Assembly (NCBI GenBank): GCA_965153355.1
Contig: OZ231126.1
Coordinates: 32,240,001-32,304,000, forward strand
Length of the DNA stretch: 64,000 nt
Source: Flaccisagitta enflata
Taxonomy: Eukaryota
Direction of reading: 5' to 3'
A program made the translations under genes and the position numbers. Positions 1 through 64,000 of the stretch are shown piece by piece (position 1 is the stretch's first letter; every line of letters begins with the position of its first letter). The notes under the pieces were generated by a model. The model searched no databases. It saw nothing but the letters and a program-made list of their open reading frames with translations, and was not told the DNA's origin.

Positions 1-480
1 GATAGTTTTTTTTTTAATTGAGCAACAGACCAGAATGAAGATCAACATTGATGCAGGGTCACAAATATTGTTGCGGACGGGTGGGCATGGGTATCCAACC
101 CAACTCGTGCCGACAGATGGACCAACAGACCGATGGGGGGACAAAGCTTCTTATAGAGTTGCGTCTGCAACTTTTTAAAAATGTGCATGGTAAAACTTGT
201 CAATCATTGATTTTTGTCTGAATGTTTACCCATGAAAAAGTAAACATCGCAGTCTCTTCTTTGAGGTGGATAGGTTAAGTTTTTTGCACTTTTCTATTTC
301 TTGAGTTTGCTATATGACCTTTGTTCCTGGTGCTACCAAACAGAGGAAAATCCCATATATCCTGTTCTTATACAGATTTAGTGTGAGATGGCATTCTTGA
401 TGCCACAGTCAAAAAGATGATTCACACCTTTGAATGAAAAAAGGTGTTTTCTTATCTCAGTCAGTTTGCTACTTTCATTT

Positions 481-558
<78 letters not shown>

Positions 559-1062
559 GTCTTTTTTCTCTCTCTCTTGCACTTCTTCTGTCTTTCATTA
601 TTGGACTTTATTTTTTTTTCTTAACAGAATTGACAGTATTGACACGCTCAATGAATACAAATAGTGAGGGAAAACATAATATCTTGAGCTAAAGATTTTT
701 TTGCTATTTCTCAAGCTAGAAAAAACAAAAACTAGCTGAGTAAAACTGGTATCAGACACTGTTTCCTTGTCACCATGGTAACTGTAGAACAAGGGATTTA
801 GATGATATCAGTTTTTTTTCCTGCAAATTTCAATGATTAACATGCGCACTTTCTTGAATATGATAGCAATTTCAGCTTAGTGAAGGGGCAGTTGGGGAAG
901 GGAGATAAAAACGGTGAAAAACCGAAAATCCAAATCACTGAATCAGTGAAACTTGGCATTCACTCCACCGTTTTTTCCGTTTGTGAATCACCGAATCTCA
1001 AACCTACTTGAGACGAACTAGGAGAGTCCACTTGAAAAAATTATGCATTCTAATAGCTTATG

Positions 1063-1584
1063 ACACCTGTCGAACATTTAGGCGGACTAGCATTGCTGTC
1101 AAATGTCCAAAAACTTCTCCAAGTGAACATAGGAGATTTGATTCATGAATTAGGAATATCAAATTCCATGGTCACGGCTTTTACTGTCCTGGGGTCGTCC
1201 CTGGATGGGGGCTGCAATTTCAGAGCATAATTTTTTCACCATTTTGTTGAACTTCATATCATCCAAAATTTCCCATCCTATTCGCCAAAAATTGCACACT
1301 TCCCCACAAAAATCATTTTTTGATACTTCAAAAACATCTGTTATTTTTGCAATAAAGGGCAATTCCTGAAAACGTGAACCTGGGAAAAAAAGTAACATTT
1401 CAACATTGCAATTAGGATATCATGACTGATTTTCGCATCATGTGAAATGATACAACATAAAATCTTCTTACCACACAAAAATACTAGCAATTTGCTATCT
1501 TCAGTACAAATCTCATGCCACTGAAGCTATATTTACTATGCAACCCATAGCTATACATTTTCTGCCTAAATGTTCGACAGGTGT
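1063..1584. mobile_element. MITE with 21-bp perfect TIR, superfamily unassigned
   Basis: ACACCTGTCGAACATTTAGGC (1063-1083) and its reverse complement GCCTAAATGTTCGACAGGTGT (1564-1584); no clear TSD. Confidence 0.7.
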
Positions 1585-2722
1585 TACAACTAATTGGGAA
1601 CGGCAGGGAGGCTACAAACTATATTTTAGTTTCATTGGCTATCTAGAAGTATGGTAAATGTGCAAATATGTTTTTCCAAAGAGAGAAGGGGGGAGGGGTG
1701 TTAGCCACTGCGTGTCTGTCTAATCATGTGAGTATGCATGTACGCGTATGAGCATGCGTGTTAGCCACTGCGTGTTTATCTAATCATGTGAGTGTGCGTG
1801 TACGCGTATGAGCACGCCTGTTGGCCACTGCATGTCTGTCTAGTCATGTGAGTGTGCGTGTACGCGTATGAGCACGCGTGTTACCCACTGCATGTCTGTC
1901 TAATCATGTGAGTATGCGTGTACGCGTATGAGCATGCATGTTAGCCACTGCATGTTTGTCTAGTCATGTGAGTTACAGGGGCGTAGGAGAGTTAAATCTT
2001 TAGGGCATGCCACCCCCTTATTAGTGTCCGATAACTTTAGTGTCCCAACAGAAACTAATTTTTGGTTTTCAATCATAAACTCTAAAAAAAGTAATTATTG
2101 CTATACTTTTGCTTGCTTCATGAATTGTGTTCAGTAAAGAAACATATTTTAGTAACTTTTGATTGCTTCATAATTTTTTTTAAAGAATAATTACTTCATG
2201 ACAATTTTTGAAATGATTAAATTACAAGTCTTACAGTATAGCTACAAATTTCCCCCATCTCCCCCCCTGCCCAATTGTGGGAAAAAAATTAAAGGGTTTG
2301 GAAATGGGGAAAGAAATCAATGTTTAGAAAAAAAAATAAAATTGAAAAAAATTAACCTTTTGGCAGTACTATTATACTGTTTCATACTAGTTAAAATAAA
2401 ACATTACTTTAAAAGGGTACAACGGTAAAAAAACATAGGGCTATAAAAATCCCAAGGGGGAAATCAAGACTTGTGCAACTATACACCCATGGATAAAAAC
2501 TTGTGACAAGTAAGATTTTTTCTTGCATCATTTTTTTCAGCAAATTCATCAATTATGATATCCATTTGATTTGTTAAAGGAAATTTGAGGCCTTTATATC
2601 TTTTAGTTTGCCACCACAAAAATTCAATTATTCCTCTGTCTATCTGCTAGTGTGTTTGCGTTGCTCTGTCGTTCTTTCCTCTTTTTCTTTCTTTCTCCTT
2701 TCACTTTTGATTTATTTCAACA

Positions 2723-2913
2723 TTTTTAGTCGCGGACTAGCGACTCTATAAGAGGCTTTGTCTGTCCGTCCGTCCGTCCGTTGGTCGGTCGGTTGGTCGG
2801 TCGGTTGGTCGGTCGGTCGGTCGGTTACACTCAAGTCGAAAAGTGGGAAAACACATATTTCCGCCCCTGCCCACCTGTCCACGACTGGTATTGGCCGTGT
2901 ATCCGGCCTTGTT
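2723..2913 (+). mobile_element. DINE-1/HINE-like element, family A
   Basis: TTTTT-AGTCGC..GCGACT 5' hairpin, (GTCC/GTCG)n core, distal CGACT, 3' hairpin GGCCGTGTATCCGGCC-TTGTT; no TSD. Confidence 0.75.
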
Positions 2914-2961
2914 TTCATTCAACTTATTAACTCTCTCTCTTAGTCTGTCTCTGTCTCACTC

Positions 2962-4087
2962 GGGGGAAGCGCCTGAAAGCTAAAATATTCCAGTGGCCTG
3001 ATGTCTAAAAATGATTTTGGCCTGATTTCTAAAAAAAAAGTTTAGATATGAGGCCAATTTGAAACTAAAAGTACTGGCATGGTTTGAAAATCTAAATGCG
3101 CCTAACAGCTAAAAAGAAAGAGCCTGATGACTAAAAAAAGAGAAAGGCATTAAGAAGCAGATCTGAGAAACAGAAATGAGAAACAGAGATAGATAAGTAG
3201 ATTGATGGACAAATAAAGCAAGACAAACAAGAGGACAAAGTGTCTGATAGTCACCTGTAGATGGTAGAGCATGCACCAGCGTCCAGCAATAGTGAATTTA
3301 AATGAAAAATATTTCTAAATGGAATACATAACTAATTACTGTTTATCGACATATTTGAGAACTGTTGTGCACCTGCCATTAAGACATGCCTAGATATAGG
3401 TTTTGTAGTTTTTCTAAAGATTGCCATAAAGGTAGCTTCATTAAAAGGCACCCCACCCCTCAGGGTTTGGAGATGTGGAAGGAAATCAAAAAAGGGGAAA
3501 TTAAAAAAAAAAGAAAAATTTGAGGAAAAAATGATTGTTGATATTATCAAATCATAAAAACTGTTTTGAAAAATACAATTTAACATTTTTTAAACGTTAT
3601 CTACACTGTTTTATTGCTTTATGGGGAAGAAAATCATAAATTTTGAAATACGAGATGTTGCATTACAGGGAAAAAAACAAAAATAGGGGGGAGAGAAAAA
3701 GCAAAAGCGACTCAACTGTATAAACTCCTGCTATAAGGTATGAATTTGCATGATCCCTTGAAATACACTCTAGTGAAGCCCAATTGTACTATAATTTCAA
3801 GAAAAATATCAGCAAATAAAACATGTGTAAAAGGATGGTGCTTAATTTGCATATTGTTTCAAATGGGGCTTTATGCCTTTTTTGTGCCTCCTCATTCCTC
3901 TTTTTTTATAACTTAGGCCAATCACTGATAGAAATTTTAGAAGTTAGACCACTTTTTCTGATCTTATCTTTAGAAATAAAATGCTGCAAAATAGGCTGCA
4001 CAGCTAAAAAAATATTTTGGCTGTTGGGCCAATCTGCCATGCAAAAATTTTAGCTGTTGGGCGCTTTAGCTGTGTGGAGATACACCC
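2962..4087. mobile_element. Mutator/MULE-like non-autonomous element
   Basis: 9-bp TSD GTCTCACTC (2953-2961, 4088-4096); GGG...CCC ends; imperfect inverted AAGCGCC..AGCTAAAA motifs. Confidence 0.6.
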
Positions 4088-4111
4088 GTCTCACTCTCTC
4101 TTTCTCTTTCA

Positions 4112-4207
<96 letters not shown>

Positions 4208-4682
4208 GTCTGCATTTCATTTTTTTCTTTTCTTCTTTCCTTCTTTTTTTTCCTTTTCTTTTAATTTTCCTTCTTCCTTTTCTGCTTCCTCCTCTTCATT
4301 CTCCCTTCTTTTTTTTTCTTTTTTTTTTTTGATGAGATTGGTGTCCCGACAACTTTAGTGTCCCGACATTAAGGCATGCCATGGCATGCCCGGCATGCCC
4401 TTGTCCTACGCCCCAGTGTGAGTATGTGTGTACGCGTATGAGAACGCGTGTTAGCTACCTCATGTGTGTCTAATCATGTGAGTATGCGCGTGCGCGTATG
4501 AGCTTGTGTGTTAGCCACTGCGTGTGTGTCTAATCATGTGACCATCGTCAAAAGCTATTTTCGAATCCAACGGAAATCCTGAGGCTTTGTTAACGCCCAC
4601 AGTCTTAATCTCGTATTCAATGCACGAGTGAACGGAACAGTGCGTGTGCGTGTGCGTCTGATTGTGCGTGTGCGTATGCGTT

Positions 4683-5218
<536 letters not shown>

Positions 5219-5837
5219 AATAAAGGTATTTGGCTTCAATCAAGGCACCTGAGCTATTTGTGGGCAAATGATTTTTACATGGCTCTCACTCAGAAGAAAG
5301 GAAATTTAAGGATTCGAGTGCAGCAAACAACACCTGCGGCCACCTGCGCTGTTGCTGCTGCGCTTGAGTGCGTCTTTGTAATTGCTCCAGAATGTAGCGT
5401 TGAGCGGAACTACGGTGCGGTAATCGGCACTGCGGTGGGCGTTGCGGTAATCGGCACTGCGGTGCGATGTGGGAGACCAATTTCCCTTTTTTTTCGGGAA
5501 AGGTGCTAGATAATAATGGGATAGATTCTTTAAGGGTACATCATACGTATTGGCTTCATGTATTAGTATTCCCCAATTATTGTTTATCTACAAACAGTTA
5601 TTATTAGATAAGTTTCTCCCTTGAATTGGCCAGTCCATCAGGCTGCCTATCCTAAATGGAATGTTGCACACAAGTAAGGTAATTTGTTGATAGATGAAAG
5701 GACGAAATTGTGTTTAAAGTCAGCATGTAAACACGAATGCGACGATCCAAAAAGGATCACCCCAAAGTCTGAGTCAGGAAATAATTGATGTCACCAAAAG
5801 GCTTTGGAATTGCCATAGGGTAATTGGTGTAAGGAAA

Positions 5838-6450
5838 AACCAGTCGCCCAAGGGCAATATGTGGTCAGCAATACCCGTTGCCCTGCTTTGTATGTTGGAG
5901 ATTGAAGGTGATGGTTAGCAGGGCAGCGGCCCCAAAGGGGACAATGTCCTGTAGAACACAGGTGTTTTCTGCTCAATTGAGTTTGTAAGGCTGGGATTTG
6001 AGCCAAAGGCTGAGATTTGAGCCTTGAAGCTAGAATTTAAGCCTTGAGGCTAGAATTTGGCCTTGAGGTTGAAATTTGAGCCATGGGTCTGGGATTTTAG
6101 CAGCCGGGCTTGGATTTGAGTCTGGAAGCTGGGATTTGAGCCTCCAGGCTGGGATATGACCCTTGAGGTTGGGATTTGAACCTCCAGGCAGGAATTTGAG
6201 CCTTCAGACTGGGATTTGCGCCTCCAGGCTGGGATTTGAGCCTCATGACTGGGATTTAAGCCTCAGGATTGGGATTTAAGCCTCAAGGTTAGAATTTGAG
6301 TCTCGAGTCTAGGATTTGAGCCTCGAGGCTGGGATTTGAGCCGGCGGGGGGGGGGGGGGGACGAACAAACAAACAAACAAACAGACATATGAACGAAAGT
6401 CCCCCTGTGTTCTACAGGACATCGTTCCCTTCAGGGCCGCTGCCCAAAAA
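5838..6450 (-). mobile_element. HINE-like family B with internal 20-bp tandem array (GGCTGGGATTTGAGCCTCGA)
   Basis: Shared end AACCAGTCGCCCAAGGGC; inverted block GGGCAGCGGCCCC..TGTCCTGTAGAACACAGG; other end GCTGCCCAAAAA. Confidence 0.7.
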
Positions 6451-6586
6451 GAGCAAATACCGACAGATGCAACAAACGAAATTACAAAGAGAGGCAATGA
6501 GAAATGAAAACGCGGGACTCTACAGGCAGATGGACGGATGAATGGATGGAATGACGGACTGTTAGACGGACTGGCACATTGGGAAT

Positions 6587-7432
6587 AACAGGTCGCCCAA
6601 GGGCAATATGTGGTCAGCGATACCCGTTGCCCTGCTTTGCATGATTGTAAATTGTAGTGAGAGGAAGCAGGGCAGCGGCCCCGAAGGGGACGATGTCCTG
6701 TAGAACACAGGGGACTTTCGTTTGTTTGTCGTTTGTCCATCTCCCCCCCCAAGGCCCTCACAGTGCTGAAATCTGCCCTCTCAGGCCTGAAATCTGCCTA
6801 TTCAGATTCAAACTCTGAGAGGGCAGATTTCAGGCCTGAGAGGGCAGATTTCAGGCCTGAGAGGGCAGATTTCAGGCCTGAGAGGGCAGATTTCAGGCCT
6901 GAGAGGGCAGATTTCAGGCCTGAGAGGGCAGATTTCAGGCCTGAGAGGACAGATTTCAGGCCTGAGAGGGTAGATTTTAGGCCTGAGAGGGTAGATTTCA
7001 GGCCTGAGAGGATAGATTTCAGACCTGAGAAGGCAGATTCAAGGCCTCAGAGGGCAGATTTCAGGCCTGAAAGGTCAGATTTCACGCCTGAAAGGTCAGA
7101 TTTCACGCCTGAGAGGGCAGATTTCAGGCCTGAGAGGACAGATTTCAGGCCTGAGAGGGTAGATTAGGCCTGAGAGGGTAGATTTCAGGCCTGAGAGAGT
7201 AGATTTCAGACCTGAGAAGGCAGATTCAAGGCCTGAGAGGGCAGATTCTAGGCCTGAAAGGTCAGATTTCAGGCCTGAAAGGTCAGATTTCAGGCCTGAG
7301 AGGGCAGATTTCAGGCCAGGCCTGAGAGGGGGGGGACGGATAAACAAACAAACGAACGAACGAACGAACAAACAAATGAAAGTCCCCTGTGTTTTACAGG
7401 ACATCGTCCCCTTCGGGGCCGCTGCCCAAAAA
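6587..7432 (-). mobile_element. HINE-like family B with 21-bp tandem array (GAGGGCAGATTTCAGGCCTGA)
   Basis: Same termini; ~90-bp internal inverted repeat enclosing ~24 copies of the 21-mer. Confidence 0.75.
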
Positions 7433-8010
7433 CCAGTCGCCCAAGGGCAATGTGGTTAGCGATACCCATTCCCCTGCTTTGCATGATTGTGAATTAGAGT
7501 GAGAGGAAGGAGGGCAGCGGCCCCGAAGGGGACAAAGTACTGTAGAACACAGGGGGACATTCATTCATTCGTCCGTCCGTCCGTACATCCATCCCCCAAG
7601 GCCCTCTCAAAGTCTTGTAGAACACAGGGGGACATTTGTTCGTTTTTTCGTCCGTTCATGCGTGCGTCCGCCCCAGGCCCTATCAGGCCTGAAATCTGCC
7701 CTCTCAGGCCTGAAATCTACCCTCTCAGGCCTGAAATCCGCCCTTTCAGGCCTTGAATCTGTGAGGATAGGTCTAAGGCCTCAAAGGACAGATTTCAGGC
7801 CTGAGAGGGCAGATTTTAGGCCTGAGAGGGCAGATTCAAGGCCTGAGAGGGCAGATTTCAGGCATGAGAGGGTAGATTTAAGGCCTGAGAGGGCAGATTT
7901 CAGGCCTGATAGGGCCTGGGGCGGACGCACGCACAAACGGACAAACAAACGAATGAATGTCCCCCTGTGTTCTACAGGACTTTGTCCCCTTTGGAGCCGC
8001 TGACCAAAAA
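7431..8010 (-). mobile_element. HINE-like family B, head-to-tail with the preceding copy
   Basis: Starts in the A-run terminus of the previous copy (AAAAACCAGTCGCCC); 21-mer arrays in both orientations. Confidence 0.7.
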
Positions 8011-9559
8011 CAACAACAATAAACGGCATCCCTACCATTAGAGATAATTTTGCCTCCAAAAAATACAATTGCATCACTTATTAGGACAACATGAAATACA
8101 TCGCCGTTACAATTACTTGCGGGGGTGATCTGAATGGCTTTGAAAGGCTTTTTTTGTAAATGTTGAATATCTGAACTCAATCAAAGCATAAATATAGATT
8201 ATTCATGGTTACAACCTACAACGTCTTGCGTGAATAAATGGCAATTGGCTAATGGCTATTTTCGGCGAATGTTGAATATTGAAACTCGAACAATGCATAA
8301 ATGTAAATCAGCGTCACAAGAACTCTCCATTTACAATTTCACACCTGAATGAAGGCTTCGCATAATTCCCGTTCAGCGCTTATTTATATCTTTTGACAGC
8401 TTTGCTTTTCATTGGAATTTCCATACCTTCAACCAATTTGGCACGGCCTTACAAAACAGCAAACATAATTCTATGAGCATTTTATTCGCGTAATTGTTCC
8501 TATCCTTGGCTAGAGGGAGGTGTTAAATCGAAAGTACTAAACCCGGCCATTTTTCCATGTAGGAACAACATATAAGTTGGGAAAGACATGAAAACTCAAC
8601 CATTTATCATCAGAGGGGTCGGCGCACTAAACTTGTTTTTTGGTGGGATAATCCATTAAAATGCCATTTTTCAGCGGTTTTGCTTCATTTTTCCACAATG
8701 TTGTTTCATTTTCAAATGTTGCTACAGAGCTATTGCTGTTCGGTATACTATCTAGGCGGAAAAAATCTTTCGGTACGTTTACATGCATATCTCAGGTCAG
8801 AATCAACTAATCATCAAAAAATTGGTAAGAAAATTAAAGCCCTTCAAATTTTCAAGAGACTGACGCAAACCGCATCCCACTAGCTCTATGCGTTCAAAAG
8901 CTATTCAACTTAGATTGAAATACTTCAGTTTCACTTTTGCCATTCCTACACAATCTTCTGATGATATCATTTCACTCGTTTATTGATTATTTCTAAACGC
9001 CTTGAGCTAGACAGATGCGATTTGCATTGCCTGCTTGCAAATTCGAAGGGCTTCATTTAGGTCACCGATTTTTTAATGATTTGATGATTCTTTTGAATGC
9101 TGTATGTCTAAATGTAGTAAAAGAATAGACAACAAAAAATCACGAGAAAGATCTTGAAAGCCTTCACTCCTGAGTAATTCGAACGGCTCTACAAATTGCT
9201 TCCGAAACAAATGGCTGCTTTGATTCAATCAAAGGTAGCTCACACTAACTGTGGATGGATTTGTAATTGATTTGTATTCATTTTTACGCCAATGAATACG
9301 TTTTTGTTATAGGACGAAAGATTTTTTCCGCCTAGATAGTAAGCTTAATATAAGTAATGTTAAGTTTTTGAAAATCAAAAAGGTAAAAGTCAGGAGAAAG
9401 AGGATGAGAGGAGATGGAGGAGGAGGAGGAGGAGGAGGAGGAGGAGGAGGACGACGACGACAACGACAACTACGACGATGATGGAAGGACCAAGCATTTT
9501 TTTGTTCATGATAACCTTTTTGCATTGCTTAAAATTTGTGTCCATAGTGCATTTACAGA

Positions 9560-9760
9560 AACAATGCCGGATACATGGCTACCCCAGTCGCATGCAGGTG
9601 GGCAGGGGCAGTATTTGAGTTACTAGAGCATTTGGGCAGGAGCAGTGAGGCCAAAGACCGCAAAAACATGAAATAAGTAAAATGGGGACCGACCAGCCAA
9701 CCAACTGACCAACCAATGGACCGACAAAGTGGGGTGTAGAGTCGCGCAGCACGCAACTAA
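9560..9760 (-). mobile_element. HINE-like family A, abutted by a family B fragment (9760-9863)
   Basis: ACAATGCCGGATACATGGC...TAGAGTCGCGCAGCACGCAACTAA, then CAAGTCATCCAAGGATCGC. Confidence 0.65.
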
Positions 9761-10223
9761 CAAGTCATCCAAGGATCGCACATGGTCAGCGGTACCTGAT
9801 GCCCTGCCTGGAGTAATTAGCTGAAGAATTGGAGTGAGAGCAGGGCAGCGGCCCCAAAGGGCTTCAGTTGAAAATGGACATAGGGCGAGGGAACATAGTC
9901 TTTAGGACAGCAACAAGACATTTCATCTTGACAATGAGACGGCAGGATAAGGATTATTCAATCTCTCTGCCAAGATTCAGAGGTTTGGAGCATTTGAAGG
10001 AATATGAGGCGAGGAGGCAGAGGAAAAAGAAAAAGAGGAAGAGGGAGAGAGAGAGTTATCGTGGGTAAGTGGGAGCATCTGGCAAAGTGGCGCCACCAAT
10101 GAGTCAACAGTTTTCCGTCCTCATTCAAACTTACGGCGACAATTCCTTGCAAATCACAGCCAACGCGACAATGACGACAAATGATATCTGCGGCAACAAT
10201 GTCTAACAAATGACACCCATATA

Positions 10224-11293
<1,070 letters not shown>

Positions 11294-11445
11294 CCCATAT
11301 AGCAAAAATGATGACACATGATATCTTCGGTGACAATGGCTAACAAATGATAGCCATGGCAACGATGAGGACACATGATATCTGCGGCGTCAATGACTAA
11401 CAAATGATAGCCATGTTGCTAATGACAACTTATCAAAGCTGCAAC

Positions 11446-11575
11446 TAGGGATGTGGAAGCGGTCGATTTTTATGCCGCTTCTACCGCTTCCGCTTCCGCT
11501 CCCATTTTTTAGTTCAAATACTAGTGGCTATCCCATCCTCGAATTTGGAAGCGGTCAATCGCTTTCACATCCCTA
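11446..11575. mobile_element. 130-bp hAT-type MITE
   Basis: TIR TAGGGATGTGGAAGCG / CGCTTTCACATCCCTA; TSD GCTGCAAC (11438-11445, 11576-11583). Confidence 0.85.
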
Positions 11576-11975
11576 GCTGCAACAATGACAAATAGAGAAT
11601 AGCCGTAGCAGCAATGACGACACCTGTGAATTGAATCAATAGCAATTGGACAAAAGTCGACAAAAGCAACAATGACAATGTTTATCCAACGTTATGGCAA
11701 CAATGACAGAAGATAGCCGTTGCTGCTATGATAACTCTAGATAGACAATGACAGACAAATTAAGGTAAAAGCAGGCATGAAGCCATAGGTGAATCAATAT
11801 GATATGGTCGGTTGCAGGCTTGCAGCAACAATGTGCATTCTCTTGGTTCCTGCCCAACTTCATGCACCTTTTGCCCTTAAAAGATTGTGGCGTTGTGTGC
11901 TGCGCTCCGAAAACATAAGTTATTGGGTGGGGTGTGGTACCATGGTCTTCAAAAACGGGTATTATCTCAATACAA

Positions 11976-12334
11976 TGGACGCGTTTCTAGTCACAGACAA
12001 TCGCGTTTTTAATGGGCCACTCGGTCGCTCAATACATTCGTTCACTTGCACCGCTCACTCCGCTCACTTGCTCCGCTCACTTGCTCCGCAGCGCTCCACT
12101 TTGCTATGCTTGCTTTGCTATATTCGCTTTGCTACATTTGCTTTGATACACTCGCTTTGCTACGCTCGCTTTGCTATGCTCGCTTTACTACGCTTGCTTT
12201 GCTGCACTCGCTTTGCTACGCTCGCTCGCTCCATTCACGGGCTTGCTCACTCACTTCACTCACTCCATCCTGCGATATCTTAATTCATGAATATATGTTC
12301 CCGCTTTAAACGTGTTCCATGGGAACAAACGCCC
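11976..12334 (+). mobile_element. Degenerate copy of the Harbinger-like MITE at 62775-63039, in the opposite orientation
   Basis: GTTTCTAGTCACAGACAATCGCGTTTTTAATGGGCC and CGCTCACT repeats match the reverse complement of the 62.8-kb element. Confidence 0.6.
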
Positions 12335-12553
12335 AATGTGTGGTATTGAAAATAAACAGCAAGGGGGTGAATATCCGATTTAAGTCGACTTAAAATCTGA
12401 ATAAAGATGGCGGCATAAAAAATGCGATATCAGGCAGGTTTTGTAAAGTTGACGTTCAGCGGCGCGAAACGATCGCGCGTCGAGACAAAGTCTTTTGTTA
12501 CAGAATATTCAAACAACTTTCGCCGTCTGTGGGAAAAGGACGACAGGTGGCTG

Positions 12554-12660
<107 letters not shown>

Positions 12661-12679
12661 CACACACACACTCACGCAC

Positions 12680-12788
<109 letters not shown>

Positions 12789-12898
12789 GAAACATGAACA
12801 CATACACATTCACTGAAACAGACAGACATATGCAGACATAGGCAGACAAACAGACAGACACATCGATACAGATGTAAACCAGGACAGAGGAGATGACA

Positions 12899-13467
12899 CC
12901 CTGTGTCCAATGGCATTCTTAAATGAATCATGCAAAAATGGTCTGATTAGTCCAGAAAGCAAGGATATTTGTTTCAGGTTACATATTTCAGGCCATAAGT
13001 ACCAAATCACGGAAATTCATGGCATGCATGGGGCAAATTTTAATGTTTTTTTGATTTTTTGAAGTTTGTTTAGGTTTTGCATCATATTGGTAATCATGAG
13101 GTCTCTAGTTTTCTCCAAAATATAGACAAATCAAATCATATGAAAAAGAAGGGTCATATACTTCCCATTCACGACAATTCTGGTGATTTCAGCTCAATCC
13201 ATGCAAAAATTATGAGGGTTGATTGCGAGACCCAGTGCTATAAAATTTTGCATAAATAAATGGTATTTCAGATGCGACCAATTAGATTTTCCCAAAATGA
13301 ATACTTTAGGCACGATAAAGGGTTTGCCGGTATAACTGCGTGACCCAGTGCTATAAAATTTTGCATAAACAAATGGTATTTCAGATGAAACTAATCAGAT
13401 TTTCCCAAAATGAATACTTTAGGCACGATAAAGGTTTTGCTGGTATCATTCGCTTTTGAACACAGGG
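12899..13467. mobile_element. TA-targeting (Tc1/mariner-like) MITE with an internal ~110-bp duplication
   Basis: Ends CCCTGTGTCCA / TGAACACAGGG flanked by CA/TA; the flanks rejoin to resemble the unsplit repeat at ~13530-13560. Confidence 0.5.
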
Positions 13468-13480
13468 TACTACAGATAAT

Positions 13481-13514
<34 letters not shown>

Positions 13515-14449
13515 TAGACACAGATGTAGACCAGGACAGAGATGATACCACAGATAATGACTCTCTTGAATTTTCACAAAGGCGGCTCCGCGTTTTGTTG
13601 CAAAGAAGAAAATTACGGCGTCGTTCCACCGGGAAATAGAATTTGCTTCAGTACGCAGTTTATGAAAACCCTTTCAAATTCAACACCTGATACGGTCTTA
13701 TAGAGCTAGTCAACTTGACAGTGACTGTCTGGTGGAAGATAAGCCGCGGTTTCTATCTTTTTATTGATAGTGATCAATACCAACATGGTGACTGGTGAGA
13801 TAACAGGTCGCTTTGCTGGCCAGTGCTTCGCGGTATTCTGCAGTCTCACGAACCCAATTGCACATAAGGTCTTTTTTGTTGATTTTCTCTTGCCATTTAT
13901 ACTCTTAAGATTCTACTTCGTTTTCTTTTGTCTTTTCCTTCCCTTTCCTGTTCTTTTTTTGTGATTATCTTGCTTCCACCATACTTTTCTCCACTCTCTA
14001 TCCCCGGTTTACGCCCAATTTTCTCTTTCCGTTTTCATTTTCTTTGTCAACCTATTCATTTTCACGTACATACCGTCGATCGGTTCGGCAAACGTTTCTC
14101 AATGATTTATATAAGTTCAAATCCATCTTCTCCTAATCTGGTTTTGCACTCTCGCCCATATCTTGCCCCCATTTGTTTTTCTCCACAAAAAAAGAAAAAA
14201 AAAAAGAAAAAAAGAATCCATTGCTATTTTTCTTTGTTTTCCCTGTTCTCCTCCACCCCCTCTACCAACTTTCCACCCCTCTCTCCCTCCTTTTCCGTGC
14301 TCACTTATTTGAATAAGTTCCATTTTATTTGTCGGCACTCGCCACTGAGCTGCGCTGGTTGTCTGCTTCAAAGAAGTTTTGCTAATTACCAAAGTCGTTT
14401 TCGAAATGTGCACCAAGAACTGAGCAAAAACGAGAACGTTTGCCTCTTT

Positions 14450-14652
<203 letters not shown>

Positions 14653-15056
14653 TCGTTTTGATCATGTTTTTAAAATTGCAGCTAAATTTTTGTTTCGGTT
14701 GTTGTTTAATTTTTGCTGTTGTTGTTCTTGATGGTAGCGGTGGTGTTGACGTTGCCTCAGTTGTTCTCATGGTCAGAAACTGGAAATTGCAATTCTAAAG
14801 CCAGGTTTGAGTAAAAAAAAAAGAAAGTTCCTTTTAAACTTTTATGGACTTTCTGTCAAGTGAAAGAAACCATTCTATTTAGGAAATGGTGATGAGGATG
14901 ACGGGAGTTAAGGAGTTAAAAGGGGTAACTAAAGGTTAATAGTTGGTGGGGATGACGAGGAATGATGGGAGGAAATGTAGTGTTCTGACGATGGATTTGT
15001 TCAAAGTTGATGAATGTGATGCGAGAGCCGTTGCGGGATGAGTAGATGGGATACCA

Positions 15057-15247
15057 TTTTTAGTCGCGTGTACGCGACTCTACAACCCGCTTTGTCTGTC
15101 GGTCGGTCGGTCGGTTGGCGATGTTTTAATTTTTTTTACAATTTTACTTTTTTGACCCCACTGCTCCTGCCCAAATGGTCTGGTGACCTCAAATATGGCC
15201 CCTGCCCACCCGCACGCGACTTCGGTAGCCGTGTATCCGGCCTTGTT
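15057..15247 (+). mobile_element. HINE-like family A
   Basis: TTTTTAGTCGCGTGTACGCGACTCTAC...CGCGACT...GCCGTGTATCCGGCCTTGTT. Confidence 0.75.
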
Positions 15248-15804
15248 TATTTTGGAATGGTGGTTCTCATTGGTTGTTTTTGATGGACGGAGGTAAATGC
15301 TGATAATGTGGCTGATGAAACTGTCGGAGGGCTCATGGTCTTGTTGAATCAACGCTGTTGATCGTCGTAGGGCCCACTGGGCTGGAATCATCACCCAGCA
15401 AGATTTTGTCTACCACCCAGCCACCGTCAAAAATTCCTCAACCTAACCATCTTATCCTGATCCATAGTGAGATTGAAAGCCTGGTGACAAAATGGATCTA
15501 AAAGAAAAGAAGCTCTTTTGGTCCATTCACCAAATTAAGTGCCAAGTTAGAAATTATTACATGATGAAAAAGATACTTGGCCAATGACGGCAAAGCAGGA
15601 GTCCAATTAGAAGAAAGCACTCCGTGCACTGAATTGATTATGACTTTGTATACAGACGGCGTGTAAACTTCTCGTGATGAAAAAGAAAATGAATAAGGTA
15701 GTGGGAGGTCAGAAAGGATTACAGGAAATGGTAAGTTCAAACGCGCAACCATGATCAATGCAGATGGCGCAGAATTCAGAGAGTACAAAAAGAACATGAT
15801 GAGG

Positions 15805-15843
<39 letters not shown>

Positions 15844-16099
15844 TTTTCTTGTGAATGCCTCCGACGAAATAGGATGGGAGTAACTGAGTTTCGGACTTAA
15901 TAAAATCAAGAAACTATTTATGACGTTTCGTTCACACAACACCCGCCGGAACGAAATTCACCAGGTTACATTCATCGGGCATTATTCATCAAATATCATT
16001 AGAAAGGCATCATCCATTTAGCAAAGCGACAAATCTGTGTTTCGCTGTGTCTAAACAGTGTGACAAGATTCTTGAAATGGCGTTCATGAACGTTCATTT

Positions 16100-16750
16100 A
16101 TCAGTCAAAAGTGAGCAAACAATAAGCATTCATCAGTCAATGGTGAGCAACAGTGAGCAGTCAACATCAAGAAGCATTGATCAGTAAACAGTAAGCCAGC
16201 ATCAAGAGGCAGTCATCAGTCAACAGTGAGCCAACATCAAGAGGCGTTCAACAGTCAACAGTGAGCCAACATCAGGAGGCATTGATCAGGAAACAGTGAG
16301 CCAAAATCAAGAGGCATTGATCGGTCAACAGTGAGCCAACATCAAGAGGCATTGATCAGTCAACAGTGAGCCAACATCAAATGGCATTCATCAGTATACA
16401 GTGAGCCAACATCAAGAGGCGTTCATCAGTCAACAGTGAGCCAACATCAAGAGGCGTTCATCGGTAAACAGTGAGCCAACATCAAGAGGCGTTCATCAGT
16501 CAACAGTGAGCCAACATCAAGAGGCGTTCATCAGTCAACAGTGAGCCAACATCAAAAGGCATTGATCAATAAACAGTTAGCCAACATCAAGAGGCATTGA
16601 TCAGGAAACAGTGAGCCAACATCAAAAGGCATCGATCAGTCAACAGTAAGCCAACATCAAGAGGCATTCATCAGTAAACAGTGAGCCAACATCAAGAAGC
16701 GTTCATCAGTCAACAGTGAGCCAACAGTCTGCTAAAATCAAGAGGCATCC
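16100..16750. repeat. 35-bp minisatellite
   Basis: Unit TCAGTCAACAGTGAGCCAACATCAAGAGGC(A/G)TT(G/C)A, ~16 copies, degenerate at the edges. Confidence 0.9.
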
Positions 16751-16901
16751 ACCAGGCGCAATCTATCTAATGATATTTTTGGGGCAGAAACCCACAAGAC
16801 GTCATTTATAAGATAGCATTCAACACGAGTCCTTTTTAAGATGGCATTAATTAGATGACATTCATTAAAGACAATTCATCAGACAACATTCAATACATTA
16901 A

Positions 16902-17054
16902 AACAAGGCCGGATACACGGCAGGACAGTCGCGGACAGTTGGGCAGGAGCAGTAATGCAAAAACGGCTAGCAATTCAGAAATGATATGGACCAGCGGACC
17001 GACGGACGGACCAACCGACGGTAAGGTGTAGAGTCGCGAGTCTGCGACTAAAAA
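16902..17054 (-). mobile_element. HINE-like family A
   Basis: AACAAGGCCGGATACACGGC...TAGAGTCGCGAGTCTGCGACTAAAAA. Confidence 0.75.
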
Positions 17055-19084
17055 CATTAAGAAACAAGTAAGCAGCATGCTACATTTGATAGTGGGCATA
17101 AATCTCTCCAAAGGCGATGGAGAGAAAATTTGCATCTGAATGAGATCTTTGGATTCCGTTATTCGAAAGAACGGATTAAAAAAGAAATCAAATCTGAATG
17201 AGAAGAAATAAGTGGAGTTAGTAGTTTATCAAGCAGTCATCAAGTCTATCATTAAGGGAGGAAGATCCTTTATTCTAGCAGCTACCATTATGGCACATTA
17301 AGTCGCTGGTTAGTCTCTTCAGGAACCCCAATCTTCATTTCCCATTTGTCATTGCCAAAATCTTCATTTCCAACTTGTCATTATCATTGTTGACAAAGGG
17401 AACGTCAACAAAGTTTTGTTATCCTAGGCTTCGTTCTTAAAAAAGGAAAATGAAGTCTCCAAAGCATAAACAGAATCGAGACCATCGAAAAAAAAACAGC
17501 CCAAAACTCGTTCAAATTCCATCAAAACAAAGACAAAATCTAGACAAAAATAAAAACATGAATAACATTTTAAAGGTCAGTGACGGGGGAGGAGGTGAAA
17601 GAAAAAAGGAGAGGGAAAAAGAGGAGGTGGAGAAGAAGGAGAGAGAGAGAAAAAGGCGATTGAGTTTAAGAAGGTAAAGGTGAAGGAGAGGGAGAGGGAG
17701 AGGGAGAGCAAGAGAGAGGGGAAAAGGAAAAGGTGAAGGAAAAGGAGATGAATAAAAACATGACGAAAATCATCAAAGAACGAGGTTTTTTACTACTTTG
17801 GACTGCTTGCCAATAATTCATTTCATTTTCAGTTTGCACTTTCCCAAAATCCAATTAGATGAAAATGCATTCATGGCAAGACTAACCATTCATGAGTGGA
17901 CAAGGGAAGTGAGGAAAATTAAAACCGATGAAGCTCAAGGATCCTAGGTGTCATACAGACAGATCAAATGACTTAATGACAAACCGACACAAACTGAAAC
18001 ATGAATGCATGAAATCGCATGCGCGAAGCGAAAAACAAGTCTGAATACTCGGGGGCCCAGGCACCCAGTCGCGTGCGGGCGTAAATAATTTCCCATAAAC
18101 TACAACTTCTACAACTCCATGTTATTCTACACTTTTACCTCATGTCCGCCAACATCCATTACATGTACGCATATGTTTTAGTCATTCTGTTTCCTTCTCC
18201 TTTTTGTTTGGTCGTTGAAATGCGATTTTCGAGTTGATTTCGGTTAACGAGGCTCGAAGGCGAAATCCAGCTGACGCCCGACTTAAACTTGATGATGTTG
18301 TAAAGTGCGCCTGTAACAAGAGGCCCTGTCACCAGGCCGGATCACAAGCCACTAAGGGCGTCTTTTAAGTGATTTGGCGAATAAATAGTGAATTTCTCAT
18401 ATCATCTTTTGAATGGCCTTGGAGAAAGTGATCCGCACCAGTTTCATATTATACTTTATCTTGCATTGCCAAGAAAGTAACTTAAACAATTGTTTTCCTC
18501 TTTATATCATTACTGAGACAGAAAAAAAATCCATTGCCGTCTAAGGCACTACCTGTGGCTATGGCTGTAACGATTCCAAGTTTAAAATCTGGAGATACAC
18601 TTTTTATCGCTTTAGGAGTTATTGTACATGGAAAAGAGTTGCAATATCTGTTCATTGCATCCTGAAAATCACTCATCGCATCTTTCATTGATAATTTCAC
18701 CCAAAAATACGGGACCAAAAGGCAGCAGAGGGACAAGAGAGACAAGAGAGACCGGCTAAGCAGCAGGGATGGTGCTCTTACCTTGTTTTCATTGCGCTTT
18801 CTTGCAATCATAAGGGCGGCCTCTAGGTACCAAAATAGTGACTATTTCTTTCACAAGACAGATGGTACAAACGGGTCCCAAGCTTAAATAGGCGTCCATG
18901 GCCTGTCATAAGGGCCCTGTTTCCAGGCTGGATCACAAGCTGCCATTTTAGGTCCCGGTGCTCTCTTTTTGAAATTATACAGTCTATCTTTACTTGAGAG
19001 CAGACCCGCTGATTTTGTTTTCCTTCCGAGCAGCAGGAACTAACTCCCAAAATCTTCCGACTGGCCTGGCTGACTATCTACCTA

Positions 19085-19365
19085 CCATATTTTTCCTAAT
19101 TAGCGCCCCCTCAAGCACTATTTATCGCATTTTTTTTTCAAAAGAAATGAAAAAGTTAGAGTGAAGAGATAAGAATTCAAGATACACAAACAAACTCTAA
19201 TCTTTTTAGTTTCTTTATTCTACTTTTTTTCAAAATGCTTATGAATTAAAAAAACTATCGTATAAAAAAACTTAAAGATCTAAAAACTTCTCTGCTAGTG
19301 AAGGATTTTGCTTTTCAAAAAAGAGGGGGGGGGGCGAAAATTAGGGGAGGTGAGGGGAAATATGG
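19085..19365. mobile_element. Degenerate Tc1/pogo-like MITE
   Basis: TA-CCATATTTTTCCTAATTAGCGCCCCC at left; GGGGCGAAAATTAGGGG..GGAAATATGG at right. Confidence 0.5.
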
Positions 19366-19661
19366 CATGTCTGTCTGTCATACTATCTTTTGAGTTTAAT
19401 TGGTGGACAGACAGATGGACCAACGCGACAGACCAGTGGACACACATGAATGAGTCGGAGTAAATGAAGTGCCAAAAACTTGATTAGCTCTCTCTCTCTC
19501 TCTCTCTCTGGAATGATAACAGAAGTTTGCCAAATTTTTGAAGGCCCATACCTTCTGTTTCATAGATGTCAAAAACCTGTGATGCAGATGTATAAAACAT
19601 TTTCCATCTCAATTCTAAACATATTCCTCCTTTTCTTGAATTTTTCAAATCAAATCAAGTT

Positions 19662-19758
<97 letters not shown>

Positions 19759-20239
19759 CTCTTTTCCTCTTTTTTTTTTCTCTTTTCCTCTCTTTTCCCA
19801 TCTTTTTGCCAATTCTTCCGAGTAGCGGCGCTGCGCGCTGCTACACAATCAGCGCCTCTGCTTGAGAGCTTGTCAAGAGACTCAAGACTCAAGAAATAGT
19901 GAAGTAACCAAGTACATAATCCATGCCGTAGCCCGTATAGGCGAGCATACCATACTAGCGGGTGCGCTAAAGCGGGGCATATGCCTGAACTAATACGCCG
20001 TCATCAAGTTTCCCGCACCGAGAAGTTTGGACGACAATTTACGGAATCAAAGGTAAGACGGAAAGGCCATTGCCAAATCAAGCTTCGTCACTTTAATCAT
20101 CAGCCATCCACCTGCTCTCTTGCTATGGCCATTTGGCGTTTCTGTCCTTTGGCACGTGTGGCGTTTACTCAGTCATGATCAAACGTGTCATGTCCTCATC
20201 TTAAGACCCTAACTATTCTACATGTTTAATCTATCTAGG

Positions 20240-20300
<61 letters not shown>

Positions 20301-20789
20301 ACTTTTCGCGCTTTCGTCACGCATTACTTATGATATATAAAAGTAAAGCTACCAAAGGAGACAACCTTTTTACGAGTTGCCCATCGAGATGATAGCTGTA
20401 CCAACAATTACAATTTACGTGGCAAAGGATTTTATCCAGTCAGTAGTTTTTTAGAACCAAAAGTGAGCATTCTTACCATGCAACTTCTAAAAAATGAAAA
20501 TTCCATGTTTAAAATATTCAAAATTGACCAGTCACTACTTTTAAAAATCAAAAGTGGAAATCAGTGAAGAAAAAAGTTGCATTTTCACCAAAATTCAACA
20601 ACTTTCCAATATATAAAAATGAAGACTATAAATTCATCCAAATATGATGCTTTCATAAGTGCAAATAATATCAGTGATTATTCTCTGAGCAAAGACTGAG
20701 GATTATATGATACTAAGAAACAATTTGTAGCGAGAGAAAAAGAAAATCTGTTTTGATCATCGTGAACTAGTCGCTAGTCACTAAGTTAG

Positions 20790-21950
20790 TCATTTAATCG
20801 GGAAACATGCTATTCTTCGCTCGCGACGGCCGCCAATAACTTTGAAAAACTTGACACTTTTTTCATCCGCAGTGAGAGAATTGTTCAAATGCTCAGCATC
20901 TTGCCGTAATTTAATCTCCCATGCTTTTTCCACGTGACATTCCAATTTTGTCATGTCGTGAGTTCCATTTCTCCATTCCTTTCAGCTTCTTTGCCATCAT
21001 GAGCATTGCCCTCTTCTTTTCTGTGCATGCAAATTTGACGACCAGGGGGCGCAAATTGCTACTGTTTGATGTTCCAACACGAAAATGATGAACAATGTCG
21101 GTAGAAGGATCCAGGTCCAGGTCCAAGTCACCAGCAAGCAATTTGATCATGGCAAGATCGTCATCTGTTTCCTGTTGCCCAAAAATGATGATGTTGTTTC
21201 TCTTTCGTTCGCGCAAGCCCCATTCTGGAACAAATTGCACAGGTGTGCCTTCATTCGTTGTGGCAGAGTCGGTTGAACTTTGCGCTGAATTGTGAATTTC
21301 ATCCACTTCTGCGTTGATGGCTTGAAATTCGGTCTGGAGCTCCTGTAATCTGACGTCAGTTGATGTTGTTCTTTCTTCAATGGCATCCATCTTGGTCTTC
21401 AATTCATCTTTGATACGCCTGGTTTTTTCCATCTCCTCTGCAAACTTGTGATTTGTTGCATCTAACTATTGTTGTAATTTGGTCAATTTCTTTCCAAAAG
21501 CTTCAAATTTGGTCTTTGAGGCAACCTGATGCTTAACCACTTGGGCTTTGAAGGAATCAGCACTTGTGATATGTTTTTCCATTTTTATGCTTAGCATGGC
21601 TATTGTTTCCTTCAAAGCCGTTTGATTATGGTTAATGCCTTCCATGACTTCAGCGTACTTTTCAAAACCTTTTTTGAGGGCCATGAGTAGATTTTCCATT
21701 TCGGTTTTCCATTCATTTGTTCCTTTTGACTCTTTTTCCAGTTGCTCAATATCACGCTGTATTTTCTCCATGTCTTGAGCTTTATTAGATTGTCAGAGCA
21801 GCATGAAACCGAGACTGTTCTAGATAGCTCTTTATCTCAGAGTATGGCGCTTGTGCCAACTGCCCCAGTGCTCAGTAACTTCCAACTCTGTGACAATCTA
21901 TCTTTAGTTCACGTAAAGATGACAATTTCCTTCAGTATGATTCAGTCTTT
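20790..21950 (-). pseudogene. LINE ORF1-like relic (coiled coil plus RRM-type domain) with stop codons and a frameshift
   Basis: Coiled-coil ORFs 21466-21771 and 20911-21432; motifs RERKRNNIIIFG and RPLVVKF resemble CR1/L2/L1-type ORF1p; after a frameshift the frame runs to ...VIGGRRERRIACFPIK* at 20790; 5' limit approximate. Confidence 0.7.
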
Positions 21951-22169
21951 GGTTCTGTGAAGTAGTTGAACAAGTAGTTGAACAAGTAGTTGAACAAGTA
22001 GTTGAACACAATTGTGCACACCTTCCTCCTCCCCTCCTTTTAAATGGCTCGTCCATCAACAGCTGCTTTGGCTGTTTGTCATATGGATTGTCTTTTCAGA
22101 TCATGTTAACCCCAGCTTAATCTTACTTCTGATAATCGACCACTGCACATGATGGTCACAATAAAACAG

Positions 22170-22527
22170 AACAAGTCATCCAAGGATCGCACATGATCAG
22201 CGGCACCCGATGCCCTGCTTGGAATGATTAGCTGAAAGGGCCGATGTCCTGTAGGACACAGGGGTGAATTTCCAGACGTCCTGAGAGGGCATATTTGAGG
22301 CCTTGGTAGCAATTTTCCAAGTTATTGAGTAGGAATTTTGCATTTTTTCAATTCCTCATCATTTTACCATGTTGTTCAATGGGATTTTTACATATTTTTC
22401 AATTTTTAGAGAAGCTTTGGTGGAAGGGGGGAACGGATGTACGGAAGGACGGAAATACAGACGGACATCTGGAAATTCACCCCTGTGTCCTACAGGACAT
22501 CGGCCCTTTGGGGTCGCTGTCCAAAAA
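22170..22527 (-). mobile_element. HINE-like family B without a tandem array
   Basis: ACAAGTCATCCAAGGATCGC end; inverted GGCCGATGTCCTGTAGGACACAGGG block; CCAAAAA end. Confidence 0.65.
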
Positions 22528-22788
22528 GGAAGACGAACATCAATCAATCTAACATTGGCAACATCATACAATTTCTGTTTGTTTATGACTACAAATTTTC
22601 CAGAGCCATTTTGCTCCGGCGCACGGCCATAACAGATTTCCGAGTCCAGTTCAAGAGCCCAAGAAGCAGGTCTTACTTCATTTCCTTGAGAAAATGTAGC
22701 TCACATCTTAAACATGAAAACTTGCCTTTACAACCCCCTCGCCCAAAGCCGAGGATCATCAAAATTTACCATAACTTGATATCAATCT

Positions 22789-22903
<115 letters not shown>

Positions 22904-23812
22904 TCTTCATTGCATTAAATTTATGATTGCCACTCTCTTGCAAAGACCAAGAAGTGCTTCAAGGTCTTATCTCATTTCCTTCTTTACTTTATGTCAACGT
23001 GGCTCTGAGAATGAATCTGGAAAAGAAATAAACAGAAAAAAAAGAAGAAATGTAGAAATAAAATACAAATTTCGCCGGTAGCGAGATAGACACCAGATTT
23101 TACGACCAAAGGTGAGCAGGAAAAAAAGGAATTGGACAGACAGACAGACAGACAGACAGAAGGTATTCCGAAAAAAGAGACGGGGCTATTTGACAGTATA
23201 ACTAAGAGAACATAGACTGGACAAAAAATTAAGGTAGATGAAGAAATGTAGATGTTAATCAAAGAAAGCGACAAAGATAGAAATGATTAGAAGGAGGAAA
23301 GAAAGAAAGAAAAGAAAGAAAGAAAGAAAGGAAAGAAGGAATCTAGAGAGGAAACGGAAATCAGATCATTGGCATGGAGGTTGAGGTGGAGGGGGAAGAG
23401 GTGGAAAAGGAGGAAGAGAGAGAAGAGGAGGAGGAAGAGGAGGAGGCGGCGGAGGTCGATGGCGACTCTGAGGTCGATATGGGGCAGCACCAAAAGGTCA
23501 GAAGGAAAGACGACGATAGCTGCAGCAGCAAAGGCAATAGCAGCTGCAACAACAACAGCAGCATCTACAGCCAGTGCCAGAGGTCGTCAAGTTCAACGAG
23601 ATTGCATTTCATTCATGCTCTTATTATAAGTATGAGTCGGGGGTTGTGAGTGTGTGTGAGAAAAAGGGAAATGGATGGGGGTTGGGAGCTTGCATGAGTG
23701 GGGGTTAGGAGTGGGACAGGATGAATATGATGGTCACAGGTAAATAAGAGGAAGTGGAATAGTTTCATTGGATCCCGAAATATTTTTCGATTCAAATGGA
23801 CGTACGAAAATA

Positions 23813-23983
23813 AACAAGGCCAGATACACGGCAATCCAGTCGCGGATGGTTGGGCAGGAGCAGTAATGCGAAAACCGCTTGGAATATAAAAATGTGACGG
23901 ACGGACGGACCGACCGACCTACCGACCGACCGACCGACCGACCGACACGGCAAGGTTTAGAGTCGCGTGTCCGCGACTAAAAA
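23813..23983 (-). mobile_element. HINE-like family A
   Basis: ACAAGGCCAGATACACGGC...(GACC)n...AGAGTCGCGTGTCCGCGACTAAAAA. Confidence 0.75.
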
Positions 23984-24806
23984 GTGATGATGGTATCATT
24001 AACTATAACTTAAGTGTTTTTTAAAAACTGCTTAAGAATCTATACTGGTCTTTTTCTACCACAAAAACAGAGTCAAAGTAAAACGATGAATGAAATTGAA
24101 AGGGTTGGCCAGAATAAACTACCATCTCGTTCCAACTTCCATTCAATTCAGTCTAGTCCCTCGCCTTCCCCCTTTCTTTTCTTCCTCTGTTTTCTCCTCC
24201 GCCTCTTCCGCCATATTCAGTCTTCCTAGTCCATCCCTTCCACCGTATCCTCTGTTTCCCTCCACTTCCGCCTCTGCCTCGGGCCGTAGAAAAGAGGTGA
24301 AAGAACTGAGAAAGTTCCTCCTTTTTTTTTCATGGTTTATGACCCAAGATTCGCATCGCTAAACTTTAAAAAAAGGGAAAGAAATAGAGAAAAAAAAGGA
24401 AGATAAAAGGAATAGAAAGGATGGGGGAAATAAAAGGGGAAATAAAAAGTGGAGAAATGGGAGAGAAAAAAAGAGAAAATGTGGGAAAAACAATTGTAGA
24501 AAGTTGGAAGGCAAATGTGGAGAGCAGAAAATATGATATCGCGCCTCGCAGTTGAGTGGACGCAGATGCGAAGAAAGGGAGGGGGAGGAGAGAGGGGAGG
24601 AGAGAGGAGAGGAAGAGAAGGAGGAAAAGGAGAAGAAGAAGAAGAAGAAAGCGATAAAGGAGGAGAAGAAGAAGAAGAAAAAGAAAAATAAAAAGAAAAA
24701 GAAAGAAAAGAAGTAAAAGAAGAAAAAGAAGAAAAAGAAAAAGAAGAAGAAAAAGAAGAGGAAGAAGAAAAAGAAGAGGAAGAAGAAGAAGAATGAGAAT
24801 AAGAAT

Positions 24807-24837
<31 letters not shown>

Positions 24838-25244
24838 GAAAAAGAAAAAGAAAGAGAAGAAAAAGAAAAAGAAGAGGAAGAAGAAGTTAAAGAAGTAAAC
24901 AAAGAAGGAGAGAAAATTTACATTAGCCACCATCATCAAGTGTTCCCACACTGCGCTATCATAATGCAGAATGTAAATTATGGAGATAATTAAATCGCTC
25001 ACTTCATTGCCTTTCGTACAATTGCAATTGTTTGTCCTTGGTAGCTAGAACAAGAACTGGCAATGTTATCTGTCTTCGTCTTTGCCGTCTTATTCCACCT
25101 GTCATCATTGTCCTGGAATGTTGACCTAAGGTCACCATGATTGACTTTTCCATCCGGCCCATGGACAGAATCGGGGCCAAGAAATGGTCAATCAGAATCA
25201 ATGTAAGCAAAACAAAGCATGTAGAACAAACACCGTCATATTTG

Positions 25245-25245
<1 letters not shown>

Positions 25246-25297
<52 letters not shown>

Positions 25298-25298
25298 T

Positions 25299-25342
<44 letters not shown>

Positions 25343-25358
25343 TTTCATCATCATCATC

Positions 25359-25409
<51 letters not shown>
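25246..25409. repeat. (CAT)n followed by (GA)n
   Basis: Direct. Confidence 0.95.
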
Positions 25410-25415
<6 letters not shown>

Positions 25416-25434
25416 AGCGATGAAGACAGCATTC

Positions 25435-26506
25435 AACTAGTCATCCAAGGATCGCACATGGTCAGCGGTACCCGATGCCCTGCTGGGAGTGATCCAATGA
25501 ATAGTCGCAAAAGCGCTAGATGGTCAGCGGTACCCGTTGCCCCTATATGAGTGTATGTTGGTGTGAGGTGGTTAGAGGGGCAGCGGCCCCGAAGAGGCCG
25601 ATGACCTATGCTGTTTTTATTTGGGCCTCAAAGATGGAATTAGGGCCTGGAGGCTGGAATTGGGGCCTGGAGGCTGGAATTGGGGCCTTGAGGCATGGAT
25701 TAGGGCCTTGAGCTGGGATTTGAGCTTCAAGGCTGGGATTTCAGCTTCAAGACTGAGATTTGAGCTTCGAGGCTGGGATTTGAGCTTTGAGGGTAGGATT
25801 TGAGCTTCAAGGCTGGGATTTGAGCCTCGAGGCTGGGAATTTAGCCTGAAGACTGAGATTTGAGCCTCGAAGCTGGGATTTGAGCCTCGAAGCTAGGATT
25901 TGGGTCTCGAGACTAGGATTTGGGCCTTGAAGGGGGGGGGGACGGAGGAGAAGGAGAAGAAGGAGGAGGAGAAAATCTCCCATATGTGTGAGAGCATAGG
26001 TCATCGGCCCCTTCGGGACCGCTGCCCAAAAAGTGTAGTGCAAGCAGGGGCAGCGCCCCTAAAAGGGCCGATGTCCTGTAGAACACAGGGGGGAATTTTC
26101 AGCATCCTGAGGGGGCATATTTCAGGCCTTAGATGACTTATTTAGCCCACTGAAGGCATATTTGAAGGCTTGAGGGTAGAATAAAGGCTTAGAGAGCAGA
26201 TTTGAGGTTTGGAGGGCAAAGTTTGAGCCAAGGAGGGCTGATTGATGCTTGGTGGTCTAACTGAAGGTCTGAAGGTCAGATTTGAGATCTGGAGGTTAGA
26301 TTTGAGGCTGGGGAGGGGCAGATTTGAATCCTGGAAGGCTTATATGAAGCTATGAGGGCTAAATTGAGGGCTGGTAGGGCAAATTTGAGGCCTTGATGGC
26401 CGACAGGGGGGAGGGATGGAAGGACGGATAGACAGAAGGATAGATGTCTGGAAATTCCCCCCTGTATTCTACAGGATGTCAGCCCTTTGGGGCCGCTGCC
26501 CAAAAA
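25435..26506 (-). mobile_element. Family B element with a second family B element (25500-26032, 20-bp array) nested inside
   Basis: Two sets of termini; the outer element resumes at 26033 in line with the uninterrupted version at 9790-9860. Confidence 0.6.
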
Positions 26507-26724
26507 GCTGTCGGAAGACAGACAGAGAAAAGACAGAACACAGACAGAAGATATGATAGGGAAGAGGTCATAAGTATTCAGAAAAATGGAGGGACCTAAA
26601 CTCAAAGAGGTGCATCTGGAGAGAAGAGACTTGAATCCAGAAAAAAAAAAATCGAATGAAAAGGATCGAAGCAAAATGCAGTTTGCTGCAAAAAGAAAGA
26701 AAGAAAGAAAGAAATAAAAAAAAA

Positions 26725-26808
<84 letters not shown>

Positions 26809-27441
26809 GAAAAAAAGATAGGACGAAATAAAGGACCAGTAAGAATAAAGGCTGAAAAATAAGAACAAAGCGAGAAGGAAAAAGAAAAAAAAAAGGTTAT
26901 GAAGACAAAAGAGCAAAAGTGGAATGGAGTAATTCTCGGCGCCAACGCTAAGCCACTAGTGGCGCTGGTGGCGCGCAGGTGAAAAAACGCAAAGCTAATA
27001 ATGATCCATGGTTGACTAGCTCGCCGGGGTAAAAACCGCCACAGGCGAAGAGGGGGGGGAGGCGGGTGAAGATGGGGGGGAGGTAGTTGGATTGGGTGGG
27101 CGAAAGAGAGAAAGAGGGGCGGTATTCAGGTACATCGGTGGTATGAGGGGGAACGAGATTGCAGTGTGATTGTAAGAAGAGATGGTAGAAAAACATGAGA
27201 TTTCTAGGGATGGTTGGAGGAAGTAATGAAGAATGGAAGCAGTAAGGTGAAAAGTCAAGTAAGGTCGAATAAGAATAGCGAGTTTGTATAATGCCACCGG
27301 GCTTGCGAAAAAAGTAAAAGTAAAGGAACAAGAGCAAGAGGTAAGAGCAAGAGGCAAAAGGAAGAAGAGGAAATAGGAGAAGAAGAAGAAGAAGAAGAAG
27401 AAGAAGATAAAGAAGAGTAAGAAGAGGAAAAAGAAGAAGAA

Positions 27442-27472
<31 letters not shown>

Positions 27473-29423
27473 AAGAAGAAGAAGAAGAAGAAGAAGAAGA
27501 AGAAGAAGAAGAAGAAGAAGAAGAAGAAGAAGAAGAACAAAAAAAACTGCAACGCCTTAGGTCATCCAACTTCCCGTGTACCACGTTTTTCAAACACACT
27601 CAACACAGCCTTCCTCCAGGCTTTAAAGGAAATACGTCATTTGTGTAAAAAAAAGCTTTTTGAAACGCAATAGACTTTTGAAAAAATAATTCTGTTGACG
27701 CAGTAATATGTATTGTGACTTTATTTTTTTGAATATGCAGATGACGTTTGTGTGAGCTTGAATGGGTTTCAGGTTATCTTTGTTGCGTGGAAGGAAGCTT
27801 TTCACTGTCTTCAGCTTTTGTGACGTCACAGAATTATTACGATATTATCTTTTTGAGATTAATGCTCAGGATTCTTTCTTTCCTGCCGCTAATTCGTGAC
27901 CACGCTGACGGCGGAGGCGGCGGTGGCGATGGAGGCAGCGGTGGCGGCGTTGGTGGCTTTGGCGGCGGAAGCGGCGGCGGTGGCGGCGGAAGCGGCGGTG
28001 ATGGCAGCAGTAGATGCAGTGGTGGCAACGGCAGCAGTAGATGCAGTGGGGGCAGAGGTATAGGTGCCAGTGGTGGTTATGGAGGCAGCGGAGGCAGAGA
28101 CATCGAATGTAATGACGGCAATAACAGTTATGTACAGACAACAGCTATTCACAGCCTGATATTCAGTCTACAAATATTGTGCAGCAATTAAGGTGGCCGA
28201 AAAGAAGGTTACAGAGGCGGCGAAGATGGTTTGAGCCTTGTGGGGTGGTAACTGGGTGGTTCGAGACTGGGTATGGGAACTGTCTTCAGCTCGGTCGATC
28301 TGGTTCATAGTGTGGCTGGAAAGTGAGCTGCATTTGGGAAAGTTATGGCGGAGGTGTTGTTTGCGGTTGCAGCGTTGTTGGTGACGGCGTCAAAGCTTGT
28401 AGTGGAGGCGGAAACGCAGTGACGGTTGCGGCAAGTCAAGAATCGGCAGCGGCAGTCTAAGTGTCGAAAGCGGCAAAGTTGTAGCAGCAGAGGCGGAAAC
28501 GCAATGACAAAAGTGGCAATTGAAGAATCGGCAGCGGCAGTAGGACTGTAGGAGTGTTGGCAGCGGCAGTAGGAGTGTCGGCAGCGGCAGTAGGAGTGTC
28601 GGCAGCGGCAGTCAAAGTGGCGATAGCGTCAAAGGCTGTAGCAGCAAAGGCAGAAACGCAATGACAGTAGCGGCAAATCGAGAATTGGCAGCGGCAGTAG
28701 GAGTGTCAGAAGTGGCAGTCAATGAGGCGGCAGCGTCCGTCGAAAGTGTCAGCAGCAGCTGACACAGTGGCGTAGGAGGCGGTGGCGGTGGTGGCGGTGG
28801 CGGTGGTGGCGGTGGCGGCGATCGAAAAAGTCGGTAGCGGCAAATACCTCCTCATCAATCATCAGAGCCGTAATCGGGAAAAGCTCCAAAGCTTCATTGC
28901 TCACCCTTTTCCGAATATATTCCATAAGATAACGGACAAGGTCTTTCTACGCCGCTTCATCTTATTCTCGCCTTTTCTTCTCTTTTTTGTTCTTCTTATT
29001 GTTCGCCTTCTTCTTGTTCTTGATGCTCTTCTTTTTCTTCTTCTTCTTCTTCTTCTTCTTCTTCTTCTTCTTCTTCTTCTTCTTCTTCTTCTTCTTCTTC
29101 TTCTTCTTCTTCTTCTTCTTCTTCATCTTCTTATTCCTCATCCTCATCCTCTTCCTCTTCCTCTTCCTCTTCTTCCTCTTTCTCTTTCTCTTTCTCTTTC
29201 TCTTTCTCTTCTTCTACTTCTTCTTCTTCTTCTTCTTCTACTTCTTCTTCTTCTCCCTTTTCTTTTTTCTTTTTTCTTTTTTCTTTTTTCTTTTTTCTTC
29301 TTCTTCTTCTTCTTCTTCTTCTTCTTCTTCTTCTTCTTCTTCTTCTTCCCCTTCTTCTCTCTTCATCTGTCTACTACATTTTCTTGCTCTTAATTTTCTT
29401 CTATTCTCCTTGAATTATTGTTC

Positions 29424-29705
29424 TTTTTAGATGCGTCCTCGGATCTCTATAATAGGCTGTGTCCGTCGGTCGGTTGATCGGTTGGTTGGTCGATTGGTTG
29501 GTTGGTTACGCATTCATCAAAAACATCTAAATCAAGCATTTTTTGAACAGAAAAGTGGTTCTACCCCAGTAAAAGAAGCATACATCAAGTAATTCATTCA
29601 TTCAATCATTCATTCATTCACAAATGATATTAATTCATAAAAAACATTCATTCATAAAAAATGTTCATTCAAAGAGGACGCATCGTTGGCCTACTTGGCC
29701 TTGTT
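29424..29705 (+). mobile_element. HINE-like family C
   Basis: TTTTTAGATGCGTCCTC with distal inverted GAGGACGCATC; (GGTC/GGTT)n core; 3' hairpin GGCCTACTTGGCC-TTGTT; relatives at 33681-33819, 53925-54214, ~60131-60250. Confidence 0.7.
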
Positions 29706-30896
29706 TTTCTACTCCTTCCCTGTCCAACCAACGCGACTCTTCTCCGTTCGTGGTCAAACGAGCGTACATACTGAGATAACGTTTCGGTACGCCATGCATA
29801 CTGATCAGTGATCATTTACAAAAATCGTCAATTCATTCGCTCATTCATTCATGCACACTAAAAGTTATCCATGTAAACATTCATACAAACTTTAATTAAT
29901 TCATTAAGCCATTCATACATACTCATCATTTACTCATTCAATGATTGATTCATTGATTAATTCATTCATTCATTCAGATTCATTCATTTATTCATTTGTT
30001 CATTCATTCATTCATTCATTCATTCATTCATTCATTCATTCATTCATTCATTCATTCATTCATTCATTCATTCATTCATTCATTCATTCATTCATTCATT
30101 TTGATATTCATTTATCTATTGTTTTATTCACACCGACCCAATTTGAGACGGTAACTGAATTCCGATATTAGATTTTCTGTAAATCCACCCATCTGCGTGT
30201 TTGCACGCGTGTGTGTTTGTCAATTATGTACGCGCAATATACATATTTGATATACTCTCAGGATGCCCTTCATGATTTTCGATACCCTCCGATGACCCCC
30301 TCTGCTGGCCCTTTGACTCTTGTCGATGATAAATTATTGGTGAATTATCGGTGATTTGGTGCCTCATGACATCGAAAAGCGACGTGATGGTTTAAGACGT
30401 TTCTTCATTTGCGTTATTTTACCATCTATTCTGGTTATTCTGGCATACATCTTTTATCATGTAAGAGACAAATTCAAAGATAGACGAGTAAGGAATGTGA
30501 AACTTGGTAAGGATTTTATCAAGGTTGGGTCGGTGAGAGGGAAGGCATAACAACAGGGGGTAAGGCAACTGGACAATTATACAATGAAAAAAGTCATAAA
30601 AAGGCATGAAAATTATCGTGACAGAGTTGACACAAATGTCAGCATCACCATTTGATAGAAAAATGATCAGTACCAGCAGTGAGGGTAAATCTTCGCGTGT
30701 TTTCATCCTCATTTAGTATCCGTCTCAGAATCAGCTGTCCGCTCAAGCGATACAGTTAGCCAGACGTCTGCCGATACGAGTGTCGCCATTTGATAGCAGC
30801 GTTGGTCGATTGGAGGTGAATGATACTCGTGGGAGCTTTCTTCCAATCGACTGAATGCGTTTTCAGTTTATATCTCTTTTCTCTTTGCCTCTCTGT

Positions 30897-31739
30897 GAGT
30901 CATGGACAGTCCGGGGGCGGTAGCCATAGTAATTCTATGGAGCCTTCTCAGGTAACTCTCAGGTTATTCTCAGGTAACTCTCAGGTAATTCTCAGGTTAT
31001 TCTCAGATTATTCTCAGGTGATTCAAAGGTTGTTTCCAGGATTTTTTTGGTAATTCCAAGGTCATTTTCAAGATTTCAATGGTAATCTTGGGTGTGGAAA
31101 GGATAAACTGATTATCTACACATTTAATAGTGGGGGGGGGGGGAAGAAGGAAATTGGCTTGCCGACGTCGACGTTGATGTCGACACATGACAAGATCTTT
31201 GTTACATCTGTTTTCTCATTACTGCCACCTATGCGGACGTCGACGTCGATGTCGATTCAGGGTATAATTTTTTAATTTTTCAACTTTTTCCTATGTTTTT
31301 TACGCTGATGTCGACGTCGATGTTGACGCAATGCAAGGTTTTATACAATATTTTATGCATAAAACTAACGCCGACGTCGATGTCGACGTCGACATCGACT
31401 TAGGGTATAATCTTTTCACTTTTTAAGTCATTCAAATGCTGCCTAAGCCGACGTCGACGTCGACATTGACATCATCATCAACGACATCAACAAAAAAGTC
31501 TATTATCCCCATAAAATGTTTTGCATGTCGACGTCGATGTCGACGTCGATGTCGACGTCAATGTTGACCGTTATCCTAATGTCTTTTTTTTAAGTTGCAT
31601 ATCAATATGAGAATATGAGAATATATGTCACCGATGACGACAATGACAACAACAATGACGATGTCGATGTCGACGTCGACAGCGATGTCGACAACAACTC
31701 TCAGGTTAATTCACATGGCCCCCTGACTGTCCATGTCAG
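30897..31739 (+). mobile_element. GTCGAC-rich non-autonomous DNA element with 8-bp TSD, copy 1
   Basis: TSD CTCTCTGT (30889-30896, 31740-31747); ends GAGT-CATGGACAGTC..GACTGTCCATG-TCAG; CTCAGGTTATT-like repeats. Confidence 0.85.
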
Positions 31740-32052
31740 CTCTCTGTCGCTTTTATGACTGTCGCTTTTTGCCATAACTGCCTGGTGACTATCTGGTGAC
31801 TATCTGTCCCTGATTATCCCCTTTCGCTTGCGTAATGTCTTTGTGTCTGTCTTTGTGTCTCTGTCTCTGTCAGTTTCCCGGATCACACTCTTTGTTTCTG
31901 CCTCCATCTCAACACCTGGTTGCTGACTTATCTGTCTGTCAGCCTATCTGTCTGTCTGTCTGTATGTGTGGCTGTGTGAAAATCTGACTGTTTCTCAGTC
32001 TCTTGATGTCAGTCTGTGTGAGTGTGAGAGTGTGAGTGTGAGTGTGAGTGTG

Positions 32053-32100
<48 letters not shown>

Positions 32101-32299
32101 TCTCTCTCTGTTATTCTTTTTTTTTGTTTTTCAATTTCGGTTTCAGCGTGTTTTGACGTTTTTGGATGCAAAGCAATCTTCTGCATCTCTTTTTGAGACT
32201 TTTCTCTTTCTCTGCCATTTAATCTTTCCATCCAGATAAATGTCTGTCATTCTGGATTTTTGTTTTCCCATCTAATCAAAACCAAACTCTCTCGCGCGT

Positions 32300-32379
<80 letters not shown>

Positions 32380-32400
32380 AGACATACACACACGCACGCA

Positions 32401-32571
<171 letters not shown>

Positions 32572-33205
32572 CTTTTTTTCCTTAATGTTATCACTTTACC
32601 ATCGTTTGCCCAAACCTTGGAAAATGATTGGCCCCCGCAATTGCGCGCAAAGGTCAACCTCGCCACCTGATTGGCCCTCGCAAAGGTCAACATCAGCACC
32701 TGATTGGATCTCCCAAAGGTCAACTCGATCAAACATTACCACGAAATGACATCCTTGACGCAACATTATTTTCTTTTTTTTTTTTTTTTTGCTCTTATGG
32801 AAATATCGGAAACTCGACCGCCGATTAAATCCGAACGCGAATTCACCGACTGGCTGTTTGATCTGGTGCTGAAAAGACACACTAGCTAGAGTCTCTTCCT
32901 GTTTCTTCACGGAACATTTTGGTATCTCTTTGTAGGGGGTCCTGTCAGTCGTTTTTGTCAGTTCTTATATTTGTTAGTTTAGTTGGTCCGTCCATCAGTA
33001 TGTCCGCCAGTCCGTCCGTGCCTCCGTCGGAACATCTGGAATGCGTCCTTAGGTTCATGAAATGTTTTGGTCGTTCTGTGTCATGGTTACTTGTCCAGAG
33101 GTATGGCAAGTGGACTCTTCTCGACTTTCCCACTGACTTTGTCTCGCATTACATAGACTTCCAGTATTTCTGTTCCGGTGTTTTTTCTGTCTAACTGTCA
33201 CTGTA

Positions 33206-33347
<142 letters not shown>

Positions 33348-33358
33348 AGTCAATCTAA

Positions 33359-33453
<95 letters not shown>

Positions 33454-34173
33454 GCGTGGTTCCCCAGGAGAGTATGTTGTACATTCCTGAGTAGACGCTG
33501 AGTGTGTCGCCGCAGTGAAGATCCAACCACTCAAACCGCAATTTCAGCTTTTGAAGGCCTGAGAATTTGGAGCGAAATAGAAGAGTGGAGGAGAAAGGTA
33601 AAGATAGATGAGGAGAGGGAGAGGAAGAAGAGTTTTCGGTTTATGGATGTATATAACTCGAAATTATCGATGTGCACTTGTTTTTAGGTGCGTCATCGCA
33701 TTTCTATAAGAGGGTCTGTCCGTCCGTGTGTTTGTTCGTCCATCCGTCCGTCTGTATGTCCGTTGCGGCTGTGCTCAAATCACGCAGATAAGGCATTGAG
33801 TTGCCCGGATGGGCTTGTTCCATAACGGTATCCCTGCCCTTACTCTTCCCCCATCCTCATCCGTGACCCTCAGTTAGGGTCCTTCACCTCCCCTTTAGCT
33901 CCAGCCTCTACCCCTAATGTAAATCCCACGGTTCCCATCCGACACCTATCGAGCGAATATATTGTAATGCTGATTAAACAATGCCGTGCAAGTGGGCAGG
34001 GGCAGTGCTAAAAAAGGTTATTTAAGCGATTGGGCAGAAGCAGTAAGGCTAACGGTGACCGACGAACGGTTACCGACGAACCGATGAACCGACGAACAGT
34101 CGAACCGACGAACCGACGAACGACGAACGGTGACCGACGAACGGATGGACAGACAGACCGACCATATAGCGGG

Positions 34174-34240
34174 GCTGTTTGTGCGTCCAAGCCTTCCCGC
34201 GGCGACAGCGGGCGACGCTCTGCGTTGGCAAATCTGGACG
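34174..34240 (+). ncRNA. HDV-like self-cleaving ribozyme (predicted)
   Basis: P1 GCTGTT/GACAGC, P2 CGTCCA/TGGACG, P3 GCC/GGC, L3 TTCCCGC, GGG for P1.1, P4 CGACGC/GCGTTG, J4/2 GCAAA with candidate catalytic C34229; G+1 is the first base after the TSD. Confidence 0.8.
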
Positions 34241-34378
34241 AAGGGGCCCGGAAGACAAGGGGAGGAGGAAGAGCGAAAGTTCCGACACCAATCCGTCTTT
34301 TTTACGGGTCACGGAGTAGGGGGGAGGTTGCCGCACCCTTCTGCTCCAAAAAAACTATTCATCTGTAGGCAGTAGCCC

Positions 34379-37300
34379 ATGTTGGGCTCTCTCAAGTTGG
34401 GCGAACGCGCCCGGGCAACAGAGGTGGCTCTCAGACTAGTGACAATTCACCCCAACCCTGGTCCGAGAGGCCACGGCAGGACGGAGCGGGCTAAGCTAAG
34501 GAGAAGTATGAGAAGAAAGGAGAAAAGGAAGGAGAAAAGGCTAGCAAGGCAAGGCAGCAGCAAGGTTAAGGAGGAGTTGGTCGTTGTCGCCTGGAATGTG
34601 CAGCGCAAAAAACTGCTGGAGTGGTGTAGGACGACTGGATTCTCGCACGTCAACTGCTTTTATCGTCACAACAAAAGGGGAACTTGGTTCTCCAATTTCA
34701 ACCACCGATGGTACGAACTGGACGGCTTCCTTATGAGAAACCGCGAGCGACAGCATCACGTCAGGAAGATTTGTACTGTCGGCGAGGCGTCCCTCTCGGA
34801 CCACAAGCCGAAGAAGTTGCGACTGAGCTTAAAGAAGAGGAGGTGGGTAGAAGCTCAGGCTAGCAGGAAAGTCCCGCAAATTAAGTGGGAGTGTTTGAGG
34901 AACGAGGTGGTGGCTGAAACTTATCGCCAAAGGATGCAGGAGGTGATGGAAGAGGAGGAACAAAGGGTAGGGGAAGAGACATCAGGATGGGCAGAAGTGG
35001 CGGAGAAAGTGATGGTGGTGGCTAAGGAGGTTTGTGGTGTAAAAAGTAAGAGTGTGGAGAACCCGTGGATGATGGGGAAAGAAGAAGAGATAGAGAGAAG
35101 AAGAAGGGAGATAAGTGCCGCGGTGGAAAGGAAGAATGAAGCGGTGGAAGGAGGAGAAGAGGATGAAAGAGTGGAGGAAGCGAAAGAAGAAGTGAGGAGG
35201 CTTAGAGGGGAATGGAAGAGGACGGTAAAGAGATGGGAGAAGGAGTGGTGGGAGGGAGTGGCGGATGAATGTAGGAGGGCGGAGGAGGTTGGTGACATGG
35301 GCAGTCTCTATCGAGGGATAAGGAAGATAGGAATCAAGGATGAAAAGAAGGCGCCGGCGGAGACAAAAATAACAACAGAAGATTTTAAAGTTCACTTCAG
35401 TCAAGTATCAAAGGATCGTTTTGAGAATGACCCGGCGGAGATTGAGGAAGTTGTGGAAGCAGTGGAAGATCTGAGAGGGACAGAGAAGGCGAAGATTTGG
35501 GAAGAAAAATTGAACTCGGTGCCAGACAAGAAAGAAATATTGGAGCAAATGAGGAAGATGAGGGACTCGGCGCCGGGCGAGGACGGAGTCAGACTTTCTT
35601 ACATAATGAAAGGTGGTGAAAAGGTGCAGGAGAGGGTGGTAAAGATAGTTCAGTTTATGTTTTCCAACGAGGCGGAGAAGTGGGAGGATGCCCTCAAGTC
35701 GGGGGTAGTTGTGCCGCTGTATAAAATGAAGGGCGACCGCGACGACCCCAATAACTACAGGGGAGTGTGTCTTCTATCCATGGGGAGCAGGATACTAGCG
35801 CGAGTCATAGCAGCACGTCTGATGGCGTGGTCGGAAGACGTCGGTCTACTCGACGACAATCAGCAAGGCTTTCGGAAGGGTAGGTCGACCGGAGACGCCA
35901 CCCAGATGATGGTGAGACTGAAGGAGGACGCTGAGGATTTGGAAACAAGGAGGAGAGGGGAGGAGGTAGAGGACAAGGACAATCTTGTTGCGAGACTGTT
36001 GGATCTCAAGAAAGCCTATCCTAGGGTTAACAAGCCGGCCCTGTGGAAAATTCTTGAAAAATATGGTCTAAATGGTAACTTTCTGCACAGCCTCCAAGAC
36101 CTTCACGAGACTACCGAATATAAGATCCGCGGTAAGAACGGCTTCAGCGAGGAATGGGTGCCAGAAAGGGGCCTGCGAGAGGGATGTCCCTCCTCGCCAC
36201 CTCTCTTCAACATTTTTCACCAAGCAGTGATGCGACTAGCAAGGAGGAAGAGGATTGAAAGAGCGGAAGAAAGTGGAAAGACAGCAGGAATCATCGTCAA
36301 ATGGGTGCCAGGAAGTTCATTTCCGAGTGAAGCAACATGGGAGAAGCATAATTCAGAGGTGGTGGAGGTGAGGGTGGATAAGAGTCTCTTCGCGGACGAC
36401 TCCACCATAGTGGGTAACAAGGAGGAAATTGACGATGGAGTGAATACGACGAAGGAAATAATGAATAAATTCGAAGAAAGAAACAATGACAACAAAGAGG
36501 AGGAATTATTGTTTGGAAGCGAGGAAAGCGGTGGCATTAGAATGTTGGGCAGCTGGATGGGGTGGAAGGAGGATGTTGACGCACGTTTGAAGAGGGGAAA
36601 CAAGATATGGTGGTTAACAAGGAAACGTCTGAGAGGAGCAAGGATCTCGAGAAAGTTACAAGCAAGAATCGTGCAAACTTGCGTAGAATCGACGCTTTTA
36701 TTTGACTGTCATGTCAGAACGTGGAGGGTGTCTGAATTGAAGCGCCTTCAGAAGTTTGTGGACCGCGCGTATAGGCATGTTTGGAGCAGGAAGACGGGGC
36801 CGCCGTTGATGCAGATGCAACAAGAAGGTAAAAACATGGTGGATGTAAGGAAGGAGCTGGGGGTGATGCCGATCAGATGGAAGGTGGAGAAACGTGTGCT
36901 TGAAAGAATGGGACATGTGATGCGATTGGGTGATGATCGGATGGTGAAGGCGGTCACCCTGGGGTGGGTCGAGCAGCTGGAAAGGTGGAAGAAGACGAAA
37001 GGCAGCAAAAGAAAGACGGTGCTTTATTGGAAGAAGCTGGTAAGAGAGGCAGGATGGGACTATACGAAGATCGGGAAGCTGACAAGAGATAGGAAGAAAT
37101 GGAAGGAACTAGTCAGAGAAAGAATGGATCATCTGCGAAAGTGGGAATGGAGTCGTGGAAACAAATGGGAAGGAGAAAGACCGGAAAGGAGGGACGCCAC
37201 AAGAGAGGACAGAATGGCTTTTGTGTTTGTGTGTGATGAGTGCGGAAAAGTGTGCAAATCGAAAGCGGGATTAACAATTCACGTCAAAAGGATGCATGAA

Positions 37301-37627
37301 CAATCTGAGAAGAAGAAAAAATTTGGGTGCGACAACTGCGAAAAAGTTTTCTTGCAAGAAGCAAATCTTAAAAATCATGAGAAAATCTGCGGGGGCAAGG
37401 AAGACGACGGGAAGAGGGAATGCTCCGGATGCCATAAACGTCTGTCGAAATCTTACATCCATCAACACATGCGGGCCTGTCAGGCCGCGCAAGGGGGCGA
37501 TATGGAGGTGGTGGCCCAGCCCCGGGCAAGAGTGTATCGAGCGAAAAGGAAAAATTGCCCAGGATGTGGCGTCGAGATGGCGGCCACAAACGTAGCAAGA
37601 CACTTGAGAGAAGTGTGCCACCGCTAA
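34379..37627 (+). CDS. RTE-like polyprotein: 2A-like peptide, internally deleted AP endonuclease, reverse transcriptase, 4 C-terminal zinc fingers
   Basis: 1082-aa uninterrupted ORF; IHPNPGP, AWNVQ, YELDGFL, SDH, SAPGEDG, NYRGVCLL, QQGFRKGRST, LDLKKAY, GLREGCPSSPPLFN, FADD (36389-36400); CxxC..H..H/C motifs at 37225-37620. Confidence 0.9.
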   Translation: MLGSLKLGERARATEVALRLVTIHPNPGPRGHGRTERAKLRRSMRRKEKRKEKRLARQGSSKVKEELVVVAWNVQRKKLLEWCRTTGFSHVNCFYRHNKRGTWFSNFNHRWYELDGFLMRNRERQHHVRKICTVGEASLSDHKPKKLRLSLKKRRWVEAQASRKVPQIKWECLRNEVVAETYRQRMQEVMEEEEQRVGEETSGWAEVAEKVMVVAKEVCGVKSKSVENPWMMGKEEEIERRRREISAAVERKNEAVEGGEEDERVEEAKEEVRRLRGEWKRTVKRWEKEWWEGVADECRRAEEVGDMGSLYRGIRKIGIKDEKKAPAETKITTEDFKVHFSQVSKDRFENDPAEIEEVVEAVEDLRGTEKAKIWEEKLNSVPDKKEILEQMRKMRDSAPGEDGVRLSYIMKGGEKVQERVVKIVQFMFSNEAEKWEDALKSGVVVPLYKMKGDRDDPNNYRGVCLLSMGSRILARVIAARLMAWSEDVGLLDDNQQGFRKGRSTGDATQMMVRLKEDAEDLETRRRGEEVEDKDNLVARLLDLKKAYPRVNKPALWKILEKYGLNGNFLHSLQDLHETTEYKIRGKNGFSEEWVPERGLREGCPSSPPLFNIFHQAVMRLARRKRIERAEESGKTAGIIVKWVPGSSFPSEATWEKHNSEVVEVRVDKSLFADDSTIVGNKEEIDDGVNTTKEIMNKFEERNNDNKEEELLFGSEESGGIRMLGSWMGWKEDVDARLKRGNKIWWLTRKRLRGARISRKLQARIVQTCVESTLLFDCHVRTWRVSELKRLQKFVDRAYRHVWSRKTGPPLMQMQQEGKNMVDVRKELGVMPIRWKVEKRVLERMGHVMRLGDDRMVKAVTLGWVEQLERWKKTKGSKRKTVLYWKKLVREAGWDYTKIGKLTRDRKKWKELVRERMDHLRKWEWSRGNKWEGERPERRDATREDRMAFVFVCDECGKVCKSKAGLTIHVKRMHEQSEKKKKFGCDNCEKVFLQEANLKNHEKICGGKEDDGKRECSGCHKRLSKSYIHQHMRACQAAQGGDMEVVAQPRARVYRAKRKNCPGCGVEMAATNVARHLREVCHR

Positions 37628-38789
37628 CGCGTGGTGCATTTAAATACCCAACATGGAGGGGTATACTCCTAACGGGAGTCTAAACCCATTTTACGGATTT
37701 ACGGATTTACGGACCATATAGCGGGTCATAGAGTCGCGTAGCACGCGACTAAGAATGACAAGTCTCGCCTTTTCCACCTTGACTGAGTTATCTAGTGGTG
37801 AAGATTTCAAACGGCCTTTAGTTCAAGTCTACCATACGACTAAAAAAAAAGACGCATTTTTAGTATTCCAATCATAAATCAAAGAGAAACCTTAGATCAT
37901 CTGAAAGCCCTTCAAAAGTACTTTCATTTGGCGCCAATCTGGTATTGCTATCTTTTTATGTTTAGAAATGGCATAAGTTTGAGTGAAAACGTGATTCTCA
38001 TTGCAAGGCTCTAGCTTCTAAACCGTGTGAGATATAGAGCTGGGATTGGTCTAGATTGGTTAAGATTAAAATATTTTTCAAAAAGTTAGAATTAATCTTT
38101 ACACTTGTGTTTATTAATCTACAATAAAGGCGGCTCTCGCCGACCGGAAAAAAGTCGTAAATGGGAGTCACTTTTTTCATTGCATGTTTTTCTGTGTGCA
38201 TCTCTTCGATTGGATCGCAATTCTCCATGGTTCGGGTTTTCAAATTGACAGAAACCAATCCGCCACAATGATTTGTCACTCTTTGCACGAGAAAGGATTG
38301 TTTTGATTATGAGCATGAAGTCCGAATCATTAACGAGTACTGAGTAGTTCCCAGTTTAATGACTGGAGCCATTGGCAATGAATTCCATTAGGCTACTCTG
38401 AGCTAGGATTTCAGTTTCGTGGTTATTTTGGTCAATATGCAGCCACTTCTCCAGCACTCTTTGTTTATTTTTGTCATAAATGTCATAAATGGAGAACAGG
38501 AGTCTATTGCAAGTAACAAGAAGACGATATAGATGGAGTTACCATACCTACTTACGGAATATTGAAATGGCAAAGAAAAACTGATATGTTGGGATCAATG
38601 CAGCGAGCAGCTAAGAGCTTAAAATAAATCGGCTTGGTTGAGGAGTGGGTATGGGTTCGAAACCCTAACAGACGGAGGAATTCGAAGGGGTTGAGTGAAA
38701 CTGATAGGAAGAGGAAGTGGAGGAGGATGAGAAGGACAAGAAGAGGAACATTAAGAGATTAACTCAGCATGACATTCGGAAACAGGAAG

Positions 38790-39572
38790 CAAGGCGTTGA
38801 TATTGCACTATAATCCCCACAATCCCAGTTGGTCGGTTGGTTGGTCGGTTGGTTGGTCCCCTTTTTGCCATCACACAGGAGAAATTTCTCTTCCTTCTTC
38901 TTCTCCTCCTCCTCCTTCTCCGTCCACCCCCTTCGTAGCTCATATTTTAGCCATGCGGCTCAAATCCCAACCTATAGGCTCAAATCCTAGTCTCGAGGCC
39001 CAAATTCTAGCCTCAAGGCCCAAATCCTAGCCTTGAGGCCCAAATCCCAACTACAAGTCTCACATCCCAACCTCAAGGCTCACATCCCAACTTTGAGGCT
39101 CAGATCCTAGCCTAGAAGCTCAAATCCCAGCCTAGAGACTCAAATCCTAGCATTGAGGCTCAAATCCCAAACTTGAAGCTCAAATTCCAGCCTCAAGGCT
39201 CAAATCCTAGCTTCAAGGCTCAAATCCTAGCTTCAAGGCTCAAATCCTAGCTTCAAGGCTAAAATCCCATTTTTGAGGCTCAAATCCCAGCCTCGAGGCT
39301 CAAATCCCAGCCTCGAGGCTCAAATCCCAGGCACAGACTCACATCCCAACCTCGAGGCTCAAATCCCACCCTCAAGGCTGAAATCCCAAATCCCAACCTC
39401 GAGGCTTAAATCTCATTATTGATGCTCACTTTCAACCCTAGATCTTCATAAACTTACTGAGCATAGGTCATCGGCCCCTTCGGGGCCGCTGCCCCTCTCA
39501 CCATCACACACCCACATATGCTCACATAGGGGCAACGGGTACCGCTGACCATCTAACGCTTTTGCGACTATT
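38790..39572 (+). mobile_element. HINE-like family B with 20-bp array, adjacent to a family A fragment (39573-39668)
   Basis: (GGCTCAAATCCCAGCCTCGA)n at ~38955-39410; GGGGCCGCTGCCC and GGGCAACGGGTACCGCTGACCATCT end; left boundary approximate. Confidence 0.6.
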
Positions 39573-40449
39573 ACTTTTTGGCGTTTTTGAGCCTTTTGAG
39601 CTTACTGCTCCTGCCCAAATGCTCTGATGACCTTCTCCAGTACTGCTCCTGCCGTATCTGGCCTTGCTGTTAAACACTGACGTATTTTTGTTCATCCAAA
39701 AATGTTCATCGCCAGTAATTTCCAAGGATAATAATTTCAGGGTAAAGAAACGATCATCTGAATTTTTACATACAACTAGAAGGGCCCTTTTCAAGCCTTT
39801 GCATGAGAGAGAAAAGCCTGATTCGATTCTTGAAGAACTGATAACACTTGTCATATCCACCGATCCTGCTATACTTTTTTCCTGCGTGAAATGACTTTAA
39901 AAATATTCATTTTCTTTTATGTTTTTTCCCCTGAAGAAAGTCTATTGATCATCAGTCTAGTAATCATCCCAGAAATCAGGTCGTTCAATCCAATTACCGT
40001 TAAGTCTAAACAAACCATTCTATCAAAATTGGATTTAAATCTGAAAGCCTGGAATTATCCAATGAGTGTGCTGAGAATGACTGACCAAAATAAAAGAAAA
40101 TATTTGGACAATCTTTTTTCGTCTACTTGACTATAGGTTCATTTATGGAAAGAACAGGGTACACAGCATTAAAGATGTTCCATCAAAGGATCGTTAAGCC
40201 ATCGGTATCGATATGGCCATGAGAGGCATCGAATTGAAATGGGAATAATCATGGTTTAACAGGGGACACGTGTATATCCAAGATTGGTCGAGCGCGACTA
40301 AGCAGTAGCAGTGAATCGTACATCAACTGATATGCGATCCTCGCTTCAAAAAAGAAAATGAGAATTCCTAAGAATTTATCTCTCTTTTTTTTGTCAGTCT
40401 CTCTATCAAGTTATCTGTTTCTGTCAGTGTGAATATCAGTCTATGAGAA

Positions 40450-43021
<2,572 letters not shown>

Positions 43022-43189
43022 GTTGTTTTTCTCTACTGACCTTTGTCCGCTTTGAATTTGATGTGACAATCTGTGTAGTCTGTGTAGGCTGGGCCGACAT
43101 CCGAGTAAACCACGGCACCATCGATGTCCTTAGTAGAACCGCCGCAATTAAATGTGTTCATGTAATCTGTGGGTTGGAAATATACGAAT

Positions 43190-43256
<67 letters not shown>

Positions 43257-44103
43257 GGGGGAGGGAAGGAATGAAAAGAAAGGACAGTTATCATCAGAGC
43301 GTGATAAAGAAAAGTCGATTATGATGTGTCTCTCGCTTTGCCTTGAGTCTAGGCTTGAGTCGGCCGCACAACTGGCCGAGATTTACTGAAAATGAAACAG
43401 ACTTTTGCAGACAGACGAAGATTGAGACAGACAAAACATGGACGGTGAAACAGCCAAGTATAGACATCTGGCCGAGATTTACTGAAAATGAAAGAGACTT
43501 TTACAGATAGACAGAAAGAGATTGAAACAGACAAAACATGGACAGCGGCGCAGAAAATAAGACCGAGAGATACAAAAGCAGATTGTAGAAAGTTAGGACA
43601 AGATATTTGGTAAAAAAGACTCGGATAGACAGGCTGCCTTATTATCAACCAGTAGTACAGTTCTAGGGGAAAAAGAATAGAAAAAAGAATATTGAAAAAG
43701 AGACAGACAGACAGATAGAAAAGGATGCTAGACCAACAGACAAAGACAGTCACATCAAGCTCAACCGATAGGAAGTCAGAGAGTTTGTCTGGGAACCATC
43801 TTGAACATTCATTTGCATAGAAAGTCCTAATGAAACGCACCGACTGATCGCAACGATAATTGTGCAAAAAAGGCACTCATTAATCGTCATCAGCTCATGG
43901 GAGAAAGCTGATTTAAATCTTTAAAAAAAAAGGCTTTTTGAGCTCATGAGGGGAGGATCTCTTTGCTAATGGGGGAAAGTTCACATGGGAGAAAGTTGTT
44001 ACAGAAAATAGCAGGTTACTTCTGGCCTTGATGATGATAGTATCGGTCCATCAGTCGGCTCGTAAGCTTTTTTAACTAAAAAAAAAAAAAAAAAAAGAAT
44101 TAA

Positions 44104-44139
<36 letters not shown>

Positions 44140-44259
44140 AAAAAAAAAAAAAAAAAAAAATCGGGATTCTTTATTTTTCCTTAGAATTAATTGGGGGATG
44201 GCGCAGGAGGTGGGTGGGGGGGGGGGTTGAGGGTGGATACTGGATTACTGGAAAGACGG

Positions 44260-44705
44260 GATGGAGGGGTTGAAGGGGTTGTAGGGGTTTTAGGGGTTGT
44301 AGGGGTTGTGGGGGTTGTGGGGGTTTGAGGGGTTGGAGGGGTTGGAGGGGTTGGAGGGGTTGGAGGGTTTGTAGAAAAAATGAATGATTATCTGCACGAT
44401 TTTGTTTACTTTCCGAATCCTCCGCCAGAGCGAATTCAATTCGAATAGCTTCGGGCCGTAATACATAAAACCCAGCCAACCCTTAGCCCTAAAGCTAACC
44501 CTGTCCCTAACCCTAACCCTTAAACTATCTCCAACCTTAACCCTAACCCTAAACCCACCCCTAACCCTAATTTAAAAAACCGCTTAAAAAGTCTTAAAAA
44601 CAAAAGATCACAGGACACAGATAATCGTACAATTGTACCGGGTTTGTAGGTGTTGGAGGAGTTGGAGGGGTTGCAGGGGTTGTAGGGGTTGAATGGATTG
44701 GAAGG
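44260..44705. repeat. 9-bp (GGGGTTGDA) array interrupted by a segment with CCCTAA-like repeats
   Basis: 9-mers at 44260-44372 and 44640-44705; degenerate TAACCC units at ~44478-44570. Confidence 0.6.
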
Positions 44706-44780
44706 GGGCGGCACTTATGACAAGATGGTGTCTTCCGCGTCTATCGTGTGCCAATGTAATATGAATCTATGTATATAATA

Positions 44781-46269
44781 CAGTACCTTCCGAGCAGACC
44801 CGACTAAATCTGGGAATAACGGACATTCTGGGGGGTGGTCCCATAGGAAATACATGGAAGGTCCTCAGGTTGTTCTCAGGTTATTCTCAGGTTATTCTCA
44901 GGTTCTTTTCAGGATCATCTTAGGCAATTTTTAGGTTATTCTCAGGTAGTCTTTTGTTGCTTTATTGTTTTGTTGTTTTGTTGTTTTTAATCTTGACATT
45001 ATTTTTTTTTCTCTTTTTCTCTTTTTCTTTTTTTTCTCTTTTACTCTCTGACATTCAACTTCATTCTCATGCCGATGCCGATGCCGTCACCGACCTTGAT
45101 CTGTTTTCCTTTCTTTCTCCATTTTTCTCTCTCATTTTTTTTACTCCATTTCATTTCTTTTTCCTCTGCCGATGCCGATGCCGATGCCAACTACTTTGTT
45201 TCTTTTGTTTCTTTTCCCCTGCCAATGCCGATGCCGACGCCGACGCCGACTGATTTGTTTGTTTGCTTTCATTTCCTTTTCTTTGTTGATGCCAAAGCTA
45301 ATGCCGATGCCGATGCCGATGCCGATGTTCTTTTTCCTTGCCATGTGCCAATGCCTATTCGAGCGTTGACTCCATCTACCTTGTCTTTTCTTCTATTTCT
45401 CTGCCGATGCCAATGCCGACGCCAATGCCGATGCCGGCGCCGGCATCGGCGTCGGCACTGCACATCCATGGATATTGCTCACCCAAAGGCTGGCTTTCCA
45501 TTTTTCTTCTCCTCAGCCTATGCCAATGCCAATGCCAATGCCGATGCCGATGCCGATGCCGATGCCGACGCCTACTGTCAGTGTCGGAATCGGCGTCAGA
45601 ATTGGAAATGCCGACGTCGACGACAATGCCGATTCTCAGGTTAATATCATAAATCCCCCAGAAAGTCCACGTCTCAAATCTGGAGGATTAATTATTGTAA
45701 CTTTTATTTTATTTCCTCATCTTTGTTTCTTGTATCTTACCTAATTAAATGATACTTAATTCCTTGAATATATTTTGCTGTCAAAAAAAAATTACTTGTG
45801 AAATCAAAATGCAGGAAGACATCAATTTGGAGTGTTCTAACCCAGACCATTGGATTTAGCAGAAAATTTTACCTTTCTTAGATAACAAAAACAGCTCAAT
45901 CAGACAATTTTTACAGGTTCTACAGCTATTTTAAGTTTTTAAGGACAATTGTCTTAAAATAATTTAGGACAATTGTCCTTAAAAATTTTAGATGGCCCTA
46001 AAACCTAAAATAATCATCTGATTGAGCTGTTCTTGTTGTCTAGGATAGGTAAAATTTTCTGCTGAATCCAATGGTCTGGGTTAGAACACTCCAAATTGAT
46101 GTCTTCATGCACTTTGATTTCACAAGTTATTTTTTTTGACAGCAAAATACGTTCAAGGAATTAAGTATCTTTTAATTAAGGTAGATACAAAAAATGAAGT
46201 TTGGGAAATGAAATTGAAATAACAAAAAATAATCCTCCAGTTTTAGCCGGGTTTGCTCGGAAGGTACTG
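44781..46269. mobile_element. Palindromic Tc1/mariner-type MITE with a nested insertion
   Basis: TA-CAGTACCTTCCGAGCAGACCCG...CGGGTTTGCTCGGAAGGTACTG-TA; arms are near-complete reverse complements centred at ~45960. Confidence 0.85.
44814..45675 (+). mobile_element. GCCGAT-rich 8-bp-TSD element, distant relative of the GTCGAC family
   Basis: TSD AAATCTGG (44806-44813, 45676-45683); GGACATTCTGGGGG / CCCCCAGAAAGTCC; same CTCAGGTTATT repeats and CTCAGGTTAAT near the 3' end. Confidence 0.8.
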
Positions 46270-46635
46270 TAGCAAAATAGAATTTGATCGCGTGAATTTT
46301 ATCAATCATCAATTTGAAATTGAAGCGAGGCCGGCATTTTTTAAAATCTTATCTCATGAATTATTAAGACTCAATTTGAGTATCTTACTTTCGTATCCTC
46401 TCTTTTAGATTTTCAATACAATTCCATTGTCGCCTACTAATACTGCGCGCGCGCACAGCCGGCTTTACTTAATGTTCTCCTAAAAACAATGAAAAATGAT
46501 CTTGGCACTTTTTTTCTTTAAAAACTTCACAAGTCCCCCTCCCTTTGACTATCTTTTTCTGACTTTTTCACTCCATCTGTCTATGTGTCCGCGTGTCTGT
46601 CTGTGTGTCTGTCTGTGAGTCTGTCTGTCTTTTTA

Positions 46636-46713
<78 letters not shown>

Positions 46714-46717
46714 GTTC

Positions 46718-46795
<78 letters not shown>

Positions 46796-46913
46796 TTTTC
46801 AGTTTTGATTTTTTCAATTTTTATTCATCGCCTTAATCTTGTCTCCATTTTCTCACCGTCATTTCTCAATTTTCTACTTTTCCTCTTCCTCCTCCTCCTC
46901 CTCCTCCTCTTCA

Positions 46914-47160
46914 ACAACCACCACCACCACCACCACCACCCCTACCTCCACCACCATCCCCACCACCACAACGGCACCACCACCACCACCACCACCACCA
47001 CCACCACCACCACCACCACCACCACCACCACCACCACCACCACCACCACCACCACCACCACCACCACCACCACCACCACCACCACCACCACCACCACCAC
47101 CAACACCACCACCACCACCACCACCACCACCACCACCACCACCACCACCACCACCACCAT
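46914..47160. repeat. (CAC)n microsatellite
   Basis: Direct. Confidence 0.95.
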
Positions 47161-47646
47161 CACCTTCTTTTTGAGTTTCTTTAACTTTCGTTTCAGATTT
47201 AATCTCCTTTAAGAAAAAAAGGAGATTTTCATCTTTCTTCAAATTTTCATCCTCCAAAAATTGCCCCTTAAAAGTTAAACTCAAAACTATTTACTGGAAC
47301 TTCCCCGTCACTTTTGGAAATTTTGGAGGTTTGTCGCTTTGGGGTGTATGTTATGAAAGAAAAGAGCGTCACGAGTGAAGGAACTGAACCAGTTGATTAC
47401 AAGATCGCGACAAAATCGCCAACCTGCCCGGCACAGAGGCCCCATCAAGCGTATTACTCCGACCTATCACAAATCCGCCCTTACAAAGTGGTTAATTTGG
47501 AGCCCACAACAAGCGTATTATTCGAATCTATCACTTATCACCCACATATGGCCTTATTCTCTTACACCGGTTATTTGGAGCCCCCCATCTAGCGTTCATC
47601 TCCAATCTATCACCAAACACCCAAATTTGCCTTAATTCATCCACAT

Positions 47647-50497
47647 TAGGGCCAACGGTTTTTGCACTGTAATGAGCTGGTGCCCATTCCTGCGAATTTT
47701 TTTCACATACCACATCTACACTATTGAAAACTAACCATTTTAGGACTTTTTAGGCTGATTTAGAGGGGGCGGATTTGATATCTTGACCTGAATTAAGCAG
47801 TGGTGGTGGTTCATTCTTGTTTTTTAGGTCATTTTGAACTCAAAATCGGGCCACTTAAGAAAAAGGACAAAAAATCCATGAGATTGTACAACTAGAGCTC
47901 AAGATCTAACCAGTGGTGCAATCCGCATGTTTCTATCATTTTTTGTTTAGATTTGAGAGCATTTCAAAGATGAAAGAGTGTGAATGGAAGATAGCAGCTT
48001 CAATTTCAGTGGCAATTTTGACATTTTTCACAAATTTCTATATTTTGCGGCTTTGGATGAACCAATCTGCATAAATTGGTGATCAAATTGAAGAGTTTTT
48101 CCTATTCTAACTGATGGTAAAAAAGTTTTTGATCAATATTCCCCCTAAAAAATTTTAAAGACTGTAGAAACAGGTGCAGAAAAGTCGATTTTTTTTTGCA
48201 AATTGGCCAGTTTTGAACAAAAAATTAGGTCACTTCCAATCCATAAAAAGACTTGAAATCCATAAGCAAAATAAAGTACTGCTCAGGAGCTAACCAGTGG
48301 TGCAATCGGCGTGTCAATTCGTTTGTGCGTTCAGATTTTATAGAACTTCAAAGATCAAAAGTAATGTCAAAATGACAGTTTTTGGGTGTTTTAGCCGGTT
48401 TGGCTTCAATTTTGGGCCTTTTTAGTCGCTGCCTAAGCGACTCTATAAGAGGGTGTGCCCCTTGGTCTGTCTGAGTGTCCGTCTGGAACGCGAAAATTTT
48501 GATGACGCGAAATCGACTGAAAAACGGATTTCTGACCATCACAGCTCCTGCCTAGCGTCAGTACAGCCCCCGCCCACACATGTACTGCCCCTGCCCACTC
48601 GCATTACTGCCCTGCCCATCAGCAGCGACTACGGATTGGCCGTGTATCCGGCCTTGTTATCATAGAAATCGATGAAAAAATCCATGAGATTGTAAAACTA
48701 GAGCTCGAGAGCCAACCATTGGTGCAATCCGCATGTTTTCATCTTTATTCGCTGAGATTTGATAGCATTTCAAAGATGGAAGGGTAGGAAGGTCAAAATG
48801 CAGCTTTAACTTCAGTGGCAGTTTAGACCTTTTTAGACATTTATAGTTCGCGGCTTTGGATGGACCAATCTGCATAAATTTGGTGATCAAATCGAAGAGT
48901 GTTTCCTGTTCTAGCTGATGGTAAAAAAATTTTTGATCCATATTCCCCAGAAAAATTTTTAGAGACTGTAGATGCTGGTGCAAAAAAGTTGATCTTTTTG
49001 TAAATTGGGCAATTTTGGATTCAACCACTTCCGATTTCAAAAGAGACCTAAAATCCTGAGCATAATAATCCATGAGAAAAATAAAGTCCTGCTCATGAGC
49101 TAACCAGCGGTGCAATTGGCGTGTCAATACCTTTTTGCATTTAAATTCTATAGAACTTTAAAGATCAAAGGGTATGTTAAAATGATGGCTAAAATACTAG
49201 AAAAATGTCGTTTTGACATACACTTCAATCTTTGAAGTTCTATAAAATCTAAATGCAAAAAAGTATTGACACGCTGGTTAGCTCTTGAGCTGTACTTTAT
49301 TTTGCTCATGGATTTTAGGTCTTTTTTAAAATCGGAAGTGGTTGAATTTTTCATTCAAAATTGCACAATTTACAAAAAGATTGACTTTTATGCACCAGTT
49401 TCTACAGTCTCTAAATTTTTTTTGGGGGAATATCAATCATAAATTTCTTTACCATCAGCTAGAGGAAGAAAAACTCTTCCATTGGATCACCAATTCTATG
49501 CAGATTGGTCCATCCAAAGCCGCCAAATATTGAAATTTGTAAAAAATGTCAAAACTGCCACTGTAGTTAAAGCTGCATTTTGACCTACATACCCTTTTAT
49601 TTTTGAAATGCTCTCAAATCTCAACAAATAAAGATGAAAACATGCGGATTGCATCACTGGTTAGCTCTTGAGCTCTAGTTGTACAATCTCATGGAGTTTT
49701 TCATCGCTTTCCATGCCAGAAAGGCCCAAAATTGAGGCCAAACTGGCCAAAACACCCAAAAACTGTCATTTTGACATACCCTTTGACCTTTGAAGTTCTA
49801 TGAAATCTAAATGCAAAAACGTATTGACATGCCGATTGCACCACTGGTTAGCTCCTGAGCAGGACTTTATTTTTCACATGGATTTTAAGTCTGTTTATGA
49901 ATCGGAAGTGACCTAATTTTTCATCCAAAATTGGCCAATTTGCAAAAAAAAATCGACTTTTTTGCACCTGCTTCTACAGTCTCTAAAATCTTTTGGGGGG
50001 AATATCGATCAAAAACTTTTTTGCCATCAGCTAGAATAGGAAAAACTCTTCAATTTGATCACCAATTTTATGCAGATTGGTTCATCCAAAGCCGCAAAAT
50101 ATAGAAATTTATGAAAAATGTCAAAATTGCCACTGAAATTGAAGCTGCAATTTTCCATTCACACTCTTTCATCTTTGAAATGCTCTCAAATCTAAACAAA
50201 AAATGATAGAAACATGTGGATTGCACCACTGGTTAAATCTTGAGCTCTAGTTTTACAATCTCATGGATTTTTTGTTATATTTCCTATGCAAAGTGGCCCG
50301 ATTTTGAGTTCAAAATGACCTAAAAAACAAGAATGAACCACCACCACCGCTTAATTCAGGTCAAGATATCAAATCCGCCCCCTCTAAATCAGCCTAAAAA
50401 GTTCTATAATGGTTAGTTTTCAATAGTGTAGATGTGGTATGTGCAAAAAATTCACAGGGGGTACCAGCTCATAACAGTGCAAAAACCGTTGGCCCTA
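47647..50497. mobile_element. 2.85-kb fully palindromic (foldback) hAT-like element
   Basis: TIR TAGGGCCAACGGTTTTTGCACTGT / ACAGTGCAAAAACCGTTGGCCCTA; TSD ATCCACAT (47639-47646, 50498-50505); each arm holds two ~570-bp units; centre ~49200. Confidence 0.85.
48419..48658 (+). mobile_element. HINE-like family A inserted in the left arm of the foldback element
   Basis: TTTTTAGTCGCTGCCTAAGCGACT...GGCCGTGTATCCGGCCTTGTT; absent from the mirror position (~49725). Confidence 0.8.
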
Positions 50498-50627
50498 ATC
50501 CACATTAAGGCAAACCTGGGGCCCCCATCAAGCGCATTAGTTCAACCTATCACCAAAATCCGCCCTAACTCACCTACGCAGAGGCTTCTTTGGAGCCCCT
50601 CTTGAACATCAAGTGTATTACTCCAAC

Positions 50628-51809
50628 CATAGGTGTCACGATTTTTTGTTTTTCAGTATCGACCAGGTCGATCCCAAAACAAGTATCTTCTCAGTATCGA
50701 CCATAGGTCGATTTTTTGCTAGTTAGACCTTTCCCAAGTACAAATGCTGTTTACTGTCAGAGTAACATGTTTTAGATACCAACCTGTATCACAAGACTAG
50801 TTATTTGAGATTTTTTACCTTGGCCTTGTAAGTTTGTAGTTAACATGCAACTAAAAAAAAACGACGCACTTTTGGATAACTAATTTTACCTATAACTCCT
50901 ACTAAAACTAATCAAAATCTTAGACCATCTGAAAGTTAAAAGTACTTTCATTTGGCACCCATCTGGTATTGCTATCTTTCTTCGTTTAGAAATGGCATTA
51001 GTTTGAGTGAAAACGTTGCTCATTTCAGCATTGTGACCCATAAATAAAAATGCATTCTAGCAAATTGATGTTTGTCTTTGCAGGGCTCTAGCTTCTAAAC
51101 CGTTTGAGATACAGACTTAGAACTGGTCTAAATTAAAAGATTTTTTAAGAATCTTCCACAATGTTTTCTTTAAAAAATAGTTAAGATTGATTTTTATGTC
51201 TGTTCTATTAACCAATAAAGAGATGCGCTTTTTTTTTTTTAACCGAGTGGCATTTGTAGTTGATACAAAAAAAAAGAGTGAAAAAAGCACTCCTTGGGAG
51301 TGGGAGAAAACTTTAAAATTCTTTTTTTTTTTGGTGTATACTGTATAACAGGCTTTGTCCGTCCATCTGTCGGTCTATCTGTCACTCATGTTGAAAACGA
51401 GAAGACCCGCATTTATGAAACTGCAGTTGTTTCTACCCTTTGTCCAAGCGCATACTCGGAAAGGCATTTTTTTTCTGAAAGGGGTAATATTTTGAATGAA
51501 AAGCAACCTCGATCTCTATAATTTTCTGCGCCTTGTAACTTTTTAAACAAAGAAAATTGTTTTCAATTCGTTCATTATTCTATTTTTGGTTATTCAATGT
51601 CAAAGGAATTCAGTTTTATAACCTTTTTTTTCTTAATTTACTCAGAGATCAGACTAACTAAATTAGTGCTAGCTTCCTTTGCACCAGAAAAAAAGACAAA
51701 AAAAAAATCGACCCGATACATTTGTGCTTTGGTGAATCAGGAAGATTTTTTTGAAATATAGAAAATCGACCAGATTAATCGTCTAGGCGATAGTATCGTG
51801 ACACCTCTG
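50628..51809. mobile_element. 8-bp-TSD (hAT/P-like) non-autonomous element with internal fragments of other repeats
   Basis: TIR CATAGGTGTCACGAT / ATCGTGACACCTCTG; TSD ACTCCAAC (50620-50627, 51810-51817); subterminal TCGAC/ATCG motifs; 50850-51210 resembles 37840-38120. Confidence 0.8.
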
Positions 51810-52406
51810 ACTCCAACTAATCACCAAAACAAACACCCAAATCAATTTACACAACCTTTGCAGCTGCAGCTTCAGACTCCGTACTTTTTGGCATCCGCTG
51901 ACGTGCGACTTTTATCGCAAAGGAACACCGTTCAAATGTATTTCAAATTGATGGGAAGCGGATGGACCTTTCACCTTTTAGAACACAAATAAAACGACAA
52001 TGATGAATCAGATAATTTCTTTCCCAAATATCGGATGAAAAGAAAAGAAAAAGAAAAGTTTTTATGCCAGATCGTGTCATAGATATTTTCACATTATCGA
52101 TAGAATAAAGCAATATCTTTGAATCTTACAAAACCATTAGACATTCTTTGGCTACCTAAACTCTGACAGGCGTTAAATTGACAAGTCTATCATTAGTCAC
52201 CATCAGAGATTAGGTATCGAGATCCGGCAATCCGTGTAACGGATAGGATACATGGGATAACGGATAACGGATAAATCACCATGAAAACCGATCCTTCCTC
52301 TTCCTCCTCCTCCTCCTCTTCTTCCTCTTCTTTCTTCTCCTTCTCTTCTATTCTTCCAAGATCCTTTGTTTCTTTAAGTCGATCTTATACCGCTTCTGGT
52401 GTGTGT

Positions 52407-52463
<57 letters not shown>

Positions 52464-52554
52464 CTCTCGCTTTTAACAGTGTTTAGGCCAAAGTATGATA
52501 GGTGGAACAATATACTTCTCTCTACCCTAACTGAAATGAATAGAAGAGGGCCTT

Positions 52555-52712
52555 GTATAGTAAGTATAGTAACTATAGAAAGTGAAGTAAGAATAGTAAG
52601 AATAGTAAGCATAGTAAGTATAGTAAGTATAATAAGTATAGTAAGTATAGTAAGTATAGTAAGTATAGTAAGTATAGTAAGTATAGTAAGTATAGTAAGT
52701 ATAGTAGTATAG
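52555..52712. repeat. 9-bp tandem repeat (AGTATAGTA)n
   Basis: Direct. Confidence 0.9.
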
Positions 52713-54492
52713 TGGTAATGCTGTCTATCTTTCATAACTAGGATTTCCATAAGTCAAATGCAATGAACCTTTTACAAAATCTGTTCCTTTTACTTAGATA
52801 ATGTGTAACCTTATATGATTAACGTCCAGTTATTTAGGGATAACGACCTTAGCATAAAATGGCGGATTTTTACCATATAACGACCTCATAACGGCCGACC
52901 ACTGACGCTCAGTAACGCTAATCTCTGGTCACCATCAACCCATTGCATAACGACTTCTGTAGTAACGCCATTTCCGGTATTCTCCATGGCAACGTAACGC
53001 CATTTTGGCGTCTATATGGCGTTATTTGAGGCGTTATTTTAGTTGTCATTGCTGTCACTTTTTTCTCCATCTTTTTTACTCATTATGGATTTTTTGTGAT
53101 CATTTGAAAAAAAAACCTAAAGATAGTAAGAATGTCATATAATATGTTTATCATTAATAATGATTTTTTTCATTTTTTATAATTCACTTTTCAGTTTACA
53201 ATAATCCATTTTTTTGCATTTTTGACACGATTTTTGGCGGTTTAATACGGTATAAGAGAACGCCACGGAATATCTCTATCAACAGGTTGATTCAGATTTT
53301 GTCAATCAGTTTTTTGATGTTTGTCAATTTCAGGTAGAACAACATACAACTGTTGCTGCCTTATTGGCAGTACTCACCACTGCACTACCCCCACCCCTCC
53401 TTGTGCTTTGGCTGCCTTATTGTTAGTACTCACCACTGCACCACCCCACCTCGCGCAACCACTGCTCCCTACCATTGCTCAACCAATTCACCGCCCCCCC
53501 CTCCCCAAATCCCACACAATGCCAATTTTTTTCAAAACAAGAATTGCGTCACAGAAATGATCGAAAAAAACGATAAAAAAACAAAAAAAAAAAACAAAAC
53601 AAATCAAAAGGCAAAATAATACGAGAAAGAAGAAATGAAAATAGGGAAATCCCATAAAAAGTTGTGTAATGATGTTGTTCAGCTTTTCCGTCTTTCTTTT
53701 CCTTTTGGCGATAAGCAAAACGACTTTTTTATGATAGGAAAAAAAAAAGCCTAAAATGTTAGGAGGTCAGATGTTCCCGTATCATTTTGAAAAAAAAAGA
53801 TATGATTAGGGAAGTGGATGTGGTCTATTTACGAGCGGCTGCCATCACTTCTTCCCCCGCTTCTACTTCCATTCTACAATGCAAATGTCAGTAACTTTCT
53901 CGTGATCCAATTATTTCTCATTCATTTTTTGGATGCTTCCTTGCATCTCTAGAAGAGGGTCTGTCAGTCCGTCCGTCCGTCCACCCGTTACGCCTCTTGG
54001 AAAATCGCATTTCTTGGTTGTTTTTGGCCACGATGAGTCGGTAAGATCGTGTAATGAATCGAAAGATCGATACCTTGAGTCTCTACCGACCGTTATGTCA
54101 GAAATTCAAGCAATCTGTCTGTTCATTCATCTGTCTGTTATCACCCAGAATCAGCGCGAAATTCACGCCTCGCAATGACACAATCAGAAAGCATCGTTGC
54201 CCGGTCGGGCTTGTACATAATTTGTTGCTGGTTAAAAGCTTTCATTGATAACGGGATAGTAAGGTGTTAAATGGATTTTTGATGAGAACCAAATCTAGGT
54301 CTGTAAGCGTGCGCGGCAAATCCCTGAATTCTACAGGATTTTGCCCACTAAAAGCCCACTGCCTGAATGTCTACCAGGTTTATATTCAGTTCAGAAGTCG
54401 AGAATGCGGCTCCATCGATTGCTGTTATTGATCAATTGGTCAATTGGTCGTTGTTTGTCTTCAGTAGTATGAATGAAAACATCTATTTTCTC

Positions 54493-55304
54493 GAGTCATG
54501 GACAGTCCTGGGGCGGTAGCCATAGTAATTCTATGGAGCCTTCTCAGGTAACTCTCAGGTTATTCTCAGGTAACTCTCAGGTAATTCTCAGGTTATTCTC
54601 AGATTATTCTCAGGTGATTCAAAGGTTGTTTCCAGGATTTTTTTGGTAATTCCAAGGTCATTTTCAAGATTTCAATGGTAATCTTGGGTGTGGAAAGGAT
54701 AAACTGATTATCTACACATTTCATAGTGGGGGGGAAGAAGGAAATTGGCTTGCCGACGTCGACGTCGATGTCGACACATGACAAGATCTTTGTTACATCT
54801 GTTTTCTCATTACTGCCGCCTATGCCGACGTCGACGTCGACGTCGATTCAGGGTATAGTTTTTTATTTTTTAACTTTTTCCTATGCTTTTTACGCCGATG
54901 TCGAGGTCGATGTCGACGCAATGCAAGGTTTTATACAATATTTTATGCGTAAAACTAACGCACGTCGACGTCGACTTAGGGTATAATCTTTTCACTTTTT
55001 AAGTCATTCAAATGCTGCATAAGTCGACGTCGACGTCGACATTGACATCATCATCAACGACATCAACAAAAAAAGTCCATTATCCCCATAAAATGTTTTG
55101 CATGTCGACGTCGATGTCGACGTCAATGTCGACCGTTATCCTAATGTCTTTTTTTTAAGTTGCATATCAATATGAGAATATGAGAATATATGTCACCGAT
55201 GACGACAATGACAACAACAATGACAATGTCGATGTCGACGTCGACAGCGATGTCGACAACAACTCTCAGGTTAATTCACATAGCCCCCTGACTGTCCATG
55301 TCAG
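54493..55304 (+). mobile_element. GTCGAC-rich 8-bp-TSD element, copy 2
   Basis: TSD ATTTTCTC (54485-54492, 55305-55312); highly similar to 30897-31739. Confidence 0.85.
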
Positions 55305-56913
55305 ATTTTCTCCGAAACATGGGGCATTGTAACACTTTTTGGTTGTACAAAACAGAGCGGGACGTCCAAGAATTTAACGATTACAGAGTGCTTCAAGTCA
55401 GTTTATAGACAGCTTGTGAATGGCAGACCGATATTAAGAAGAGCAATTACAATTGAGAAGTTTCGACGGTATCACTGTCTGTCAGTCTGTTTATTTCCCT
55501 GTCTATTTCCCAGTGTCTCTGTTTGTCTCGCTTTCTTAGTTTGGTTATGCCCTATCGGCCAATGAATGATAAAAGGGAGTTCAAATAAAGGCTATTATTC
55601 TCACGCTTTCATAATCTTGTCTGATATATATCTTATTTGTCTCCAGTTTTTTTTCTTTTCATATCTGTGTTCACTTTTTGAGGGATCACATTCATACAAT
55701 TTATTGTTTAGGCTTTCCATAGAAATCCAACAAACAACGATGTAAGCACTCGACCTCTTGGTATTTGCTTTTAAATAGACATTTATCTTTACTTTAGGAG
55801 CGCAGTCAATGCACGTTTTTTGTGCGCCCTGACTAGTTGCTTTATAAAGAGAAACAATGCGTCTTTTGTCTAGATTTTTTCGACCCTTCAAGGTGGACAT
55901 TAGTCTACAGCGCCACAGCTAAGATTTGATTTATGAGTTTGTGCATTTGTCTCATTTCAAGCCCGCATTTTTCCAGGACTTTGATAGTGTAAAAAACATA
56001 TGAAAAACATCATTTCTAGGATGTTTAAAGAAATTTATAAATAGATCTGCAAAGTTTTTTGAAATTGTTTTCTGAGAATCATCATCCATGTGTGATACAA
56101 ATAAAAGAATTAAGAAAGGAGCATTGATGGACACTTTTACCACTTTTTTGCTATATCTATAGGAGAAAGCGCTTTTCTTAACTACTCATTTTCATAAGCT
56201 GGGTCACCACTAGTGAAAGGAAGTAGCAAAACAATTTTGTTGCACTGACAATTGGACACCCTAAGGTGCACCTGAGCTTAACTGCTGAGGTTTTTTTATG
56301 AACTGCTCTCAGAAATTGAGAAAAAACAGTGTAAAAGGTAAAATAATCATTTTAAAGGTTGACTGCACCCTTAGTCGGATGTTTGTTACACTTTTCTTTC
56401 AACCGAGCTCCGACCCTTTAGCAACTTCAATTTGAAAATTTTACAAGACGTAAAAACGATAAATCATGACGGTGCACCAAACGATTAGCAACGTGAGATT
56501 GGTTAAATTCATTTACATTTAAACCGCAGGATTTGAACATTTCTAAAAACGCGTCAAATTCAATCCTAGCGCAGTCTTTGTTTTGAAAACATTTCATTGG
56601 CAACGATGTTCCCCTCACAGTTCTTTGCCTCAACACGGCCTCTTTAGAGCTGACTTTGACATTGGTGATAACTTTAAGTGATAACGTCCACATTGCTTGT
56701 TGGCCGTCTGTGGCAGTCTTGGCACTAACGCGTTGACGATGACTTGCAGCAAAGTAAACCCATTGTCCTCGGTACCAATGGGTCTTGTTTGAGGAGAGAA
56801 AAAATCCTTTCCAATGGAAGAAAATCTCGAACAAGAAAAAAGAAAAACTTTTTCTTTCGCATTTTTGGTGAATGGAGTGTTCATGCAATAACCACCCTCG
56901 AAGAAACAGAAAA

Positions 56914-57035
<122 letters not shown>

Positions 57036-57851
57036 CAGAGAATTATACTCTTTGAATTTATTGCCCACTTTATCACGACCCTCATCGTTCTTCTTTTTTT
57101 AGAACCAATTTCTTATCCTTCTTTTTTTTTGCAAACTCTTTTTTTTTCTGTCGTTTTTATTCCGGTTGTACGCTTCAGTCTGTAATTTTTTTCTGTCTAT
57201 CTGTTTACTCATCTTTCTGTCTATCCGACAATAAAACAATTTGTCTCTCCTCTCTATCCCTGTTTTTGAGTATCACTGTCTGTATCTGTGTGTAGTTGGC
57301 TTCTTCGCATCTCGCTTTTTCAGTCGTACGTTTTTAGCTGAATTTAGCCTCATTTCTGAGGTCAGATCCTTTTCTCTCCTAGCTTGTATTTTGGAACAGG
57401 AATGTAGAAAATATCTCGGCATTAGTTTGCGCAAATATTTATACTTTTCTCAAGGCTAGGGAAGCTAAATTTTTAATGACTGATGAAATTTGAGCCTTGT
57501 AACTGGGTACCACTTCTTTGTTATTGTCGTTTCCAAGAATTTACGAGTTTTTCTCTGATGCTCTGTCTCTATCTCACTCTCTGCGAGCCTGTCACTCTTT
57601 CTTTGCCCCAAAATTTTTCGTCTGTCTGTCTGTCAGTTTATCTCGATGTTAATCTTGGTTTGTCTCTCTGTTTGTCGCACTGTCCACTTATCTTTCCGTC
57701 TCTCTGATTCATTTATTCCCACTTAAAAGTCTCAACATTTGCAGTCTTAAAGTCTCTTGCTCCCGTTGGGAATTTCCATTGGAAATGTCTTTTTAGTGAA
57801 TAGAAATACAATGGGTGATCGTTAACACTTTCATTTTTTTTTCTGCCTCCT

Positions 57852-57903
<52 letters not shown>

Positions 57904-58078
57904 TGGACTGGGAGACCTCTAAGCGATGCTACTACCAGCGACATCTGCAGCTCGAATGAAGAAGCACAACGCCTGGGATGATTTGTCAACCGAACAAAAG
58001 AGCAGATCTTGATAGGAACCAGAAATCCCCAACATCAACCGAATGGAAGAGAAACCCAGAATAATACTATCATTCGAG

Positions 58079-58306
58079 AAACAAGGCCGGATACACGGCC
58101 ACCCGAGTTGCGTGCGGATGGGCAAGGGAGTGATCAAAAAGGCTGACCAAGCATTAAGGCTAAAGCGATAATGCAAAAACCGCTATTATATGCCAAAGAG
58201 CTAAGCTCAACCAATGGATGGGCCAAAAAGCTAAGCTCAACCAATGGATGGACCAACGGACCGATGGGCGAAGCGGGTTGTGCAGTTGCGTGCACACGAC
58301 TGAAAA
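58079..58306 (-). mobile_element. HINE-like family A
   Basis: ACAAGGCCGGATACACGGC...TGCAGTTGCGTGCACACGACTGAAAA. Confidence 0.65.
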
Positions 58307-58589
58307 TGACATCAAAGAAAATTCGAGAACCACCTTTTAATAAGACAGTCTGAGATTCGAGTAATAAGCACACAAGAGACAATTGAATTCTTAATGATTG
58401 TCTCGCTTGTTTCGTAATCATCGTTCGTTATGAACATTGAATTAATAAATTCGAACAAGCCATTCGAACTACCCACTGTTAACTGCACTGTTAACACCAC
58501 TGTGTACCGCAGCACAGGCTCACGATTGCGATTTATCCTTCTGCGATGTATACACGTGCACTTCTTTGCACAACACAATTTGGTTCGAA

Positions 58590-58911
58590 GTAACACCTTT
58601 CTGCCCCTTTGCCGCAACACGCGACTTTGTTTATAGTGTATAAAGTATCAAGTAACGCCTCTCTGCCCCTTTGCCAAGATATGCGACATTGTTTGTAGTG
58701 TATTCAGTGACACTTCTCTGCCCCTTAGCCAAAACACGAGACTTTGTTTGTAGCGTATTCAGTGACACTTCTCTGCCCCTTTGCACAACACGAGACTTTG
58801 TTTGTAGTGTATTCAGTAACACTTCTCTGCCCCTTTGCACAACACGAGACTTTGTTTGTAGTGTATTCAGTAACACTTCTCTGCCCCTTTGCACAACACG
58901 AGACTTTGTTT
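58590..58911. repeat. 54-bp minisatellite
   Basis: Unit ACACTTCTCTGCCCCTTTGCACAACACGAGACTTTGTTTGTAGTGTATTCAGTA, ~6 copies. Confidence 0.9.
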
Positions 58912-59042
58912 ACCGGTTTTAAATGAAACAATTCAGTCAACGGCTCAAAGTCGATGTCGCTCTCAAAAGGAATTTCAATACAAATTGAATTACCACCGGT
59001 TCCAACGAGACTACAAGTCTCTCTCTCTCGCTCTCGCTCTCG

Positions 59043-59190
<148 letters not shown>

Positions 59191-59380
59191 TGTTGAACTT
59201 TACTACTTTCCACACAAATTTGCATCCTTAATCTTTTTCCAAATTGAATCAAGTCCGGCTCAACCTGGATATCAACTAAGATCTCAACCTGGAGCTCAAC
59301 TAGAAAAAAAAAGTCTCTTTTTCCAAGGTAGAAGCGATTACAGGTTGATGCGAGGGGGAAAACCCAGGTTTTGATGGAGG

Positions 59381-59541
<161 letters not shown>

Positions 59542-60039
59542 GATTTTCAGTTACAACTGTCTGTTTTGCAAGTGTCAAACAATAATCAACCGAGGATGAT
59601 TGCAATCAATCAGACTTATTCAAGTAAAGGAAAGCAATTTAGGGCAATCGAACGCAAGCACTGGAAAATAGAGGTAATCTTAGCCTAAGGATAGCATATT
59701 GAAAATGGCAAGCAAAAACATAAAAGAAAGCAATCGCATTCTCCTGCGAGTGTGTTTATGACTTTCAAAATAGTCCAGATTTCTCGACCACCCACACAAT
59801 CATAAGGATCGAAAAATCATTGAAGAATTATCAAGTTTACGATCATTAGCTCAAAAACGCGTTATCTGGTTGGGCAGAGAGACCATTAAATAGACGATCA
59901 AACTGTACCACTTTCCTTCGACCCAAAGCATGTCGACCAGATGGATTAACGGACGGACACATGTCTGGCAGACCGTCAACCAGGTAGAAAATGACGGTAG
60001 GGTTAGAATTAAAAAGAGAGCAAAAATGATAAATAAGAC

Positions 60040-60079
<40 letters not shown>

Positions 60080-60085
60080 GGGTGA

Positions 60086-60117
<32 letters not shown>

Positions 60118-60273
60118 AGGAAAGAAAGAAAAACAAGGCCAAGTAGGCCAATTAGGTGCACTGTGTGGATCAACAATCGTTTGCGCTAGCGAGGGACCGA
60201 GCGACCAACCAACGGACACAGCCAGTTAAAGAGGCGCTTTTTCTGCACAAAGACAGTAAGACGAGCAGAATTT

Positions 60274-60368
<95 letters not shown>

Positions 60369-60540
60369 CGATTGAGGTAAGGAAAACTGGTTTTTTTTTT
60401 AAATCACTTTTTTTTCTTACTCTTCTCCTCTTCTCTGTTCTAATTTCAAGGGAACGACCTGTTCATTTTTTTTCTTGTTTTCTTTTTTATCAACTCGGTG
60501 TTTTTTAAGATTTTGAATACCTCTATCATATTGGCGGTTC

Positions 60541-60736
60541 TTTTTAGTCGCGTGCTACGCGGCTCTACAACCCGCTTTGTCGGTCCGTCGGTCCGTCTAT
60601 CCGTCCGTCTGTTGGTCCGTCACACTTTTTTTGGGTTTTTGCGGTCTTTGGCGTCACTGCTCCTGCCTAAATGATAGAGTGGCCGCAAACATGCCCACCC
60701 GCACGCGACTTGGGTAACCGTGTATCCGGCCTTGTT
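60541..60736 (+). mobile_element. HINE-like family A
   Basis: TTTTTAGTCGCGTGCTACGCGGCTCTAC...CGCGACT...CCGTGTATCCGGCCTTGTT. Confidence 0.75.
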
Positions 60737-61369
60737 ACTTCAAATGTTAATAGCAACTTGTTAACTTGTTTAGTTGTTATGACGGTTTCGCATTTATATT
60801 CATGACTTCACTTCCACCGAAACCACCTATGATCTACTTTTTTAAAAGATTTGGAATTAACAAGGCCACGCAGATTAAGAACTTGTGAATGAACGTTGCT
60901 CAATAATAAATGAATGAATGAATGAATGAATGAATGATTGAATGAATGAATGAATGAATGAATGAATAAATGAATGAATGAATGAATGAATGAATGAATG
61001 AATAAATGAATGAATAAATGAATGAGAGAAGATTGGCGCTGCTAATTTTTTGATGAAAAAATCCTTGAATTTTGTGACTCTTTTGCGTTATCGACCGACT
61101 GTCCGACCTACCGACCTACCGCACGCTTCTCAAATTGGCTTTTTATTGGAAATAGAATGATCTTTGACGAAAACTCCACCGTTGCGGTTGTATTTTGATT
61201 TTATTCCCATGGATTCTGCTTAAAAGTTCCTTCTTTGAGCAAAATTTAGGCCTGAGGGCTTTTTCAATGGGAATACATCTTAAAATGCTTCTGTGTATGT
61301 GAGGTTGTATGGCCTACAGAATTCTAACGTTTTACAGCAGAAGAAGTCTCATTGCAAAACCAACTTTGG

Positions 61370-62253
61370 GAGTCAAGGACAGTCCTGGGGGGGTAGCCAT
61401 AGTAATTCTATGGAGCCTTCTCAGGTAACTCTCAGGTTATTCTCAGGTAACTCTCAGGTAATTCTCAGGTGATTCTCAGGTTATTCTCAGGTTATTCTCA
61501 GGTGATTCCAAGGTGACTCGAAGGCTTTTTTTGGTTCAAAGGTCGTTTTAAGTATTTCTATGGTAATTCTTGGGTGTGGAAAGGATAACCTAATTATCTA
61601 CACATTTTTCAAAAAGGGGGGAGGTAATTGGCCTGCCGATGTCGACGTCGATGTCGACACAGGACAAAATATTTGTCACTTTTGTTTTCCCGTAACAGCC
61701 GTCTACGTCGACGTCGATTTAGAATTTCTTTTTTTAACTTTTTCCTTTGCTTTTGATGCCGATGTCGACGTCGATGTCGATGCATTACAAGGTTTATTAA
61801 AATATTTTGGGCCTGCAACTATCGCCGACGTCGATGTCGACGTCGACGTCGACTTAGATTCCGTCTTGAGTCAAGACTCAAGTGACTCAAGTCAAGTCCC
61901 AAGTCCCAGCGTTATTCTAAACTAAGTCCAGTCAAGACTTACTCACGTCATTCAAATGCTGCCTAAGTCGAAGTCGACGTCGACGTCGACATTGACATCA
62001 TCATCAACGACGTGAGCAAAAAGGTCCATTTTCCCCAAGAAGTATTTTGCATGTCGACGTCGATGTCGACGTCAATGTTGATCGTTATCCTAATGTTTTT
62101 TTTTCAAGTTGCATGACAAAATGAGAATATGAGAATATATGTCACTGACGACGACAATGACAACAACAATGACGTTGTCGATGTTGACGTCGACGGAGAT
62201 GTCGAGAACAACTCTCAGGTTAATTCACATAGCCCCCTGACTGTCCATGTCAG
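61370..62253 (+). mobile_element. GTCGAC-rich 8-bp-TSD element, copy 3 (divergent variant)
   Basis: TSD AACTTTGG (61362-61369, 62254-62261); same GAGT.../...TCAG ends; extra CAAGT/GACTCAAG-rich segment at ~61857-61947. Confidence 0.85.
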
Positions 62254-62774
62254 AACTTTGGTTTTTAAATGCGCTATTTTAACTGTTTAAGCAGATAATT
62301 TTTTCTACTGGTTGGCTAGTTTGTCTGTTGGTGTCTCCATACATTGAGGCTATTCAGAAATACAGTATTTGATATTTTTAAGATAAACTGAAACTAAAAC
62401 TGATTGTATGATAATTTGACCCTATGACCCTATGACCCTATTAACTCGATTAGATCATATGCGCTTTCGTATCCCGAATTTTCTTTTCAAAAGGAAAAGA
62501 AACACAAAAAGAATATTAAAAAAACACAACCCAGCCATTGTATTTTCCTTCAAGTAAAGACCTTGACACATACAAAGTTACAAACACATACAAAGTTACA
62601 AACACAAACAAGGACAAGAGTTGTCCAATTGATACGTCCTCTTTGGATACCTGACATAAATAAATAAAACTTTGAAAAATCAATCAATTAATTGGACAGA
62701 CAGTCAGACAGTCAGACATAGCTATTAACACACATTCCTTAAGGGATGCGAGGTGGTTCTCCATGATTGTCTTA

Positions 62775-63039
62775 GGGCGTGTTTCTGGTGAAGATGAAAA
62801 ACGTGTTTGTTCCTGTGAAAAGCGTTTACAGCATGAACACATATCCCACGAGGGAGTGAGCGAAGTGAGTGAGCGAGCCCGTGAACAGAGAAAGCGTAGC
62901 AAAACAGAGCGCTGCAGAGCGAGTGAGCAGAGTGAGCGGAGTGAGCGGAGTGAGCGGTACGAGCGAACGAATGTAGCGAGCGCTCGAGCGTCCGAGGGGC
63001 CCGTTAAAAACGCAATTGTCTGTGACTAGAAACCCGCCC
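62775..63039. mobile_element. PIF/Harbinger (Tourist-like) MITE
   Basis: TTA TSD on both sides; TIR GGGCGTGTTTCTGGT / ACTAGAAACCCGCCC; internal GAGTGAGCG repeats. Confidence 0.7.
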
Positions 63040-63343
63040 TTATTCTGAAAAAAATCGCGCACACGAGCACTCTTAGACGTATATACCATTACTTAAGCCA
63101 TACAAATCGGAATTCTGCGTGTACACATGTATACCATCAAAGTCATACTAATCAGAATTCTGCGTGTACATAATGTATAATGTTTACGAGTTCCCTTTTT
63201 TTGGTGCCATTGTTTGGTTTGTTTGGATTTAGCTTTGTAAATCTTTTTGCCGCATTTCCATTTTTTGGAGTGACAACTAAGTTGGTATTTGGACTCCAAA
63301 GGTTGTATTGGATTTTTGCGACCCTTGACTTGTGGCGTGGAAT

Positions 63344-63390
<47 letters not shown>

Positions 63391-64000
63391 GCGCCCTCTT
63401 TTCCTTATTCTTTGCCAACTGTTGTCATCGAAATGTTTATGCATTGAATGGAAATTATGAAATATTCTGATGTGCGCTGTTAAAAGTCAAACCTTTCGTC
63501 TATGCATGGACAAGCATTGTCTGTCTCTGACACGTACATGACCTAAACACTGCCATTATTTTCTCGTTGGTAATTTCCTTTCATGCATTCAAAGAGATAT
63601 ATGTCATTTAAATACAGTTTAGCTTCACTAGAGCGCACCCGCTAATAAGGCATCCCTCGCTTCATGGCATGTTTTCAAAAGTCCCAACTTTTGTCCCTTA
63701 ATTCCTTTGTAGATAAGCCCCGTACATAGGGCACCCGCCTATTAGGCAAATTTCACTATAGCGCATGAAAAATGGGATTTTTGATAGATATTTTGCTCGC
63801 TTTGAAGGCATCAGACAAGCAAATTGAGGCGATGGCTAAAAAAAGGTTGGAAAAGAGGGCAAAATACCAATGAGGGAGAGGATTAAGAAGAAGAGTGAAA
63901 ACTCGATTTGCCAACGTCTCCATGTTGGTGTGCGAATGACATTTTCACCAAAAATAGTTGCTACCTTGCTAGGTTTAAGATCGATGAAAGAGACTTACTG

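What the first reader, a model, noticed from the sequence alone, without database searches (positions are those of the whole stretch)
34174..34240. Compact HDV-like ribozyme whose predicted cleavage site is the retrotransposon's first base
Seen: the first 67 nt after the left TSD fold into the nested double pseudoknot: P1 34174-79/34204-09, P2 34184-89/34235-40, P3 34191-93/34201-03, L3 TTCCCGC, GGG 34210-12, P4 34213-18/34222-27, J4/2 GCAAA (C34229). The TSD boundary, defined independently, falls exactly before G+1. Established: HDV-like ribozymes process the 5' ends of R2, L1Tc/ingi and some RTE elements. Inference: the element has no promoter of its own and is cut out of host read-through transcripts. 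The 6-bp P1 with a G-C first pair (rather than 7 bp with G-U) is a non-canonical variant.
Basis: partly seen in the sequence, partly recalled or inferred. Interest (0 to 1): 0.85.

Follow-up and report, generated by a model that had tools for sequence, protein, structure and literature searches.

The report
HDV-like ribozyme heading a LINE retrotransposon
The first 67 bases of this retrotransposon copy fold like a hepatitis-delta-type self-cutting RNA that would trim the element's transcript to its exact first base; relatives of the element keep the same fold, but the device is already known from other retrotransposons.

Summary
The target-site duplication ends at 34173, so G34174 is the element's first base.

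It is not a chance fold:
- A full structural descriptor hits the window once and hit 0 of 40 window shuffles.
- Rfam's two HDV models land on the same spot, but far below their thresholds.
- Related elements from metagenome contigs carry the same fold at the same place in 6 of 8 loci that reach the 5' end.
- Their P1, P2 and P4 sequences differ but still pair (102 of 105 pairs within a sequence, against a mean of 72 when strands are swapped between lineages).
- C-A-A-A in J4/2 and the L3 core are constant.
- A covariance model built without two of these lineages found both.

Self-cleavage was not tested. The few RNA reads found cross the site uncut in a related copy. The "no promoter of its own" inference is untested. 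A 6-bp P1 is normal for this class, and a G-C first pair is the majority state in this family.

Verdict: a new member of a known kind, in an element laid out like L1Tc (ribozyme, 2A-like motif, endonuclease, reverse transcriptase, C2H2 fingers). This particular copy has lost part of its endonuclease.

The parts
34161..34173 (+). Left target-site duplication ACCATATAGCGGG (14 bp if G34160 is counted)
   Evidence: family D1 ends at 34173. Paralogous uninterrupted sites are shown.
34174..34240 (+). HDV-like ribozyme motif, 67 nt. Predicted cleavage is 5' of G34174.
34174..34179 (+). P1 5' strand GCUGUU. It pairs with 34204-34209 GACAGC.
   Evidence: The pairs covary across lineages.
34184..34189 (+). 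P2 5' strand CGUCCA. It pairs with 34235-34240 UGGACG (the pseudoknot).
34191..34203 (+). P3 (GCC/GGC) enclosing L3 UUCCCGC (34194-34200)
   Evidence: L3 starts U[U/C]C and holds a G near its end in all lineages.
34204..34212 (+). P1 3' strand GACAGC followed by GGG. The first two G are the presumed P1.1 partners of the L3 C residues.
   Evidence: GG follows P1' in 6 of 6 sequences.
34213..34227 (+). P4 hairpin CGACGC-UCU-GCGUUG
   Evidence: In other genomic copies A34215G co-occurs with T34225C (A-U to G-C).
34228..34234 (+). J4/2 GCAAAUC. C34229 is the presumed catalytic cytosine (equivalent to C75).
   Evidence: C-A-A-A is invariant in 6 of 6 sequences.
34235..34240 (+). P2 3' strand UGGACG
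34313..34347 (+). Second 5'-UTR element: a 12-bp hairpin, followed by an A7 run. Its function is unknown.
   Evidence: A conserved block in the translated leaders of relatives corresponds to it.
34379..37627 (+). Single ORF from ATG 34379 (frame open from 34376, 1083 codons): endonuclease remnant, reverse transcriptase (aa 458-707 = 35747-36496), and C-terminal C2H2-type fingers (aa 951 onward = 37226 onward)
34442..34465 (+). 2A-like motif TIHPNPGP near the N-terminus
34577..34810 (+). Remnant of the AP-endonuclease domain. About 157 aa are missing in frame near codon 77/78.
37690..37713 (+). 3' tail (TTTACGGA)x3
37713..37725 (+). Right target-site duplication ACCATATAGCGGG

Best explanation
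Bases 34174-34240 encode an HDV-like (nested double-pseudoknot) self-cleaving ribozyme. It forms the extreme 5' end of a single-ORF, AP-endonuclease-type non-LTR retrotransposon (34174 to about 37712).

Proposed mechanism:
1. When the element is transcribed together with whatever lies upstream, the RNA folds into P1/P1.1/P2/P3/P4.
2. C34229 in J4/2 and a Mg2+ ion held by L3 catalyse attack of the 2'-OH of nucleotide -1 on the phosphate 5' of G34174.
3. The flank leaves with a 2',3'-cyclic phosphate, and the element RNA begins with a 5'-OH exactly at its first base.
4. That RNA is the template for target-primed reverse transcription, which is why full-length copies start at G+1 directly after the target-site duplication.

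Shown here: the fold, its position, its conservation with covariation in relatives, and coincident 5' boundaries of independent copies.

Inferred from the established chemistry of the HDV class: the cleavage chemistry, the co-transcriptional timing, and any role in translation.

This copy has lost about 157 aa of its endonuclease. It could move only with protein supplied in trans.
For: **Anatomy and boundary**
- All helices are at the stated coordinates, and the TSD ends at 34173.

**Rarity**
- The full descriptor hits the window once, 0 of 40 window shuffles and 0 of 300 element shuffles.

**Curated models**
- RF02682 and RF00094 are the only families reported for 34100-34320 at E <= 10. Both lie on 34171/34174-34241/34242.

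**Relatives**
- 18 metagenome loci encode relatives, and 8 reach the 5' region.
- 6 of these 8 (L001, L006, L007, L009, L012, L013) have the 5'-domain motif on the coding strand upstream of the ORF. There was no other hit in about 47 kb x 2 strands. The rate makes that about 0.24 expected by chance.
- The window's 5' UTR has no blastn similarity to them beyond short words.

**Covariation over 5 lineages**
- P1 is GCUGUU/GACAGC, GCUUGG/CCAAGC, GCUUUC/GAAAGC, GCUCGGU/GCCGAGC and GCUUGGC/GCCAAGU.
- 102 of 105 aligned pairs are standard within a sequence. None of the 119 strand swaps between lineages reaches that (maximum 93, mean 72).
- C-A-A-A in J4/2 and GG after P1' are present in 6 of 6 sequences.

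**3' domain (P4, C-N-A-A, P2')**
- It is present in 6 of 6 real sequences, against 40-70 of 2000 shuffled tails each.

**Covariance models**
- R1, built from the window alone, finds L007/L009 (15.8 bits, E 0.0084), L001 (15.7 bits) and L006 (11.3 bits) at the same start bases.
- R2, built from window, L007, L001 and L006, finds the held-out L012 (30.6 bits, E 2.1e-5) and L013 (26.1 bits, E 2.5e-4). The next hit is at E 0.81.
- R2 also finds a further relative, L019, at 21.7 bits, E 7e-4.

**Independent 5' ends**
- L007 and L009 are identical from G+1 onward and unrelated upstream.
- A contig of run X3 matches from 34174 with 36 unmatched bases before it.
- RNA reads of a related copy also lose similarity exactly before 34174.

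**Within-genome variation**
- A34215G and T34225C, which are partners in P4, occur at the same depth in runs X1 and X2. The related transcribed copy has an unrelated but paired P4 (AGCG/CGCU) and the same P2'.
Against: - No cleavage assay exists.
- Rfam scores are far below gathering: 16.9 against 44 bits, and 15.3 against 50. There was nothing at the gathering threshold. L012 gave no HDV-family hit at E <= 10. L001 gave only a weak drz-agam-1 hit (11.3 against 37 bits).
- Pseudoknot-free folding of the 67 nt is no better than shuffles (z = +0.33). It prefers a competing hairpin, CCCGC/GCGGG, that would disrupt P1 and P3.
- The cleavage-site pair is G-C, not the G.U of HDV.
- Nucleotide -1 is G. 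The abstract of PMC1874588 (search listing only) ranks G as the slowest -1 base for the genomic HDV ribozyme.
- P1.1 would be C-G plus U.G unless L3 shifts by one base.
- In RNA run X12 (about 6 in 100 of the run was read) only 9 reads were laid, all partial. No pile of starts lies at 34174, and 5 reads cross the predicted site uncut in a related copy.
- 2 of 8 testable loci lack the motif: L002, and L018, which is 5'-truncated.
- I chose the P2 and P4 registers in the relatives by eye, and I wrote the descriptors after seeing the sequences.
Confidence: 0.8

Rival explanations
1. Dual element as in L1Tc Pr77. The same first ~70 bp act at the DNA level as an internal promoter and at the RNA level as a ribozyme. 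The element would then not depend on host read-through. This adds to the best explanation rather than replacing it.
For: [quoted passage not shown] The element here has the same overall layout as L1Tc: 5' ribozyme, 2A-like motif, AP endonuclease, RT and C-terminal C2H2 fingers. G-C-U at +1 to +3 is invariant in all lineages, which is more than pairing alone requires.
Against: Nothing here tests promoter activity. The rest of the ribozyme sequence is poorly conserved between lineages. That fits an RNA-structure constraint better than a DNA-motif constraint. RNA reads of a related copy start upstream of +1.
Confidence: 0.15
2. The HDV-like fold is conserved but serves mainly as a structural 5' module: a platform for translation initiation or a binding site for the element's protein. 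Cleavage in this family, or at least in this copy, would be weak or absent.
For: HDV-like ribozymes of R2 and L1Tc are proposed to act like an internal ribosome entry site, and the R2 protein binds its 5' pseudoknot (PMC6765202, passages read). In L001, L007 and L013 the reading frame is open through the ribozyme into the ORF, with ATG codons inside the ribozyme. Five RNA reads cross the site uncut. This copy has G at -1 and a G-C first pair.
Against: The catalytic C with A-A-A, the L3 U...G and the GG of P1.1 are kept in all lineages. That is not needed for a mere scaffold. Independent copies begin exactly at +1, which is what cleavage predicts.
Confidence: 0.08
3. Chance resemblance: a GC-rich 5' UTR that happens to satisfy an HDV-like descriptor.
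For: Rfam scores are below threshold. The MFE z-score is +0.33. Loose descriptors do hit shuffled sequence (0.325 per window).
Against: The full descriptor hit 0 of 40 shuffles. The single hit lies on the one base defined by the TSD. The fold recurs with covariation in 5-6 diverged lineages. A model found held-out lineages at E of 2.5e-4 or better.
Confidence: 0.02

Closest known systems
L1TcRz / Pr77 of the L1Tc (ingi-clade) retrotransposon of Trypanosoma cruzi
   Same: An HDV-like ribozyme occupies the first ~70-77 nt, and cleavage falls at the element's first nucleotide. The element has a single ORF with an N-terminal 2A motif, AP endonuclease, RT and C-terminal C2H2 zinc fingers, and it is flanked by a TSD (PMC3185411 and PMC5814959, passages read; here).
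   Different: L1TcRz starts with C+1 and has a one-pair P1.1. L1Tc carries an RNase H domain and a poly(A) tail. Here +1 is G, Pfam finds no RNase H, and the tail is (TTTACGGA)n. Promoter activity is not known here. No RT phylogeny or Pr77 sequence comparison was possible, so clade membership is open.
R2-element 5' HDV-like ribozymes (also R4, Dong, baggins, RTE)
   Same: The ribozyme releases the element RNA from a co-transcript. P1 is 6-7 bp, P2 is at least 5 bp, P4 is variable, and the L3/P3/P1.1 core is conserved with compensatory changes in P1 (PMC3774820 and PMC6765202, passages read). The same pattern is seen here.
   Different: R2 inserts only into 28S rDNA, uses a restriction-like endonuclease, and often cleaves upstream in the 28S sequence with long J1/2 inserts. 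This element is an AP-endonuclease type dispersed in repeats and microsatellites. Its ribozyme is compact (67-83 nt) with a constant 11-nt stretch between P1 and P3 in the five metagenome-and-window lineages (9 nt in L019).
Hepatitis delta virus genomic and antigenomic ribozymes (Rfam RF00094) and the F. prausnitzii HDV-like ribozyme (RF02682)
   Same: The topology and core are the same: GCC-U(U/C)CC.GC-GGC, GGG after P1, and GGC-A/G-AA-U before P2'. Both models align to 34171/34174-34241/34242.
   Different: Scores are 15-17 bits against gathering scores of 44-50. The first pair is G-C, not G.U. P4 is short. The setting is a retrotransposon, not a circular RNA replicon.

Membership tests
HDV-like self-cleaving ribozyme class (structure-defined) | Nested double pseudoknot: P1 starting at the cleavage site, P2 pairing the P1-P3 linker with the 3' end, a 3-bp P3 closing L3, and P4 between P1' and J4/2 | tested here: met
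   for the window. The same architecture is found in L001, L006, L007/L009 and L012/L013.
HDV-like self-cleaving ribozyme class (structure-defined) | Helix dimensions in the published range (P1 6-7 bp, P2 at least 5 bp, P3 3 bp) | tested here: met
   P1 is 6 bp, P2 6 bp and P3 3 bp. The ranges come from PMC4908430 and PMC3774820 (passages read).
HDV-like self-cleaving ribozyme class (structure-defined) | Catalytic cytosine in J4/2 followed by adenines | tested here: met
   C34229-A-A-A. C-A-A-A occurs in 6 of 6 sequences. That this C corresponds to C75 is my reading from recalled HDV numbering.
HDV-like self-cleaving ribozyme class (structure-defined) | L3 with a 5' U and a 3' G (reverse wobble), and C residues pairing with GG after P1' (P1.1) | tested here: inconclusive
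   L3 is UUCCCGC and is followed, after P1', by GGG. In the HDV register P1.1 would be C-G plus U.G; two C-G pairs need a one-base shift. Active relatives tolerate weak P1.1 helices (PMC13635239, passages read).
HDV-like self-cleaving ribozyme class (structure-defined) | G.U wobble as the first pair of P1 | tested here: not met
   G34174-C34209. G.U occurs only in L012/L013. The feature is not universal in the class: L1TcRz has C+1 (PMC3185411) and the C. briggsae ribozyme has C1 (PMC13635239).
HDV-like self-cleaving ribozyme class (structure-defined) | Helices supported by compensatory changes in relatives | tested here: met
   102 of 105 pairs are standard, against a maximum of 93 over the 119 strand swaps. 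A34215G co-occurs with T34225C. The P2 and P4 registers were assigned by eye; the control is.
HDV-like self-cleaving ribozyme class (structure-defined) | Mg2+-dependent self-scission giving a 5'-OH and a 2',3'-cyclic phosphate | not testable with these tools
   This needs in vitro transcription and cleavage assays.
Rfam HDV_ribozyme (RF00094) / HDV-F-prausnitzii (RF02682) | Score at or above the curated gathering threshold | tested here: not met
   15.3 bits against 50, and 16.9 bits against 44. There were no matches at gathering.
5'-terminal processing ribozymes of non-LTR retrotransposons | [quoted passage not shown] | tested here: met
   The TSD ends at 34173. The L007/L009 boundary is, and the X3 contig boundary.
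5'-terminal processing ribozymes of non-LTR retrotransposons | Element RNA is made as a co-transcript with upstream sequence and is cut in vivo | tested here: inconclusive
   5 RNA reads join unrelated upstream sequence to a related ribozyme, so read-through is seen. No reads start at +1. Only 9 reads were laid, from about 6 in 100 of the run.
L1Tc/ingi clade of non-LTR retrotransposons | Domain layout: single ORF with 2A, AP endonuclease, RT, RNase H and C2H2 fingers | tested here: inconclusive
   A 2A-like motif, RT and C2H2 fingers are found. The endonuclease is present in relatives and deleted here. Pfam detects no RNase H.
L1Tc/ingi clade of non-LTR retrotransposons | RT phylogeny with reference elements; the Pr77 sequence hallmark | not tested
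   No named reference sequences could be reached with these tools. Cluster look-up and Atlas gave no clade names.

The most novel reading that the evidence does not exclude
The ribozyme is half of a two-level self-trimming module. In several lineages the reading frame is open from inside or upstream of the ribozyme, through a leader of about 90 codons, to a 2A StopGo motif. The RNA would be cut free of host sequence by the ribozyme, and the protein would be freed of whatever was translated before it by 2A. A promoter-less element could then be expressed from any host transcript. Together with the shared C2H2 C-terminus, this would make the ribozyme-plus-2A arrangement of trypanosome L1Tc an old trait of a wider lineage living in marine eukaryotes, rather than a trypanosomatid speciality.
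Probability: 0.3. Interest if true: 0.65.

Novelty: new member of a known kind. Interest (0 to 1): 0.45.

Why it matters
HDV-like ribozymes at the 5' ends of LINE-type elements have been known since about 2010, so the mechanism is not new.

What this case adds:
- A compact ribozyme family (67-83 nt) with good covariation, found in diverged lineages of single-ORF, AP-endonuclease-type elements seen in marine metagenome assemblies.
- A layout that parallels L1Tc, with a ribozyme at the 5' end and a 2A motif behind it.

The two papers I could read on 2A in animal non-LTR elements do not mention ribozymes (0 occurrences in PMC3708506 and PMC3894237). The only paper in the library holding "ribozyme", "2A-like" and "non-LTR" together is the L1Tc review.

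If the coupling is real, it would explain how such elements are expressed without a cap-dependent start and without an ORF1. It would also give small natural ribozymes with G-C cleavage-site pairs for mechanistic comparison.

For annotation, the motif marks full-length 5' ends to the base.

Tried and rejected
- **Own genome.** None is held for this window. Genomic copies could be seen only through laid contigs.
- **Copies in the window.** There is no second copy of the element.
- **First, stricter descriptor.** It found the window site but none of the loci, because it required a contiguous P2 next to P3. I loosened it after reading the loci by eye, so it is post hoc.
- **MAFFT on the ribozymes.** It mis-aligned them. 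For that reason I did not use fold_alignment or the count of structure pairs, and I counted pairs by script from explicit coordinates instead.
- **Model R1.** With default filters it found only L006. With filters off it missed L012 and L013 at E <= 10.
- **R2 alignments.** They place the 3' domains of L001 and L006, and P2' of L007, in the wrong register. They were not used for pair counts.
- **RNA evidence.** No RNA holder is listed for the stretch. The one RNA run laid gave 9 partial reads.
- **Other collections.** Viral contigs hold no relative. Genome contigs hold one (L019).
- **Naming the clade or host.** Cluster look-up, the ESM Atlas and a "Vingi" paper search gave no clade names. Pfam on ten neighbouring ORFs gave nothing useful.
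- **Earlier findings of this scan.** Nothing was found.
- **Papers not held.** Ruminski et al. 2011 and Webb et al. 2009 are not in the library. What I say of them comes from the review PMC6765202. Their supplements, and those of the other papers, were not seen and may already list ribozymes of this family.

Full report
**1. What is in the sequence**

The + strand from 34174 reads GCUGUU-UGUG-CGUCCA-A-GCC-UUCCCGC-GGC-GACAGC-GGG-CGACGC-UCU-GCGUUG-GCAAAUC-UGGACG.
- P1 is 34174-79 with 34204-09 (five Watson-Crick pairs and a closing U.G).
- P2 is 34184-89 with 34235-40 (six Watson-Crick pairs).
- P3 is 34191-93 with 34201-03.
- L3 is UUCCCGC, and GGG lies at 34210-12.
- P4 is 34213-18 with 34222-27 (one G.U).
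- J4/2 contains C34229 followed by AAA.

The element it heads runs to about 37712. It holds one ORF (34379-37627) with a reverse-transcriptase domain and C-terminal C2H2-type fingers, and it ends in (TTTACGGA)x3.

The flanking direct repeat ACCATATAGCGGG lies at 34161-34173 and 37713-37725 and ends exactly there. The element sits inside a small repeat. Two other copies of that repeat in the window read straight across the site. G34174 is therefore the first base of the insertion, on evidence that does not depend on the fold.

**2. Is it more than chance?**

- Rfam at its curated thresholds reports nothing in the window.
- With permissive thresholds on 34100-34320, the only two families returned are HDV-F-prausnitzii (16.9 bits, E 0.49, 34174-34241) and HDV_ribozyme (15.3 bits, E 5.2, 34171-34242). 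They are on the right spot but far below their gathering scores of 44 and 50.
- A descriptor of my own for the whole motif hits the window once on both strands. It hit none of 40 dinucleotide shuffles of the window and none of 300 shuffles of the element. A looser 5'-domain descriptor hits once, against 0.325 per shuffled window. Both were written after I had seen the sequence, so they measure rarity and are not a blind prediction.
- Pseudoknot-free folding gives no support (z = +0.33). It shows a competing hairpin, CCCGC/GCGGG.

**3. Relatives**

No genome is held for the window, and the window has only this copy.

The protein has 224 relatives with E <= 0.001 among 7999 candidates scored. 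The listed full-length ones run to about 1250-1350 aa, and many also carry an Exo_endo_phos (endonuclease) domain. The window's protein lacks about 157 aa of that domain, in frame, so this copy is defective.

A scan of metagenome contigs returned 18 loci. Eight of them reach the 5' region:
- Six (L001, L006, L007, L009, L012, L013) carry the 5'-domain motif on the coding strand just upstream of the ORF. There was no other hit anywhere in the loci.
- L018 is 5'-truncated inside the leader.
- L002 has an unrelated AT-rich leader and no motif.

The window's 5' UTR shares no blastn similarity with these loci beyond short words. What is conserved is therefore structure rather than sequence.

**4. 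Covariation**

The five distinct lineages are the window, L001, L006, L007 (identical to L009 in the ribozyme) and L012 (close to L013).
- P1 reads GCUGUU/GACAGC, GCUUGG/CCAAGC, GCUUUC/GAAAGC, GCUCGGU/GCCGAGC and GCUUGGC/GCCAAGU.
- P2 reads CGUCCA/UGGACG, UGGUC/GACCA, CUGGUUCG/UGGACCAG, GACUUC/GAAGUC and GGUCUUCC/GGAAGACC.
- The P4 stems are all different and all paired.
- The linker between P1 and P3 is always 11 nt in these five lineages (9 nt in L019).
- L3 always starts U(U/C)C and holds a G near its end.
- GG always follows P1', and J4/2 is always C-A-A-A.

Of 105 aligned pairs, 102 are standard pairs within a sequence. The three exceptions are all in P2. When the 3' strands are swapped between lineages, none of the 119 permutations reaches that number (maximum 93, mean 72).

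I assigned the P2 and P4 registers by eye, so I added a control. With each 5' domain fixed, only 40-70 of 2000 shuffled tails offer a P4, a C-N-A-A and a P2'. All six real tails do.

**5. Covariance models**

- A model built from the window sequence alone (R1) finds L007 and L009 (15.8 bits, E 0.0084), L001 (15.7 bits) and L006 (11.3 bits) at exactly the predicted first bases. It misses L012 and L013.
- A model built from those four (R2) finds the held-out L012 (30.6 bits, E 2.1e-5) and L013 (26.1 bits, E 2.5e-4). The next hit is at E 0.81.
- R2 also finds one more relative, L019. This is an internally deleted element on a contig filed as a bacterial MAG (21.7 bits, E 7e-4, P1 GCUUCC/GGAAGC).

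**6. Other copies of the same genome and 5' ends**

Contigs of two DNA runs of the coded organism and of one marine metagenome run were laid on 33900-34900.
- The substitutions A34215G and T34225C, which are partners in P4, occur at equal depth in X1 (596.2, three contigs each) and in X2 (7.1). This is an A-U to G-C exchange. In X3 one more contig shows the first change than the second, which would still pair as G.U.
- One X3 contig matches from 34174 onward with 36 unmatched bases before it.
- L007 and L009 are identical from G+1 for 125 nt and unrelated upstream.

Independent insertions therefore begin at the predicted cleavage site.

**7. RNA**

The only RNA run available (about 6 in 100 of it was read) gave nine reads, all partial and none from this locus.
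- They come from a related copy with an 8-nt L3, a different but paired P4 (AGCG/CGCU), GG-C-A-A-G-A, and the same P2'.
- Five of them continue upstream of 34174 into unrelated sequence.
- This shows read-through transcription into a related ribozyme, and RNA that is uncut at the site.
- There is no pile of 5' ends at 34174.

With so few reads this neither supports nor excludes cleavage. I list it as evidence against efficient cleavage.

**8. How it most likely works**

From the established chemistry of the HDV class, the RNA folds during transcription. The J4/2 cytosine (here C34229) and a Mg2+ ion held near L3 promote attack of the 2'-OH of nucleotide -1. The upstream RNA leaves, and the element RNA starts with a 5'-OH at G34174.

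That gives the template a defined 5' end, which explains why full-length copies start at +1.

This part is inferred. Points that could slow this copy are G at -1 (ranked slowest for the genomic HDV ribozyme in the abstract of PMC1874588, seen only in the search listing), the G-C first pair, and a P1.1 of C-G plus U.G.

**9. Comparison with what is known**

- HDV-like ribozymes are described at the 5' ends of R2, L1Tc, baggins and RTE elements (PMC6765202) and of R4 and Dong (PMC3774820).
- A 6- or 7-bp P1 is called typical (PMC4908430, PMC3774820), so the 6-bp P1 is not unusual.
- Active members start with C (PMC3185411, PMC13635239) and tolerate weak P1.1 helices (PMC13635239).
- The closest whole-element parallel is L1Tc. 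It has a ribozyme in the first 77 nt, a 2A motif, AP endonuclease, RT, RNase H and C2H2 fingers (PMC5814959).
- Here Pfam sees no RNase H, and the tail is an octamer repeat rather than poly(A).
- I could not run an RT phylogeny, so clade membership is open.
- In L1Tc the same 77 nt are also a promoter.

For all of these papers I read passages found by term search, not whole texts, and no supplements.

**10. Verdict**

This is a real and well-supported HDV-like ribozyme motif at the exact 5' end of a defective copy of a LINE-type element. It is a new member of a known kind. Biochemical cleavage remains to be shown. The most interesting open lead is its coupling to a translated leader and a 2A motif (see the items noticed in passing).

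Noticed in passing
window 34442-34465; L001, L002, L006, L007, L009, L012, L013, L018 N-termini: A 2A-like StopGo motif sits near the ORF's N-terminus. The window, L006 and L018 have (I/V)HPNPGP, where the key glutamate is replaced. L001, L002, L007/L009 and L012/L013 have canonical (I/V)ExNPGP. 110 of 130 long homologues hold NPGP in their first 400 residues.
   Followed up: partly
L001:117-460, L007:396-720, L013:7-380: The reading frame is open from upstream of or inside the ribozyme through a leader of about 90 codons to the 2A motif. The first in-frame ATG lies in J1/2 (+9) in L007 and L013, and in the P4 3' arm in L001. Database proteins such as P0024 begin with a translated ribozyme. 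By plain arithmetic a random frame stays open for 95 codons about 1 time in 100. The window copy has a stop at 34373-75 and starts at ATG 34379.
   Followed up: partly
window 34313-34347 (+): A 12-bp hairpin (34313-24 with 34336-47) followed by A7 lies in the 5' UTR downstream of the ribozyme. The 138-nt UTR folds with z = -1.61. A conserved block in the translated leaders of relatives (VFFWQQRG...LSLK) appears to correspond to it.
   Followed up: partly
window 34577-34810: The element's AP-endonuclease domain has an in-frame internal deletion of about 157 aa relative to P0002 (its residues 113-268). The ribozyme, RT and zinc fingers look intact, so this may be a non-autonomous derivative.
   Followed up: yes
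window 33960-34173 and 37726-37770; also 60541-60760 (-) and 15055-15250 (-): The insertion site is a short, highly repeated MITE/SINE-like element with inverted ends (AGTCGCGTGC ... GCACGCGACT) and an internal ACCGACGA microsatellite (34072-34147). Summed contig depth there is roughly 25 to 1000 times that of bins outside it, by run and bin, in the DNA runs.
   Followed up: partly
window 34141-34160 against 37693-37712; L001, L012, L013, L018 upstream flanks; L003, L008 3' ends: The flank just upstream of the TSD resembles the element's own (TTTACGGA)n tail. Relatives whose tails are (GAA)n(GAT)n have (GATGAT)n-like sequence right upstream of their ribozymes. This suggests insertion into microsatellites that match the tail.
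   Followed up: partly
L019:9783-9863: A related, internally deleted element with the ribozyme joined almost directly to the C-terminal half of the endonuclease. It lies on a 353-kb, 36% GC contig filed under a bacterial MAG, which is probably eukaryotic DNA binned by mistake.
   Followed up: partly
L006:59-109: A weak partial second match to the ribozyme model lies about 60 nt upstream of the real ribozyme (6.7 bits for 59-109; 11.4 bits for 74-109). It has GGG, a short stem and CAAAUCUGGA. It may be a remnant of another copy or chance.
   Followed up: no
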